Assembly (NCBI GenBank): GCA_021156105.1
Contig: JAJNBD010000002.1
Span: 59,701 to 123,700 of the forward strand
Direction of reading: 5' to 3'
From: Gammaproteobacteria bacterium
GTDB taxonomy: Bacteria > Pseudomonadota > Gammaproteobacteria > CAISUE01
Length of the DNA: 64,000 bases
Made by a program: the position numbers and the translations under genes. The notes under the pieces were generated by a model. The model was not told the origin of the DNA and ran no database searches. It saw nothing but the letters and a program-made list of their open reading frames with translations. Shown piece by piece: positions 1-64,000 of the stretch. Position 1 is the first letter of the stretch. Every line of letters begins with the position of its first letter.

Positions 1-103
1 TTTTCTCTCGTGAGGCGGGATTAATAACATCCAGATGGCTTTTGGCACTTATCCATTCACCATTGATAAGGGCTTTTTCAATACGATCAAAAATTTTTTT
101 CAT
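1..103 (-). CDS. aldehyde dehydrogenase family protein, first 34 codons only (gene runs off the window)
   Basis: The reverse-strand ATG at 103..101 gives MKKIFDRIEKALINGEWISAKSHLDVINPASREK. The G-x-W ... V-x-NPA pattern is the usual aldehyde dehydrogenase N-terminus. The fragment is too short for a firm call. Confidence 0.4.
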   Translation of the reverse strand, partial: MKKIFDRIEKALINGEWISAKSHLDVINPASREK

Positions 104-259
104 GGTAAGGTTTGCTTAGAAATATAAACAAGTTAATCATATTTGTTTATTTTAACATCATTTTTGAAACCAAGAATCCTTAGACATCCCTAGCAAATAG
201 CTTTATGTTCCTCTCATAAAATGCGATAATATTAAATATTACTTTTACGAGAGCCCTCT

Positions 260-1276
260 ATGTCTGAAGACCGCACCAAAGCATTATCTGCCGCATTAAG
301 TATGATTGAGAAAACCTTCGGTAAAGGTTCTGTGATGCGCCTTGGTGACGGCGCAGCTGAGCCTATTGAAGCGGTGTCCACAGGTTCTTTAGCCTTGGAT
401 GTTGCGCTAGGTATTGGCGGTTTGCCACGCGGACGTATTGTTGAAATTTACGGTCCTGAATCCTCTGGTAAAACCACACTAACTTTACAAGTTATTGCTG
501 AATGCCAAAAGAAGGGTGGGACGGCTGCTTTTATCGATGCTGAACATGCCTTAGACCCTGTTTATGCAGAAGCATTAGGCGTTGATGTTAAAAATTTATT
601 AGTTTCTCAGCCAGATACAGGCGAACAAGCGCTAGAAATTTGCGATATGTTAGTGCGTTCTGGCGGCGTTGATATTGTGGTGATCGACTCAGTTGCTGCA
701 TTAACGCCTAAGGCAGAAATTGAAGGTGAAATGGGTGATTCCCATATGGGTTTACAAGCGCGTTTAATGTCGCAAGCTTTGCGTAAACTAACTGCTAATA
801 TCAAACGTTCAAACACTTTAGTAATTTTTATTAACCAAATTCGTATGAAAATTGGTGTGATGTTTGGTAACCCTGAAACAACAACCGGTGGTAATGCGTT
901 GAAATTCTATGCTTCGGTTCGTTTAGATATTCGCCGTACGGGCGCCATTAAGAAAGGCGATGAAGTGATCGGTAGCGAAACCAAAGTGAAAGTAGTTAAA
1001 AATAAAGTAGCGCCTCCCTTCAAAGAAGCGCATTTTGAAATTCTTTACGGTGAAGGTATTTCTCGTTTAGGTGAAGTTGTGGATCTTGGTGTTGAACATA
1101 ATTTTATTGAAAAATCTGGTGCTTGGTACTCTTGTAATGGAGAGCGTATTGGTCAAGGCCGAGATAATGCTAAACAATATCTTAGAGAACATTCTGAAAT
1201 GGCTAAAGATATTGAAAGCAAACTGCGCGAAAAATTGTTGAAAAAATCTGCAGCAACAACACAGCTAGAAGATTAA
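260..1276 (+). CDS. recA: recombinase RecA
   Basis: 338 aa with Walker [18 protein letters not shown], and the L2 region [35 protein letters not shown]. Full-length RecA pattern. Confidence 0.98.
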
Positions 1277-1293
1277 TCGTTAATGCTTGTCAT

Positions 1294-1318
1294 CCCGCGG
1301 CCAGTAAATGGCCGCGGT
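1294..1318. terminator. GC hairpin between convergent recA and murI
   Basis: CCCGCGGCC-agtaaat-GGCCGCGG lies directly after the recA stop. Confidence 0.6.
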
Positions 1319-1342
1319 GCTGATGATTAGATAACAATGAAG

Positions 1343-2158
1343 TTAATTCCCTGTTAGATTCGTCACTGTTAAAACAATCTTTTCTCCAAAAAATTCATTA
1401 GCCATTTGCGCAAAAGCAGGCGTTAAGTCCGAGACAAAAAAATCACGCTGCCCTTGAATTACTTGTGGATTGAGTAGGCCATTTTCTTCGAGTTGTTTTG
1501 CTAAAGCATTCGCGGTAATTTCACCAGCATCTAATAGAGGAATTTTATGTTCATAAAAAGCCGCAATGCGTGATTTCAATATTGGATAATGCGTGCAAGC
1601 TAAAATTAACCCATCTATATTTTGCAAGCTTGCTTGGGACAGATAAAGTTTTAATGCTTCATCAACAAGCTTTTCATGCGAATGAAAATTTTCTTCAATA
1701 ATGGGAACTAACAGCGGAGTTGCTAAGGCTTTTAGTTTAATATCTTTTGCCAATGCCTGAATTTTTTTTTCAAAAACTTTAGATTCGACAGTGCGCTTTG
1801 TGCCAATTAAGCCCAGATTTTTTTGTGGAAATTTTTTAATGCATTCGTTTATCACGGGATCAATCACGCCGATTAAGGGTATGCGGTTTTGTAAATAATC
1901 TTGCATCGCTTCATAAGCAGAAGCCGTGGCAGAATTACAAGCCACGACAATCACTTTGCAATGCTGAGCTAAGAGGAAATCAATAATCGACAAGCAATAA
2001 CGTTGAATGGTTTCAGCAGATTTATCGCCATAGGGTAAATGTGCTGTATCCCCAAAATAAATAATATTTTCGTGAGGTAATTTTTCAGTAATTGCATGTG
2101 CAACGGTTAAGCCGCCGATGCCGCTATCGAAAATGCCAATAGATTGCTGTGAGTTCAT
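1343..2158 (-). CDS. murI: glutamate racemase
   Basis: Motifs IGIFDSGIGGLTV, VVACNSATA and LACTHYP. I prefer the ATG at 2158 (MNSQQSIGIFDSG) over the TTG-extended ORF start at 2185. Confidence 0.93.
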   Translation of the reverse strand: MNSQQSIGIFDSGIGGLTVAHAITEKLPHENIIYFGDTAHLPYGDKSAETIQRYCLSIIDFLLAQHCKVIVVACNSATASAYEAMQDYLQNRIPLIGVIDPVINECIKKFPQKNLGLIGTKRTVESKVFEKKIQALAKDIKLKALATPLLVPIIEENFHSHEKLVDEALKLYLSQASLQNIDGLILACTHYPILKSRIAAFYEHKIPLLDAGEITANALAKQLEENGLLNPQVIQGQRDFFVSDLTPAFAQMANEFFGEKIVLTVTNLTGN

Positions 2159-2197
2159 GGCGATATTATAACTTAACCTTTTCAATGAAAGTGACTT

Positions 2198-3166
2198 CTA
2201 TGATGCAATAGGTAAAATATGATATTTTTTACATAGTTGCTCTAACGTGACTTCTGCCACATCCCACATATCCCAACCTTCGGCAAATAAATTTACTTGC
2301 GCTTGCGAACCGCGATACCAAGCATCCCAGAAAGATTTAGGATTGATTTTAATTCGCGTGGAACCTGCAAGATTATTGATCTTAATGCCTAAGTAGAATG
2401 AATATAAAACAGGAAGGATATGGCCTTCAATCGCATTTTTTTCAACCATATTAGCGGTAAAAACTGAAACTAACACTTCTCCATAGGGGGAGGTGTCATA
2501 ACCGCTTAAAAGATGGACAGAATCGTGAGGCATAATAAATTGGTAATTGGCTCCTTCAGCATCACCTGGAAATTTATAGTTATTTTTTTTAAATTGTTGC
2601 CAGATATGATACCCAAAACTTTCCTTTGGAAGCTGGCCAAGCATTTCATATTTTTTGACTAAAGCAGGATCTTGTTTATCTCCACGATAGGGGAAAATCC
2701 AATTATCAATTTCTTCTTTGGTGCTTAACTCAGGAAAAAAGCCAAAGCTTTCTAAATTTTTGCGAGTGATATCGTAAATTAACCAATCAAAATCTTGTTC
2801 TAGGGTTTTCTTTAATTGTAAAAGATAGCCTGTCTCAATGCCTACTGCTTTTGCAAACTCAAAAGTTGTATCTAACCGCGCTTGATTAATTTCACCGTCA
2901 AACAAAGCGGTTACCACTAAAAAACGTAGCGCATATTCTGCTTCAGCAGGTTGAGGAAAAAAATGTGCAAAGTCTTTTACAGAAATACTAGGGATTTCAG
3001 ATAGATCTAACTCATCTTGATGTGTGAATACGTACTGATATGCGGCTTTTAGTGAACTTTTTTGAATATCGCTCAAGGAAAGCGAACCTTTAGCGGTTGC
3101 AACATTTTGCATTGCGCCCAGTAAAGCGAAAATCTGAGAAAGATTAAATTTTATTGCGGTAGCCAT
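2198..3166 (-). CDS. hypothetical protein with a Coq4-type HDxxH-x11-E motif
   Basis: 322-aa ORF. PHDSVHLLSGYDTSPYGE fits the Coq4 family metal-binding signature HDxxH-(x)11-E. The N-terminal half is unassigned. Confidence 0.55.
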   Translation of the reverse strand: MATAIKFNLSQIFALLGAMQNVATAKGSLSLSDIQKSSLKAAYQYVFTHQDELDLSEIPSISVKDFAHFFPQPAEAEYALRFLVVTALFDGEINQARLDTTFEFAKAVGIETGYLLQLKKTLEQDFDWLIYDITRKNLESFGFFPELSTKEEIDNWIFPYRGDKQDPALVKKYEMLGQLPKESFGYHIWQQFKKNNYKFPGDAEGANYQFIMPHDSVHLLSGYDTSPYGEVLVSVFTANMVEKNAIEGHILPVLYSFYLGIKINNLAGSTRIKINPKSFWDAWYRGSQAQVNLFAEGWDMWDVAEVTLEQLCKKYHILPIAS

Positions 3167-3291
3167 TCTAGTTTCCTTGTTTTATCGAGAAATATCCAGT
3201 ACTATTTTTAAAAGTATTATAAAAGATTTTAATTGGCAATACTTGTATTGTTGTGGGAAGGTAAATAAATGTCAAATGTTGAGTATTCATT

Positions 3292-3951
3292 ATGCTAAAT
3301 TATGAAACAATTGAACCTAAAGGTACTGCTGAAGCATGCGTGGTTTTGCTCCATGGCTTAGGCGCTACAGGCCATGATTTAATGGATCTAGTGCCTTATT
3401 TGCAATTGCCACAAAACCATCGTATACGTTTTATTTTTCCACATGCGCCAAGTCGCCCCATTACCTTAAACAATGGCTATGTCATGCCAGGTTGGTATGA
3501 TATTACGGGTTTAACGGAAGCAAGTCGTGAAGATTTGGTTGGGTTAAACCAATCGCGAGAAATGATTGAGAAAATTATTCAACAACAAATTGCGCAAGGT
3601 ATTCCAGCACAAAAAATTATGTTAGGTGGTTTTTCTCAAGGTGGGGCTTTAACGCTTTTTACCGGTTTGCAGCAAGCGGAGCCTTTAGCAGGCTTGATTG
3701 TGCTGTCAGCATATTTTCCTTGTGCTAACAATGTTGAAGCGAACCTTAGCTTGGCGAGTAAGCAAATGCCGATTTTTATTGCTCATGGCACACAAGATCC
3801 TGTGGTCCCTTATGCTTGGGGGCTACGCACAGAGCAAAAACTTAAAGCGTTAGGATTTTCCACAGAATGGCAGAGTTATCCTATTGAGCATTCTATTTGC
3901 TTGCCAGAAATTCAAGCGATAGCTGCTTTTATGCATAAATGTTTAAGTTGA
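3292..3951 (+). CDS. carboxylesterase/phospholipase family alpha/beta hydrolase
   Basis: 219 aa with the nucleophile elbow GFSQGG, a later HG-x-x-D and a C-terminal His. The size is typical of the esterase II / acyl-protein thioesterase-like family. Confidence 0.85.
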   Translation: MLNYETIEPKGTAEACVVLLHGLGATGHDLMDLVPYLQLPQNHRIRFIFPHAPSRPITLNNGYVMPGWYDITGLTEASREDLVGLNQSREMIEKIIQQQIAQGIPAQKIMLGGFSQGGALTLFTGLQQAEPLAGLIVLSAYFPCANNVEANLSLASKQMPIFIAHGTQDPVVPYAWGLRTEQKLKALGFSTEWQSYPIEHSICLPEIQAIAAFMHKCLS

Positions 3952-3965
3952 TAACCGGCTTAAAA

Positions 3966-3991
3966 AGCGACAGCTCATGCAAGCTGTCGCT
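3966..3991. terminator. hairpin between convergent genes
   Basis: AGCGACAGCT-catgca-AGCTGTCGCT lies between the esterase stop and the pssA stop. Confidence 0.55.
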
Positions 3992-3997
3992 GTGAGA

Positions 3998-4822
3998 TTA
4001 GGAATTGATATCTGAAGGAGGCTCTTGGTTTGGGGTATCTTCGGATTTGCTAAAGCGTTCTTTTATCCAGGTATAAAAACCAGAAATCGCATAACCAAAA
4101 AATACAATAAATAAGACGATATCAGGTTTTAAGGCAAGGCAAACAAAAACTAAGATAACAAAGAGAATATTAACAAAAGGAACGCGGTTTTTTAAATCGA
4201 AATCTTTGAAGCTGCGATACTTCATATTGCTAATCATGGCAATACCAACACCAATGGTGAGAAGCCCAATTAAAATACTGGGAAGTAAATCACCCGCGCG
4301 CAAGCTAGCGCCGACCCAAACTAAGCTTGCAATAACACCAGCGCCAGCTGGGCAAGGTAGGCCCGTAAAATAACGTTTATCTTGGTTTTCTTGTTGCGAG
4401 TTAAAGCGCGCTAAGCGTAAAGCAACGGAGGCCACAAAGATAAAAGCGCCAACCCAGCCAATTTTGCCTAAATATTGTAAAGACCATTCGTAAACCAAGA
4501 CAGATGGCGCAACGGCAAATGCGACCATATCTGATAAGCTGTCATATTCTGCGCCAAATGCGCTTTGGGTATTGGTTAAACGCGCAATTCGCCCATCCAG
4601 GCTGTCCAAAATCATTGCAATAAAGATCACAATAGCAGCGATTTCAAATAACCCCCGGATGGAGGCGATGATGGCATAAAATCCACCAAACAAAGCTGCT
4701 GTGGTGAAAAGGTTGGGGAGAATATAAATACCAATAGCAGGCTTTTGTTGGTCTTGTTCTACTAATTCATCCACAAAAGGATGGTTTTTTTTAGGCGGTA
4801 AAGAAGTATTTTCTTGTGTCAT
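3998..4822 (-). CDS. pssA: CDP-diacylglycerol--serine O-phosphatidyltransferase
   Basis: CDP-alcohol phosphatidyltransferase motif DSLDGRIARL-x8-GAEYDSLSDMV, in a multi-TM 274-aa protein. Confidence 0.9.
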   Translation of the reverse strand: MTQENTSLPPKKNHPFVDELVEQDQQKPAIGIYILPNLFTTAALFGGFYAIIASIRGLFEIAAIVIFIAMILDSLDGRIARLTNTQSAFGAEYDSLSDMVAFAVAPSVLVYEWSLQYLGKIGWVGAFIFVASVALRLARFNSQQENQDKRYFTGLPCPAGAGVIASLVWVGASLRAGDLLPSILIGLLTIGVGIAMISNMKYRSFKDFDLKNRVPFVNILFVILVFVCLALKPDIVLFIVFFGYAISGFYTWIKERFSKSEDTPNQEPPSDINS

Positions 4823-4883
4823 AAGCTTTGTTTAAGCATTCGATGATATAATATAGCGCATTATAACATTTTAGACCTTAAAC

Positions 4884-5168
4884 GTGAGCCAGAAGAAAAT
4901 CCTCATTAAGGGTGTGACCGAAAGCGGTGAAAAGTTTCGCCCGAGTGATTGGGCGGAGCGTATGAGCGGTAGCCTTTGTACTTTTAAAAACCGCCGGATT
5001 ACCTATTCACCCCTATTACAACCCACGGTACAAGACGGCTATGCTTGCGTGCTGATGGACCCTGAACTAAAGGATACGAACCCTTCTTTATACGAATCCA
5101 TCCTTGAATTTGCTGAAAAAAATCATTTGTGTCTCGAGGAAGAAACGGAATCAAAATCCAAAGGATAA
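4884..5168 (+). CDS. small conserved protein, DUF3579-like
   Basis: 94 aa with a GTG start. The GEKFRPSDWAERMSG segment resembles DUF3579 proteins as I remember them; this is unverified. Confidence 0.5.
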   Translation: MSQKKILIKGVTESGEKFRPSDWAERMSGSLCTFKNRRITYSPLLQPTVQDGYACVLMDPELKDTNPSLYESILEFAEKNHLCLEEETESKSKG

Positions 5169-5240
5169 ATTGTCTTGGTTTGCACGTTGTAACGTTAATT
5201 TGCAAAGCATAGACTATATTTTAGCGAGAAAAAGGTATCT

Positions 5241-6047
5241 ATGGACAAACTTCCTATCATTAATGCTCAAAACTTAAGTATTGGCTATTCCAAAAAACAA
5301 GCTCTAATTGAAAATCTTACAGCGCAAATTTATCCTGGCGAATTTATTGCTATTTTAGGCCCTAATGGTGCGGGTAAAACGACGCTGCTTAAAACTTTCC
5401 TAGGTGCTTTAGCGCCATTGCAAGGTAGTTTGAAATTACTTAATCATCTTCCGCATCAAGACTGTATTGGCATTGGTTATATGCCTCAACAGATCTTGCG
5501 CCCAGAATTGTTGCATTTAACTGGACGTACCCTATTGGGAGCAACTATCCAGGCACATCAATGGGGTTTGCCTTATTTAAACGCAGAACAAGAATCAGAA
5601 ATAAAATTAGCTTTAGCAAAAGTGGAAGCCACTGATTTTGCCGATAAAGCTTTTGGTGAATGCTCAGGTGGCCAGCAGCGGCGTATCATGCTGGCGCAAG
5701 CCTTGCTGGGCCAGCCGAAAATATTGTTATTAGACGAACCTTTGGCTAATTTAGATTTTCGCCATCAAGAAAAGTTTATTGAAATTTTGACTAGGCTATC
5801 CCGCGACCAAAGCGTGACAATTTTAATGACGACGCATGATATTAATTTGGTGGCTAATGCGATGACACGGGTGATTTATCTTGCAAAAGGTAAAGGAATC
5901 TTAGGCGATTTTGCCAAAATTTTTACTTCAGAAAAATTAAGCGAGCTATACCAAACGCCTATGGAAGTGGTGCAGCATCAACATCGCTTTTTTGTGGTAC
6001 ATAAAGAAACAGGACAGATAGAAAATGTTTGTTGCGAGCATGTTTGA
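5241..6047 (+). CDS. metal (Zn/Mn-type) ABC transporter ATP-binding protein
   Basis: Walker A GPNGAGKTTLLK, signature CSGGQQRR, Walker B LLLDEP, and a Cys/His-rich C-terminal tail. ZnuC-like. Confidence 0.85.
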   Translation: MDKLPIINAQNLSIGYSKKQALIENLTAQIYPGEFIAILGPNGAGKTTLLKTFLGALAPLQGSLKLLNHLPHQDCIGIGYMPQQILRPELLHLTGRTLLGATIQAHQWGLPYLNAEQESEIKLALAKVEATDFADKAFGECSGGQQRRIMLAQALLGQPKILLLDEPLANLDFRHQEKFIEILTRLSRDQSVTILMTTHDINLVANAMTRVIYLAKGKGILGDFAKIFTSEKLSELYQTPMEVVQHQHRFFVVHKETGQIENVCCEHV

Positions 6048-6840
6048 ATTAACTCAATACAGTTTTATGCAAAATGCCTTCATGGCAGGCACAGTTATTG
6101 CGGTTTTGGCAGGGGTCATTGGCTATTTTGTTGTATTAAAGCAATTGGGTTTTACCTCGCATGCGTTAAGCCATATTGGTTTTGCAGGCGCTTGTGGTGC
6201 TGGTTTATTAGGGCTTTCCTTAATGTCAGGTCAACTGCTGCTAACCTTGATTGCTGCACTTTTAATGGCGTTTTTCGGTGATCGTGTACAAAAAAATGAT
6301 GCGGCGATTGGTATTATTTTAGCGTTTTCGCTGGGGTTGGGAAGTTTATTTTTATATTCTTATGATCATTATGCAGGCAGCGCAAGCCGCATTTTATTTG
6401 GTGATTTACTAAGTGTCACCACACAAAGCTTGCATCAAATGGAAATATTAAGCCTACTGTGTATTTTAATTATTGCTCTGATTGCTCGCCCACTTTGGTT
6501 TAGCGCGCTACTACCCGAATTAGCTTTAGCGCGAGGTTTGCCAGTGCGTATTTTGCAATATACTTTTTTTGCTTTATTAGCAGTGGCTATTACATTAACA
6601 AGCCAAGCAGTCGGGATTTTAATGATCTTTACCTTGCTAATAGGGCCGCCTGCTGTTGCTGTGCGCTGTAGCCAAAGTTTTTGGAGTGGTATCTTTTTAA
6701 GTATTTTATTTAATTTAATTGCAATTTGGCTGGCGTTAGCTTTGTCTGCCGCAACAAATTGGCCATTAAGTTTTTGGGTGAGCACTATCGTATTGTTGGG
6801 TTATATTGCAGCAAGCAGCTTGCAGACGCTAAGGTCATGA
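6025..6840 (+). CDS. metal ABC transporter permease (ABC-3 family, ZnuB-like)
   Basis: A polytopic protein of about 270 aa directly coupled to the ATPase gene. The start could instead be the ATG at 6040, which overlaps the upstream stop. Confidence 0.85.
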   Translation: MFVASMFELTQYSFMQNAFMAGTVIAVLAGVIGYFVVLKQLGFTSHALSHIGFAGACGAGLLGLSLMSGQLLLTLIAALLMAFFGDRVQKNDAAIGIILAFSLGLGSLFLYSYDHYAGSASRILFGDLLSVTTQSLHQMEILSLLCILIIALIARPLWFSALLPELALARGLPVRILQYTFFALLAVAITLTSQAVGILMIFTLLIGPPAVAVRCSQSFWSGIFLSILFNLIAIWLALALSAATNWPLSFWVSTIVLLGYIAASSLQTLRS

Positions 6841-6867
6841 GGTTTTTCCTCATGAACACAAAAAATA

Positions 6868-7269
6868 TTATGACATCCCAAAAGCAATATCTTGTGTCCT
6901 AAGCCATTCTTTACAAGTTTCTTTGGCAACTTTTGGCATGCTTTCTATCGTTTTTGCCGCAAATGCACAGACATGTTCTGTCAGCTGTATAAGCGCATCC
7001 TTATTTTTTAGCGCATTTCGGAAGTCTATGGTATAGAGCCCTTGTTGCTCGTTAGTCATTTTACAAACCCAATCGATATAATATTGATAGCAACGACCAG
7101 AGGTAATGGCAGATGTCTCTTGCAGATTTTGGGATATATTAGAAAGATAATTAGCATAAGCAATAGACAAACTAATGATAGCAATTGAGCCGCCAATAGC
7201 AGCTGCTGCTTGTGCAGGGTGTTGATAGGCCCAGTTAGCCGCTTGCTTGATCGCTTTGGGAAAGAACAT
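6868..7269 (-). CDS. hypothetical protein (one N-terminal TM segment)
   Basis: 133-aa ORF with no recognisable motif. Confidence 0.45.
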   Translation of the reverse strand: MFFPKAIKQAANWAYQHPAQAAAAIGGSIAIISLSIAYANYLSNISQNLQETSAITSGRCYQYYIDWVCKMTNEQQGLYTIDFRNALKNKDALIQLTEHVCAFAAKTIESMPKVAKETCKEWLRTQDIAFGMS

Positions 7270-7391
7270 AGAAATATCTGCCTTTTATAATTTATTATAT
7301 TTATTATATCATGAGAGAGATTGATGCTTTTGTGAGTAAATGTGCGAGAATGTGGTTAGAGTTTTTTCTTTGATAAATTTTGAGTTAAGTT

Positions 7392-8453
7392 ATGCTAAGA
7401 CATCCTATTTTAAAATGGCTGAATCGTTACTTTGGGCGCCCTGAAATATTAGCACTGATTGCGGTCTTAATTGCTGCTTCTTTGGTCTTTGTCTTTTTTA
7501 GTAACATGCTTGCGCCAGTTTTTGTCAGCATCGTCATTGCTTATCTTTTGCAATGGCCAATCGCAAAGTTAGAGGCTTGGAAAATGCCGCATAAAATTGC
7601 GGTACTTTTAGTCTACTTTATATTTTTAGGTGCCATCATTGCGGCAATATTAGGTTTGCTGCCTTTGTTAGTCCATCAAAGCGCAAATTTCTTTTCGCAA
7701 CTACCCACGATGATTGCCAATACGCAACATAGTATTAAAGAAGTTTCTGCACGCTATCCCATTATTGCCGCGCCCGATAATCTTGATCAGATTTTTGATA
7801 GCATGCGCTCTCAAGCCTTGAGCTATGGTCAGAAGCTGTTGTCTTTCTCTTTATCTTCCATTTCAAGTTTGGTTTTGATTAGTATTTATTTTATTTTAGT
7901 GCCGCTGCTAGTTTATTTTTTCTTAATGGATAAAGCACAGTTGGTGAGAGGATTTCAAGTTTATCTTCCTAAGCGTCGTAAGATATTAACCACGGTTTGG
8001 GTGGAAGTATATGATCAAATTGGTCACTATGTGCGAGGCAAGGTTTTAGAAGCAGCTATTATGGCGATTGTTTGCGCGATATTTTTCCACTGGATGGATT
8101 TACAATATGCTTCATTGATGGCAGTACTGGTGGGATTATCCGTAATAATTCCTTATGTCGGTGCTGTCTTGGTGACGATCCCTTTGCTGATTATTGCTTT
8201 TGTGCAGTGGGGATTAACAGCAACAACTGGTTATTTTGTCATCGGTTACGGTATTTTAATTACGCTTGATGCAAATGTCTTGGTGCCCTTAATTTTTTCT
8301 GAAGTAGTTGATTTGCACCCAGTTTCAATTATCTTAGCCATTTTAGTTTTTGGTGGCTTGCTTGGATTTTGGGGCGTATTTTTTGCTATTCCTTTAGCAA
8401 GCCTTGTCAAAGCTGTGGCTAAAGCGTTAAATACCTCTGAGTTCAATAATTGA
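7392..8453 (+). CDS. AI-2E family transporter (PerM/UPF0118)
   Basis: 353 aa and polytopic. The layout and the C-terminal region (PYVGAVL ... FGGLLGFWGVFFAIPLA) are typical of the family. Confidence 0.85.
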   Translation: MLRHPILKWLNRYFGRPEILALIAVLIAASLVFVFFSNMLAPVFVSIVIAYLLQWPIAKLEAWKMPHKIAVLLVYFIFLGAIIAAILGLLPLLVHQSANFFSQLPTMIANTQHSIKEVSARYPIIAAPDNLDQIFDSMRSQALSYGQKLLSFSLSSISSLVLISIYFILVPLLVYFFLMDKAQLVRGFQVYLPKRRKILTTVWVEVYDQIGHYVRGKVLEAAIMAIVCAIFFHWMDLQYASLMAVLVGLSVIIPYVGAVLVTIPLLIIAFVQWGLTATTGYFVIGYGILITLDANVLVPLIFSEVVDLHPVSIILAILVFGGLLGFWGVFFAIPLASLVKAVAKALNTSEFNN

Positions 8454-8543
8454 AAATTAGCGCCTTAAGCAAGCGCCAGAGCCGTGACCGTTAGGCGTGA
8501 TAAATAAATTTCTCGTACGGCAAATTATTTTAGCAATAATCTT

Positions 8544-9125
8544 ATGATGCTCAGCAAAAAAATCCTTCGCCAACAAGCGTTGCAACAACGCCAAAATTTA
8601 ACAGCTTCCCAGGTTGAAACGCTTGGTGTGCAAATAATTCAGCGTGTAATAGAAGAGATAGACTGGAAAAAATTTACTTGTGTGCATGTTTATTTAAGTT
8701 GTGAAAAGCGTAAAGAGATTAATACTTGGCCTTTGTTAGACTATTTATGGTCAGCGCAAAAACATATTACAACCGTGACAAATCGCATGAATATTGTGGC
8801 GAAACAAATTGATTGCCATAAGATTAATGGCAAAACAGTATTAGAAAAAAGCGCCTTTGAGATTTTTGAACCTGTCGAAAATACGGAAAAAATAAATCCT
8901 CAACAAATTGATTTAATGATTTTGCCTTTGCTTGCTTGTGATGAGCAAGGGTTCCGTTTGGGTTATGGCAAAGGCTATTATGATCAATTGTTAGCTGGTT
9001 GTGCTGCATCCATGCAGCGTATAGGGATTAATTATTTTTTACCCTTAGCAGAAAAGATTCCTCATGAAGCACATGATCTACCAATTCATCAGCTAATTTC
9101 GCCTGAGGCTTGTTTAAAGTTTTAA
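8544..9125 (+). CDS. 5-formyltetrahydrofolate cyclo-ligase
   Basis: 193 aa with the diagnostic GYGKGYYD motif. Confidence 0.85.
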   Translation: MMLSKKILRQQALQQRQNLTASQVETLGVQIIQRVIEEIDWKKFTCVHVYLSCEKRKEINTWPLLDYLWSAQKHITTVTNRMNIVAKQIDCHKINGKTVLEKSAFEIFEPVENTEKINPQQIDLMILPLLACDEQGFRLGYGKGYYDQLLAGCAASMQRIGINYFLPLAEKIPHEAHDLPIHQLISPEACLKF

Positions 9126-9140
9126 AGCAGATGCTATTTT

Positions 9141-9950
9141 TTACAGGGTTACTTTTCTTGTGGCACCACAAGTTGATACGTCGATAGCATCATTAAGAGA
9201 TGTATCATCTTTTGCTGCTCCTAAGTCTGCAAACTGAGATTGTAATTCTGCCATTTCTTGATCAAGGTGCCGAATAATTTCCTGGGCTTCTCTAAGTAGT
9301 GGAGTGGTTGATATGGTTTGCTGAGGTTTAAGGGGGGAAAAGACAGGGGTGCTGTAGCTTACGCTAAGTGCTCGCAAGGGTTTTTGTATCGCTAACTTTA
9401 TGTCAGAAGTTGCTTGGCAGACAGTATAGATAGGCGAAAATTCAGGCAATAGCTTTAAATACGCTATTAATAAATCGTCTTGGCTTGGTGAATCTGTAGC
9501 TGTTAATGCGCAGCGCTTAATTGCTTGCTGAGATTGTTTCGCAAGTGCGATTAGCTCCGGGTTGGTGCAACTTAGATAAAAAAAGCTAAGATGACCATTG
9601 TCAAGGCTTATAATCTCAAGTGGAAATTCTTTGTGTTTATCAATATTAAGTTCATTAGGTTTTAAGCTTTCTAAGCCAAAATTCTTAACAATGAAAGCGT
9701 AATAATATTTTAATAATGTTTGGGTATGGCTGGTAAAATGTTTAATTTGCTGGCAAATTTCTTCCCGAATTGGAGACGCTAAAGCTGTTTCACGTTTTAA
9801 ATCTTCATTTTTTTTGATGCTTGCTTTAATCTGTTTAACTGAGGAATGAATATCGTCATGAAGCTGAAGTATTGCTTGATTATGAATGGCTTCAAGCGGT
9901 AGTTCTAACAAACTGTTTTGGTTAATGACTACAATAAATCTTATCGGCAT
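9141..9950 (-). CDS. orphan protein, paralog B of a tandem pair
   Basis: 269 aa. It shares IVVINQNSLLELPL, DDIHS and FPLEIISLDNG blocks with the upstream neighbour. Confidence 0.6.
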   Translation of the reverse strand: MPIRFIVVINQNSLLELPLEAIHNQAILQLHDDIHSSVKQIKASIKKNEDLKRETALASPIREEICQQIKHFTSHTQTLLKYYYAFIVKNFGLESLKPNELNIDKHKEFPLEIISLDNGHLSFFYLSCTNPELIALAKQSQQAIKRCALTATDSPSQDDLLIAYLKLLPEFSPIYTVCQATSDIKLAIQKPLRALSVSYSTPVFSPLKPQQTISTTPLLREAQEIIRHLDQEMAELQSQFADLGAAKDDTSLNDAIDVSTCGATRKVTL

Positions 9951-9980
9951 GCGCGTCTCCTTTTGTTTTTTATTTTAAAG

Positions 9981-10835
9981 CTAAGGTTGAGGGCGGCTAT
10001 TAACAGTTTCAATGACATCCGCGATTATTGCTGGGCGGACAGCTAAAGCGGGTCTAGCCCACATGGGTGATGCTGCCGCAGCCCCTTGCGAAATCGAGGC
10101 TTTGCTTTTTAGCTCTTCAATTAAGGGGGTTAAACGTATGCTATCAAGTATGCTACGCGTTGCGGCATAGTACTGCGCCGAGGGTGACAGATGCGCTTCT
10201 GCCGCGGTTTGAGGAATAGGGGAAGCTTGTTCAACTGCAAGCTGTGGAAAAGTATGTTTCCTTACTATCGAAACTATTTCGTCACGAAATTGCCCTGCAA
10301 GAATATGGGGCGGCATATGAGGAAATGCATGTAAGAACTCAATTAAAGCTGGTGATATAGGTGTTTCCAAAAGTCCGGTGGGCCGTTCGTTTGGGGTGTG
10401 TAAATAAACATTTAATTCTTTTTGCTTCTTTTTTATTTTTTTAAAAAGCTCTTGTTTTTCATCGACGATCTGGGTAAAAAGGCAGCTAACAACAGTTTCT
10501 TGAGTGCCATTATTAAAAGTGATTATATCCCAGGGGAAAGCGTCTTTAAAATTCAGTGAGAGAACGTCCGTGCTAATGCTTAAAACTGCACAAAAAGAGT
10601 GGTGTAAAGCCTGTAATAACTCTCTGGCTTCTACAAAAATTTTTATTTCCTCCTCGCGCAACTTAGGGGTTTTGCCATAAAGTGCGATAAATGTTTGGCA
10701 GCTAGCATGGTGTTGGCCTAGGCTTTGTAATCTGCTATGAATATCTTCAATTAACGTCTTCTTTTGCCCATCTGCAATGGGTATTTCAAGAATAAATTTT
10801 TGATTAACAATAATTGTATAAATATTTTCTGACAT
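9981..10835 (-). CDS. orphan protein, paralog A of a tandem pair
   Basis: 284 aa. The blocks TIIVNQKFILEIPI, EDIHS and FPWDIITFNNG match the gene at 9141..9950. Confidence 0.6.
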   Translation of the reverse strand: MSENIYTIIVNQKFILEIPIADGQKKTLIEDIHSRLQSLGQHHASCQTFIALYGKTPKLREEEIKIFVEARELLQALHHSFCAVLSISTDVLSLNFKDAFPWDIITFNNGTQETVVSCLFTQIVDEKQELFKKIKKKQKELNVYLHTPNERPTGLLETPISPALIEFLHAFPHMPPHILAGQFRDEIVSIVRKHTFPQLAVEQASPIPQTAAEAHLSPSAQYYAATRSILDSIRLTPLIEELKSKASISQGAAAASPMWARPALAVRPAIIADVIETVNSRPQP

Positions 10836-10942
10836 AAATGTTTCCTTATTGTTTTTATCTTTTCTCTATTTATAGCGTATTTTTGTTAGAGAAACAATAA
10901 GGCTTGATGTTTGATGAGTTTTTTTAATATAAATACATATGA

Positions 10943-10978
10943 TTACGCCGCGTTGCTCGGTGGAGCAGCGCGGCGTAA
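10943..10978 (-). terminator. hairpin downstream of gatB
   Basis: TTACGCCGCGTTGCTC-ggtg-GAGCAGCGCGGCGTAA, a 16-bp stem 10 nt past the gatB stop. Confidence 0.55.
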
Positions 10979-10988
10979 GGGCAGAAAA

Positions 10989-12431
10989 TTAGTTATTAGA
11001 CTTTAATTTTGCTAATAATAATTCATTAAGTTGTTGTGGGTTGGCTTGGCCTTTAGTTGCTTTCATAACTTGTCCAACGAAGAATGCAAATAGTTTGTCT
11101 TTGCCGGCGCGATAGTCATTAAGCTGTTGTGGATTAGCCGTCATCACTTCTTCAATAACTTTTTCTAAGGCGCTAGAATCGGTCATTTGCTTCAAACCGC
11201 GAGCTTCAATGATATGATCGGCCGTATCATTGCTTTCACACATTGCTTCAAAGACAGTTTTAGCCATTTTTCCAGAGATCGTATTATCCTGAATGCGCGC
11301 GATTAAGCCTGCTAAGCGTTCACCAGAAATTGGGCTTGCTTCAATCGATAAATTGTTTTTATTTAAAAATGCAGCAAGGTCACCCATCACCCAGTTTGCG
11401 ACAAGTTTTGGTGCCGCCTGAGAGAGTTTAACAACCGTTTCAAAGTAATCGGCTAGTCCACGTTCTGCTGTTAAGACTTTAGCATCATAAGCGCTTAATT
11501 GGTAATCGCTTTGGAAGCGCGCGGCTTTTTCCCAGGGAAGCTCAGGCATACTTTGGCTTGCGGCAGCCATCATGCTTTCGCTAACGTAGAGCGTTAATAA
11601 ATCAGGGTCGGGGAAATAACGATAATCATTAGCGGCTTCTTTGCTACGCATACTACGTGTTGTATTAGTGCTAGCATCATATAAGCGCGTTTCTTGAACA
11701 ATAATTCCGCCACTTTCTAAAACTTCTTTTTGGCGCTCAATTTCATAATTAATGGCTTTTTCTACATAGCGGAAAGAGTTTACATTTTTAATTTCTGCGC
11801 GTGTGCCAAATTCTTTTTGTCCGACAGGGCGGATTGAAACGTTAGCATCGCAACGAAAAGAACCTTCCTGCATATTGCCATCACAAATACCTAAGTAAGT
11901 GACTAAAGCATGTAGCGTTTTTAAATAAGCCACGGCTTCTTCGGCAGAGCGTAAATCGGGTTCTGAAACGATCTCTAAGAGTGGTGTGCCAGCACGGTTT
12001 AAATCAATGCCTGACATGTGGGGGATCGCATCGTGCAAAGATTTACCGGCATCTTCTTCTAAGTGTGCCCGGGTGATACCAACGCGTTTGGTTTGGCCGT
12101 TATCAAGTTCAATGTCTAAATAACCTTTGCCAACAATCGGTGTTTGGTATTGGCTAATTTGATAGCCTTTAGGTAAATCTGGATAAAAATATTGTTTGCG
12201 TTCAAATGTGGAATAAGGATTAATTTCAGCATGAACGGCAAGGCCAAATTTTAATGCCATTTCTACTGCTGTTTTATTTAACACAGGTAATACACCAGGA
12301 AAAGCCAAATCAACTAAGCAAGCTTGACTGTTAGGTGTAGCCCCATAAGCGGTAGAAGCGCCAGAAAAAATTTTAGATTTTGTTAAAAGTTGCGTATGCA
12401 CTTCTAAACCAATAATAACTTCCCATTGCAT
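10989..12431 (-). CDS. gatB: Asp-tRNA(Asn)/Glu-tRNA(Gln) amidotransferase subunit B
   Basis: Canonical N-terminus [15 protein letters not shown] and a C-terminal YqeY-like tail. The ATG at 12431 has an AAAGAGAG Shine-Dalgarno, so the ORF-track extension to 12467 is rejected. Confidence 0.97.
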
Positions 12432-12455
12432 ATAAATACTCTCTTTAATCAAATT

Positions 12456-12665
12456 CCCTCTCCCCACCGGGGAGGGGGTGGCGCAAAGCGCCGGGTGAGG
12501 GGCAAATTTGGCAGAATGTCGCCAAGTGTTATATATCTATAGCTGCGTGCCTTTGCCTCTTCACCTTTGGTCCCTCTTCCCTTTGGGGAGAGGAAAGCAT
12601 TGCATATTGAACGAGGTGGTTAATTCACTCCCTCATCCTAGGCCCTTTCCCCGCAGGGGAAAGGG
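12456..12665. repeat. GC-rich triple-palindrome (REP/MITE-like) element in the gatA-gatB spacer
   Basis: CCCTCTCCCC-acc-GGGGAGGGGG (12456..12478), GGCGC-aaa-GCGCC (12480..12492), CCCTCTTCCC-ttt-GGGGAGAGG (12572..12593), CCCTTTCCCC-gca-GGGGAAAGGG (12643..12665). Confidence 0.75.
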
Positions 12666-12669
12666 AGTG

Positions 12670-14115
12670 TTAGATTGATGGCATTTGTTTATGCCAATCG
12701 GTTATTTGTTGATATTGGTGCGCAACATTAAGTAAACGCGCTTCATCAAAGTGCTTGCCAATCAATTGCAAGCCGACTGGTAAACCGTCGATAAATCCTG
12801 CGGGAATAGATAGCCCAGGCGAACCAACAAGGTTCGTTGCAAGCGTATAAATGTCTGACAAGTACATGCTGACAGGGTCTTGAGCTTTTTCGCCTGATTT
12901 GAAAGCAGCGTTTGGTGTCACAGGCCCTAAAATCATATCCACCTTTTCAAAAGCTGCATGAAAATCATTGGCAATTAAACGGCGTACTTTTTGCGCTTGT
13001 AAATAATAAGCATCATAGTAACCCGCAGATAATACATAGGTACCAACTAAAATTCGACGTTTAACTTCGGCGCCAAAACCTTCCGCTCGGCTCCGTTGAT
13101 AAAGGTCTAATAAATCTTTTGGATTATCACAGCGGTGTCCATAGCGCACGCCATCATACCGCGCAAGATTAGCAGAACATTCTGCTGGTGCAATCACGTA
13201 ATAAACGGGCAACGAATGTTTAACGTTTGGTAAGCTGATTTCTTGCAAAGTCGCGCCTTGTGCTTCTAAAGCTTTTGCAGCCGTATGAATTAACTCGGCC
13301 ATTTTAGGGTCTAAACCCTCAAAGTATTCTTTAGGTAAACCAATTTTTAAACCTTTTAGCGAGTCTTGTAATTTTGTGGTGTAATCAGGCACGGGGAGAT
13401 CAATGCTGGTGGAATCTTTTTCGTCATGACCAGCCATAGCATTCATGACTAACGCAATATCTTCCGCTGTTTGTGCCATAATGCCGCCTTGATCTAAGCT
13501 GGAAGCAAAGGCAATCATTCCCCAGCGAGAAACACGACCATAAGTTGGTTTTAAACCGCTAATGCCGCAAAGGGCAGCTGGTTGGCGAATAGAGCCGCCT
13601 GTGTCAGTTGCAGTGGCCATTGGTGCAAGGCGCGCCGCAACAGCAGCAGCAGAACCGCCTGAAGATCCGCCAGGAACGTAATCAATGTTCCAAGGATTTT
13701 TAACGTTGCCATAGAAACTGTTTTCATTTGATGAACCCATGGCAAATTCATCCATATTCGTTTTACCAAGCATCACCATGCCAGCATCGTTGAGCTTGCT
13801 GACAACGGTTGCATCATAAGGTGCAATAAAATTATCCAACATTTTAGAGGCGCAACTGGTTTTAATACCATTGGTGCAAAAGATATCTTTGTGTGCCATG
13901 GGGATGCCGGTTAATGGGCCTGCTTCCCCAGTAGATAATTTTTTATCCGCTGCTTTTGCTTGGGCTAGCGCATGTTCTGCTGTTACGGTAATAAATGAAT
14001 TGAGTTTTGGATCAAGCGCCGCAATGCGGTCAAGATAAAGCTGAGTTAATTCTTGGCTGGAAATTTTTCCTGCTGCCAAGGCGTGAGCTAATTCTTTAAT
14101 GGAGTAAGTAAACAT
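12670..14115 (-). CDS. gatA: Asp-tRNA(Asn)/Glu-tRNA(Gln) amidotransferase subunit A
   Basis: Amidase signature [13 protein letters not shown] and full length of 481 aa. Confidence 0.97.
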
Positions 14116-14393
14116 TATTCAATAACCTGTGGAACAAGATAAAGGTCAGCTGCAACTTTCGGTGCAAGTTTTTGATAAGTAACATGCTGGTCTGTTTCAG
14201 TGACAACATCTTCACGTAGCGTTTGATATTGTTCTAAAGGACTGGCTAGCGGTGCTACATTTGTGGTATCAATTTTGACTAAGTCATCGATCATTGCCAT
14301 GACATTTTCAAGTTTAGGTTTGACAGCGGCAATTTCTTCTTCAGACATTGCAATTCTGGCAAGGTAAGCAACTTTCGGGATATCAAAAGACAT
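14115..14393 (-). CDS. gatC: Asp-tRNA(Asn)/Glu-tRNA(Gln) amidotransferase subunit C
   Basis: [20 protein letters not shown]... from the ATG at 14393. The stop overlaps the gatA start by 1 nt (TAATG). Confidence 0.9.
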
Positions 14394-14464
14394 AGCGTGG
14401 AATCTTACATAAAAGAAAAATATTTTAACATAGATCAATTAGGTAGGCGATTACTTACCGAAAT

Positions 14465-14492
14465 TAGCTTCAGTGCAAATGCACTGAAGCTA
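14465..14492 (-). terminator. hairpin downstream of the 14510..15193 gene
   Basis: TAGCTTCAGTGCA-aa-TGCACTGAAGCTA, a perfect 13-bp palindrome. Confidence 0.6.
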
Positions 14493-14509
14493 AGGAATGG
14501 AGGGCAAGA

Positions 14510-15193
14510 TTAGTGCAAGAATTTGGACTGCTGTAACCATTTGGGATCATTCGCGTAGGCGAAAATAAGGGTGCCGCCTTTAATGGTGCCAATAATTTTT
14601 TTAACATCTTTAGGGTTTAGTGCAGGGCAGCCCCAGCTGCGGCCAACAATACCATGTTGTGCAATAAATTCTTTGCACACATAAGGGGCTGGGTGAATCA
14701 CAATAGAGCGTGACCAAGCATTACCGTTAAAGCCAGGCTCTAAACCTTCGAGGCGCAAAGAGTAACCATGGCGGCCAAAATATGCCTGAGGCGCTGTCAT
14801 ATACATCCCGACGCTAGAAGCACGGCTATTAATGCTGTCAGAGAAGTTTGTCGCGTATAAATCACCGCTATTAATGCCGTGCGCAACTAATTCCTTAAAT
14901 AATACTTTGTTATGATCTAAATCAATGACCCAGAAACGATTACAGTCAGAAGGGCGAGAGTAATCAATAATCGTTAAGATATGTTTTTCTCCATACCCAG
15001 CTTTTTGTGCGTTGTTATACGCATAGAGCGCTAAGGCAGCAACTTTGGGAGATAAATATTGCGTTTGTGCAGCAATTACTTTAGCGCGGTCAGGAACATT
15101 ATCGACGACATGAGGGATATGGGGTTTTTGCAATTGACAAGCTGTTAAGCATAAGGCCAATAATAATATAAAAGATCTCAGAATATTTCGCAT
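14510..15193 (-). CDS. L,D-transpeptidase catalytic-domain family lipoprotein (YkuD_2-like)
   Basis: Lipobox LTAC at the N-terminus, plus HGINSG and a C-terminal GRSWGCPAL active-site-like Cys motif. Confidence 0.7.
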   Translation of the reverse strand: MRNILRSFILLLALCLTACQLQKPHIPHVVDNVPDRAKVIAAQTQYLSPKVAALALYAYNNAQKAGYGEKHILTIIDYSRPSDCNRFWVIDLDHNKVLFKELVAHGINSGDLYATNFSDSINSRASSVGMYMTAPQAYFGRHGYSLRLEGLEPGFNGNAWSRSIVIHPAPYVCKEFIAQHGIVGRSWGCPALNPKDVKKIIGTIKGGTLIFAYANDPKWLQQSKFLH

Positions 15194-15277
15194 GTTTTAA
15201 CAGGTGTTTATTTTTAAGTGCTTAATTATATCACAATATTTTAAAAAAGGCGGGTGGTAGCTGGAAAGTGGTAAAGA

Positions 15278-16195
15278 CTAAGGAAAACGCCGTGAGCTAG
15301 GTTTTTGATCTTCGTTAGGTTTAGGTAATAAGGGAGCTGCTTCAGTAGGGAAAGCCCCAACTGTTGCTTGGCTTTGAGGATGGTTAGCTTGAGGAGAGAA
15401 AAGGGATGAAAATGTTTGTGTTGTAGATGGCGCAGAAACGGGTGGTTTTTGCATTGAAGGAGGCGGGGGCGCGGTCATGTCGGCTGTCGGAATAATTAAT
15501 GTTTCTGGTCTGTCGGGGCGCGGTAAGGTTCGCGATTGATAAATTTCTCGCTGCGTCACTTCTGGGCAAAGAATTTTCATGATGCGTCGCTCTAGTTTCT
15601 GCAAGCGGCTGCTGATGGCATTTAAGCGCTCTTCTAATTTAACAATTCGACGAGCAAGTTTGTCTTGTCTTTGGCGATTAATGCTGTCACTTGCTAAATT
15701 AACTTCGAGAGATTTTTGGATTGTATCGAGTAATTCCCGAGCATCGGTTAACCGACTTTTACCCTCAGGAAATTTATCATTTTTTATTCGTTCAAGTTTT
15801 TGAAGATCAAAATTTCGTTTGTAATGAATTTTCTTATCAATTTCAGTATGGGCATGATCTAAAGCACGGATATGTTGTTCAATTTTTTTATAATCTTCTT
15901 CCGCCCTATCAAGGAAATATTTTTCTCCGGTTACTTTTTCGCTAAGAAAGTTATTGATTGATTGGGCCGTATGGTCAAGTTCTCGCCAGATAAATCTTGT
16001 TGCTTGAGTGGCGGTAGCAGTAAAAGCTGTTGCAGCTGCGATGCAGGCACAGACCAGCCTTAACCAAGCGGGTTCAGGCAGACCTAGTGAGATAGGAAGT
16101 TGGTAAATGCCATTAAAAAATATTGCACTCGTGACAGTGGGCATTAATATTATCGCAATAATCGCAATAAACAACATTATTATTTTAATTAACAT
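15278..16195 (-). CDS. orphan membrane protein with coiled-coil and Pro-rich tail
   Basis: Two N-terminal hydrophobic helices, a long charged heptad-like region (KLERIKND..., RIVKLEERLNAISSRLQKLERR), then a P/S/Q-rich C-terminus. Confidence 0.6.
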   Translation of the reverse strand: MLIKIIMLFIAIIAIILMPTVTSAIFFNGIYQLPISLGLPEPAWLRLVCACIAAATAFTATATQATRFIWRELDHTAQSINNFLSEKVTGEKYFLDRAEEDYKKIEQHIRALDHAHTEIDKKIHYKRNFDLQKLERIKNDKFPEGKSRLTDARELLDTIQKSLEVNLASDSINRQRQDKLARRIVKLEERLNAISSRLQKLERRIMKILCPEVTQREIYQSRTLPRPDRPETLIIPTADMTAPPPPSMQKPPVSAPSTTQTFSSLFSPQANHPQSQATVGAFPTEAAPLLPKPNEDQKPSSRRFP

Positions 16196-16258
16196 AAACC
16201 TTTGGCTATTTTGCAGTAGCTAATAACATGCAAAAATGGGGCCAAGAATTATGAATGC

Positions 16259-18079
16259 TTAGCGACCGCGTAAAAATAATTTATCAATTTCAGCTAGCGA
16301 TAAAGAATGTACCGTAGGGCGCCCGTGGTTGCACTGCGCATAGCGTGGTGTTTTTTCCATAGTACGCAATAAATTATTCATTTCTGGGATCGTTAACTGG
16401 TGATTAGTTTTAATGGCACGCTTACAAGCAACATTACCTAACCGTTCCATTAAGATATTCTGTAAGCGGTGGTTTTTTAAACCATGCGCGTTGATATCCG
16501 CTAAAATATCTTGCAACAATATTTCAACATTAAAATTCATTAACGCAGTTGGAATGCTGGAAACGCGAAGGCTATCGTGACTTAAACGATCAAGATCAAA
16601 TCCCATTACTTGGAATGCGGTTTGATTTTGTTCAGCCAGTTCTGCTTCTAGGGGCGAAACTTTGATGACCAGTGGGACTAAAAGTTTTTGTTGAGTAATT
16701 TGTTGTTGCTCAATATTTTGTTTCATTTGTTCATAAATAATGCGTTCATGGGCAGCATGCATATCTACTATCAATAAGCCTTCAGAATTTTGTGCCAAAA
16801 TAAAAGTATTATGTAACTGGCCGATGGCATAACCGAGAGGAGGCTCTTTCTCGAGTGAGGCAAAAGTTTCCTCACGTGGGTGGAGGTGTTGATAAGCTGC
16901 AATAGTTTCCCGGACTTGTAAGGTCTGTTGTTTGGGAGGTGGATTTCCCTGAAAGCGAAAGCCCAGGCCTTTTTCCGATTGGGATAATACTTCTGATTTT
17001 GATGAAGTTGTATATTCGGTTTTAGGTAAAGAAAAAGCTTCTGCTGGCTTTGGCTGCAGGGTTTCTGCAGTGTCTTGGCTTCCTTGGGCGATTGCTTGGT
17101 GAATGGCATGAAAAATAAAATCATGCACAAATTGTGATTCGCGAAAGCGAACTTCATGTTTAGTCGGGTGAACGTTAACATCAACAAGCTCTGGATTACA
17201 TTCAAAAAATAACACAAAAACAGGATGGCGCTGGCCATACATCACATCTTGGTAAGCTTGAGCAATCGCATGGTTGACGACTTTATCACGTACCACGCGG
17301 CCATTAATATAAAAGTATTGTTGATCGCGTTGGCTGCGGGAGTGCGTTGGTAAACCAATCCAGCCATGCAATTTTAAATCATGCCGTTCAAAATCGATCG
17401 CAAGACAATGATTTAAAAAATTATCACCTAATAAAGTTTTCAAGCGTTGTTCTTGAGCAAGCGTGTTATTTGCAACAGGCACTTGCCATAACAATTTTCC
17501 ATTATGTTTTAAACTAAAGGCAATATTGAAATGGCTTAAAGCAATTCTACGTACGACTTCTTCTAGATGGTTAAATTCAGTGTTTTCACTTTTTAAAAAC
17601 TTTCGACGAGCAGGAGTATTAAAAAATAAATCTTGTACTTCAATGGTTGTGCCAGTGGGATGAGCGCTAGGCTTAAGTTCTGGTGCTTTCTCATTAAAGC
17701 TGGCGATCAATTGCCAAGCGGTATCTTGTTCTGATGTTTTTGAAGTTAATAGTAATTTTGCAACAGAGCTAATACTTGCTAAAGCTTCACCGCGAAAGCC
17801 TAAACTCATAATGTTCATTAAGTCTTCCAGCGTTTGGATTTTGCTGGTGGCATGCCGCGCTAACGCTAGCGGTAGGTCTTCTTTGTTAATCCCACAGCCA
17901 TTATCCATGATGCCGATTTTTTGTATGCCGCCTTTTTCAATGACGATATCGATTTTAGTTGCGCCAGCATCAATGGCGTTTTCTAATAATTCTTTGACGA
18001 CAGAAGCAGGCCGCTCAACAACTTCACCGGCGGCGATTTGGTTGGCAAGTAGTGGCGGAAGAATATGAATATGTGGCAT
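16259..18079 (-). CDS. mutL: DNA mismatch repair endonuclease MutL
   Basis: GHKL ATPase N-terminus LANQIAAGEVVERPASVVKELLENAIDAG and a C-terminal dimerisation domain. 606 aa. Confidence 0.97.
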   Translation of the reverse strand: MPHIHILPPLLANQIAAGEVVERPASVVKELLENAIDAGATKIDIVIEKGGIQKIGIMDNGCGINKEDLPLALARHATSKIQTLEDLMNIMSLGFRGEALASISSVAKLLLTSKTSEQDTAWQLIASFNEKAPELKPSAHPTGTTIEVQDLFFNTPARRKFLKSENTEFNHLEEVVRRIALSHFNIAFSLKHNGKLLWQVPVANNTLAQEQRLKTLLGDNFLNHCLAIDFERHDLKLHGWIGLPTHSRSQRDQQYFYINGRVVRDKVVNHAIAQAYQDVMYGQRHPVFVLFFECNPELVDVNVHPTKHEVRFRESQFVHDFIFHAIHQAIAQGSQDTAETLQPKPAEAFSLPKTEYTTSSKSEVLSQSEKGLGFRFQGNPPPKQQTLQVRETIAAYQHLHPREETFASLEKEPPLGYAIGQLHNTFILAQNSEGLLIVDMHAAHERIIYEQMKQNIEQQQITQQKLLVPLVIKVSPLEAELAEQNQTAFQVMGFDLDRLSHDSLRVSSIPTALMNFNVEILLQDILADINAHGLKNHRLQNILMERLGNVACKRAIKTNHQLTIPEMNNLLRTMEKTPRYAQCNHGRPTVHSLSLAEIDKLFLRGR

Positions 18080-18224
18080 GAGTAAATGTTCTTTTAAGCA
18101 ATGAATGATTCTATTTTAAAACATTTTGTATGATATGTTTTGCATATCGTTATTATAAAAACAATATATTTTACTTATTAAAAAAATCTTTGTATTCTTA
18201 CTCAAAAAGCAAGAGGAGAATAAT

Positions 18225-19131
18225 ATGCCCAAAAATAAGCTTGAATTACCTGATGAATTATGGGAAATAATTTTTTTTAAATTTAATTCGTGTCCAAGAT
18301 TATCAAAGTGCTGGGCGGTTGGCTCGTGTTGACAAAAATTTATGGGTGATTTTTTTGACAAGATTAAGCAGCTATGAAAGGTTATTTCAGCGACAGCTAG
18401 AAAATTGGAATAGCGAAAATGAAAACCGCTTTTCTAATCTTGTGAAAATTAAAGAGCTAACTGGAATTGAGACTTGGTTTGAATTTCTTGTGCGCGTCAA
18501 GCAATCAATGAAAAGGATAAAACAAGTCCATCTTTTTAAAAACCAAGCCATCATTAAAGCGTATAAACAGGATGATTTTGCTTTTATTATGGCAGCAATT
18601 GTGCATAAATGGAAATTACCTTTGGCAAAAGCTTTTGAGTATAAAAGTCGTGCATGTCTCATGATGATGCAACAAATAAATAGCCTTTATAAAGTGAAAA
18701 ATGCTCCTCCCACGTCAATTCGATGGATGGTGGCAGAAGAATATTATTGGATGCTTACACCCCTAGTTTATTCATTGCTTTTTGCGCAGAATCAATTTGC
18801 TTTTGAACTTGCTAAGGCAAGCCAAGATGTAGAAGCGGCTTCAGTCCTGCATGAAAACATTGATCAAGGAGAACCTTGGGCAGCGGAAGAAATGGTTTGG
18901 GAAAGTAGATATTTTACCGCGATGGATTATGCGCTGTGTTTGAAAGATGGCATAGCTGAAATGCTACTTGCTTGTGGTTTTTCTATGCCAGCACGGCGTT
19001 CAGACCTATTCCGTTGGAATGAAAAAAGTACTGCAAGTTGCTTGGTTGCTTTAAGATATAGAGAAACGAGACCTTTGGATACTAGTCATGCGCCAGAGGC
19101 GTTTCAAGGATCATTAAATTACAAAAGCTAA
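18225..19131 (+). pseudogene. F-box-like protein gene, reading frame broken at a T8 tract (or a homopolymer error)
   Basis: AAGAGGAG Shine-Dalgarno plus the ATG at 18225 gives MPKNKLELPDELWEIIFF..., which stops at 18330..18332. The +1 frame is open from inside the T8 run (18271..18278) to 19131 and has no ATG or SD of its own. Confidence 0.55.
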
Positions 19132-19132
19132 G

Positions 19133-20014
19133 TTAAATCGCTTTGCTAAGCTTTTCAAGTTGCTGGGCAAGTGCCTGTAGTAAAATATTTTTGGCGGAGC
19201 TTGTGCGCCAATATAAAGAAATTTGCCGGCTGGGTTGTGGTGCACCCAAAGGAATATAAGTAATTTTTTTGTGAGGGTAACAGGCAAGTTCAGGCATTAA
19301 GGTTAAGCCGGTGCCAGCAATAACCATATGACGTAGTGTTTCTAAGCTGGTAGCGCGAAAATTTTGTTTTTCAATATCTGTTGAATATTGGCAAAAGCTT
19401 AATACTTGATCGCGTAAGCAATGACCATCTTCTAATAGGAGTAAACCTGTTTGTTGAATGTTTTCTAGTTTGGCTTTTTTTTGCTTGGCTAGCGGGTGTG
19501 CACTTGGTACAGCTAATAAAAATTTTTCTTCAAATAAAAAATGCTGTGAAATATTGGTTTCCTGCATGGCCGTGGCAAGAATCGCCGCATCAATTTTACC
19601 TTGGCGCAACTTTTCTTCTAATACCTGTGTTTGTTCTTCGACTAAATAAAAAGAAAGTTTAGGGAATGACTGGGATAACTTTGGCATGATATGAGGCAAC
19701 AAATAAGGGCTTAACGTTGGAATAATGCCCAATTTTAATTCACCGGCAAACGGGTCTTTAGCAACTTTTGCTAATTCTCGAATTTTGTCAGCTTCTTGTA
19801 AAACGAGAATTGCTTGTTCAGCAATTGTTTGACCTATGTCGGTTAATAAGACAGATTTATTATTACGCTCAAGTAATTGTACGCCTAAGTACTTTTCAAG
19901 TTTTTTAATTTGAATGCTTAAGGCGGGTTGGCTGATAAAGCAAGCGTCAGCCGCCTTGCCAAAATGTTTAAGTTCAGCAAGAGAAACGAGGTATTTTAGA
20001 TCGCGAAGGTTCAT
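19133..20014 (-). CDS. oxyR: LysR-family hydrogen peroxide sensor OxyR
   Basis: The N-terminal wHTH MNLRDLKYLVSLAELKHFGKAADACFISQPALS is close to OxyR. LEDGHCLRDQVLSFC keeps both redox cysteines (equivalents of C199 and C208). Confidence 0.88.
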   Translation of the reverse strand: MNLRDLKYLVSLAELKHFGKAADACFISQPALSIQIKKLEKYLGVQLLERNNKSVLLTDIGQTIAEQAILVLQEADKIRELAKVAKDPFAGELKLGIIPTLSPYLLPHIMPKLSQSFPKLSFYLVEEQTQVLEEKLRQGKIDAAILATAMQETNISQHFLFEEKFLLAVPSAHPLAKQKKAKLENIQQTGLLLLEDGHCLRDQVLSFCQYSTDIEKQNFRATSLETLRHMVIAGTGLTLMPELACYPHKKITYIPLGAPQPSRQISLYWRTSSAKNILLQALAQQLEKLSKAI

Positions 20015-20796
20015 AAAAATGTTGGGCTAGTTAAAAGCCAAAGCCAGGCGCCAATGCATAAGAATGGGCCAAATGGTAAAGCTGTTTCAAGTTTAGCTTT
20101 TTTATTAATGATTGCCATCAAGCCGACAATAGCGCCAATAAAAGAGGCCGTGGTTAAAATATAAAAAAGAGGCATCCAGCCAAACCAAGCGCCAAAAGCG
20201 GCTAATAATTTCCAATCGCCTTGCCCTAGGCCGTCTTTTTTTCGGACCCACTTATAGAGGTTGTTAATGAGCCAAAGCAAGCTATAACCTAAAGCCGCCC
20301 CTATGACGGCATCGCTTAATGCTGTAAATAAATGTTGAATATTAATTAATAAACCAAGCCATAATAGGCTTAAGGTAAGTTGATCGGGTAGAAGGAAATG
20401 CTCAAGGTCAATCACTGTCATGGCGATAAGCCACCAGGTAAATACTAAACCTGCAAGCATTTGATTATTAAAGCCTAAAATAAAATATACGGCCAAGCTC
20501 AAGAAAATGGTAATAAATTCAATCAGTGGATAGCGCCAAGAAATTTTTTGCTGGCAATGGCGACAAGCGGCATGCAATAAAAAATAACTGATAATGGGAA
20601 TATTGTCATACCAAGCAATCATATGCTTGCAATTTGGGCAAGCTGAGCGGGGGCGAGATAAGGAAATATTTTCATTATCTAACATTAAAGGGAGTCGATA
20701 GATGACGACATTAAGAAAGCTGCCAATGCAAGCGCTAACTAAAATGAGCGTAAGCATTAAAAGCCAGGGAGGAAGAATCGATAGATTTAAGATCAT
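20011..20796 (-). CDS. pilD: prepilin peptidase / N-methyltransferase (A24 family)
   Basis: CPNC ... CRHC zinc-type pairs, a DLEHFLLPD aspartate, and a GLGQGDWKLL second aspartate motif. Confidence 0.9.
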   Translation of the reverse strand: MILNLSILPPWLLMLTLILVSACIGSFLNVVIYRLPLMLDNENISLSRPRSACPNCKHMIAWYDNIPIISYFLLHAACRHCQQKISWRYPLIEFITIFLSLAVYFILGFNNQMLAGLVFTWWLIAMTVIDLEHFLLPDQLTLSLLWLGLLINIQHLFTALSDAVIGAALGYSLLWLINNLYKWVRKKDGLGQGDWKLLAAFGAWFGWMPLFYILTTASFIGAIVGLMAIINKKAKLETALPFGPFLCIGAWLWLLTSPTFL

Positions 20797-20807
20797 TATT
20801 GGCCCGC

Positions 20808-21650
20808 TTAACCTAAAAATTCAATAATTGAGTCGTTAATCAACTGACTATGTTCAATTTGTGATAAGTGACCACATTGCTTTAGGCTAATAATCGGCGC
20901 CCAAGGCATCCATTTTTTTGCGGCTTTCACATGAGGCTTATAAGGTAAGACAGAATCTCCTTCCCCCCAGTAAATCTGGGTGGGGATAGATTGCACCAAG
21001 TTGAAATGATTACGAATTTCATGCAAAGACCTTTCCTTGATCCCACCAATCCAAGCGTTTTCTTTTAATACTCTCAAAAAGCTATTGAGATTAGTTTGGT
21101 TTGAAGTAATAGGAAAGGTTGCTTCAATAAATGCATCAGGGATACTGTTTGGGTCAAAGGCATGTGAGCGCAGCATGACGCCATATTGTTCCTGGGTAAA
21201 GTTGCATCGCACGAGTTTATCGATGCCTGGAAGGGTTAATAACCGAAATTGCCAGCCTAATTGCGTGGCAAATCCAACATTATTTAATAAAATCAATTTT
21301 TTAACGCGCTCTGTGCTTAACATGGCATAGCGTAAAGCTAAAGCGCCACCTAAAGAGTGTCCTACCAAGTAAGTGGATTTAATATCTAAAAAATCAAGCA
21401 GATGATTGATAAAATCTGTATAAAAATCTATCGTATATTCATTGGGGGAATCGCTTTGCCCAAAGCCAGGTAAATCAAAAGCAATAACTTGATAATGCTT
21501 TGATAATTCAGGGATATTAGCAAACCAATATTCCAGCATGGCGGCTAGCCCATGCACCAACACCAGAGGTTTGCCTTCTCCTACAATACAATAGCGGGTC
21601 TTTAAACCATCTATAGAGGCAAATTGGGTGGGAAAGGGTAAAAATACCAT
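20808..21650 (-). CDS. alpha/beta hydrolase
   Basis: HG oxyanion motif (LVLVHGL), GHSLGG nucleophile elbow, and a C-terminal GH. 280 aa. Confidence 0.85.
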   Translation of the reverse strand: MVFLPFPTQFASIDGLKTRYCIVGEGKPLVLVHGLAAMLEYWFANIPELSKHYQVIAFDLPGFGQSDSPNEYTIDFYTDFINHLLDFLDIKSTYLVGHSLGGALALRYAMLSTERVKKLILLNNVGFATQLGWQFRLLTLPGIDKLVRCNFTQEQYGVMLRSHAFDPNSIPDAFIEATFPITSNQTNLNSFLRVLKENAWIGGIKERSLHEIRNHFNLVQSIPTQIYWGEGDSVLPYKPHVKAAKKWMPWAPIISLKQCGHLSQIEHSQLINDSIIEFLG

Positions 21651-22335
21651 CTTTACAAATCCTTGGGGTTAAGGCATAAGGCAGGCTATTTGCTTAGATA
21701 TGGCTGAAGAATCCGTTAATTTCAGCTATCTGTTTTGCAAAACCGAGGCACTTAAAACTTAGCTTAGCTTAAAATATGTTAATGGTAAAGGGATTATGCT
21801 AGAATGACAACATCAATCCGCCTATTGCGGATGAAATTTAGGCGATCGCGTGAAGCGATTAATATGTAAAATGTGGTAAATGCAACACCCCCACTTGCCC
21901 CGGGCCTGTAGCAGGTTGATGAATAAAACGGTGACGCAAGGTTAAAACAAAGTGCAAATGTATATTTGATCATGCACATAGGGGAGCAAAGTTTTTAGCA
22001 GCCACGATCATCAATGATCAGAAAGGTATTGATGCTCTCGTGAGTAGTAATTGAATATTCATTAATAAAATGAATACAATAAAGTTTATGACTGTCGTTT
22101 CCAAGGATTAAAAGAGATGATGATTAACCACGCAGGCTATAATAACGCTAGTACCTACTTGTTTAAACGAGAGTTTAAAAGCGTTGAATTTTTTATTTTT
22201 TTAGCCGAGCAGTTAATGTAAATCGCTCCTGCCTTGCTGGATGCGAGGCCTTGCTATGCTATGCATAAGGCCAGCTCAACCTGACAGCCTCTGCAGCTTT
22301 GCGTTCGTTGCGTTTTCCTAAAATAGGAGAATGAA

Positions 22336-24975
22336 ATGGATCGTATGTTAATTAATGGTACCCAAGCGGAAGAGCTTCGGGTAGCACTTGTCAGTGGTCA
22401 AAAATTATATAATCTCAATGTTGACCGTGAAGGTCGTGAACAAAGAAAAGCTAATATCTATAGTGGTACCATCCGTCATCTGGAAACAAGCTTAGATGCT
22501 GCTTTTGTTGACTATGGTGCTGAACGTCATGGTTTTTTACCTTTCAAAGAAATTGTACTTACGCCTGAACAGCAAGCGGCAATTGCCCGTGGTGAGCGCT
22601 TAGGTGTACGAGATGTTTTACGTGAAGGCCAACAAGTACTGGTTCAAGTAGAAAAAGAAGAGCGGGGTAACAAAGGCGCTGCTTTAACCACCTTCTTAAG
22701 TTTAGCAGGTTGCTACTTAGTCTTAATGCCAAATAATCCTGGTGCAGGTGGCATTTCTCGTCGTATTGATGGTGAAGATCGCCATGAAATGAAAGACGCG
22801 CTTGCTCAACTAAGATTGCCAGAAGGTATGGGCGTTATCATTCGTACCGCAGGGGTTGGACGCAGTGTTGAAGAACTGCAATGGGACCTCGATGTTCAAT
22901 TACGCCTTTGGGATGCCATTCAAAATATTTATAAAACACGACAAGGCGCTTACTTGATTCATCAAGAAAGTGATGTTGTCATGCGTTCTATCCGTGATTA
23001 TTTACGTCAAGATATTAGTGAAATCTTAATCGATGACCCGGTTATTTATGAAAGGGCAAAGCAGCACATCGAACTTGTCCGCCCAGATTTTGCGCATTGT
23101 GTAAAACTCTATACCGATCATGTCCCATTATTTACTCGCTTCCACATTGAAAGCCAGATTGAATCTGCCTATCAACGTGAAGTCCGCTTACCTTCTGGCG
23201 GCGCTATTGTTATTGATCATACAGAAGCGTTAGTAGCAATTGATATTAACTCTGCACGTGCAACACGGGGCGGTGATATTGAAGAAACCGCTTTACAAAC
23301 TAACCTTGAAGCAGCAGATGAGATCGCTCGTCAATTACGTTTACGTGATATTGGTGGTTTAGTGGTCATTGACTTTATTGATATGGGGCCAGTGCGTAAC
23401 CAACGCGAAGTAGAAAATCGTTTGCGCGAAGCAACCAAAATGGACCGCGCGCGTATTCAAATTGGCCGTTTATCGCGCTTTGGTTTACTCGAAATGTCGC
23501 GCCAACGTTTACGTCCTTCGCTGGGTGAAGCAAGCTTATTAGCTTGTCCACGTTGCCATGGTAGTGGTGTCATTCGAGGCATTGAATCTTTGGCATTATC
23601 TATCTTGCGTTTGGTAGAAGAAAACGCTATGAAAGAGAAGACGCGTCGCCTGCATGTGCATGTGCCTGTTGAGGTAGCAACCTATTTACTTAATGAAAAA
23701 CGTGATGCTATTACTAAAATGGAACAGCGTCATTCAGCACACATTATTATTATCCCTAGTCAAAATTATGTAACACCACAATTTAAAATTGAACGTATTC
23801 GCCAAGATGACATGGTAGAAGCCGTACCCAGTTATCAGATTACTTCAGCGATTGATGTAGAAGTTCCTTATGAGGTTCGTGAAAAGACCCAAGAAACGGA
23901 ACAGCCAGCAATCAAAACCTTAGATGTTATGAAGATGCCAGACATGCCCGTGAAAAAGCCTGTCGCTTCTGCAGCAAAAAAAGGTTTTCTGACAAACTTA
24001 TGGGAAAAACTTCTTGGCAAAGAAGAGCCAGTGGTAAAAGTTCCCGTATCACCTAAAACAGAGCAGCGTGCTACTCGACCCCAGAAACCCGCGCGCGGCC
24101 CGTCTTCTAACCAGCGTGGCGCATCCCGCCGTAACAACACACAAGGCATGTCAGTAAAAGACGTTGTTAAACGTGCACAGATGGAGCCAAAAGAGCGTCA
24201 AGATCGAGAGTTGAAAAACACCAAGAATGCTAACCCGACGAATGTGGCAGAAAAAGAAAACATGCGTCGTGAGCGTAAGCCAATTTCACGCCCAGCTGAA
24301 AATGTTGGTGAAAGAGTAGTGGTGAAAATTCCTTCTCAAGGGCAAAGTGCAAAACCTGAGGTAGAAAAAGTTGAGAAGCCAATGATTGGTGTTGCTGTTT
24401 CAACCACGTCTGTTCAACCAGTAGAGGCTGTAAAAACGATTGTGGCTGCGCAAGCAGTTGAACCAACTCATGCGGTAGGGGTAGTTCAGCCTATTGCGGA
24501 ATCTTCAAAACCTGTACAGCAAACAAAAGAACCTGCCGCAGCTGCTTCGGGAGAGGATATCTTTGCTAAGGCACAAAGAATGCTTGCCTCACAAACGCTA
24601 GAAGCGAAACCCGCTGTGCTAGAGTCTGCTGCAGGAGAAGAAGTTAAAAAAGCCAGAAACTTAGAAACAACCCTCAATGCAATGGATAATACCAAACATA
24701 ACGTACAGCAAGGGTTGAACTTAGATAACCCTAATACTGAAGGGGTAAATGGTGCGCCGCATGATATGGCAGCACCAGCAGCAGAAAACGCGCTGACAAC
24801 AGGTGAAACAGGGCAAGAGAAAAAACCTTCTGGCAAGTTTAAACATCGTGGTTCGCGCTTCCATGGGAAAGGACGGCGTAATAATCCACGGCAAAAAGGT
24901 TTTCCTCGCAATGATAAAACTTCTGATAATGCTAGCGTTGACGCAGCGCCTGCGGCTAATCAACAGGAGGAATAA
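22336..24975 (+). CDS. rne: ribonuclease E
   Basis: MDRMLINGTQAEELRVALV start, S1 domain, catalytic IDINSARATRGGDIEETA, Zn-link CPRCHGSG, and a long low-complexity Arg/Pro-rich scaffold tail. Confidence 0.97.
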   Translation: MDRMLINGTQAEELRVALVSGQKLYNLNVDREGREQRKANIYSGTIRHLETSLDAAFVDYGAERHGFLPFKEIVLTPEQQAAIARGERLGVRDVLREGQQVLVQVEKEERGNKGAALTTFLSLAGCYLVLMPNNPGAGGISRRIDGEDRHEMKDALAQLRLPEGMGVIIRTAGVGRSVEELQWDLDVQLRLWDAIQNIYKTRQGAYLIHQESDVVMRSIRDYLRQDISEILIDDPVIYERAKQHIELVRPDFAHCVKLYTDHVPLFTRFHIESQIESAYQREVRLPSGGAIVIDHTEALVAIDINSARATRGGDIEETALQTNLEAADEIARQLRLRDIGGLVVIDFIDMGPVRNQREVENRLREATKMDRARIQIGRLSRFGLLEMSRQRLRPSLGEASLLACPRCHGSGVIRGIESLALSILRLVEENAMKEKTRRLHVHVPVEVATYLLNEKRDAITKMEQRHSAHIIIIPSQNYVTPQFKIERIRQDDMVEAVPSYQITSAIDVEVPYEVREKTQETEQPAIKTLDVMKMPDMPVKKPVASAAKKGFLTNLWEKLLGKEEPVVKVPVSPKTEQRATRPQKPARGPSSNQRGASRRNNTQGMSVKDVVKRAQMEPKERQDRELKNTKNANPTNVAEKENMRRERKPISRPAENVGERVVVKIPSQGQSAKPEVEKVEKPMIGVAVSTTSVQPVEAVKTIVAAQAVEPTHAVGVVQPIAESSKPVQQTKEPAAAASGEDIFAKAQRMLASQTLEAKPAVLESAAGEEVKKARNLETTLNAMDNTKHNVQQGLNLDNPNTEGVNGAPHDMAAPAAENALTTGETGQEKKPSGKFKHRGSRFHGKGRRNNPRQKGFPRNDKTSDNASVDAAPAANQQEE

Positions 24976-24978
24976 GTT

Positions 24979-26430
24979 ATGCCATCTGCAATGAGTGATT
25001 ATATCTCGCTACGTCGCACAAAAATTGTTGCGACGCTTGGGCCTGCAACAGACGCTGATGATGAGTTAGAAAAATTATTGCGCGCAGGTGTGGATGCTTG
25101 TCGATTAAACTTCTCTCATGGCAAAGCAGATGATCATATTGCGCGTGCCAAAAAGATTCGCCAAGTTTCAGCTAATTTAAATAAAGAAGTAGCAATTATT
25201 GCGGATTTACAAGGACCAAAAATTCGTGTTTCACGCTTTAAAGAAGGTGCTATTTATTTAAAAGAAGGTGAAACTTTTATTTTAGATGTGCAGCACCCCA
25301 AAGATGCAGGTGATGAAACAATTGTCGGTGTGGATTATCCAAACCTTCATGAAGATGTTAAGGCAAAAGATTATTTATTGCTGGATGATGGCCGTTTAGT
25401 ATTAGAAGTAATAGAAGTTAAAGGGGCACAAATTTTTACGAACGTTATTGTCGGCGGCAAGCTTTCCAATAATAAAGGAATTAATCGTCAAGGTGGTGGG
25501 TTAACTGCGCCAGCTTTAACGGATAAAGATAAAGAAGATTTAAAAACGGCGGTCGCATTAGGTGCAGATTATGTGGCAATTTCTTTTCCTCGTTCAGCGC
25601 AGGATATGCAAGAAGCAAAAGCATTAATCCAAGCGGCAGGAGGAAAATGCGGCGTCATTGCTAAAATCGAACGGGCTGAAGCACTTGATGTGATTGATGA
25701 AATCATTTATGCCTCTGATGCTTTAATGGTTGCGCGTGGAGATTTAGGGGTTGAAATTGGTGACTCTGAATTACCTCAAGCACAAAAGTATTTAATCCAA
25801 CGATGCCGCACCTTAAATAAACCTGTGATTACGGCAACGCAAATGATGGAAAGCATGATTGATAGCTCAATTCCTACGCGTGCAGAAGTTTTTGACGTGG
25901 CAAATGCAGTCTTAGATGGAACAGACGCTGTAATGCTTTCGGCAGAAACAGCTTCAGGTAAGCACCCAGCTAAAGTGGTTGAAGCGATGGCTCGTGTTTG
26001 TGTAGGCGCTGAAAAGCATCGTGGTTCTTTAACGTCTGGTCACCGCGTTGAATGTCGGTTTGAAGGTGTTGAAGAGGTGATTGCCATGTCAGCAATGTAC
26101 GCTGCGAATCGATTTTCTATTCGCGGCATTATTGCTTTAACGGAATCAGGTATTACGCCGCTTTTGATGTCACGTATTCGCTCAGGCATTCCAATTTTTG
26201 CGCTAACCCGTAATATTGCAACTGAAAGAAAAATGGCGATTTACCGGGGAGTTTATCCAATGAACTGCGCGAAAGAATTTGATCAAATTGCCAAAGATGA
26301 TACTTTTGCTTGTGAAGTCTTAAAAAGCCACCATGTGGCAAAAAAAGCTGACTATGTCCTCATTACCCATGGCGATTTAGCTGGTCAAGCAGGTGGTACC
26401 AATACGCTGAGAATTGTTCAAGTTAAATAA
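24979..26430 (+). CDS. pyk: pyruvate kinase
   Basis: RRTKIVATLGP, MVARGDLGVEIG and TQMMESM motifs. CAGGAGG Shine-Dalgarno upstream. Confidence 0.96.
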   Translation: MPSAMSDYISLRRTKIVATLGPATDADDELEKLLRAGVDACRLNFSHGKADDHIARAKKIRQVSANLNKEVAIIADLQGPKIRVSRFKEGAIYLKEGETFILDVQHPKDAGDETIVGVDYPNLHEDVKAKDYLLLDDGRLVLEVIEVKGAQIFTNVIVGGKLSNNKGINRQGGGLTAPALTDKDKEDLKTAVALGADYVAISFPRSAQDMQEAKALIQAAGGKCGVIAKIERAEALDVIDEIIYASDALMVARGDLGVEIGDSELPQAQKYLIQRCRTLNKPVITATQMMESMIDSSIPTRAEVFDVANAVLDGTDAVMLSAETASGKHPAKVVEAMARVCVGAEKHRGSLTSGHRVECRFEGVEEVIAMSAMYAANRFSIRGIIALTESGITPLLMSRIRSGIPIFALTRNIATERKMAIYRGVYPMNCAKEFDQIAKDDTFACEVLKSHHVAKKADYVLITHGDLAGQAGGTNTLRIVQVK

Positions 26431-26433
26431 ATG

Positions 26434-26463
26434 ATCGTAGGCGGCACATTTGCCGCCTACGAT
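26434..26463 (+). terminator. hairpin after pyk
   Basis: ATCGTAGGCGGCA-catt-TGCCGCCTACGAT, a 13-bp stem immediately after the stop. Confidence 0.7.
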
Positions 26464-26499
26464 GAGATAAATTAAACTTACATCTTAATCCAAACGTCT

Positions 26500-26910
26500 A
26501 TGTTCTTACCTGATCTCCAATCAACACTAAAAGCAGCTCAAGAAATTGCAGAAACGATTCATGCTGGTCAAGTGGTTTATCTGCATGGCGAACTAGGCGC
26601 AGGCAAAACTTCTTTTGTTCAAGGCTTGCTACGGGCGTGGGGTTACCATGGCGCGGTGAAAAGTCCCACCTATACGCTGGTTGAACCTTATGAGTTTTCC
26701 CAGTTTACGGTATACCATTTTGATCTTTATCGTTTGAAAGATCCTGCGGAATTGGGGTTTATGGGTGTTGAGGAATATTTTTCGCCAGAGAGTATTTGTT
26801 TAATTGAATGGCCTGAGCGCGCAGAAGGTTATTTACCCAAAGCTGACTGCATAATAGAATTGAGCTATGATGGCGAAGGGCGAGATTTGAAATTTGTCAA
26901 AAGTTCATAA
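26500..26910 (+). CDS. tsaE: tRNA t6A biosynthesis ATPase TsaE (YjeE)
   Basis: 136 aa with GELGAGKTSF, SPTYTLV and HFDLYRL motifs. Confidence 0.9.
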   Translation: MFLPDLQSTLKAAQEIAETIHAGQVVYLHGELGAGKTSFVQGLLRAWGYHGAVKSPTYTLVEPYEFSQFTVYHFDLYRLKDPAELGFMGVEEYFSPESICLIEWPERAEGYLPKADCIIELSYDGEGRDLKFVKSS

Positions 26911-26987
26911 TAGATGAATAATATTTTATACAAAAGTAATGTCGGTTTTGAATTTTTATTCGAGAAGATGTAGCAGAAATTATTTCT

Positions 26988-28364
26988 ATGATCAGAACGC
27001 TGTTAAAAATATTTTTCTTGTTAACTGGCTTCTGTCTCCCGTTTTCACTCTGGTCTGATACTATTTCTACACCGCCTAAATCTGCAATTCTTCAGCTGCT
27101 GGAAATTAAACAAAGGCAGCAGCAAACCACATTAATTTTTACTTTAAAAAATGCTTCTGAACCTAAAATGTTTTCCTTGGAAAATCCTGATCGATTAGTG
27201 ATTGATTTTCCACAAGCTAAGCCTAGTAGCACGCTTCCAAAAGAAATTCATACTAATGGATTAATTAAACATATACGTTTAGGCAAGGGGCCTGATGGCT
27301 CGGGAAACTTGCGCTTAGTGCTTGATCTTGCAGCAAAGTCAGATTATGTTTTTTTAATTGATCAAAATCCAAAAACGCATCAAGAAATGGTTACTGTGAT
27401 TTTGACTAAGGTGGGCGAAATCGAGCCTGTTAAAAAACCAGAAGCAAAACTCGCTTATCATGAAAGTTTAGATATGGATGAGCTTGAGCAAGAAATCCAA
27501 GCAAGCAAAACGCGACAAGCAACCCAAAAAATTGCGCCATTAGCGACGGGGCAAGCGGATTTAATTCAGCCTTTAAATCAAAATCAATATGCTTCTATTA
27601 AAAACTCGCCTTTAAAGAAAGTTGTAATTGAAATTGATCCAGGCCATGGCGGGAAAGACTCTGGCGCGATTGGGCCTGATCGTGATATGGAAAAAATGGT
27701 GGTATTAGCGATTAGTAAAAAACTGCAAGCAGATTTAATGGAAGTGCCTGGTATTGATCCACGCTTAACCCGTAAAGGGGATTATTTTTTAACGCTAAGA
27801 CAGCGGATTAATCTTGCGCGGCGTGATAATGCCAGTATGTTTATGGCGATTCATGCGGATGCCTTTAATGAAACAGCAACAGGTGCATCCGTATTTGCTT
27901 TATCAGAGCATGGAGCGAGTAGCGAAATGGCGCGCTGGTTGGCTGATCGCGAAAATACTTCGGAGCTTTCGGGGATTAATATTAAAACAAAAGATCGAGA
28001 ATTAAAATCTGTCTTGTTAGATATGTCTCAAACGGCAACCATTGAAGATAGTTTGCGTTTAGGAACGTCAGTGCTCAGTTCGCTAAAAAGTTTAACGAAT
28101 TTACATTCCAATAAAGTTGAGCAAGCAGGATTTGTGGTGCTGAAATCGCCGGATATTCCTTCTGTCTTAGTCGAGACAGGATTTATCTCTAATCCTCGAG
28201 AAGAAAAACTATTGACAGATCCAGACTATCAGGCGCGAATTGCAAAAGCCTTGGCGTTTGGTATTACCCATTATTTCCAAGAAAACCCGCCACCAGGATC
28301 GCTATTTGAAATGGAGTATATGGGGTCGGATGCATCAAGAAAAATTAATGAAAAAATAGATTGA
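26988..28364 (+). CDS. amiB: N-acetylmuramoyl-L-alanine amidase (AMIN domain + Amidase_3)
   Basis: Signal peptide, AMIN-like LVIDFPQAK block, catalytic IDPGHGGKDSGAIG ... HADA ... ETGFISN. tsaE-amiB synteny as in E. coli. Confidence 0.9.
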   Translation: MIRTLLKIFFLLTGFCLPFSLWSDTISTPPKSAILQLLEIKQRQQQTTLIFTLKNASEPKMFSLENPDRLVIDFPQAKPSSTLPKEIHTNGLIKHIRLGKGPDGSGNLRLVLDLAAKSDYVFLIDQNPKTHQEMVTVILTKVGEIEPVKKPEAKLAYHESLDMDELEQEIQASKTRQATQKIAPLATGQADLIQPLNQNQYASIKNSPLKKVVIEIDPGHGGKDSGAIGPDRDMEKMVVLAISKKLQADLMEVPGIDPRLTRKGDYFLTLRQRINLARRDNASMFMAIHADAFNETATGASVFALSEHGASSEMARWLADRENTSELSGINIKTKDRELKSVLLDMSQTATIEDSLRLGTSVLSSLKSLTNLHSNKVEQAGFVVLKSPDIPSVLVETGFISNPREEKLLTDPDYQARIAKALAFGITHYFQENPPPGSLFEMEYMGSDASRKINEKID

Positions 28365-28386
28365 TGGTAAAAATCCATCAATCTAT
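28358..28386 (+). terminator. hairpin overlapping the amiB stop
   Basis: TAGATTGATGG-taaaaat-CCATCAATCTA. Confidence 0.5.
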
Positions 28387-28467
28387 TAAAAAATACTAAT
28401 TTTACGACTAATTCTAAAAAGACAAAAATATTTACAAGGATAGCGCGTTACTGATGTCTCTTTAGGT

Positions 28468-29385
28468 TTACTGTGCTAATAAAGGGCTGTGTTCTTGAGC
28501 TGAGGACTCTTCACTTTGTGGAGCTGCATCGGCCTGCTGAGCCTGATAAAATTCCAGCAAAGGTTTATGAAAGTAGTATGCTTCTCCGCTAACAGATACC
28601 GCATTTTTTACAAAGGGTATTTGTTCTGAACAAAATCTCCTTAAGGTGGCGGCATAACCGTGATCTATGTGTCCAAGACCTTTTTGGGGGGCAAACAGTA
28701 ATTTAGGGCCACCAACTTCACTACAGGCATAATGATGCAAATTTAGAGTTACGCCAGTAGGTATTATCAATGGGTTAAATATTTTATTAAGAGGTTCTAA
28801 GATTTTGGAATGCTCATCGTCAATAAAATGATAGTCAATGATTGCCGGTGGCGTTGAATACGTCAAAGCTATATGATGCATTTGTGCAAATAAAATATTA
28901 GTTTTTATGGGGTCTAAAACAGTAGAAGGATGTTTAACTTTTTTAGCAAAGATTCCACAGCAGCTTTTTCCTGTACCACTCTCTTTTGTTGCTAAATTAA
29001 AAGCATAGCCCGATGCTTTATTAGAAAAAACATCGGCGAGTAATAATGGATCAAGGGTTACTTTTAGTTCCTCAGAAAGTTGGGTTTGTAAGAGATCTTT
29101 TAACGCAGATATCAAAGGAAAACAAGAAATGTTGAAATTATTTTCACAATTCATGCGGTCAAGGATAATGTCTTGCCGATTAGAGCCAACCATCAGGACA
29201 ACTTCAGAATAACCATTCTTTTCAATTCGTTCAATTAAATAGCTAATTAATTTTTCTCTTTTAGCTAAAATCATCTTTGGCTCATCGCTCTCCCTTCGAT
29301 TATTTAAACAGCCATCATGATCAATAGAGAATACTCCAATTTTTCTAAGCATAAGCGCCTTTTTTTTAAAGATATTGTTAAACAC
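28468..29385 (-). CDS. orphan protein with HAD-phosphatase-like motifs
   Basis: 305 aa. FSIDHDGCL (motif I DxD), VLMVGSNRQ (motif II Ser) and HFIDDEH (motif IV acidic pair). The tail is acidic and Ser-rich: ...PQSEESSAQEHSPLLAQ. Confidence 0.6.
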   Translation of the reverse strand: MFNNIFKKKALMLRKIGVFSIDHDGCLNNRRESDEPKMILAKREKLISYLIERIEKNGYSEVVLMVGSNRQDIILDRMNCENNFNISCFPLISALKDLLQTQLSEELKVTLDPLLLADVFSNKASGYAFNLATKESGTGKSCCGIFAKKVKHPSTVLDPIKTNILFAQMHHIALTYSTPPAIIDYHFIDDEHSKILEPLNKIFNPLIIPTGVTLNLHHYACSEVGGPKLLFAPQKGLGHIDHGYAATLRRFCSEQIPFVKNAVSVSGEAYYFHKPLLEFYQAQQADAAPQSEESSAQEHSPLLAQ

Positions 29386-29666
29386 TAAAATGCTAATTTT
29401 TATTCTTACGCTGTAAGGAAGCTAGAATGAAGATAGTTTTAAATTCTTTATCTAATATCTTATTTTTTTATAATAATATAAATATTAGTATAGCTGAGTA
29501 TGCTTGAATGCGTCAATTATGCGACCCAAGCTTTGAGACGCTTTTAAATTTTTTAGTACGCGATTCAAAAATCGCCTTCTTTGCTAAAATGCTATGAATA
29601 GAATTTTGGCAAGCCAGTCCTAAGCTTTTGTGGGTAATAAATTTTGGCCTCACAGAATTGAAGTTG

Positions 29667-29928
29667 CTTTGCAGGGGCAAAATTGTTTCATGTTTACCAA
29701 ATTGTTCTATTGAATATTAATATCAGAGCCACGACCGTGGGAGAGCGATTAATGAAACAGCCTTGCTATGTAAAAGCGATAAACCCAACGGTTGATGAAC
29801 GTCAGTTTGCCGCTGCGCGGATAATTTAATCAACCGCTCCCTCACAGTCGCGGCTCTGATCGCAAACGCAGTCCTTTTGAAAGATCCTCGCTCCAGCAGT
29901 GATAGCGTGATTTTTGCTTCCTGCAGAG
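29667..29928. mobile_element. 262-bp MITE with imperfect terminal inverted repeats and a 9-bp target-site duplication
   Basis: TTGAAGTTG occurs at 29658..29666 and 29929..29937. The ends are CTTTGCAGGGGCAAAATT (left) and the reverse complement CTCTGCAGGAAGCAAAAAT (right), similar to the IS remnant ends at 54227/54831. Confidence 0.6.
29722..29860. repeat. long inverted repeat (about 30-bp arms, about 75-nt loop) inside the MITE
   Basis: ATCAGAGCCACGACCGTGGGAGAGCGATTAA (29722..29752) pairs with TTAATCAACCGCTCCCTCACAGTCGCGGCTCTGAT (29827..29860). Confidence 0.65.
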
Positions 29929-30015
29929 TTGAAGTTGAGAGATACTGTTATTGGTTAATGTTTTCTTAAGCTTGAACTGTTAGGATGAAGCTTAAGAAAA
30001 AAAAAGAGGTATTGT

Positions 30016-30456
30016 ATGTGGAGTTCTTATTTTAGTCATAAAGGATCGGAGCTTGTTAGGCACTTAGCAAAGCTTAAAGAAGAGAAAGGGATAACGGTTA
30101 CACAGGCAATTAATTTATTAGCTAGCCGGATTGTAGGTTATGATATTCCTCCTAGCCGGGTAATGCTTTCACATACCTTACCCCCCTTAATAACCATCAG
30201 AGACGTTACGGACACAGGTACGATTGCTGAAGAATTAAACCGCTATCTTAAAAGTTATATTTATGCTGAGGCAAAGGTTAATAGCGTTGAACTTCGTGTT
30301 CTTCGGCCAAGCCTCGAGTGCGCTATAAACGATGAAGAAAAAACAGCAATCGAAACATTTTTAAAATCTTATGTTAGCGCATCGTCAGCTGCGGCATCAG
30401 CCCCTGGCTTAAGTGCAGAGATAAGTCCAGCGGCGCGTTTTAATGGGATTTTGTAA
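30016..30456 (+). CDS. orphan protein
   Basis: 146 aa with an AAGAGG Shine-Dalgarno 7 nt upstream. No recognisable motif. Confidence 0.55.
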   Translation: MWSSYFSHKGSELVRHLAKLKEEKGITVTQAINLLASRIVGYDIPPSRVMLSHTLPPLITIRDVTDTGTIAEELNRYLKSYIYAEAKVNSVELRVLRPSLECAINDEEKTAIETFLKSYVSASSAAASAPGLSAEISPAARFNGIL

Positions 30457-30604
30457 TTTTGATTAAACAACTTGACTGCTGCAATAATCCGCTTTATGCT
30501 CCACATATAATGCTGCGCGGTTAGTATTTAAGATCTGTGTAAAAACACGAGGACTAAATGCTTGGCGTGTAAATAATACGATTTTAAAATATTTAAGGCG
30601 GGAC

Positions 30605-32020
30605 ATGCACCAAGCTCAACGAATAGGTTTTATTAGCCTTATCTTATTAATCTGCGTTTCTATTGATAGCGTCCGAAACCTTCCCTCTACCGCTTTATTT
30701 GGTGCTCCGCTGGTTTTCTTATATTTGATCTCAGCGGTTTTTATGCTGATTCCAGGTTCAATTGCTGCTTCTGAGTTTGCTCATGCTTGGCCTGAGAGAG
30801 GCGGGATTTTCCATTGGGTCCGCCTAGGTTTAGGGGGACGCTTAGGATTTTTGGCCGTCTGGGGTCAGTGGATCAACACGCTTGTTTGGTTGCCAACGAT
30901 TTTGTCTTTTGTTGCAGGTTCTTTAGCTTATATGATTAAGCCATCATTAGCGGATGATCCTCACTACCTTGCCCTTTCAACGCTGGTGTTATTTTGGGGC
31001 TTAACTGCTCTGTCTTTTTTTGGCTTTCGCATCTCAGGCCGTATTGCAAGTTTTTGTTCTTTTTTTGGTTTACTGTTACCGATGGGTTTTATTATTGTAT
31101 TAGCCATTGCTTGGCTGGTCATGGGTAAACCTAGCCATGTTTATTTTGGTGGTTCTCATTGGTTGCCAAATTTTCATTCTAAAGATGATTGGTTTTCACT
31201 AGTGGCAATTATGACAAGCTTTGAAGGTTTTGAGCTGGTTGCCGTGCATATGAAAGATATCCATAACCCTAAAAAAAATTACCCACGTGCGATGATGATC
31301 TCTGTCGTAATCATTTTATTTACGATGGTGATGGGTTCATTAGCAATTGCGATGATTGTGCCAAAAGATAATATTATGTTGGTAAGTGGGGTGGCACAAG
31401 GTTTTGATAATTTTATGGCAGCTTATCATATTAAGCATCTATTGCCAGTGCTAATTATTTTAATGACCTTAGGAAATTTTGGCGAAATGATTAACTGGAT
31501 GTCAGCGCCTGCACGAGGTTTATATCAAGCTTCTGAATATGGCTATTTGCCAGAATTACTACACGAACGTAATCGCTTTGGTGCCGAGAGGAACTTATTG
31601 ATCTTACAAGGCGTCATTGTCAGTTTTGTTTGTTTAATCTTTTTATTTATGCCTAATGTCAATGGCGCTTATTGGTTTTTGACAAATTTAAGCGTTGAAA
31701 TTTATATGGTGGTATATTTATTGCTATTTGTTAGTGCAATTATCGTAGAATATAAGTTTCCTACTAAAGAACGCCTTTACGCATTATTACAACATCGGCC
31801 AGTGCTGGTTTTTACCTATGCTTTAGGTGTGATTGGTTGCATTGTGACTCTTATTATTGGTGCCTTTCCGCCAACGAATATTAATATTGGTTCACCAGAA
31901 AAATATCAGCTACATTTTTGGTTAGGTATTATGATCTGTTTATTACCAATCGTGCCGTTTTATTTTTATCAAAGAAACAAAAGTAAACAGCTGGGTTTTG
32001 AACCCGTTATTACAGAATAG
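30605..32020 (+). CDS. APC-superfamily amino acid permease/antiporter
   Basis: 471 aa with about 12 TM segments. The N-terminal region resembles GadC-type amino acid antiporters. Confidence 0.85.
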   Translation: MHQAQRIGFISLILLICVSIDSVRNLPSTALFGAPLVFLYLISAVFMLIPGSIAASEFAHAWPERGGIFHWVRLGLGGRLGFLAVWGQWINTLVWLPTILSFVAGSLAYMIKPSLADDPHYLALSTLVLFWGLTALSFFGFRISGRIASFCSFFGLLLPMGFIIVLAIAWLVMGKPSHVYFGGSHWLPNFHSKDDWFSLVAIMTSFEGFELVAVHMKDIHNPKKNYPRAMMISVVIILFTMVMGSLAIAMIVPKDNIMLVSGVAQGFDNFMAAYHIKHLLPVLIILMTLGNFGEMINWMSAPARGLYQASEYGYLPELLHERNRFGAERNLLILQGVIVSFVCLIFLFMPNVNGAYWFLTNLSVEIYMVVYLLLFVSAIIVEYKFPTKERLYALLQHRPVLVFTYALGVIGCIVTLIIGAFPPTNINIGSPEKYQLHFWLGIMICLLPIVPFYFYQRNKSKQLGFEPVITE

Positions 32021-32107
32021 CAATTAAATTTTACGTGGCAAGAAAGAGAACTTTACGTCACATAAAGTATAATGTTTTAGCTCGTTTTATTTCATTAAGG
32101 TTATATT

Positions 32108-33130
32108 ATGTTATTGCTTGAAATTGCTGATGTGCGCCGTTTGATCCAACAAATTGGCTTGAAAAATTTCTTTATTAAACTATGTGAAAATTTAACAGAA
32201 GATTTTTCTGCATGGGAAGATTTTCAAAAGTCTGCGCGGCATGCGGTTTATGTGGAAAATGGTGTTATTGAGTTAATGCCTGTTGGCGGGAAAAAGCACT
32301 ATAGCTTTAAATATGTTAATGGCCATCCGCTTAATCCGACGAGAAATAAATTAACTGTGGTTGCTGTAGGGATGCTGTCAGATGTGGATTCAGGATATCC
32401 GCTAATGATTAGCGAAATGACTTTATTAACTGCTATTCGGACGGCTGCAATTTCTGCGCTTGCCTCTAAACATTTGGCTCGAAAGAATAGCAAAACTTTA
32501 GCGATCATTGGCTGTGGCGCGCAAAGCGAATTTCAAGTGCTTGCCCATGATGCTTTATTTGATTTAAAAGAAGTTCGTTATTTCGATTTAGATGAAAAGG
32601 CAATGCAGCGCTTTGCGGATAATTTGAAAGGGAGTCATTTTGCTTTGGTGCCAGGTTCAAGTGCTAAAGAAATGATTCAAGGCGCGGACATTATTATTAC
32701 TGCAACGGCAGCACCTGGGAAAAATAAAATTCTTGAATATTCTTGGTTAACACCAGGTCAACATATTTCTGGTGTGGGTGGCGACTCACCTGATAAGACG
32801 GAATTAGACCCAGAAATTTTGCAGCATAGTAAAATTGCAATTGAGTATTTTCCGCAAACTTTCCATGAAGGTGAAATCCAAAATCTTGGCGATCAGGCTA
32901 AAGATAAAGTTTATGCTGAGCTTTGGGAAATTTTCTCTGGCAAAAAGCCAGGCCGTGTTAATGATCAAGAATTGACTTTGTTTGACGATGTGGGCTTTGC
33001 ATTAGAAGATTTTAGCGTACTACGCTTAGTCTATGACTTAGCAGCGCAGCACGCTATTGGTAAACGTGTGAATCTTGTGCCAAATGATATTCAAGACGTA
33101 AAAAATTTATTTAGTTTATTAAATGCTTAA
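32108..33130 (+). CDS. ocd: ornithine cyclodeaminase
   Basis: Strong resemblance along the whole length to Pseudomonas-type OCD (GVIELMPV, FKYVNGHP, DVDSGYP, TAIRTAA, IGCGAQSEFQ, GGDSPDKTEL, DDVGFALEDF). Confidence 0.88.
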   Translation: MLLLEIADVRRLIQQIGLKNFFIKLCENLTEDFSAWEDFQKSARHAVYVENGVIELMPVGGKKHYSFKYVNGHPLNPTRNKLTVVAVGMLSDVDSGYPLMISEMTLLTAIRTAAISALASKHLARKNSKTLAIIGCGAQSEFQVLAHDALFDLKEVRYFDLDEKAMQRFADNLKGSHFALVPGSSAKEMIQGADIIITATAAPGKNKILEYSWLTPGQHISGVGGDSPDKTELDPEILQHSKIAIEYFPQTFHEGEIQNLGDQAKDKVYAELWEIFSGKKPGRVNDQELTLFDDVGFALEDFSVLRLVYDLAAQHAIGKRVNLVPNDIQDVKNLFSLLNA

Positions 33131-33147
33131 ATAATTTTTAAGGAAAA

Positions 33148-33174
33148 AAGACGCCAGCTTTTTGCTGGCGTCTT
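33148..33174. terminator. bidirectional rho-independent terminator
   Basis: AAGACGCCAGC-ttttt-GCTGGCGTCTT, flanked by A-run and T-run, between convergent ocd and the DMT gene. Confidence 0.75.
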
Positions 33175-33175
33175 G

Positions 33176-34060
33176 CTATTTTTGCGGGCTTGGTTTACGA
33201 GCACTGCTCAGCATAGCAACAATGCCGCCGACAATAACCAATGCGATTCCTGCATATTCTAAATAATTCGGAATTTCTCCCCAGACTAGCCAGTTTAGTA
33301 AAACGCTAAAAAGAATGACAGAATAAATATAAGGGCTCAGTTTAACAGCTGAGGCATATTGATAAGCCAGCGTAATAAATAACTGCGATAGCGCCATAAA
33401 AATACCGATACCAACTAAACATCCCCAGTCAGGCAATGTGCTTGGTAATCTCCAATACATCAACGCAAGTGGTAAAAATATAATGCTTGATAATGAAAAA
33501 TAATAAAATAAAATTCTTATGACGGATTCAGTGGATCGCAGCCAACGGACTGAAAAAAGCGCAAGCGACATTAAAATTGCACCAAATAAAGCTACAAAAT
33601 CTTCAGCTTGCAAAAAGTGTTTGCCAGGCTGAAGCACTAAAATAATTCCAACGAAGCCTATGAGGACCCCAAGCCAGACGCGAGGACCAACGCTCTCTTT
33701 GAAAAATAAAACGCCTAAAATCGGCATCCATAAAGGTGCGCTATAGAGCAATAGGGTTGCATTCGTTAACGAGATAACAGGAATCGCAAGGAATAAACAG
33801 TACCAAGCCGCTGAGCCAGTGATGGCGCGAAAAAAATGCATGCCTAGTCGTTGCGTTTTGAGTTGGGCTAGTCCGTTACGTGCCACAAAAGGTAAAATCA
33901 AAATAACGCTAACTAAGTTTTGAATAAATACGATTACCGCTGTGGAGCTATGAGGGGCGACAGCTTTGCCAAGTGCACCCATGATCGCTAAAGAAAAAAA
34001 TGATAGTAATGAAAATAAAACCCCCAAAGGAAGTTTTTCATCTGAGTTGATTTGATTCAT
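33176..34060 (-). CDS. EamA/DMT-family transporter
   Basis: 294 aa with 10 TM segments in two EamA-like halves. Confidence 0.85.
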   Translation of the reverse strand: MNQINSDEKLPLGVLFSLLSFFSLAIMGALGKAVAPHSSTAVIVFIQNLVSVILILPFVARNGLAQLKTQRLGMHFFRAITGSAAWYCLFLAIPVISLTNATLLLYSAPLWMPILGVLFFKESVGPRVWLGVLIGFVGIILVLQPGKHFLQAEDFVALFGAILMSLALFSVRWLRSTESVIRILFYYFSLSSIIFLPLALMYWRLPSTLPDWGCLVGIGIFMALSQLFITLAYQYASAVKLSPYIYSVILFSVLLNWLVWGEIPNYLEYAGIALVIVGGIVAMLSSARKPSPQK

Positions 34061-34107
34061 AAATTCCTATATAAATATTTAAACTTCAAAAGACAGATGG
34101 CCTACTT

Positions 34108-35028
34108 TTAGCAAAAAGTATCTTTCACGCTGATAGGGAAATCTTTTGCGTTTAGCATAGCTTCACCTTCAATTTGCAAGCGTTTGATTTGCAAAATACC
34201 ATCACCAGTCAATACTTCAATTAAACCATCCCGCTTGCCTAAAATACGGCCTGGGATGCTTCCAACATAATTTAATTTTTTAGAGGGTAAAGCCGCTTCC
34301 CAAAGGGTAATTTTTTTCTCATTCAGATAAGCAAAAGCGCCTGGAAATGGCTCGCTTGTGGCGCGAATTAAATTATAAATTTTATCTGCTGGTTGTTGCC
34401 AGTTGATGCGTCCATCGGCCGGAATGCGTTTACAAGTAAAAGTTGCTTCTGCTTCATTTTGTGGTTTTGCTTTTGCTGTACCATTCGTTAAGGCAGTGAG
34501 ATTTTTTTCAATAATCTCTTCATAAAGCGCGGTGACTTTTTCATCAACGCTGCGGATGGTATCCGTTAAGCTGATATCGGTTTTGAGTTGATCAATAATG
34601 GGGCCAGAGTCTACATCATCAGCAATATGAAATAAAGTTACTCCGGTTTCAGTTTCACCATTAATGATCGCCCAGTTGGTAGGGGCAAAGCCGCGATATT
34701 TTGGCAATAAAGAATCGTGGATAATGAGTGTTCCTTTGGGAGGAAGTGAGTAAGTTTTTTTATTAATCAAAAAACGCCAGCCAATCGCAAAAGCAATATC
34801 AGGCGCACATTTTTCAACGACTTCTGCATATTGTCCAGGTTTAACAACATCAGAATAAAAGATAGGAATTTGATGTTCGAGCGCAATTTCTGTAATGCGC
34901 GGATGATATTGATCTTCATGAGGATCTTCAATTAAGCATAAGATGCCACAAATATTCGCGTTAAGTGCGATCATTTTTTTTAAAATCGCATAACCTCTGC
35001 GAGAACCTATAAATAAGAAAGTCTTCAT
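34108..35028 (-). CDS. formyltransferase family protein (Fmt-like, N- and C-terminal domains)
   Basis: HDSLLPKYRGFAPTNWAIINGE ... DDVDSGPII catalytic pattern and an Fmt-type C-terminal beta-barrel. It is not next to def. Confidence 0.8.
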   Translation of the reverse strand: MKTFLFIGSRRGYAILKKMIALNANICGILCLIEDPHEDQYHPRITEIALEHQIPIFYSDVVKPGQYAEVVEKCAPDIAFAIGWRFLINKKTYSLPPKGTLIIHDSLLPKYRGFAPTNWAIINGETETGVTLFHIADDVDSGPIIDQLKTDISLTDTIRSVDEKVTALYEEIIEKNLTALTNGTAKAKPQNEAEATFTCKRIPADGRINWQQPADKIYNLIRATSEPFPGAFAYLNEKKITLWEAALPSKKLNYVGSIPGRILGKRDGLIEVLTGDGILQIKRLQIEGEAMLNAKDFPISVKDTFC

Positions 35029-35081
35029 GCTTTTTTGTATCCTATTAGTTAGGCGAGACTCTCATTAGCTCGATCTCACCA

Positions 35082-36839
35082 CTATTTAATTTGTTGAATA
35101 TTCTTTAATACAGTGTCTAGTGATTGTGCGCCGATCATCGAAAGATTTTCTTGCAATTCGCCTTTGGCATTAAATAATAAAATAACAGGTGGCGCAAACA
35201 AGTGATAGCGTGCCAAAATTGCTTTGTTATCTGCAGTTTCATCAGTCAAATCAACTTTCACCAGCTGTAAATTATAGTGCATAGTAGCTTCTTTAAACTG
35301 AGGAGAGTCAAAAACTTCGCGTTCCATTTCATGGCAAGCGACGCACCAACCCGCATAAAAATCAATCAACATGGGCTGATGTTTTTGCCGCAATAAATCT
35401 ATTTCAGCAAGCGTGCTTATCTTGGTAAATGTTTTTGATGAGGTTGTATCATTTGCAAGGCAAGCGGCAGAAGCAGAAGAAAATTTTTCAAAAGGGTTAC
35501 GCAAGTCGCTACCACCAGCAATCGCACCAACAAGCAGGGATAAGCCATAAACACCAATGATGATTCCTAGTGCTTTCCAAAAGCGTGGCCAGCCAATTTC
35601 TGTACGGTCAAGTGCGCCTAAAAAAACAGCATAAAAGATAGCTAAAGCACCCCAAAGTCCCATAGCAACTGAACCGGGGATAATTCTTGACCACAGCCAA
35701 ATGGCCATAGCAATGAGGATAAAACCGAAAAAGTTTTTTACTCCCCCCATCCAAGCGCCAGCTTTGGGAAGTATTTTTCCTGCTGAAGAGCCAATAATTA
35801 ACAGCGGTAGACCCATGCCTAAACCTAGCATGAATAATGCGCTACCACCTAGCCAAGCACTGCCAGTGCCACCGATATAGGCTAGAGCTCCAACGAGAGG
35901 GGCACTAACGCAAGGAGATACGATCAGGGTTGAAAAAATACCCATCAAAGCAGCGCTGACTAAGGGGCCATGCTTCTTTTGATGGCTTAAATGGGTGAGC
36001 TTAGATTGAAGCCAGCTTGGCAATTGTAATTCATATAAACCAAATAATGATAAAGACAATAAGATAAATAAAAGGCCTGAGACGATAATGACCCAAGGGT
36101 TTTGTAATAATACTTGGACGTGTTCACCGGCAAGCCCTGCAAAGATACCAGCAATCGCGTAAGTTAGCGCAGAGGAAAGCACATAAGCTAATGAAATTAA
36201 AAATGCTCGCATGGACGTGATATGCTCGCCTTGATTCGCTAAGATGCTGGAGAGAATCGGCAACATAGGGAACACACAGGGTGTGAGCGCAAGCAATAGG
36301 CCAAAAACAAAAAAGCTGAATAAAACTAAAGAAGCACTTTGGTTTTCAAATAAGTGATTAATGCTGTGGACATCAGAACTTTCTTGCAATAGTTGGTCAA
36401 AGTTATTGTTGTTGCCTGAGGAAAGCTGTAGTACTTTTGTTTTTGGGGGATAACAAATACCAGCATCTGCACAACCTTGATAAGAAACTTTCAACTCGAG
36501 GTTTGTGGTGGATCCTTGAACGACATGAATAGGAACTTCCAGTTGGCGATAATACTCCATATAATTTCCGCGAGAAGGATCGCTACCGGCTTTGCCTTGT
36601 GGAAGTTGTAGGGGAGCAAGTTTTATATTGTTGGGTTTTGTGGGTTTAATATCAAGAGAGTCACTATAAAGATGGTAACCCGGTGCAATTTTCCATTTGA
36701 CTATACCATCTTGCTGGTCGATTGATTGAGCGCTTACTTGAAATGCCTCATCAGCAGGGAGAAATTTTGTTGAATCAGCAAGGGCTTGTAAACCTATCAA
36801 ATTAATTATGATAAGGAAAAGGTAGCTAAGTATGCGCAT
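35082..36839 (-). CDS. dsbD: thiol:disulfide interchange protein DsbD
   Basis: 585 aa: signal peptide, N-terminal Ig-like domain with CADAGIC, a polytopic core with CVFP and PCV motifs, and C-terminal thioredoxin WCVACH. Confidence 0.93.
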   Translation of the reverse strand: MRILSYLFLIIINLIGLQALADSTKFLPADEAFQVSAQSIDQQDGIVKWKIAPGYHLYSDSLDIKPTKPNNIKLAPLQLPQGKAGSDPSRGNYMEYYRQLEVPIHVVQGSTTNLELKVSYQGCADAGICYPPKTKVLQLSSGNNNNFDQLLQESSDVHSINHLFENQSASLVLFSFFVFGLLLALTPCVFPMLPILSSILANQGEHITSMRAFLISLAYVLSSALTYAIAGIFAGLAGEHVQVLLQNPWVIIVSGLLFILLSLSLFGLYELQLPSWLQSKLTHLSHQKKHGPLVSAALMGIFSTLIVSPCVSAPLVGALAYIGGTGSAWLGGSALFMLGLGMGLPLLIIGSSAGKILPKAGAWMGGVKNFFGFILIAMAIWLWSRIIPGSVAMGLWGALAIFYAVFLGALDRTEIGWPRFWKALGIIIGVYGLSLLVGAIAGGSDLRNPFEKFSSASAACLANDTTSSKTFTKISTLAEIDLLRQKHQPMLIDFYAGWCVACHEMEREVFDSPQFKEATMHYNLQLVKVDLTDETADNKAILARYHLFAPPVILLFNAKGELQENLSMIGAQSLDTVLKNIQQIK

Positions 36840-36843
36840 AAAT

Positions 36844-37158
36844 TTATTCGGAGCAGCTAGATACGATCCAGCTTAGATAAGTTGAAGAGGTGTGTGAGGT
36901 TGGAATTGCCAAAATTTCTGGTGTTTCATAAGGATGTAATTTTAAAATTTCTTTTTCTAATGATTCGTAGCAGGAAGTTGTGGTTTTTATGAGCAGCAGT
37001 GTTTCTTTGTTTTCTTCAACAGCATCATGCCAGCGATAAATCGCTTGGACAGCGGGGAGGATGTTCACACAAGCGGCTAGTTTTTGGTGGACAAGGTTTC
37101 TTGCTAATTCAGTTGCAACATCATGTGGGCAGGTTGTTAAAACTAGTAAAGCTTCCAT
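36844..37158 (-). CDS. cutA: divalent-cation tolerance protein CutA
   Basis: 104 aa with ACVNILP ... YRW ... ETLLLIKT pattern. cutA-dsbD synteny is conserved. Confidence 0.9.
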   Translation of the reverse strand: MEALLVLTTCPHDVATELARNLVHQKLAACVNILPAVQAIYRWHDAVEENKETLLLIKTTTSCYESLEKEILKLHPYETPEILAIPTSHTSSTYLSWIVSSCSE

Positions 37159-37230
37159 AAAGTATCTTTCGTCTACAGGTTATAGGGACGTTAGAGAATA
37201 TTATATCGTTTTCTCATGGTGGTAAAAAGA

Positions 37231-38184
37231 TCAACCGATATTCTCAGGTGAGGGCAGTTCGTCTTCCCCTTCATCAGGCGGCAGGCTTGTTAAGTGCTCA
37301 TCGTAGCCAATCGCTGTTGGAACACCATCTTCATCTTGTTGGGTGGCTTCAGCGCGTGCCCAGTCAATAGTAGCCGGGTGGTTTTTGGTAGCACGGTTAA
37401 TGGCCTGTAAAGCGCTTTCACTATCATGGTACTCGCTAAAGGGGACTTCAGACTCGAGGTATAAGGTATGGTTGTCCCAGCCCGCCTTATTCTGTTCATG
37501 TGTAATAGTCACTTTTGTGCCAATGGGCACGTTTTCGTAGAGGGATTCTATATCATCGGGTAATAATCGAATGCAGCCATGGGAGACCCGTTTGCCTACA
37601 GAGGCTGGAATATTGGTTCCATGAATACGAATGCCAGGTGCGTCAAAATATAAGGCATATTTGCCAAGTGGATTCTCAGGCCCCGGGGGGTAGAATTTCT
37701 TTAGGGCTTTGCCTTGGCTAAGGCTCTCAGCCATGATGGAGTCTGGGACTATCCAGGTTGGGTCTTTCTTTTTGTCGCGGATACGAGTCGTCATTTGTGG
37801 TGTATTCCAGCCTTCGCGACCTGCACCAATCGGAAAAGTGTAAACAGACGCTTCATCTTTTGGGAAAAAATAAACACGTAATTCAGCTAGGTTAATAACT
37901 AAGCCTTTACGAACTGATGGCAAAATAAAGCGTGAAGGGATTAAAACTTCGGTGCCAGGTTTTAGGCGGCCAACTTTTGGGAGGCCTTGATTGGCTTCAG
38001 TCATTTCATAATAGCCAATATTATAGTGCATGCCAAGCGAAGAAAGCGTATCGCCTTTTTGTGCGGTGACAACTTGTAATTCCCCCACAAGATCATTGCC
38101 AGTTTCAGGCAAGGGAAATTTTAATGAGAATGCTTCGTGAAAAAAAAGACTTAAGCAAAAAAGGAAAGAAAGTTGAAGTTTCAT
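37231..38184 (-). CDS. LysM-domain L,D-transpeptidase (YkuD/ErfK family)
   Basis: Signal peptide, a LysM block (GDTLSSLGMHYNIGYYEMTEANQ) and the catalytic HGTN ... SHGCIRL. Confidence 0.9.
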   Translation of the reverse strand: MKLQLSFLFCLSLFFHEAFSLKFPLPETGNDLVGELQVVTAQKGDTLSSLGMHYNIGYYEMTEANQGLPKVGRLKPGTEVLIPSRFILPSVRKGLVINLAELRVYFFPKDEASVYTFPIGAGREGWNTPQMTTRIRDKKKDPTWIVPDSIMAESLSQGKALKKFYPPGPENPLGKYALYFDAPGIRIHGTNIPASVGKRVSHGCIRLLPDDIESLYENVPIGTKVTITHEQNKAGWDNHTLYLESEVPFSEYHDSESALQAINRATKNHPATIDWARAEATQQDEDGVPTAIGYDEHLTSLPPDEGEDELPSPENIG

Positions 38185-38206
38185 CAGAAGAATAACTTTT
38201 AGTTAA

Positions 38207-38234
38207 AGGTACCGCGGCATATAGGCCGCAGTAC
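38207..38234 (-). terminator. hairpin downstream of hupB
   Basis: GGTACCGCGGC-atatag-GCCGCAGTACC (one mismatch). Confidence 0.5.
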
Positions 38235-38251
38235 CTTATAAACAAGAAAAA

Positions 38252-38545
38252 TTATTTTTTCTTGCTGCTTTTGCCAGCAACAGCGTCTTTTAAGCCTTTA
38301 CCAGCTTTGAACGCAGCAACTTTGCTTGCTTTGATCTTGATGGTTTCACCTGTTTGTGGGTTACGGCCTGTGCGAGCAGCGCGTGAGCGAACTTTGAATG
38401 TACCAAAGCCAACTAATACAACTTCTTCACCTTTTTTGAGGGCTTTAGTAACGCCGTCAACGACAGCATCTAAAGCAGCTGCAGCGCCAGCTTTCGTTAA
38501 GTCAGCAGCTTCAGCAACGTAATTAATTAACTCTTGTTTGTTCAT
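38252..38545 (-). CDS. hupB: DNA-binding protein HU (with short Lys-rich tail)
   Basis: [12 protein letters not shown] ... [26 protein letters not shown] is the HU/IHF signature. There are 7 extra C-terminal residues, GKSSKKK. Confidence 0.93.
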
Positions 38546-38873
38546 AAAAATACCTTTTATTGATGATGAAAATAAACTGTGCCTTTTTTTCAGGCATTTT
38601 GAATATTATCGAGATTATGGCGCGGAGTCAATCATTTTGCGCCGAATAAGCCCGAAAAATCTGGGCTGAAAAGAGACACTAAAGTTTTTAGGGGAATTAT
38701 TCCTTGTATTCTGGCAAGAGCCCCATGCTACTTGACAAAAATAGCTTATCTAAAATTACTTTTCTCAAGCGATGTGGTTTTACTATTATATTTCAGTTTG
38801 TAGCGTTAGAATGTTTTTATATTAGGCATGGTTTTTGAATGCTAAAAGTTATAATTCATAAAGAGGAAATATT

Positions 38874-39128
38874 ATGCAGCAAATCATTGTTTATACAACA
38901 GCAACTTGTCCTTATTGTGTGAATGCTAAAAAGTTATTAGACCAAAAGGGCGTAGCTTATGAGGAAATTCGCGTTGATTTGGATCCTGATAAAAGAGAAG
39001 AGATGATGACACGTGCTAATCGACGAACCGTGCCACAAATTTTTATCGGTGACACACACGTAGGGGGCTGTGATGACTTATATGCATTAGAGCGGGAAGG
39101 AAAATTAGATTCATTATTACAAAAATAA
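38874..39128 (+). CDS. grxC: glutaredoxin 3
   Basis: 84 aa with CPYC active site, TVPQIFI and GGCDDL. Confidence 0.93.
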   Translation: MQQIIVYTTATCPYCVNAKKLLDQKGVAYEEIRVDLDPDKREEMMTRANRRTVPQIFIGDTHVGGCDDLYALEREGKLDSLLQK

Positions 39129-39130
39129 GC

Positions 39131-39160
39131 AGTAAGGCTCAAGATCCGTTGAGCCTTACT
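39131..39160. terminator. bidirectional hairpin after grxC
   Basis: AGTAAGGCTCAA-gatccg-TTGAGCCTTACT. Confidence 0.75.
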
Positions 39161-39170
39161 ATAAGTAAAC

Positions 39171-39599
39171 TTAATTATTTGAACTCACAATTGGGCAGTC
39201 TTTAAGATTATGAGCTGTGCTGGTGCATTTTAACCCAGGCAATTGCTGATGCCAATTTTTATTGCTGAGATCTACATAGTAATTAGGTGGCATGCCATCA
39301 ACTTGCCCTAAATTAATTTCATGATTAAGGTGATTTTTATCTAAATAACGATAGTTACAAGCCGTTAATAGAGACTTGGTTGGGGAAGACCATAATCCTA
39401 CTGCCCCTTGAAAAACTGGGGTGGTAGCTGGTTTGCTTTCAGCAGGGTCTAATGATTGCCAATTAACACTAGAAACAAAATGATGGGTTGTGGTATTTAA
39501 TGTAATAGTGGCTGGATTAGGGCAGGTGGTGATGGTATCGGCAAGTGCACTGCTGATGCTAATATAAGCCAGGGTTAACATAGTTATTTTTTTAAGCAT
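39171..39599 (-). CDS. secreted orphan protein (4 Cys)
   Basis: The ATG at 39599 has an AAGGA Shine-Dalgarno. Signal peptide MLKKITMLTLAYISISSALA. No recognisable motif. Confidence 0.55.
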   Translation of the reverse strand: MLKKITMLTLAYISISSALADTITTCPNPATITLNTTTHHFVSSVNWQSLDPAESKPATTPVFQGAVGLWSSPTKSLLTACNYRYLDKNHLNHEINLGQVDGMPPNYYVDLSNKNWHQQLPGLKCTSTAHNLKDCPIVSSNN

Positions 39600-39630
39600 A
39601 GTTTGAGTCCTTGTTATTCTCATAAAAATT

Positions 39631-40191
39631 ATGAAGCGGCATATTAACGTTGAATTAAATTCTGAGTCAAGCCTGCGTCTACCAGCAAAATTCTTTCAGC
39701 AAGAAGCGCTTGCGCTTGCGCCACAATTGCTAGGTAAGGTTTTAGTCCGCGCTTTTAGCGATGGAAAAATCCTACGACAAAAAGTTACCGAGCTTGAAGT
39801 CTATTATGGGGAAGAGGATTTGGCTTGCCATGCAAGCAAGGGACGCACACTACGTACTGAAGTTATGTATGCACCAGGAGGTTTGGTGTATGTTTATTTA
39901 ATTTATGGTATGTATTGGATGCTAAATATTGTGACTGGGCCCAAAGAGCATCCACAAGCCATTCTCATTCGTGGTCTTGAAGAGGTTTCGGGGCCAGGTC
40001 GAGTGGGAAAATTTTTACAGTTGGATAAAAGTTTTAATGGAGAGGATCTATCGAAAAGCCAGCGTTTATGGTTAGAAGATGCGCCAACCATTCCTTCTTC
40101 AGCGATTACCGCCACGCCAAGAATTGGTATTGATTATGCTCAGCATTGTAAGGAATATTTATGGCGATTTTTATGGCTACCAGACAAATAA
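39631..40191 (+). CDS. mpg: DNA-3-methyladenine glycosylase (Mpg/AAG family)
   Basis: LLGKVLVR, ELEVYYGEEDLACHA, GGLVYVYLIYGMYWMLNIV and ILIRGLE are the family pattern. Confidence 0.88.
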   Translation: MKRHINVELNSESSLRLPAKFFQQEALALAPQLLGKVLVRAFSDGKILRQKVTELEVYYGEEDLACHASKGRTLRTEVMYAPGGLVYVYLIYGMYWMLNIVTGPKEHPQAILIRGLEEVSGPGRVGKFLQLDKSFNGEDLSKSQRLWLEDAPTIPSSAITATPRIGIDYAQHCKEYLWRFLWLPDK

Positions 40192-40237
40192 CGCGGCGCG
40201 CTTTCTTTAAGAGATCGCGCGCCAGAAAAATCTTGTT

Positions 40238-40762
40238 TTAGGAGTTCTCAACAACTTTAGCCATGGCTAATGCGGCGAAAAACCAAGCAATGATCACATC
40301 TGCGATCTGTACCAAGGTAAAACTTAAAGAAAACCCAAACCAATTCCAGTAAGGAATTTCGCTTAAAATTGCTGCTGCTAGCGCAAAAACCAAGGTGAAT
40401 CTTACGCGTCCCCAGTAAGTTAATCCCTTGGTTTTGCAAAGTAACCAAGTGACGAGAAATGCGGTTACAATTTGAACAATAAGCCCCGTAATAATAGCGG
40501 ATGTCATGTTGGTAGGCATGCTCTCTAAATGAATGGCAGCAAAAATTTGGGGCACTGTTTGGTTGGTAGTGGTCTGCTGCATCGGCATGAGATACACGCC
40601 AGAAGTAGGAGCATTAGCGGTAATGGCTTGCGCAATGGCGCTTTCATTTTTAAAGGACAAGAGTGTTGTCGTGTGCCATGGTAATAGCATCCATGAAAGG
40701 CTATACCAAAGAAAAGAAATAATGCCGCCTAAGATTCCACCTTTGAGAACTGTTTTGCACAT
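40238..40762 (-). CDS. orphan integral membrane protein
   Basis: 174 aa with 4 predicted TM helices. No recognisable motif. Confidence 0.55.
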   Translation of the reverse strand: MCKTVLKGGILGGIISFLWYSLSWMLLPWHTTTLLSFKNESAIAQAITANAPTSGVYLMPMQQTTTNQTVPQIFAAIHLESMPTNMTSAIITGLIVQIVTAFLVTWLLCKTKGLTYWGRVRFTLVFALAAAILSEIPYWNWFGFSLSFTLVQIADVIIAWFFAALAMAKVVENS

Positions 40763-40873
40763 AAGTTATATTCCTTATAAAATTGTTTTAAAGATTACCT
40801 TAAAAAAGGTATAAAAGGATCATTTCATAAAACAGCTTTTCAATCAACTTGCAAGTTTGCTTGCCAATAAATT

Positions 40874-41689
40874 ATGCCAAAATTACCAGAAGTTGAAACA
40901 ACGCGCCAAGGAATTTTGCCGCACTTGCTTAAGCAGACAGTAACGCGTGTTATTGTTCGTCAGCCAAGCTTGCGCTGGCCTGTGCCAGAACGGTTAAGTA
41001 AAATTCTTAAAGGCGAAGCGCTGCAAGATATTCAGCGCCGTGGGAAATACTTGTTGTTATATTTTTCTTGTGGTTGCTTGATTCTGCATTTAGGTATGTC
41101 AGGAAAGCTGCGTGTTTTGTCGCAGGCGGTAGCTCCTAGTAAACATGATCACTGCGATATTATTTTTGCCAATGGTGTAGTCTTGCGCTTTAATGACCCC
41201 CGTCGATTTGGCGCTATTTTGTGGACAGAAGATGATCCACTACAGCATCCTCTTTTAGTAAATTTAGGCGTTGAGCCTTTGCTAAATGGTTTTACATCAA
41301 GTTACTTATACCGTATGACGCGTGGCAAAAAAGTTGCGATTAAGCAGCTTATCATGGATGCCAAAATAGTTGTTGGCGTGGGGAATATTTATGCTAACGA
41401 AGCTTTATTTCTTTCCCATCTTTTGCCTGAAAGGCCAGCAAATTCTTTGACACAAAAAGAAGCTGGTGCATTGGTGGCGAACATTAAAAAAGTTCTGCGG
41501 CAAGCAATTAAAGTTGGGGGAACAACCTTAAAGGATTTTTTAAGCGCCGATGGCAAGCCTGGGTATTTTGCGCAACAATTAAAAGTTTATGGACGAGAGG
41601 GCTTGCCTTGCTATATTTGTCAGCAGCGCATTGCTCAAACGCGTCAAGGTCAACGGAGTACCTATTTTTGTATAAAATGCCAGCAATAA
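40874..41689 (+). CDS. mutM: formamidopyrimidine-DNA glycosylase
   Basis: N-terminal MPKLPEVET, H2TH region, and C-terminal zinc finger CYICQQ ... YFCIKCQ. Confidence 0.95.
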   Translation: MPKLPEVETTRQGILPHLLKQTVTRVIVRQPSLRWPVPERLSKILKGEALQDIQRRGKYLLLYFSCGCLILHLGMSGKLRVLSQAVAPSKHDHCDIIFANGVVLRFNDPRRFGAILWTEDDPLQHPLLVNLGVEPLLNGFTSSYLYRMTRGKKVAIKQLIMDAKIVVGVGNIYANEALFLSHLLPERPANSLTQKEAGALVANIKKVLRQAIKVGGTTLKDFLSADGKPGYFAQQLKVYGREGLPCYICQQRIAQTRQGQRSTYFCIKCQQ

Positions 41690-41810
41690 AGAGCGGTCAT
41701 ACAATTCATTGCTAATTTTACAATTCTCTTTGGAAGATAAATCAAACACAAGATTCTCGGCATGATTTATGCTTATGAATCTGAGTCCCTTAATAATATA
41801 AAAGCGAGAA

Positions 41811-42992
41811 GTGATTATGCCGCCAAAACGTGCTAAAGGTTTTAATAGTCATGCAGAAAAAAGTCAGCCACGTGCCGAAACTGTTATAGAACCAGTTGTT
41901 GCAAAAGAGCCGCCGATAGTTGCGCCTGCTGCATTAGAAAAGACGCAACAGCCAAGTGCGGTTGCTACAGATCTAGTTCCTTGGGAAAGAGAAGTATTCA
42001 TATCTACAGTGCCATCACTTGAAGAGGCAAGGCTAGATGAACAGCTTGCAGAACCCGCGCCAAAGCTTTCTCCCAGGCTTACTCCTTTTCAAGAAGAGCC
42101 GCCACTTTTTAAGTTAAATTTGAAACTGCCTTACTTGCAATATCTCACCGTTTATCTTTTACATATTGGCTATCAACTTTATGATCAAAGTTATGTGCCT
42201 AAATTAGACCCAGACTTACGCAGAACAAAATTAGCCATTGCTTATGACTTTGTGCAAAAGGCAAATACAATGGATGTGCCAGACTTGGAGTGGTATTTAA
42301 CGGAACTGCAAAAATTAAATAGTAGCTCTATGACTGAAGCGGTTAGAGCGAGTAATAAAAGCCAAGCAGGCCTGGGAGAATTTGGCGCATTCTTTTCTAA
42401 TCTTGTCGTACAAATTTTTGGTTTCATCCGTGGTAATGCAAGAGAAAATTTTTTACAAAGTCTTCTTGATAAAACAGCAGAAGAAGTTCAACAACACCCG
42501 CTGTTTTTAATGATTGATTATCTTTGTCGAATTTATTTATTTCCCCATGAACTGCTTAGCCATGAGAGTAGTGTTGTTTATAAAACTTTAAATCGAATGT
42601 TAGGCGATAATGGAGAAAAATTTGAATTAAAAAAACAAGCGATATTAAAAATTATTGAACATAATCTTCAAGCCAAAGAACATCCAGCTCCAGCTGAATG
42701 GTGGTTTGAGCAAATTAATCGTGCTTTACATGAGTTAAATCAGATTAATAATGAAATTGAAGCTTCACATTCGACGGTTGTGCAATCCACTTTTAAAGTA
42801 ATGGGCGGAGCTGTAAGTGCCATTGCTTCTGTTTTTTGGAAAAAACCTCAAAAAGAACAGCTTCAAGAAGAACAAACCTTGGCTGGTTATAAGCTGCCTT
42901 CATTAAAAGAGGTGATTGAACAAACAAAAATAGCGCTTGATCAAATAGAGCCGGCGGTGATTGTTCAAGCGCAAGAGGCATGCCGCATATAA
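41811..42992 (+). CDS. orphan protein with a disordered N-terminus
   Basis: 393 aa (GTG at 41811 or ATG at 41817). The first 100 aa are Pro/Glu/Ala-rich and the rest is helical. No recognisable motif. Confidence 0.6.
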   Translation: MIMPPKRAKGFNSHAEKSQPRAETVIEPVVAKEPPIVAPAALEKTQQPSAVATDLVPWEREVFISTVPSLEEARLDEQLAEPAPKLSPRLTPFQEEPPLFKLNLKLPYLQYLTVYLLHIGYQLYDQSYVPKLDPDLRRTKLAIAYDFVQKANTMDVPDLEWYLTELQKLNSSSMTEAVRASNKSQAGLGEFGAFFSNLVVQIFGFIRGNARENFLQSLLDKTAEEVQQHPLFLMIDYLCRIYLFPHELLSHESSVVYKTLNRMLGDNGEKFELKKQAILKIIEHNLQAKEHPAPAEWWFEQINRALHELNQINNEIEASHSTVVQSTFKVMGGAVSAIASVFWKKPQKEQLQEEQTLAGYKLPSLKEVIEQTKIALDQIEPAVIVQAQEACRI

Positions 42993-42995
42993 GCT

Positions 42996-43151
42996 TTATA
43001 TCCTGCCCGTTAAGCTCAAAATTAAAAGGATGATCAATAGCAAGCCTACGCCGCCACTTGGCCAATAACCCCAAGTGCGGCTATAGGGCCAGGTTGGAAC
43101 AACACCTAATAATAGCAAGATGAGAATAATTAATAAGATCGTATGTAACAT
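42996..43151 (-). CDS. DUF3309-like small membrane protein
   Basis: MLHTILLIILILLLLGVVPTWPYSRTWGYWPSGGVGLLLIILLILSLTGRI from the ATG at 43151, with a GGAGAA Shine-Dalgarno. The PxWPYSRxWGY core is characteristic. Confidence 0.7.
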   Translation of the reverse strand: MLHTILLIILILLLLGVVPTWPYSRTWGYWPSGGVGLLLIILLILSLTGRI

Positions 43152-43237
43152 AACTTTCTCCTTAAAGCGAATACTTTTAAAGATGCACGTTTGATGCCAG
43201 TGGCTTTGGTATAACAATTGCTTCATTTATAAGTATT

Positions 43238-44293
43238 ATGAAAACACGCTATTTTATTTTTATTATTTTTTTATTTTTAATTATTCTCCGTTTGCTTTTG
43301 CCATATGCAATTCTGCATTATGCAGAATATCGGATTAATAAAATCCCTGAATATCACGCTAGTATTAAAGATGTTGATGTGGGTATATTAAGCGGTAGCT
43401 ATCGGATAAAAAATATTACGCTAAATAAAGTTTCTCAGCATATTCCTGTGCCGTTTTTTTCAGCGAAATCTATTTTGCTTAAAATACAATGGAAGGCTTT
43501 GTTGCATGGACTATTTGTGGCAGAGATACAATTTGATGAGCCTCAAGTTAATTTTGTGATTGATCCTAAGGGAAAAGCTGAGCAGTTAACTATTGACCAA
43601 GAATGGCAAAATGCAGTAAAAGCATTGTTTCCACTTAATTTTAATGAAATTATTATTCATCATGGTAGTTTGCATTTTCAAAGTTTTACAAGCTCGCCAC
43701 CGTTTGATTTATTTTTAAAAAATATTGAGGCGACTGTCACGAATTTAGAAGATAGGTCAAGGAGCCAGAAAGAAGGATTGTCCTCATCGCTGCTGGCTAA
43801 TGCCAATACGATGGATGGTGCGCCAGTGAAGCTGGAAATTTATTTTGATCCTTTTGCTAAGCAGCCCACCTTTAAACTAAATGCAAGTTTAGAAAAAATG
43901 TCGATTAAAGACACCAATAATTTTTTGCAGCACTATACTAAAATCAAAGTACAGCAAGGAAGGTTTAGTTTGTTTGTTGAAGCAGCAGCGGCGAACGGTA
44001 AAGTGAAAGGTTATGCAAAACCCATTTTTAAAAATTTATCTATTGTTGAGCCTAAAAGTGACAATCCCGTTGAGGCTTTGTATAAAGGTGCTGTAAAAGT
44101 TGTTACTAAAATTTTGGAAAATCCTTCGACAAAAACTGTTGCAACTAAAATAGAAGTGGCCGGTGATGTAGAAGATCCAAACGTGAGTTTGTTATCTGCC
44201 ATCGCTAATATTCTACGCCATGCATTTTTACAAGCGCTACTGCCTCAAATCGATCACACCGTTGATATCGGTGATGTCATTTCACCCACTTAA
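43238..44293 (+). CDS. DUF748-like (AsmA-related) membrane-anchored protein
   Basis: 351 aa with an N-terminal TM. The pattern LLPYAILHYAEYRINKIPEYHASIKDVDV ... LLHGLFVAEI resembles DUF748 proteins as I remember them. Confidence 0.6.
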   Translation: MKTRYFIFIIFLFLIILRLLLPYAILHYAEYRINKIPEYHASIKDVDVGILSGSYRIKNITLNKVSQHIPVPFFSAKSILLKIQWKALLHGLFVAEIQFDEPQVNFVIDPKGKAEQLTIDQEWQNAVKALFPLNFNEIIIHHGSLHFQSFTSSPPFDLFLKNIEATVTNLEDRSRSQKEGLSSSLLANANTMDGAPVKLEIYFDPFAKQPTFKLNASLEKMSIKDTNNFLQHYTKIKVQQGRFSLFVEAAAANGKVKGYAKPIFKNLSIVEPKSDNPVEALYKGAVKVVTKILENPSTKTVATKIEVAGDVEDPNVSLLSAIANILRHAFLQALLPQIDHTVDIGDVISPT

Positions 44294-44304
44294 TGATTAA
44301 TTTC

Positions 44305-44862
44305 CTAAAGTGATGAATGCCGTAATTCATAAGTTAATTGTGCTAATCCATTGATGTAAATGTTAGAGGATACTAGTTGACACCATGACTCATGAAGGAG
44401 ATTGCTAAAAAGTGGTATGCCAGATCCGAGGATAACAGGTATGCGGGAAATAGTCATGCTATCGATGAAGCCTGCATTGAAAAATTGACTAATAGTAATA
44501 CCACCATCTGCATAAATATGTTTTACATTCTCAGTATGGAGTTTTTTAATCAAATGAACGATATCTCCTGCAAATAATTCTGCTTGTTTACAGACAGATC
44601 TGAGTGTAGAGCTAAGCACAATAACTCGTTTTCCTTGGTAAGGCCATTCATCTACGCTAGATGCAATTTTATAGGTATTTTTTCCCATGACCAGCGTATC
44701 AACGCTCGCCATAAATTTCTGATATCCGTAGTCTTCATTTTGATTGTCAGGTGGAGGTTTAAATCTTTCTAACCAGTCAAGACTATGATCTTTTTTTGCA
44801 ATAAAGCCATCGATGCTGGTTGCGATATATATTGATACTTTGGGTCTTTGCAGATTGGGCAT
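44305..44862 (-). CDS. dihydrofolate reductase family protein (RibD C-terminal domain)
   Basis: YIATSIDGFIAKKDHSLDWL, VMGKNTY, and ADGGITISQFF ... D ... ISRIPVILGSGIPLF. Confidence 0.8.
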   Translation of the reverse strand: MPNLQRPKVSIYIATSIDGFIAKKDHSLDWLERFKPPPDNQNEDYGYQKFMASVDTLVMGKNTYKIASSVDEWPYQGKRVIVLSSTLRSVCKQAELFAGDIVHLIKKLHTENVKHIYADGGITISQFFNAGFIDSMTISRIPVILGSGIPLFSNLLHESWCQLVSSNIYINGLAQLTYELRHSSL

Positions 44863-45071
44863 ATCATTAATCCTATTTGATTAACGTAAAGCAATTTTTA
44901 CGCCATGATAGTAATCTCATTATCAGCTTGTGTTAGCTTTAAGATGAGGTAAGATCTAGGAATGGGTAAAGAGGAACCAAATTGCAAGCCTGAAAATAAT
45001 GCGGCTTTTGTAGTGTTATGAGAGGCGATAGCCCAAGGTTAAGGCATTGCTTAACCTTGGGTGGAAAAGCT

Positions 45072-45449
45072 TTAATTCTTATTTGCAGAAGAAGCGTTGT
45101 CTGTTACTTTTATAGTGCCTGTCATATTTGGATGATAAGAGCATCTGTAGTGATAAGTGCCGGCTTTTGTAAATGTATAACTTGCAGAACCATTTTGCTC
45201 TATGTCTTTTGACTTAAATTTTGCGGGCGCCTTTGCGGTAAATTCTACATTATGAGTTACGCTATCGCCATTGGCCCAAGTGACAGTGTTACCCACAGCA
45301 ACATTAGTGGTTTCTGGGATAAAAGCAAAATCTTGGATAGTAACGGTATGTGGTGCTGTAGTTAAGTTATCTGTTTGTGCAAAGCTGGTATTCACTAATA
45401 TTGCTGAACCAAGCAAGGCTGCTGTTGCAAAGCTGGTGTAAAATTTCAT
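45072..45449 (-). CDS. blue-copper (cupredoxin/plastocyanin-like) protein
   Basis: Signal peptide, then the copper ligands HNV ... C-SY-H-PN-M (C-x2-H-x2-M). The start is at 45449 with an AGGGAG Shine-Dalgarno. Confidence 0.85.
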   Translation of the reverse strand: MKFYTSFATAALLGSAILVNTSFAQTDNLTTAPHTVTIQDFAFIPETTNVAVGNTVTWANGDSVTHNVEFTAKAPAKFKSKDIEQNGSASYTFTKAGTYHYRCSYHPNMTGTIKVTDNASSANKN

Positions 45450-45528
45450 GATTATCTCCCTAAGAATCAAGGATGTTTTCTGATAAAATATAGTGCGTTT
45501 TTTTTACAAGTTCTCAAGATAAAAAATT

Positions 45529-45552
45529 AGTGGGATCAGCGCTGATCCCACT
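45529..45552 (-). terminator. rho-independent terminator after the 45564..46220 gene
   Basis: AGTGGGATCAGC/GCTGATCCCACT, a perfect palindrome flanked by A6 and T6 runs. Confidence 0.75.
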
Positions 45553-45563
45553 TTTTTCTATCA

Positions 45564-46220
45564 TTAATGAGAGTATTTTAAAGCTTCTTGAACCCAGGTT
45601 GTGGCTAATTGGCCAAAGGAATCAGAAATATCCGCTTGTTTACTTAATTTTTCCCCGTCAATCGTAGTGACGACTTCTTTTAACAGTACACCTGTTTGGC
45701 TGTCAGTGAATTTTAATTCAACGACTAATGCAGGCTTCTTACTTTCATTGCCAGTTGCCATGGAAGCTAATTTAATGGCAGCAGAGATGGGTATAAGATT
45801 GCGCGGTTTGAAACCTTCTGATTCAAGGCTAGCGCCCGTAATGGCAGTTTGAAGACGTAGCACGCCTGGGCCTGGCTCATTGGTGATTTTAAGTTTTTGG
45901 CTCACAATTTGTTGAAGTCCCGTATTAATAACATTGCGGGCTTTTTCAATTTGTTGATCAGAAACGCTACCTTTAGAAGCTGTTTGAGCTAGCAATACAG
46001 GGTCAACGATAGCGGCGCTATAGTCGCTACGGCTAAAGTTAGGATTTTTATAAGTATAAATCTTCGTTCCTTCAGGACTGGAAACTTCTTTTAACAAGCT
46101 ATAGTTCGGCAAAAACGTTGACTGCGGTGCGGCGGTTTGGCTTTTCGTTGATGTACAGCCTGCGATAACGATGGTAAAGGCAATTCCTACGGCTAAAGTT
46201 TTATTGAATAGTTTATGCAT
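45564..46220 (-). CDS. lipoprotein, DUF3313-like
   Basis: Lipobox IAGC. 218 aa. The family assignment is from memory only. Confidence 0.55.
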   Translation of the reverse strand: MHKLFNKTLAVGIAFTIVIAGCTSTKSQTAAPQSTFLPNYSLLKEVSSPEGTKIYTYKNPNFSRSDYSAAIVDPVLLAQTASKGSVSDQQIEKARNVINTGLQQIVSQKLKITNEPGPGVLRLQTAITGASLESEGFKPRNLIPISAAIKLASMATGNESKKPALVVELKFTDSQTGVLLKEVVTTIDGEKLSKQADISDSFGQLATTWVQEALKYSH

Positions 46221-46302
46221 AACATATCCTTGTTAAGGTTGATTTAAAATAAGAGTTGCTTCATTGTAACAGAAGCTTGGATTGAGGTGGGTTTACGGAA
46301 GG

Positions 46303-46331
46303 GCCATATACTTTTTGCGGTAGTATATGGC
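46303..46331 (-). terminator. hairpin downstream of the OMP gene
   Basis: GCCATATACT-ttttgcggt-AGTATATGGC. Confidence 0.45.
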
Positions 46332-46379
46332 TGTCACTAAAACAATCACCTCAACATTTTCAACGGCTTAACCCAATAT

Positions 46380-47264
46380 TTACATTACAAATGCTTTATT
46401 GATTGATAATGTAACGCCTTGGGAAATAATGCGCTGATTGGCGCTGCCATAGAGCATACCCGTATCTGTATAAGTACTAAAAGCACTAGCATAAGATGAG
46501 GTATAGTTAGTTGTATAATGTTTAGTTATGGTGTAGGTATAATCCATATCTAAAAACCAAGTGGGATCGATATAATAACTCATACCGATTTGTGCTGCGC
46601 CACCCCACATCCATTTTGAGCTAGAAAAATTCTGTGGTGTTCCTGAAATATCATAGTGTACGCCATTAACATCAGCATAACCTGTAACATCATAAATATT
46701 AGTCTTTGTCTCGAATAAGGCAGGACCCGCGCCAAAATAAATATAACTATTTTTAAATCCATGTCCAATCAAAGGCATTAAAGCCAGCTCATGGTTAATG
46801 CTGGTTTGAGTTGATCCAATGGTGGCATGTCCGGTAAAAGTATCGCTGCCACTCACATTTGTTAGTGTGCCAAATTGTGGAACAACAAGATTTGGATCGG
46901 TTACCGTTGCATCTAAATGTTGGTAAATAAATTTAACGCCCCATAAAGTATTGCTATTGGTAAGAAATTTATAGTAACCCAGTTGCACGTTAGGTGCAAA
47001 GGTATTTTGTGTGGTATTAAAAGGATCGGCAGGACCGGTTGCTTCCCCATAAGAAACTAATGTTGGACCACTATAGACATTTGAGGTTCCTGTAAGGTCA
47101 AGCGTTTGATCAAAGTTAACAGAGTTGTAACCCCCACCTAAACCAACAAAAAAGCCTGATTTCAGTAGGTTAGAGTCAGCGGAAGATTCTGCACTTTCGG
47201 CAAATGTAAATAGTGGAAAAGTGGTTAAGCACAGTGCGATACATATAGTTGATTTTTTAATCAT
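46380..47264 (-). CDS. outer-membrane beta-barrel protein (porin-like)
   Basis: Signal peptide ...FTFA, alternating aromatic/Gly-rich beta-strand pattern, and an aromatic-containing C-terminus (KAFVM). Confidence 0.7.
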   Translation of the reverse strand: MIKKSTICIALCLTTFPLFTFAESAESSADSNLLKSGFFVGLGGGYNSVNFDQTLDLTGTSNVYSGPTLVSYGEATGPADPFNTTQNTFAPNVQLGYYKFLTNSNTLWGVKFIYQHLDATVTDPNLVVPQFGTLTNVSGSDTFTGHATIGSTQTSINHELALMPLIGHGFKNSYIYFGAGPALFETKTNIYDVTGYADVNGVHYDISGTPQNFSSSKWMWGGAAQIGMSYYIDPTWFLDMDYTYTITKHYTTNYTSSYASAFSTYTDTGMLYGSANQRIISQGVTLSINKAFVM

Positions 47265-47547
47265 GGGAGCCTCTCCGTAGGCGTAAGGGATAACGTTAGA
47301 GTAAGTAAAGACTGAGTTCCTTTTTTAAAGGATTCAGGACGAGAGCTTGGAAGTAATGAATCAGATTTGAATGGTTGATTACGGCAAAGCAATAGCCAGC
47401 TTTTGATTATAGAGTAGAAGTTCCTGAGTAACAAGGGTTATTATTTTTTAGTTTGAAACGCATATCAAAAACAATTAAAAAACTTTGCGTATGTTGATTC
47501 TAAGCAAATTCATTTTAACTTAGGCTTAAGTTTTAATGATTAGAGGT

Positions 47548-48960
47548 TTAGCTTAATTTTTTTACATTAACTTTGCGACCTTTTAGCTTGCCATTTTTAA
47601 AATAATTAAAAGCTATTTCTGCTTGGCTTCGGTGCACGGCAACATAAGAGCAAAGCGCGGCGATATCAATTTTCCCAACCATTTCTCCGGCTAATTTGGC
47701 ATCTTTAGTGAGCGCGCCTAATATATCACTTGGCCGGATTTTATCTTTTCGTCCAGCATTTAACCATAACGTGATCATTTCTGGAGATAAAGCAGGGTTG
47801 TGTGTTGCATTCAAGTCGCTGGGTTTTCCCCAGTTAATGGCATGTCCTAGACCTTCTTCAATCGCGCAAAGTCTTTGTCCATCTGCGCCTGTGGTTAAGC
47901 TGAGTGCCAAGCCCTTACTGCCAGCGCGTCCAGTGCGACCGATGCGATGAATATGTACGTCGTGCTCAAATGCCAAATCAAAATTAATCACTGCGGGTAG
48001 TTCTTTAATATCTAAGCCACGTGCTGCAACATCTGTGGCAACTAAAATAGCACAGCTTTGATTTTTAAAACGGATGATCGCAGCATCACGTTCAATTTGT
48101 TCCATATCACCATTTAATGCTGTGGCGCTAAAGCCATCTTTTGCTAGCAGAGCAGCTAGTTGTGTGGTTTGTTCTTTAGTGTTACAAAAAATAAGTGTTG
48201 AAGTAGGCTGGTAATGTCTTAATAAGGATTTTAATAAAGGCAATTTATCTGCTTGCCGGTTTACTTTATAAAAAATTTGCTCAATATTTAATTCTGTATG
48301 TGTTTCTTCTGCAATTACTCTTTGAGGATTTTGCATAAACTCACTCGCGAGTTTTTTGATGCCGGCAGGATAAGTGGCAGAAAACAAAAGCGTTTGCCGT
48401 TGTTTGGGGCAAAGCTTAATGATGTCACTGATCGCGTCAAAAAATCCCATGTCTAGCATGCGGTCTGCTTCATCTAAAACCAAAATTTGTAGCTTATTAA
48501 GTGATAAAGTTTGTTTGTCCAAATGTTTTTGTACGCGGCCTGGCGTGCCCACAATAATGTGCGCGTCGTGCTTTAGAGAATCTAATTGAAATTTCATCGG
48601 CATGCCGCCTGATAAATTAAGCACTTTAACATTAGGCATGAGACGAGCTAACTGGCGCAATGCTTGGCTAACTTGTTCTGCTAACTCTCGCGTAGGGCAT
48701 AAGACTAATGCTTGTACGGCATGATTTTCTACCCTTAAACGATTTAATAAAGCAAGTCCAAACGCTGCGGTTTTACCGCTGCCTGTTTTAGCTTGAGCAA
48801 TTACATCATCACCCTTTAGCATCATAGGTAGACTTTCTGCTTGAATAGGCGTCATTGTGTTATAGCCTAAGGAAGTAAGGTTATTGATTAACGCTTCTCG
48901 CAAGGCTAAAGTTGAAAAGGATGATTCAGTTGCGGTGCTGCTGGATTCAGTAAGCTTCAT
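47548..48960 (-). CDS. dbpA: ATP-dependent DEAD-box RNA helicase DbpA
   Basis: Q motif, AKTGSGKT, DEAD, SAT, HRIGRTGRAG, and the DbpA-type C-terminal RNA-binding domain (GRKDKIRPSDILGAL ... KLKGRKV). The ATG at 48960 is preferred. Confidence 0.92.
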   Translation of the reverse strand: MKLTESSSTATESSFSTLALREALINNLTSLGYNTMTPIQAESLPMMLKGDDVIAQAKTGSGKTAAFGLALLNRLRVENHAVQALVLCPTRELAEQVSQALRQLARLMPNVKVLNLSGGMPMKFQLDSLKHDAHIIVGTPGRVQKHLDKQTLSLNKLQILVLDEADRMLDMGFFDAISDIIKLCPKQRQTLLFSATYPAGIKKLASEFMQNPQRVIAEETHTELNIEQIFYKVNRQADKLPLLKSLLRHYQPTSTLIFCNTKEQTTQLAALLAKDGFSATALNGDMEQIERDAAIIRFKNQSCAILVATDVAARGLDIKELPAVINFDLAFEHDVHIHRIGRTGRAGSKGLALSLTTGADGQRLCAIEEGLGHAINWGKPSDLNATHNPALSPEMITLWLNAGRKDKIRPSDILGALTKDAKLAGEMVGKIDIAALCSYVAVHRSQAEIAFNYFKNGKLKGRKVNVKKLS

Positions 48961-49144
48961 GTCGGTGTAGTGCTCGTCGAGTGACCAAATAAAGATGTAG
49001 CCTAGCACTTTCTAGGACAGATATAAACCCTATTTCTGAATTGAAAGAAAAATGCAAAAGCTCCGCTATAAATCAAATGGTGTCTCTTTGTTTCTGTAAG
49101 TGTGCTTATGCGATGTTCTGAAGTAATTATCTTATTGCCGTAGC

Positions 49145-49366
49145 TCAAGAGCTAGAGATTTCTTTTTGGACTGCCTCCTCTAATTTCTGCTGAGATAAAA
49201 CTTGCCATCCTGCAGGAATATTAATAGTTAACCCAAGCTGACTATAAATATACTGATTATCAACAATTTTACCTGGTGCAATAAAGTCAGCAAAACAAAC
49301 ATTTGCAATTCCCCAAAACAAGTATAAGCACAAACAGTAGCCGAAAATAATTTTTCCTGTTTTCAT
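49145..49366 (-). CDS. short signal-peptide ORF, probably a truncated remnant
   Basis: 73 aa: a signal-like N-terminus followed by only about 45 residues. It is surrounded by non-coding debris. Confidence 0.3.
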   Translation of the reverse strand: MKTGKIIFGYCLCLYLFWGIANVCFADFIAPGKIVDNQYIYSQLGLTINIPAGWQVLSQQKLEEAVQKEISSS

Positions 49367-49766
49367 AAAGAGCTTTTTTGAAATTGCTATGCATTAATCA
49401 TATTATTACCTAGCTGGCTATGTTACCGAATCACTATCCTGGCCTGTAGATTTCATAAATAAAAAAGGGAAGTTCTCTTGAAGCCCATAGAGTTATGTTT
49501 CTGAACCTTTTGAAATCAACGCAACTCCAGATGGCTGGGGCGGGTATTCACAACAAAATTTAGCCTGTGGCAGCCTGTATGCGAGTGAGAATGATGAATG
49601 TTTTACAAAAAAGGTCAGTGCTGTGGTCCGAATGCTAGATTAGCAATTAAAGAAATTGTTTTTAGTTGTGAGATGCGTGAACAGCGATTTTTTGTTGCTC
49701 AAAAAAATGGAGAAAGCATGAAGATTGTACGGATATAAATTTAAGAAATAGATTTCTCTAAGTAAT

Positions 49767-50034
49767 TCAAAAATGTTTTTTCGCAAAAGCTCTTTCTGAT
49801 GCACTCTTTAGATATTTTTCAAGTGCAAAAGCTTTTTCTACCTCATCAAACCAAAAGACATTTTTTACTGACCATGAGACGATGTTTCGCAGTGTGTAAG
49901 GATTTTCCTTCGTTATGATCTTGTAATCTTTTTTTGAGATTGGATGTGCTGCCGGTGTAATAATGAATGGAGTTGGATTGAGTTTTAAGGATGTAAACGT
50001 ACCTATTGGAACGAGTGTATTTCGCGGTGCTGTG
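49767..50034 (-). pseudogene. GIY-YIG nuclease (UPF0213/YhbQ-like) pseudogene
   Basis: RYVYILKTQSNSIHYYTGSTSNLKKRLQDHNEGKSLHTAKH is followed, after a 1-nt frame change near 49885, by SWSVKNVFWFDEVEKAFALEKYLKSASERAFAKKHF-stop. There is no in-frame start codon near the GIY motif. Confidence 0.6.
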
Positions 50035-50096
50035 TCTTAAATATACTTTTATGCCATCATGGATAGCTGAGCCGTAGTAGCGCAAAGCGCGAAGGC

Positions 50097-50120
50097 TGGT
50101 GGAGGCGGCGGGAATTGAAC
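50097..50120 (-). repeat. distal att copy (duplicate of the last 24 nt of tmRNA)
   Basis: 24/24 identity with 53265..53288. Identity ends immediately beyond the repeat. Confidence 0.85.
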
Positions 50121-50218
50121 ACGAAACAAGGATTTTAATGCCTCTCATGAAAAGCGGTGAAAGACAATAAAAGACAATGTAAATCAAGTAATTAGCTGGT
50201 CTCTGCGAAAGTATTCAA

Positions 50219-50268
50219 ATTGTCTTTCATTGTCTCAAATTGGCTACGGATGATCCCCTGGTGATCCC
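50219..50268. repeat. composite box repeat, copy A (2x ATTGTCT at 10-bp phase + GATCCC-n5-GATCCC)
   Basis: ATTGTCT at 50219 and 50229; ATGATCCCCTGGTGATCCC at 50250..50268. The inverted ATTGTCT pair is at 50162..50178. Confidence 0.7.
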
Positions 50269-50359
50269 GCAAATTTTTCCTTTTAGTGCTAAATTAGCCA
50301 GAGGCAAGTCGTTCTTTGTTCGCGAACTGCGAACGCTTGCGACCTCTGTAATTTAAAAA

Positions 50360-51589
50360 TTATAATTCGATGCTATATCTTGGATGAAAAACTTGATGCG
50401 TTAAATTAACCCCCATAATTTCAGAGATTTTATATGCTTTGATACTTTCTGTTTTAATGTGTCCTTTTTTTAACTCATAAACGTACAGTAATAAATTCTC
50501 TGTTTTTGGTTGACGCAGCGAATATGGCTCAACTAACCGTGTGGTACCATTATATACAATTTCAACACATAATCTATTTCTTGCCGCATAACGAATTTGA
50601 TTTAAATAATAATTGGAAGCAACATTGACTCGGTGTCCAATTCCAAGTGTCCGCCTTTGTACGGGTTCTTCGGGGAAGTGAATACGAGGTAAAGTTTTTT
50701 CTGCTGTGTTGTTCGAAATGGTTGGTAGAATGATTTCTGTTGGTTGGTCATTTATCCACCATGACAATGCGTGTTCTAGATCCGCATAAAAACTTTCTAC
50801 AGGTGGCAATAGCTGAAGCTGGTGCCTGAGCTGATGATCCCAGTTAGATTTTAATTGTTCAAAATCAATACGAGAAAATATAGTATCAACAGAAGGTTCT
50901 GGCAGAGATTTGAATTTGAATTTTTCTTTTAAGCTGGCTCTGGCTTTTTCAATGCTTACATGATCTCTAAAATTTCTACTGATGTTGACGACATCATAGA
51001 TATCTCTTGCTCTTCCTTGCCTTTCATAAATTGCGCGAGTTTTTTCAGCTAAGATTTCATTAATGGAATAACAGTTAACTTTTGCGGGTGTGCTTGGTGC
51101 ATCGCTGTAAAAGTGAAAAACTTCTCGGTGGTCAGATGCGTCAACAATAATCTCATCATCGGTGATATCAAACTTTATGCGTTGGTGTTGGCGGGCCGGA
51201 AGATTTAATGGGCCAAGGTAGGTAAATTTTGCTACGTAGGTGATGTGGTTCTTTTTGTTGATGCTTTCCTCTATTTCTATTTCTCGAGTTTTTAAATTAA
51301 TTCCTGTTTGTTCATAAACAATTTCTGCTACATCATTCAATGCATTTTTTATTTCTTCTTTGCTATAGATTGAGTTGCTTCGTGCAGTGAAATCTAAATC
51401 TTCAGAAAATCGATAGGTTTCAAAGTAACATTTCTTTAAGCATGTGCCGCCTTTGAATAACCATTGAGATAGTTTTGGATGATTTGCAATCCCATGTAGC
51501 ACCCAACTCAAAACATAATCTTTCTCGACTGTAGAATGCAGTAAGTGTGTTGCGCTAGCGACTGAAAGGATTTCTTCTTTTGTAATCAT
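50360..51589 (-). CDS. AbiEii/DUF1814 nucleotidyltransferase toxin with an extra C-terminal WYL-like domain
   Basis: VEKDYVLSWVL and FKGGTCLKKCYFETYRFSEDLDF are the AbiEii signature. At 409 aa it is about 110 aa longer than usual. The start overlaps the upstream stop (ATGA). Confidence 0.88.
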   Translation of the reverse strand: MITKEEILSVASATHLLHSTVEKDYVLSWVLHGIANHPKLSQWLFKGGTCLKKCYFETYRFSEDLDFTARSNSIYSKEEIKNALNDVAEIVYEQTGINLKTREIEIEESINKKNHITYVAKFTYLGPLNLPARQHQRIKFDITDDEIIVDASDHREVFHFYSDAPSTPAKVNCYSINEILAEKTRAIYERQGRARDIYDVVNISRNFRDHVSIEKARASLKEKFKFKSLPEPSVDTIFSRIDFEQLKSNWDHQLRHQLQLLPPVESFYADLEHALSWWINDQPTEIILPTISNNTAEKTLPRIHFPEEPVQRRTLGIGHRVNVASNYYLNQIRYAARNRLCVEIVYNGTTRLVEPYSLRQPKTENLLLYVYELKKGHIKTESIKAYKISEIMGVNLTHQVFHPRYSIEL

Positions 51590-52410
51590 GAAAAATCTTC
51601 CAGGGGAATATTAATGCGAATTCCCCATTTGGTTATGATTGGTCCGGAATCTGGCCCATTGGGGTCTAAGTTAATAATCCCAGTTTTTATTTTAGCTTGT
51701 AATTTTTCTAGCCATGAATCTGGCATATGCATAATTTTTTCTGCGACGAATCCAAGGCGTCTGAATACCGCGCCATGATTTAGCCTTTCAGCATATTGCC
51801 ATAAAATTTCTGGATCTGCTTCCTTTTTTTGGAAATAAGCTTGGACAATTTCAATTGTATGACGACCACCGCCACCAATTTCTGGATTATCCAAAACATC
51901 GATGATCGTTCTATGTATATCTGCGATCAAAACAGGTTTGTTACTCGACCAAATTTTTTTGGTGCCAAAAATATTTTCTTCTGAAATAAATTTTGTAATG
52001 TAAGTGAGGCCGGCAATGGATTGCTCGCGCTTGCGTTGTTTTTGTGCAGTGAAGATAACGGTTGAATTGAAAATCTGTTCGGTAAGGTCCCAGTGTTCAG
52101 CAGCTGGCCAGCCAGAGATATAGCAAGGAGAAAATAATTCCATCGCAATTGCCCATGCGTCTTCAGGTATTGGGTTTGCGTTATCGGAACCTAGAGGAAC
52201 AATTTTGTATACGCCGGATTTTAAACGTTGTAACCATCCTTTTTTGCAAAGGCGAGAGAGAGCGAGGTTTGCATTAGTTCTGCTGTAACCAAATTCTTTT
52301 TCTAGATCTGTGGCTCGTACGGCGAGCTTTCCCATGCGGATCATAGTATCGATAATTTGTCGTTCTAGTTGACTAACACCATCCTGGCTTTTGATGTATT
52401 TTAAGCGCAT
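51586..52410 (-). CDS. AbiEi-family antitoxin / transcriptional regulator
   Basis: 274 aa with an N-terminal winged-helix (ATDLEKEFGYSRTNANLALSRLCKKGWLQRLKSGVYKIVP) plus an AbiEi-type C-terminal domain. It is translationally coupled to the AbiEii gene. Confidence 0.82.
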   Translation of the reverse strand: MRLKYIKSQDGVSQLERQIIDTMIRMGKLAVRATDLEKEFGYSRTNANLALSRLCKKGWLQRLKSGVYKIVPLGSDNANPIPEDAWAIAMELFSPCYISGWPAAEHWDLTEQIFNSTVIFTAQKQRKREQSIAGLTYITKFISEENIFGTKKIWSSNKPVLIADIHRTIIDVLDNPEIGGGGRHTIEIVQAYFQKKEADPEILWQYAERLNHGAVFRRLGFVAEKIMHMPDSWLEKLQAKIKTGIINLDPNGPDSGPIITKWGIRINIPLEDFS

Positions 52411-52437
52411 ATAACATCTATTCCTGATATTTATTGT

Positions 52438-52469
52438 GATTTAAATATACCATATGTTATATTTAAATC
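52438..52469. promoter_or_regulatory. 32-bp near-perfect palindrome, candidate AbiEi operator
   Basis: GATTTAAATATA-cCATATGt-TATATTTAAATC lies 28 bp upstream of the abiEi start codon. Confidence 0.5.
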
Positions 52470-52520
52470 GCAAATAATTTCAATAAATGATATTATATAC
52501 GCTTTCAATATTGATTTTCT

Positions 52521-53018
52521 ATGTGTAAATTAAAAGAGATTAAAAATTGCCTCAATTGCCATTTTCTTTGCTCGGAGCAAACGCACCCTACTCTCGGCTA
52601 TCAATCGCAGATAATAAGCAAACAGGTAAGAAAAAGGATTAGTGATAACCAAGCAACTTGGCCAATAACTTATCAAACAGATTTATCTCCTACTGCATTT
52701 TGTTATCTAGGTCATTGGAAGGAAAGCGACAACCTTCAGGGAGCTGCCCTTTATAAAATGTTAACAGTGCCCCATAAGAAATGTTTTTATAATTTTCAAG
52801 AGATGGGAGTGTCATTAGAAAAAGCGCATGAAAATTGGAAAGGCGAAAACGCGCGAAAAAGTTGGTGGTTAAAACAGTTAAGTGAGTTGGGCTGGAAGGT
52901 AGTGGGGAAAATTTTATTAGGCATTCTCTCAGTTTCGATAATTTTAAAATTCTGGAATTGGTTAGCATTACATATTCATTATGTGATAGATAAATTCTAC
53001 TTGTTAATTTGTAGTTAA
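52521..53018 (+). CDS. orphan protein (N-terminal CxxC, C-terminal TM helix)
   Basis: 165 aa, divergent from abiEi. It has CLNCHFLC near the N-terminus and a hydrophobic KILLGILSVSIILKFWNWLAL segment. The Shine-Dalgarno is weak. Confidence 0.4.
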   Translation: MCKLKEIKNCLNCHFLCSEQTHPTLGYQSQIISKQVRKRISDNQATWPITYQTDLSPTAFCYLGHWKESDNLQGAALYKMLTVPHKKCFYNFQEMGVSLEKAHENWKGENARKSWWLKQLSELGWKVVGKILLGILSVSIILKFWNWLALHIHYVIDKFYLLICS

Positions 53019-53147
53019 GGTAGTTGCAAAACAACAACTGGCAAAAGTAAGAATAAATTCAATCTGCAAAAATTAGTTTGCGTAATGTTGGTAAAAAAGA
53101 GGCCGCGGGAAATTTCTAAATAACCTGTTTATGAAAGAAATTTTTTG

Positions 53148-53216
53148 GTTGTCTGTGATTGTCTTTGATGGTTTGAATAATCATTTTTTTAATGAAAATG
53201 ATCCCCTGGTGATCCC
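53148..53216. repeat. composite box repeat, copy B
   Basis: GTTGTCT at 53148 and ATTGTCT at 53158 (10-bp phase); ATGATCCCCTGGTGATCCC at 53198..53216 is identical to 50250..50268. Confidence 0.7.
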
Positions 53217-53264
53217 ACAAAAAGCAAAGTAAAAATATTTGATGTATTAAATCAATGGGGTAGT

Positions 53265-53674
53265 TGGTGGAGGCGGCGGGAATTGAACCCGCGTCCGCAA
53301 GCTATCAATTTCAAGGTCTACATGCGTAGCACATTTTTGGTTTTCGTCACGTCACAGCCAATGGGCAGGCAATGCCGTGCTTAGTTTACTATTGTTTAAT
53401 CTTTAACAGGTAAACACTGTTAGAGACGGTCTCATGTAGAATGACCATTGTTTTCCGCCGCATGAGCACAGCAGAAACAATGGTGCTTGCCGTTTCTTAG
53501 GCGGCGCGCTTCATTTCAACTAGGCAGCTAAAGCTACGCGGTTGAAAGAAGAAGCGTTTGCAGCAGTGCGCTTTTTGTTTGCGTCTATAGTTTTGTAGCC
53601 TATTTTACGAGGGAATCTACCTCCTCGGCATGCGCTTAAAATCTCAATACCCACGTCGAAACCAGGTCGCCCCC
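53265..53674 (-). ncRNA. ssrA: transfer-messenger RNA (tmRNA)
   Basis: 5' GGGGGCGACCUGGUUUCGACGUGGG..., 3' ...GCGGGUUCAAUUCCCGCCGCCUCCACCA, with the G3-U acceptor pair. The internal tag ORF is GCA AAC AAA AAG ... GCU UUA GCU GCC UAG. Confidence 0.93.
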
Positions 53675-53841
53675 GTTTCAAGAGGTAAGAATTCAAACGT
53701 TGATTATGTGCTTATTATACTACAAATTAATAAAAAATTCTTAAAATTTTAAAAAATTACTTAAGCACTATGGTAAAAGCTTGACGTTTTTATACTCCAT
53801 TAATCATGACGAAAAACAATGGGCTCTAATGAAAAATTGAT

Positions 53842-54162
53842 TCAAATTGCAGGCCCAGAGGTTGGTTTTTCACCTTCGAGCTCTTCTGCTGAGTCTGTAC
53901 CAGTTAGCCCTAGTTGGTTGAACATCTGGGCAAAAGCATCTTCATTAAACTTTTCTACGTCTGCATTTTTGACTTGTACACATTTGCCATAAGCGCCGGT
54001 GTCGATGACTACACCTGCAGTCCTGGGCTCGCTTCTCCGAGCAAACCATATAGCTGCATTTCGCTTTCTGGAAGCGGCGGTAATTTCCTCGTTTTTAGAT
54101 CGTGGTTTGGACCAACTATGATTTTTTATCATATGCCATTGCTCATTGTTTTTATTTAACAA
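53842..54162 (-). CDS. orphan protein
   Basis: 106-aa ORF between ssrA and the IS remnant, with a basic N-terminal half and an acidic tail. No recognisable motif. Confidence 0.4.
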   Translation of the reverse strand: MLNKNNEQWHMIKNHSWSKPRSKNEEITAASRKRNAAIWFARRSEPRTAGVVIDTGAYGKCVQVKNADVEKFNEDAFAQMFNQLGLTGTDSAEELEGEKPTSGPAI

Positions 54163-54226
54163 TTTAATTTTAGCATAAAAAATATCATGATTAATAGAAT
54201 TTAATTGCGATTTTTAACACTTAGAA

Positions 54227-54831
54227 CTCTGCAGGGGACAATTTTTTAATTTAGCCACAATTGAATATAAAAAGGCAGACGCTGATCATTGAGTCAAGCA
54301 AATGATTCTCCGCTGCCAAATTCTCGATTCGCTAAATACCAGCGATTCTGGCTTGGCCAAATAATTCCATAAAGCACTCTGTCATCGCAATATGCTCTTT
54401 AGTCCGGGCATTACCTGCTTTATTGGGTAGCTTCCAAAATAAGGGGATAGCGATTCCTTCATAAACAACACCTGGTATCAATAGGTTGATTTTTGCCTTC
54501 CCTTAAAACCAATTGGCACGGTCAATCGTCGCATAAACAGACTTTGCTTTAACAAAAAATAAACTAAAAACCCAGCATGCAATAGCTGCCTTGCTGCTAA
54601 AAGCAATCGCAAGCTCTCTTAAGTTTACCGTTTTGACGATAAAAAATGCTGTTGGCATTTGGGTAAAGCACTCAAGCCTTGCCTTGTTCCAGGCAAAATA
54701 TTTGCTTTTAATAGTCTTTAATGTGCTGATTTGAATCATATATAGCCTCCTTTTTTTGCCGAAAAAAGTTCTATATATATTCTAAAATCAGCGAGTTTTT
54801 TATTACCTACAAGAAATTGTCTCCTGCAGAG
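54227..54831 (-). mobile_element. internally deleted IS4-like insertion sequence remnant with both terminal inverted repeats
   Basis: Inverted repeats CTCTGCAGGGGACAATTT (54227..54244) and AAATTGTCTCCTGCAGAG (54814..54831) match 17/18. The transposase N-terminus (54739..54503) continues out of frame as AKINLLIPGVVYEGIAIPLFWKLPNKAGNARTKEHIAM ... LANREFGSGE and then ends. Confidence 0.7.
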
Positions 54832-54945
54832 TAAGATGTATTGATCGTTAAAACACTTTTAATAAAGCCTTAACATTTTGAAAGTATAATAGTTAAAGCT
54901 TAATGAAGTAATCAATAAAAATATTAAATAAATTTTGGAGAAAAT

Positions 54946-55317
54946 ATGCAAACAACAAATACAAATGAAGAACATACCCCATTACAACAAACTTCTAATG
55001 AACCAGCTCCTTACCCAACAGCGGGGCAAATAGCTAAAAGAGCGGCTAAAGGGGCAGCCGTTGGTGTTAGTTATGGCGTTGTATGTGGCGGGCTTGTGGC
55101 AGGCTCAGTGGCTTGCGGGGAAGCAACTGCAGCAATGGCGGCAGGCGCAGCTGTTCCCTGTGCGAGTGCAGCTGCAGTTCTTTCAAGCCCTCCTTTGATA
55201 GCTTGTATGACTGGTTGGGCAGGATTATGGGCCTGTTCAAGTGGATGGGGTGCAGCTGTTGATAATAATTTTTGCACAGATAATAGCAACGATTTGCCAC
55301 AAGCACGAGTTCCATAG
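54946..55317 (+). CDS. Gly/Ala/Cys-rich small hydrophobic protein
   Basis: 123 aa with a GGAG Shine-Dalgarno and its own terminator. The N-terminal 30 aa are polar, followed by a G/A-rich hydrophobic core with 7 Cys. Confidence 0.55.
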   Translation: MQTTNTNEEHTPLQQTSNEPAPYPTAGQIAKRAAKGAAVGVSYGVVCGGLVAGSVACGEATAAMAAGAAVPCASAAAVLSSPPLIACMTGWAGLWACSSGWGAAVDNNFCTDNSNDLPQARVP

Positions 55318-55325
55318 ATAAATAA

Positions 55326-55348
55326 CCAAAGGCAGGGAGTGCCTTTGG
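55326..55348 (+). terminator. rho-independent terminator
   Basis: CCAAAGGCA-gggag-TGCCTTTGG followed by a T-rich stretch. Confidence 0.7.
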
Positions 55349-55527
55349 CTTCTTTGCAAGCCTAGGGTTTCCAAATACGATAGATATATAAAAGCTTACT
55401 TAAAATAAGTTTTCGGGCCCGAGATTCCTTTCTCTTTGATTTAAATTGAAATTTTCCAGAACCTTTGCCTTTTTTGTGCTAAGTCGCTAGAATCTCACTA
55501 ACAGAATTTAATTTAAGGAACTTAAAC

Positions 55528-55770
55528 ATGGCAACGATTGATGAACGCGTTAAGAAAATTATCGTAGAACAGCTTGGTGTAAAAGAAGACCAAGTGACTG
55601 ATAATGCTTCTTTTGTAAATGATCTTGGCGCTGATTCTTTAGATACAGTTGAATTAGTAATGGCGTTAGAAGAAGAATTTAATACTGAAATTCCTGATAC
55701 TGATGCTGAAAAAATTACAACAGTAAAAGAAGCAATTGATTATGTTAAAGCGCACTCTAAAGAAGATTAA
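55528..55770 (+). CDS. acpP: acyl carrier protein
   Basis: [19 protein letters not shown] phosphopantetheine site. 80 aa. Confidence 0.97.
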
Positions 55771-55799
55771 CTGCGCCTTATAATTCTCAAGGTATTTTT

Positions 55800-57044
55800 G
55801 TGACAAAACGTCGAATTGTGGTAACAGGCCTTGGGCTTGTTACCCCTCTAGGTTTAGATGTCAACACCACTTGGCAAGCATTATTGCAAGGTCAAAGTGG
55901 CGTTGAACTTTTACCTGAATTTAATCATGAAGCTTTCTCTACTAAAATCGGTGCAGTAGTAAAAGCTTTCAATCCTGAAGTAGCTATCCCTCCTAAAGAT
56001 GTTAAAAAGTTAGATATATTTATCCAATATGGCGCGGTTGCGGCTAAAGAAGCGCTCACAGATTCCGGCTTGTTGGTTCAAGCGGATAAATTGGATATGG
56101 CACGTATTGGCGTGCTCATTGGTTCTGGGATTGGCGGTCTACCTATCATTGAAAAAACTGTTCGCAATATGGCTGAAAACGGTCCGCGAAGAGTTTCACC
56201 CTTTTTCATTCCTAGTGCCATTATTAATACGCTGTCTGGTTATGTGTCCATGCAATATGGCTTTTTAGGCCCTAATTTTGGAATTGTTTCTGCTTGTGCA
56301 ACAGGCGCACACTCAATTGGCCAAGCGATGCGTATGATTCAATATGGCGATGCTGATGTGATGGTTGCGGGAGGTGCAGAAATGACTATGTGTCCATCTG
56401 CAATGGCAGGCTTTGCGGCTTGCCGTGCGTTATCGCAACGTAATAATGAACCCACAAAAGCAAGCCGCCCTTGGGATAAAGATCGCGATGGTTTTGTCAT
56501 GGGCGAAGGTGCGGGTGTGATCATTTTAGAAGAATATGAGCACGCAAAAGCACGCGGGGCAAAAATTTATGCTGAATTAAGCGGCTTTGGTATGAGTTCT
56601 GACGCGCATCATTTAACTTTGCCGCATCCTGAAGCTTTGGGGGCAACGTTGGCAATGCAGCATGCTTTAAAAGATGCAAATTTGGCACCAGAAAAAATAA
56701 ATTATATTAATGCGCATGCAACTTCAACGCCTGCAGGTGATGCAGTGGAAGTGCTGGCAATTAAGAACACTTTCCGCGAACACGCTTATCAATTATCTGT
56801 AAGCTCTACTAAATCGATGACAGGTCATCTATTAGGCGCAGCAGGTGCGATCGAAGCCGTGTTTAGTGTCTTGGCGTTGCGTGACCAAATTATGCCACCA
56901 ACGATTAATCTTGATCAGCCAGGTGATGACTGTGATTTAGATTTTGTACCACATCAAGCAAAAGAAGGCATCGTGAACGCGACACTTTCAAATTCATTTG
57001 GTTTTGGTGGAACAAATGGAGCGCTTGTGTTTCAAAAAATTTGA
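55800..57044 (+). CDS. fabF: 3-oxoacyl-ACP synthase II
   Basis: GTG start. Active-site SACATG Cys, HATSTP and GHLLGAAG His motifs. 414 aa. Confidence 0.96.
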   Translation: MTKRRIVVTGLGLVTPLGLDVNTTWQALLQGQSGVELLPEFNHEAFSTKIGAVVKAFNPEVAIPPKDVKKLDIFIQYGAVAAKEALTDSGLLVQADKLDMARIGVLIGSGIGGLPIIEKTVRNMAENGPRRVSPFFIPSAIINTLSGYVSMQYGFLGPNFGIVSACATGAHSIGQAMRMIQYGDADVMVAGGAEMTMCPSAMAGFAACRALSQRNNEPTKASRPWDKDRDGFVMGEGAGVIILEEYEHAKARGAKIYAELSGFGMSSDAHHLTLPHPEALGATLAMQHALKDANLAPEKINYINAHATSTPAGDAVEVLAIKNTFREHAYQLSVSSTKSMTGHLLGAAGAIEAVFSVLALRDQIMPPTINLDQPGDDCDLDFVPHQAKEGIVNATLSNSFGFGGTNGALVFQKI

Positions 57045-57126
57045 AGCCAAATTTCCTAGGGCAGACGAAACTAGCTAATGCGTTTACGACTTGCCCCATG
57101 ACGCTGACTTACAAGGAGAGATCAAT

Positions 57127-57837
57127 ATGTTAGATGAATATTTTACCTTGGTACGAGAGTCTTGGCAAAAAACTCATGGCGAAAAAGCATTGCTTTGGCA
57201 AGGTTATGGATTAGCTGCCTTCGTGTTTTCTGTTGCTGTTTTATTACCTATCGCAGCTTTATTAATTTATTTTAATTTTTCTTTTTCGCAGCCTTTATTT
57301 AGTGGGTTTTCAAATGCAGTTTTAACAATAACCCTGCTGACAGTAATTACTATTATTGGTATTTTATATAGTATGTTTTTGTTTGCGGCGATTCCTTATT
57401 TAAGCCTGCGTTATTTGCGCAACGACCCTTTAACTTTTTCACTAGCTGCAAGGAAAGCGCTTGTTCACAAATGGTCGCTTTTTATCAACTGGTTTTTGTT
57501 TGCTGCTATCTATGGATTTATTTATCGCTTTTTGAAAAGCGGCTTTGCTTGTGATCAATGTACTTTAATTGTTGCATGCTTGTTTACCATACTGCATATG
57601 ATTTTAGCTTTTGCCATTCTTGAAGTGCTGGATAAAAATGAAAGCGCTTTCACAGCTTTCATTAATGCATGGCAATTTTTCTTCAAAAATATTCTGTTCT
57701 GTCTTCTGGTTGCCATTTGGCTTTTATGCCTTTCGATTTTTTCGGTTGTGACATTATTTGTTGGCTCTATTTGGGCAGTTCCAGCAAAATATAATGCCAT
57801 AGCGCTTTTATATGACAGGGTTCGTAGCTCATGTTAA
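57127..57837 (+). CDS. orphan polytopic membrane protein
   Basis: AAGGAG Shine-Dalgarno plus the ATG at 57127 (MLDEYF...). About 6 TM segments. Its stop overlaps the mltG start. Confidence 0.6.
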   Translation: MLDEYFTLVRESWQKTHGEKALLWQGYGLAAFVFSVAVLLPIAALLIYFNFSFSQPLFSGFSNAVLTITLLTVITIIGILYSMFLFAAIPYLSLRYLRNDPLTFSLAARKALVHKWSLFINWFLFAAIYGFIYRFLKSGFACDQCTLIVACLFTILHMILAFAILEVLDKNESAFTAFINAWQFFFKNILFCLLVAIWLLCLSIFSVVTLFVGSIWAVPAKYNAIALLYDRVRSSC

Positions 57838-58889
57838 ACGCATACCGCGAAGTTTTACGTCGAGCGCAAATTATTGCCATTAGTGTATGTGTTTTTGGCT
57901 TTTTAATTTTTGTGGGCACTTTTTTAGCTTTTCTACGCACACCACTGGTTGATGAAGATGCCAAACCAGTGCGTTTTATTTTCCCAATGGGAAGTTCAAT
58001 TGTGCATTTGTCTAACCAATTGCATGCACTTGATTTGATTCATTATCCGCGTGGTTATGTGTTGTTGTTAGGGACTATTATGCGTGCCTCTGATCATCTT
58101 CATGCGGGCGAATATGAAATTGCACCCGGTGAAACACCTATTGTATTGTTACAAGATATGGTGGCAGGCCGTGTGATTTGGCGAGATTTTTTATTTGTCG
58201 AAGGTTGGACATTAAAACAATTACGTGATGCATTAGATAATAATATTTATCTTGAGCATAAGACTAAAGGATTAACTGAGGCACAGTTAGCAAAGCTATT
58301 AAAAATACCTAGTAAAAATTTAGAAGGTTTATTTTTTCCTGATACTTATCGTTTTACAGGTGGTATTCCTGATACACTTATTTTGCGCCAAGCTTCAGAA
58401 GCAATGCAAAAACATTTAAATAATGCCTGGGTAAGTCGCGAATCAGGATTGCCTTATAAAAGCAGTTACGAGGCTTTGATTGTGGCATCTTTAGTTGAGA
58501 AAGAAGCAGCGCTACCTTCTGATCGCCCCAGAATTGCTGGTGTCATTTTGAAGCGCTTATCGTTGGGTATGCCGTTACAAATTGATGCTTCTGTTATTTA
58601 TGGTTTGAAAGATGCGTATGATGGAAAATTAAAAATTTCTCAACTTAAAATTCCTTCACCTTATAATACATATCTAGAGAAAGGTTTGCCGCCAACGCCA
58701 ATTGCAATGCCAGGCTTAGCTTCCATTAATGCAGCTATGCATCCTATCATTAGCAAAGATTTATTTTATGTGGCAGACGGACATGGTGGGCATGTTTTTT
58801 CCGCAACGCTGAGTGGACAAAACCGTGCTGTTGCACAATATCGTAAAGTTGAAAAACATCATAAAGCTAAATCTACGCCACACGCATAG
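57831..58889 (+). CDS. mltG: endolytic murein transglycosylase MltG (YceG)
   Basis: N-terminal TM, then the YceG core: FPDTYRF, ASLVEKEA, MPLQIDASVIYG and SPYNTY. Confidence 0.92.
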   Translation: MLNAYREVLRRAQIIAISVCVFGFLIFVGTFLAFLRTPLVDEDAKPVRFIFPMGSSIVHLSNQLHALDLIHYPRGYVLLLGTIMRASDHLHAGEYEIAPGETPIVLLQDMVAGRVIWRDFLFVEGWTLKQLRDALDNNIYLEHKTKGLTEAQLAKLLKIPSKNLEGLFFPDTYRFTGGIPDTLILRQASEAMQKHLNNAWVSRESGLPYKSSYEALIVASLVEKEAALPSDRPRIAGVILKRLSLGMPLQIDASVIYGLKDAYDGKLKISQLKIPSPYNTYLEKGLPPTPIAMPGLASINAAMHPIISKDLFYVADGHGGHVFSATLSGQNRAVAQYRKVEKHHKAKSTPHA

Positions 58890-58909
58890 TAGCAAATTAA
58901 ATATCACCT

Positions 58910-59560
58910 ATGCTAAAAGATAATTATCAAAAACTATGTTGCCATATAGCCGAGTTATCCGTTCAATCACCTGTGCGCGAACCAGTAAAAATCCTTGCTG
59001 TCAGTAAATATGCTTCTGTCGAAGCGGTTCGTGAAATTGCGGCAGCAGGGCAAAAAGATTTTGGTGAAAACTATTGGCAGTCAGCTAAAGCCAAAATGCA
59101 AATGTTGGCAGATTTGCCACTGGTATGGCATTTTATTGGTAGCTTGCAGAGCAATAAATGTATGGAGATTGCCCAGTATTTTAGCTGGGTGCATAGTGTG
59201 GCAAAAACAAAACATGTTGCGTTACTAGCAAAAGCAAGAGAAAATTTACCGCCATTGCAAATTTGTTTGCAAGTAAATTTTAGTCATGATACTAGAAAAT
59301 ATGGCGTATTGCCTGAAGATGTTTTGATGCTCGCTAAAGAAGTATTGAAATATCCTTCATTAAATTTGCGAGGCTTGATGGTCCTGCCAAAGCCAGGTGA
59401 GACAAAAGATTTTATACAACTAGCAAAATTGCGTAATGAGATAGAGCAAAGTTTGGCAATAGAACTGCCAACGCTGTCGATGGGAATGAGTGACGATTAC
59501 GAAGTAGCTATTAAAGCAGGAGCCACGATTGTTCGCATTGGCTCAAAAATATTTAATTAA
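58910..59560 (+). CDS. yggS: PLP-binding protein YggS family
   Basis: AVSKY (PLP lysine), FGENYWQ, HFIGSLQSNK and LSMGMSDDYEVAI. Confidence 0.9.
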   Translation: MLKDNYQKLCCHIAELSVQSPVREPVKILAVSKYASVEAVREIAAAGQKDFGENYWQSAKAKMQMLADLPLVWHFIGSLQSNKCMEIAQYFSWVHSVAKTKHVALLAKARENLPPLQICLQVNFSHDTRKYGVLPEDVLMLAKEVLKYPSLNLRGLMVLPKPGETKDFIQLAKLRNEIEQSLAIELPTLSMGMSDDYEVAIKAGATIVRIGSKIFN

Positions 59561-59575
59561 CTAAGTGAAAAAAAA

Positions 59576-60193
59576 ATGAGCGGAATTTTTATTACTTTTG
59601 AAGGGATTGAAGGAGTTGGTAAATCGACTTTACAAAAAGGCTTAGCTGAAGCATTAGAGGCGCAAGGCTATAGCGTTCTGTTAACCCGTGAGCCAGGCGG
59701 AACAAAACTAGGTGAAAAATTACGCGCTGCCATTTTATCTAAAGAACAAGGGGCGGTCGCACCTGTGGCAGAGCTATTGATTATGTTTGCAGCACGTGCG
59801 CAACACGTTGAAGAATGCATTAAGCCAGCATTGGCGGCAGGGAAGGTTGTGCTGTGTGATCGTTTTACTGACACGACGCGCGCTTATCAATGTGGTGGTC
59901 GGGGCTTGCCCGATGCTTGGCTAGAGCAGTTAATTGAAATGACGCATTGTGGTTTGACGCCTGATATTAGCTTTTGGTTAGATTTGCCGGTCGATGAAGC
60001 ATTAGGCCGCGCCAAAAATCGTTCTGAAGCAGATCGCATAGAGCAGGAAACAAAAGATTTTTTTGAGCGAGCAAGAGAAGTATATCGAAATCTTGCTAGT
60101 GCTGAGCCTCAGCGCGTGATTCGTTTAGATGCGGCATCACTTCCTCAAGCATTAATCCAGCAAGCATTGGAAGTTTTTCGCCAAAGAGTTTAA
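59576..60193 (+). CDS. tmk: thymidylate kinase
   Basis: FITFEGIEGVGKST P-loop, TREPGGT and DRF. Confidence 0.95.
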   Translation: MSGIFITFEGIEGVGKSTLQKGLAEALEAQGYSVLLTREPGGTKLGEKLRAAILSKEQGAVAPVAELLIMFAARAQHVEECIKPALAAGKVVLCDRFTDTTRAYQCGGRGLPDAWLEQLIEMTHCGLTPDISFWLDLPVDEALGRAKNRSEADRIEQETKDFFERAREVYRNLASAEPQRVIRLDAASLPQALIQQALEVFRQRV

Positions 60194-60206
60194 ACAAAAA
60201 GCATTA

Positions 60207-61481
60207 CTAAGATTTTTGATCAAGTTCTTTTAAAAATTTTAGTTTTTCTTGAATTTGTTTTTCTAAGCCACGATCTGTTGGTTGGTAATATTTGCGTTCG
60301 GGCATATTTTCAGGAAAATATTTTTCTCCCGCGGCATAAGCATGTGGCTCATCATGCGCGTAGCGATATTCCTTACCATAGCCTAAATTTTTCATAAGCT
60401 TTGTTGGTGCGTTACGCAAGTATAAAGGAACTTCGGCGCTGCCATATTTAGGCAAGTCTTGCAAAGCCGCTTTATAAGCCATGTAAACAGCATTACTTTT
60501 CGCAGCACAAGCTAAATAAACGACGGCTTGCGCAAGCGCTAACTCTCCTTCAGGCGAGCCTAAGCGTTCATAAACATCAGCTGCATTTAACGCCAGAGTT
60601 AAAGCACGAGGATCGGCATTGCCAATATCTTCAGAAGCTGCACGTATGATGCGACGAGCGATATAGCGAGGGTCGCACCCGCCTTCGACCATGCGGCAGA
60701 ACCAATATAAGGCAGCGTCAGGATCAGAACCTCTAATCGATTTATGCAATGCGGAAATTAAATCATAAAAATATTCGCCTTGTTTATCAAAGCGAAACGT
60801 TGGTGTGCTGATAACTTCTTTTAATAATTCAGGAGTGACAGTTTCGCCTTCAGCAACGAGATCGCTGAGCATTTCCAATAAGTTTAAAAGCTTGCGAGCA
60901 TCGCCATCTGCAGCGGTTGCCAAATGTTTTTTCAAATCATCAGGAAAAATAAATTGTTTATGAGCTAATCCACGTGGATCTTGTAAAGCGCGATTAATGA
61001 CTGTGATTAAATCTTCAGTTGATAATGCTTTTAATACATAAAGACGCAGTCGTGACATTAAAGCATTATTTAATTCAAACGAAGGATTTTCAGTTGTGGC
61101 GCCAATTAAAATAAAGGTTCCGCTTTCGACATCAGGCAGTAAAGCATCTTGCTGAGATTTATTGAAACGATGAATTTCATCAATAAAAACGATGGTTTTT
61201 TTGCTAGCGGCAAGGTTTTGCTTCGCAACTTCAACCACTTGGCGGATTTCTTTCACGCCTGCTGTAACAGCGGAGAGTGTTATAAAGTCTGCTTCCGTAA
61301 GATTGGCAAATAACTTAGCAAGTGTCGTTTTCCCTACACCAGGAGGCCCCCAAAAAACCATGGAGTGTAAAGTACCTTGTTCGATCGATTGACGTAAGGC
61401 TTTTCCGGATCCTAGCAAATGCTTTTGGCCAATGAATTCATCAAGGTTTTGAGGGCGAAGCCGAGCGGCAAGAGGAGACAT
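60207..61481 (-). CDS. rarA: replication-associated recombination protein A (AAA+ ATPase)
   Basis: MSPLAARLRPQNLDEFIGQKHL, GPPGVGKTTLA, IDEIHRFNK, and the MgsA C-terminal domain. Confidence 0.95.
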   Translation of the reverse strand: MSPLAARLRPQNLDEFIGQKHLLGSGKALRQSIEQGTLHSMVFWGPPGVGKTTLAKLFANLTEADFITLSAVTAGVKEIRQVVEVAKQNLAASKKTIVFIDEIHRFNKSQQDALLPDVESGTFILIGATTENPSFELNNALMSRLRLYVLKALSTEDLITVINRALQDPRGLAHKQFIFPDDLKKHLATAADGDARKLLNLLEMLSDLVAEGETVTPELLKEVISTPTFRFDKQGEYFYDLISALHKSIRGSDPDAALYWFCRMVEGGCDPRYIARRIIRAASEDIGNADPRALTLALNAADVYERLGSPEGELALAQAVVYLACAAKSNAVYMAYKAALQDLPKYGSAEVPLYLRNAPTKLMKNLGYGKEYRYAHDEPHAYAAGEKYFPENMPERKYYQPTDRGLEKQIQEKLKFLKELDQKS

Positions 61482-61625
61482 ATCGAGTATTGATAAGGTT
61501 TTTTAAAATTATATGGACTATACGGCAAAATTGCAAAAAATTTGCCAAAAATCGCAATGCTTATGACTAGTATGGGCAATCTCACTGTGTGGAATACGGT
61601 TTTGCAAGATAACGATACGCTTTTT

Positions 61626-62314
61626 ATGCCCCATGACCATGCTTTTGGAGTGGCAATTATATTTGCCAAATTTTAGAAAACCACTGCAAGCAATATCCTC
61701 GTGCCAAAGGGTTGCCCCTGGTGTTTCCTTTAATTTTTTATAATGGGGAAAAACCTTATCTGTACTCTACAGATTTATTTTCATTATTTGGGAAAAACCG
61801 AGATATTGCTCAAAGCTGTTTATTAGGGCCTTATACCTTGATTAATTTGGCTAAGGTCCCTGATGACGAAATTAAGCGTCATCAGTGGGTAGGTTTAATG
61901 GAAATGGTTATGAAACATGCTAAAGTCAGAGATGTATTGGTTTTAGTGGAAGAAATTCTTAAAACCTTTATTGAGCCTATACTATTGCCAGCCCAGGCAG
62001 ATGACTATATTACCAGCATGTTATACTATACTTTAAATCAAACACAGAAGGGCAATGTTGGCGAAATTATAGAATTATTTCATAAGCATGCCTCTAAAGA
62101 GTTGGAGGGAAAAATGACAAGTTTAGCGCAGCAATTAGTTGATAAGGGTAGGCAGCAAGGCATTCAGGAAGGCTTGCAGCAGGGCAAGGCTAAGATTATT
62201 AGAGAGCTTGTCATGAAGCTGGGTGATAAACATAAAGTATCAGCTATCTTACAAATGAGTATTGAAGAGCTTGATCAATGCTTGCTAGAAGCCGAAAAAA
62301 CTTTACATCATTGA
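61626..62314 (+). pseudogene. Rpn-family (YhgA-like PD-(D/E)XK) recombination-promoting nuclease, internally deleted
   Basis: MPHDHAFGVAIIFAKF-stop (61626..61676) is an Rpn-type N-terminus. 61712..62314 starts at the mid-protein motif LPLVFPLIFYNGEKPY and runs through the QGIQEGLQQG C-terminal repeats. The nuclease core is missing. Confidence 0.65.
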
Positions 62315-62420
62315 GTTGAAACCATCTATCATTTTGAATAGGGTAATAAATATTTAGTATCTCGTGATGCTAAAGCTGTATGTGGTAATATTAAGTTAAC
62401 AAAATTTTAAAGGATAGGGA

Positions 62421-62960
62421 ATGAAAAAGATTTTCGTCATTATGAGTTTGTTTTTTTTAACAAACTTAATTAGCGCTTGCGCCAAGCAGCCGTTTTCTTC
62501 ACTTGATTGTTGTTCCCCACAGGATACCCCTAGCGTTACTCAAGAGCAGCTTAATGACTTTGCTGCACAAGGGGTGACTGTAATGCCTAAAGGCGATACA
62601 TTAAGGATCATCTTACCAACAGATAAATTTTTTAAGACCAATTTAGTCACGTTAAAAGATAACAAAAAAGTGGTGCTGGCTAATATCGCTCAACTCTTGA
62701 AAGGCTATGGTAATGCCAGTGTAAAAGTCATGGGTTACACAGACACTATTGGTAATCAAGAAGACAATAAAAATCTCAGCTTTGGGCGTGCTCAAGCTGT
62801 ATTGGCTTATTTATGGTCACAAGGTCTTGATGCAGAGCATTTATATTCTGTTGGTCTTGGTGGCAAGCAATTAGTTGCGGATCCAAATGATGTGCTTGCT
62901 AATGCAGCAAATCGACGTATTGAAATTTTAGTTCATGCTCATTGTACTCAGTGCTATTAG
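62421..62960 (+). CDS. OmpA-family peptidoglycan-binding lipoprotein
   Basis: Lipobox LISAC, then the OmpA-like domain GYTDTIGNQEDNKNLSFGRAQAV ... NRRIEILV. Confidence 0.85.
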   Translation: MKKIFVIMSLFFLTNLISACAKQPFSSLDCCSPQDTPSVTQEQLNDFAAQGVTVMPKGDTLRIILPTDKFFKTNLVTLKDNKKVVLANIAQLLKGYGNASVKVMGYTDTIGNQEDNKNLSFGRAQAVLAYLWSQGLDAEHLYSVGLGGKQLVADPNDVLANAANRRIEILVHAHCTQCY

Positions 62961-63017
62961 GCAAAATTTCTAAGTAAAAAATGCTAAGCGTTATGAACTT
63001 GAGGAAAAAGTCATTCT

Positions 63018-64000
63018 ATGGAATTAGAGGTTTATCAAGTCGGCGGTTCGGTGCGAGACACTCTATTGGGGCTACCAGTTGTCGATAAAGATTATGTGGT
63101 TGTTGGTGCTACTCCACAAGATATGCTTGCGCGTGGTTTCCGTCCTGTTGGAAAAGATTTTCCTGTTTTCTTACATCCTCGTACTAAAGAAGAATATGCT
63201 TTGGCACGGAAGGAGCGTAAAGTTGCCCTAGGTTATCATGGCTTTACTTTTGATACATCAAAAGAAGTGTCTCTTGAAGAAGATCTTGCGAGGCGAGATT
63301 TAACCATTAATGCCATGGCGCTAACGTCAGATGGGACATTAATTGACCCTTATGGCGGTTTGGCAGACCTTGAAAATCGTGTTTTGCGCCATGTTTCGCC
63401 TGCGTTTGTGGAAGATCCTATCCGTGTTCTTCGATTGGCACGTTTTGCTGCGCGCTTTAGGAAGTTGGGGTTTACGATTGCCCCAGAGACATTGGCTTTA
63501 GCTGAAGCATTGCGCCGTGCGGGTGAGCTCGATGCGCTCGTCCCTGAAAGAGTTTGGCAAGAAACTTGGAAAGCCTTGAGTGAAAATGATCCGGTCGAAT
63601 ACTTTAAAGTGCTACGTAAATGCGGTGCGCTTCCGGTTTTATTTCCAGAATTAGAAGCATTATTTGGCATTCCTACCTTGGTTCAAGATAAGCATTTTAT
63701 GGATAGCGGAACGCATGCCTTATTAGCATTGAGCAATGCTGCAAGCTTAAGCCCTCTACCTGAAGTACGTTTTGCCGCTTTAACGCATGCATTGGGAAAA
63801 GCGCTGAAGCTTCCAATCGCTTGGCCAGAGCACACGGGCTATGAAGAACATACGGAAGAACCACTTAATGCATTAGCTGAGCGCTATAAAATCCCACGGC
63901 ATGTGAAAGAGTTGGCTTTAGTTGTGGCGCACTACCATCCTCAATGGAATACAGCAGTGACCCCAGAAACTATTTTAGATTTTCTTGATACGTGTGATGC
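63018..64000 (+). CDS. cca: multifunctional CCA-adding tRNA nucleotidyltransferase (3' end outside the window)
   Basis: My own translation gives [68 protein letters not shown], close to E. coli Cca. The frame stays open to the window end. Confidence 0.93.

Follow-up and report, generated by a model that had tools for sequence, protein, structure and literature searches.

Toxins of the AbiEii family normally end shortly after their nucleotidyltransferase domain, at about residue 280. This is the case for the characterised AbiEii and MenT proteins and for almost all of the listed PADLOC AbiEii models (203-324 positions). What, then, is the additional part of an AbiEii-like protein that does not end there, and what could it do for the toxin? 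The question is raised by a locus in a 64-kb stretch of gammaproteobacterial DNA (64,000 nucleotides, hereafter the window), for which a preliminary description had noted an AbiEii ORF with a C-terminal continuation of about 110 aa resembling the WYL/Sm-like barrels of defence regulators. We examined this ORF, its relatives and its genomic surroundings by computational means. The gene and the parts of its product were delimited as follows.

50360..51589, minus strand: AbiEii-WYL toxin gene, 409 aa plus stop with an ATG start (ORF, Pfam and PADLOC)
50735..51589, minus strand: DUF1814/AbiEii nucleotidyltransferase domain, residues 1-285 (Pfam PF08843, Foldseek and conserved motifs)
50624..50734, minus strand: linker, residues 286-322 (pLDDT, indels and pN peak)
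50360..50623, minus strand: divergent WYL domain, residues 323-409 and the stop codon (tail model, Foldseek and PADLOC WYL)

Because the Pfam AbiEii domain spans only residues 31-269, about 125 residues lie outside the standard domain. The continuation that had been described thus exists, and the tail string quoted at that time corresponds exactly to residues 332-405. The window protein very probably represents an AbiE system whose toxin carries a WYL domain.

A protein of unexpected length may also result from an artefact, in this case an assembly or frameshift error that would have joined the toxin to another gene or to non-coding read-through, and in two related loci (L003/L004 and L026) the tail is indeed a separate ORF. 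Several results make this explanation extremely improbable. The identical 409-aa protein was called on five contigs, the two listed places coming from independent assemblies (JGI and Logan), and tail and nucleotidyltransferase form one continuous ORF in 77 of the best 80 loci, which belong to many phyla. When the tail was compared with that of four relatives, pN ranged from 0.23 to 0.30 and pS from 0.70 to 0.87. Since non-synonymous differences are far rarer than synonymous ones, the tail is translated and constrained by purifying selection. The structural model of the full-length protein is also confident, as described below. As for the exceptions, in L003/L004 the codon corresponding to S276 has become an in-frame TAA, and this single nonsense mutation, with no difference in gene structure, explains the split; L026 also looks interrupted in frame, so that both were rejected as a natural two-protein form of the toxin. 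The reading of the gene as one ORF and not a frameshift product therefore holds.

Relatives of the long protein proved to be widespread. Among the best 120 database homologues, 111 are 400-419 aa long and nearly all cover 100% of the query, and a scan with one genome per species found relatives in at least 589 species genomes. The groups listed among these include Gamma-, Alpha- and Betaproteobacteria, Bacteroidota, Acidobacteriota, Nitrospirota, Gemmatimonadota, Spirochaetes, Planctomycetota, Patescibacteria and a Bifidobacteriales MAG. A profile of the tail matched 992 representative clusters at E values up to 0.001. In nine of ten sampled clusters an AbiEii domain lies upstream of the tail, and the tenth (P0228) gave a WYL match only. 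Stand-alone or HTH-linked proteins carrying this tail subtype were considered and discarded, nine of the ten sampled representatives being AbiEii fragments. One relative without the tail (L021) shows 61% identity, which indicates that the nucleotidyltransferase may function without it. A sister clade of 465-483 aa, 37-41% identical to the window protein and including members from Aromatoleum toluvorans Td21 and from plasmid pCB3171_2 of Rhizobium sp. CB3171, carries after the WYL tail a conserved CxxC...H...C module that resembles a zinc ribbon. Finally, distant plasmid copies in Streptomyces, Sinorhizobium and Sphingomonas have the same tail and no AbiEi gene within ~3 kb, and one such AbiEi-less copy adjoins a gene of the SMODS signal-synthase type. 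Full-length plasmid relatives bear the RefSeq label 'AbiEii/AbiGii toxin family protein'.

The assignment of residues 1 to about 280 to the AbiEii/DUF1814 nucleotidyltransferases was well supported. Pfam AbiEii (PF08843) matched residues 31-269 with an E value of 3.9e-38 and a score of 132.2 bits, compared to a cut-off of 22.5, and the PADLOC AbiEii model PDLC02317 (396 positions) covered residues 1-409 of the toxin at 3.4e-108. The sequences VEKDYVLSWVL, FKGGTCLKKCY and RFSEDLDF that had been singled out are all present, whereas the spacer between the last two has four residues (FETY) and not the six initially reported. All the motifs expected of this enzyme class, namely hG[GS], [DE]h[DE]h, h[DE]h and the C-terminal K/R motif, are conserved. 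Across 47 homologues no variation occurs at G47-G48-T49, D64-L-D66, E182-K183, R185 or R190, and D141 reaches a conservation of at least 90%. A Foldseek search with residues 1-285 retrieved MenT3/TglT and MenT4 (E 5e-7 to 1e-5). The profile built from the family alignment (A1) matched the AbiGII structure 9hlo at 2.1e-15 and MenT4 (6y56) at 1.1e-6, and in this profile the core FKGGT...RFSxDLDF aligned residue for residue with MenT4 and AbiGII. As judged from its sequence, the toxin thus has intact catalytic motifs.

The gene is preceded by a partner of the expected type, and the neighbourhood contains the following additional features.

51586..52410, minus strand: gene of the AbiEi antitoxin and putative autorepressor, 274 aa, with an N-terminal wHTH and a C-terminal antitoxin domain (PADLOC and Pfam)
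52411..52521, minus strand: candidate abiE promoter/operator region (sigma-70-like sites and palindrome)
53265..53674, minus strand: tmRNA (ssrA) gene (ARAGORN)
50097..50123, no strand assigned: copy of the tmRNA 3′ end and presumed far boundary of an islet (repeat family D1, 26 of 27 nt identical to 53265-53291)
50250-50273 and 53198-53221: second direct repeat (D2), 24 nt, bracketing the operon more tightly

The protein encoded upstream of the toxin matched the PADLOC AbiEi model PDLC02271 at 3.1e-76 over residues 13-266 and Pfam AbiEi_4 with 31.5 bits (cut-off 25), and its stop codon lies within a 4-nt overlap with the start of the toxin gene. The locus is a two-gene AbiE-type operon (type IV toxin-antitoxin/abortive infection) in which AbiEi is translationally coupled to AbiEii. 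An AbiEi homologue also lies immediately upstream of the toxin in 78 of the best 80 loci, and the remaining two are truncated by the end of a contig. In front of the operon, the minus strand carries three sigma-70-like sites, the best of which is TAGAAA-18-TATAAT (10/12), and a 57-nt imperfect palindrome at 52397-52510 that is AT-rich and 77% complementary. The scanned region as a whole contains 11 promoter-like sites, a number close to the shuffle mean of 7.9, and the proposal that these elements are the control region of the operon is suggestive only.

The copy of the tmRNA 3′ end and the second repeat bracket the operon, which places the module on an islet of about 3 kb at a classic ssrA integration site. 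The islet carries abiEi, abiEii and ORF165 (~3.2 kb), and no integrase was found in the ORF list of the 64-kb window. ORF165 (52521..53018, plus strand) is divergent from the operon. It had been a candidate third component and was set aside, for it has no Pfam match and none of the 80 related loci contains a homologue.

We then considered the identity of the tail. The AlphaFold model of the whole toxin, computed with 47 homologues as input, reached a pLDDT of 90.4 and a pTM of 0.88. The linker at residues 286-322 contains an ordered PRxxFP motif, with F305 nearly invariant, followed by a disordered stretch of variable length (309-322, pLDDT <50). The indels of the A1 alignment are located in this linker and pN is highest there. 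Because the pTM of the full-length model is 0.88 despite the disordered linker, the model suggests that the barrel is docked in a fixed position on the nucleotidyltransferase. In a model of the tail alone (pLDDT 95), the 87 residues are predicted to form a helix (323-337) followed by five strands (340-346, 349-360, 367-375, 378-387 and 391-400).

When the tail model was compared with the PDB using Foldseek, 11 of the 13 best matches were WYL domains of DriD or PafBC and the other two were spliceosomal Sm proteins. The WYL domains of CapW and BrxR appeared at ranks 15-16. Matches to WYL structures had TMq values of 0.64-0.75 (mostly ≥0.70), an rmsd of 1.7-3.8 Å and a probability of 1.00, compared to a TMq of only ~0.5 for generic Sm/LSm proteins. 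At the sequence level, Pfam WYL (PF13280) gave the window tail 13.4-14.4 bits, under its gathering score of 21.8, and the PADLOC WYL model PDLC01652 matched it at 6.9e-5. Sub-threshold Pfam WYL matches were obtained for 30 of 41 tails of the family, with a best E value of 3.6e-4. The tails of the 465-483-aa clade do clear the Pfam threshold (24-28.4 bits against 21.8) and are in turn matched, at 1e-13 to 1e-18, by the tail of the window protein. Membership in the WYL family by sequence is thus transitive and not direct, since it is the homologous tails, and not the window tail, that pass Pfam. The tail profile (A2) found no match among PDB sequences, and a profile mixing both clades (A3) aligned in register with the DriD WYL domain at a weak E value of 0.64, which is why the fold search was needed. 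The drift of the window clade from the canonical motif is illustrated by the change from RSYRVDRI to IKAYKISEI. Two elements that accompany WYL domains in regulators are absent from the polypeptide: the protein ends nine residues past the last barrel strand, leaving no WCX or dimerisation domain, and its N-terminus is the nucleotidyltransferase and not a winged HTH. Sequence and predicted structure together lead us to regard the tail as a true WYL domain which, although divergent, has retained most of the nucleic-acid-binding face. The likeness to a WYL/Sm-like barrel noticed at the outset is therefore borne out by the fold search, the PADLOC match and the transitive Pfam assignment.

The residues by which DriD contacts ssDNA, including Y168, R178, R204, W206 and R207, have been described (PMC9186387). 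DriD contacts were mapped onto the tail through the A3-profile alignment, and their conservation was counted in the 47 homologues.

DriD Y168: Y346 in the toxin, conserved in 46/47
DriD R178: R351, conserved in 47/47
DriD R204: K384, conserved in 44/47
DriD W206: Y386, Y or F in 47/47
DriD R207: K387, conserved in 35/47
DriD R176: T349, not conserved
DriD Y192: L367, not conserved, with the near-invariant Y369 two positions on in the same strand

Five of these seven positions are therefore identical or conservatively replaced. We consider it somewhat probable, on the basis of this alignment and of the modelled fold, that Y346, R351, K384, Y386 and K387 of the tail form a binding site for short single-stranded nucleic acid. 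The tail also contains an R-x-x-E-P-Y-S motif that is invariant across phyla. From its sequence, the net charge of the tail is positive.

A mechanism that would accommodate these features can be outlined. As in the literature on MenT and AbiEii, the nucleotidyltransferase would add nucleotides to the 3′ acceptor ends of tRNAs, and translation would stop. AbiEi would repress the operon and neutralise the toxin. In the case of MenT3 and MenT1, neutralisation proceeds through phosphorylation that is induced in the active-site loop (PMC11375011), and AbiEi might act likewise on the G-G-T49 loop, as MenA3 does on MenT3. T49 in this invariant loop would be the obvious candidate phosphorylation site. 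The WYL barrel would bind short single-stranded nucleic acid and couple binding to nucleotidyltransferase activity, and the toxin would be licensed or boosted by ssDNA or ssRNA that builds up when a phage replicates or DNA is damaged. Taken as a whole, an AbiE islet operon whose toxin carries a WYL nucleic-acid sensor coupled to the nucleotidyltransferase is our best explanation of the locus, and we hold it with a little less than even confidence.

The role of the barrel is the part of this explanation that has serious competitors. That the WYL domain is a built-in sensor or gate, in the way that ssDNA switches DriD, PafBC and CapW, is plausible by analogy and was the earlier suggestion; we regard it as possible, somewhat short of an even chance. 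The AbiEi-less plasmid copies, including the one beside the SMODS-type synthase, lend it weak support. Since AbiEi has been kept almost everywhere, the toxin is not obviously self-gated. Alternatively, the barrel may be an accessory substrate clamp, holding the 3′ end or another part of a tRNA or other RNA and thereby setting affinity, processivity or specificity, with no part in sensing infection. Taken by itself the clamp is rather unlikely; we rank the sensor slightly ahead of it, although an accessory role in substrate binding has much the same likelihood as gating. Barrels of the Sm/LSm type, which the tail also matches structurally, typically bind the 3′ ends of single-stranded RNA. For the WYL domain of a bacterial PIF1 helicase and for WYL1, an accessory protein of Cas13d, accessory binding of ssDNA or ssRNA has been reported, and not a switch function, which counts for the clamp. 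The conserved basic and aromatic face of the tail agrees with it, the zinc-ribbon-like module after the WYL domain in the 465-483-aa clade, a second small module of the nucleic-acid type, gives the appearance of stacked substrate-binding domains, and tail motifs that do not vary between phyla would suit a ligand that is universal, tRNA for instance. More generally, a universal partner such as tRNA or the nucleotidyltransferase domain accounts for this strong conservation across phyla no less readily than a cue from the phage. On the other hand, MenT3, MenT4, AbiGII and the tail-less AbiEii proteins of the listed PADLOC models lack such a domain, the 61%-identical relative does without it as well, and the WYL domains with a solved ligand complex among the fold-search matches are all allosteric ssDNA sensors.

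A third possibility is that the barrel has lost ligand binding and serves a structural or docking function, dimerising the toxin, docking the C-terminal domain of AbiEi or stabilising the nucleotidyltransferase. The drifted WYL motifs and sub-threshold Pfam score of the window clade, the tight intramolecular packing suggested by the high pTM and the nearly constant presence of AbiEi (78 of 80 loci) are in line with it. The positions corresponding to the ssDNA contacts of DriD are nevertheless still basic or aromatic and nearly invariant, the tail carries a net positive charge, and distant clades keep the tail with no AbiEi nearby, and we therefore judge a purely structural role to be improbable. 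Returning to the sensor, a stronger version can be formulated, in which the WYL domain would be the infection sensor of a whole AbiE subfamily. An ssDNA, ssRNA or nucleotide signal arising in the course of phage replication would bind the barrel and directly switch on the tRNA-modifying nucleotidyltransferase, AbiEi would be only a safety catch, and the AbiEi-less plasmid copies would be stand-alone or signal-driven versions. This version is speculative and, as it stands, doubtful.

AbiE ranks, according to one description (PMC11375011), among the most abundant anti-phage systems, and in the literature searched we found no trigger that releases the AbiE toxin during infection. A large AbiE subfamily that spans phyla and has a ligand-binding domain on the toxin offers a concrete handle on this question, since the sequence is enough to name a candidate ligand class and candidate residues (Y346, R351, K384, Y386 and K387). 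If the sensor reading is true, sensor and effector would be a single polypeptide and the long-missing AbiE sensor would be supplied. Should it instead clamp an RNA substrate, the domain would reveal on what basis these toxins select the tRNAs they act on. Because Pfam WYL misses this clade and annotation calls its members plain AbiEii, censuses of WYL-linked defence undercount it.

How does the window system compare with those already known? Like AbiE of Lactococcus and Streptococcus agalactiae, it consists of two overlapping genes, the first coding for a wHTH antitoxin and autorepressor (the latter function being putative in the window) and the second for a DUF1814 nucleotidyltransferase toxin, whose catalytic motifs are the same in both systems. 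The difference lies in the toxin, since characterised AbiEii toxins end with the nucleotidyltransferase fold whereas that of the window has ~125 more residues ending in a WYL barrel. The best structural matches to residues 1-285 come from the MenAT3 and MenAT4 systems of Mycobacterium tuberculosis (MenT3 = TglT, Rv1045; MenT4, Rv2826c), which also have AbiEi-type antitoxins and, in MenT4, a nearly identical FKGGT...RFSxDLDF core. In contrast, these toxins share only ~15% identity with the window protein, have ~290 aa and lack a WYL domain. The extension of tRNA 3′ ends by MenT and its control by phosphorylation of the active-site loop serve as the model for the window toxin (PMC11375011). On the side of the tail, the WYL domains of DriD, PafBC, CapW and BrxR, with TMq values of 0.71-0.75 and an rmsd of 1.7-3.5 Å for the best matches, are among the closest solved structures. 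These proteins are regulators with an N-terminal HTH DNA-binding domain, whereas the window WYL domain sits on an effector enzyme with neither HTH nor WCX. In DriD and CapW, moreover, a C-terminal WCX/dimer domain completes the ssDNA pocket, a part that the window toxin does not have.

The locus had been put forward as the best candidate in the window for an undescribed variant system, and this claim did not survive. Makarova, Anantharaman, Grishin, Koonin and Aravind listed in 2014 WYL domains fused to an 'AbiGII-like nucleotidyltransferase (DUF1814)' and suggested that WYL senses a negatively charged ligand and so regulates Abi systems (PMC4012209). PADLOC model PDLC02317 spans the full toxin, RefSeq labels full-length relatives as toxins of this family, and the architecture occurs in many phyla. 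The fusion listed in 2014 is the same domain combination as in the window toxin, with the same regulatory idea. It differs in being a single sentence for which we found no structure, experiment or member list, in that the window WYL domain is divergent and escapes Pfam, and in the partner, which is AbiEi here and not AbiGi. Experimental work on an AbiEii-WYL or MenT-WYL protein did not turn up in the searched literature. A further close relative is the 465-483-aa AbiEii-WYL-zinc-ribbon clade, which shares the AbiEi operon, the same nucleotidyltransferase and a homologous WYL domain. Its WYL domain is canonical and passes Pfam, and it is followed by the C-terminal CxxC...H...C module, which the window protein lacks. 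The window toxin is, in sum, a new and divergent member of a known, experimentally uncharacterised architecture.

The AbiE operon and ORF165 lie together in an islet of ~3.2 kb that adjoins the tmRNA 3′ end and is bracketed by a copy of it, and a second direct repeat is nested within the outer one. The features of this region are as follows:

49846..50187 (-), ORF of 113 aa at the islet edge
50097-50123 and 53265-53291, outer repeat, copy of the tmRNA 3′ end (27 nt, 26/27 identical)
50250-50273 and 53198-53221, inner direct repeat (24 nt, 23/24 identical)
52397-52510, 57-nt imperfect palindrome
52521..53018 (+), ORF165, 165 aa, divergent from abiEi
53265..53674 (-), tmRNA gene, adjoining the islet at its 3′ end
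54946..55317 (+), ORF of 123 aa between the tmRNA region and acpP/fabF

No integrase ORF was seen between the islet repeats among the ORFs of the window, and the islet could be a nested insertion or else an island that has decayed. At its boundary, the 113-aa ORF matches GIY-YIG (1.1e-8) over residues 63-103 only. Its N-terminal part crosses the outer repeat, and the ORF resembles a small GIY-YIG gene that has been truncated or frameshifted.

ORF165 has an N-terminus rich in Cys and His and a hydrophobic C-terminal segment, and a Pfam search with it returned no match. Because a homologue is absent from all of the best 80 related AbiE loci (out of at least 589 species-level stretches encoding a relative), ORF165 is probably cargo of the islet, outside the AbiE system. 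Beyond the islet, the 123-aa ORF, annotated as a gene on the public contig, has a very high content of Ala, Gly and Cys and likewise found no match in Pfam.

The palindrome is AT-rich, 77% complementary, and covers the abiEi start together with promoter-like sites upstream. It is a possible operator for AbiEi, or it could be an effect of base composition.

Among the related loci, some carry decay and loss variants of the AbiEii-WYL toxin. In L003 (5001-6233) and L004, an in-frame TAA at the codon equivalent to S276 of the window toxin cuts the NTase ORF to 275 aa and puts the tail in an ORF of its own (108 aa), and the toxin gene of L026 appears to be interrupted in much the same way. The L021 toxin, 61% identical to that of the window, is tail-less, and no tail remnant was found downstream of its gene.

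The RxxEPYSL tail is retained (profile E 1e-14 to 1e-18) in distant AbiEii proteins (~25% identity) encoded on plasmids of Streptomyces sp. NBC_01455 (L085), Sinorhizobium mexicanum (L087) and Sphingomonas parapaucimobilis (L088); two of these proteins also have the zinc finger described below. No homologue of AbiEi is encoded within ~3 kb of any of the three copies. In Streptomyces the copy sits immediately 3′ of a SMODS-domain nucleotidyltransferase gene (5.7e-11), a pair that could represent a signal synthase and an AbiEii-WYL effector.

Finally, a sister clade of longer AbiEii-WYL toxins (~465-483 aa; L027-L084 and L086, e.g. L047:4001-5428 and L086:2501-3925) carries, after a low-complexity linker, an extra conserved C-terminal module, YIYxCxxCGKKFxRKxxDxxLxPHKDKxGxPCxGRxG. 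This is a zinc-ribbon-like CxxC...H...C motif, for which Pfam gave weak zinc-ribbon matches only; the window toxin is without it.
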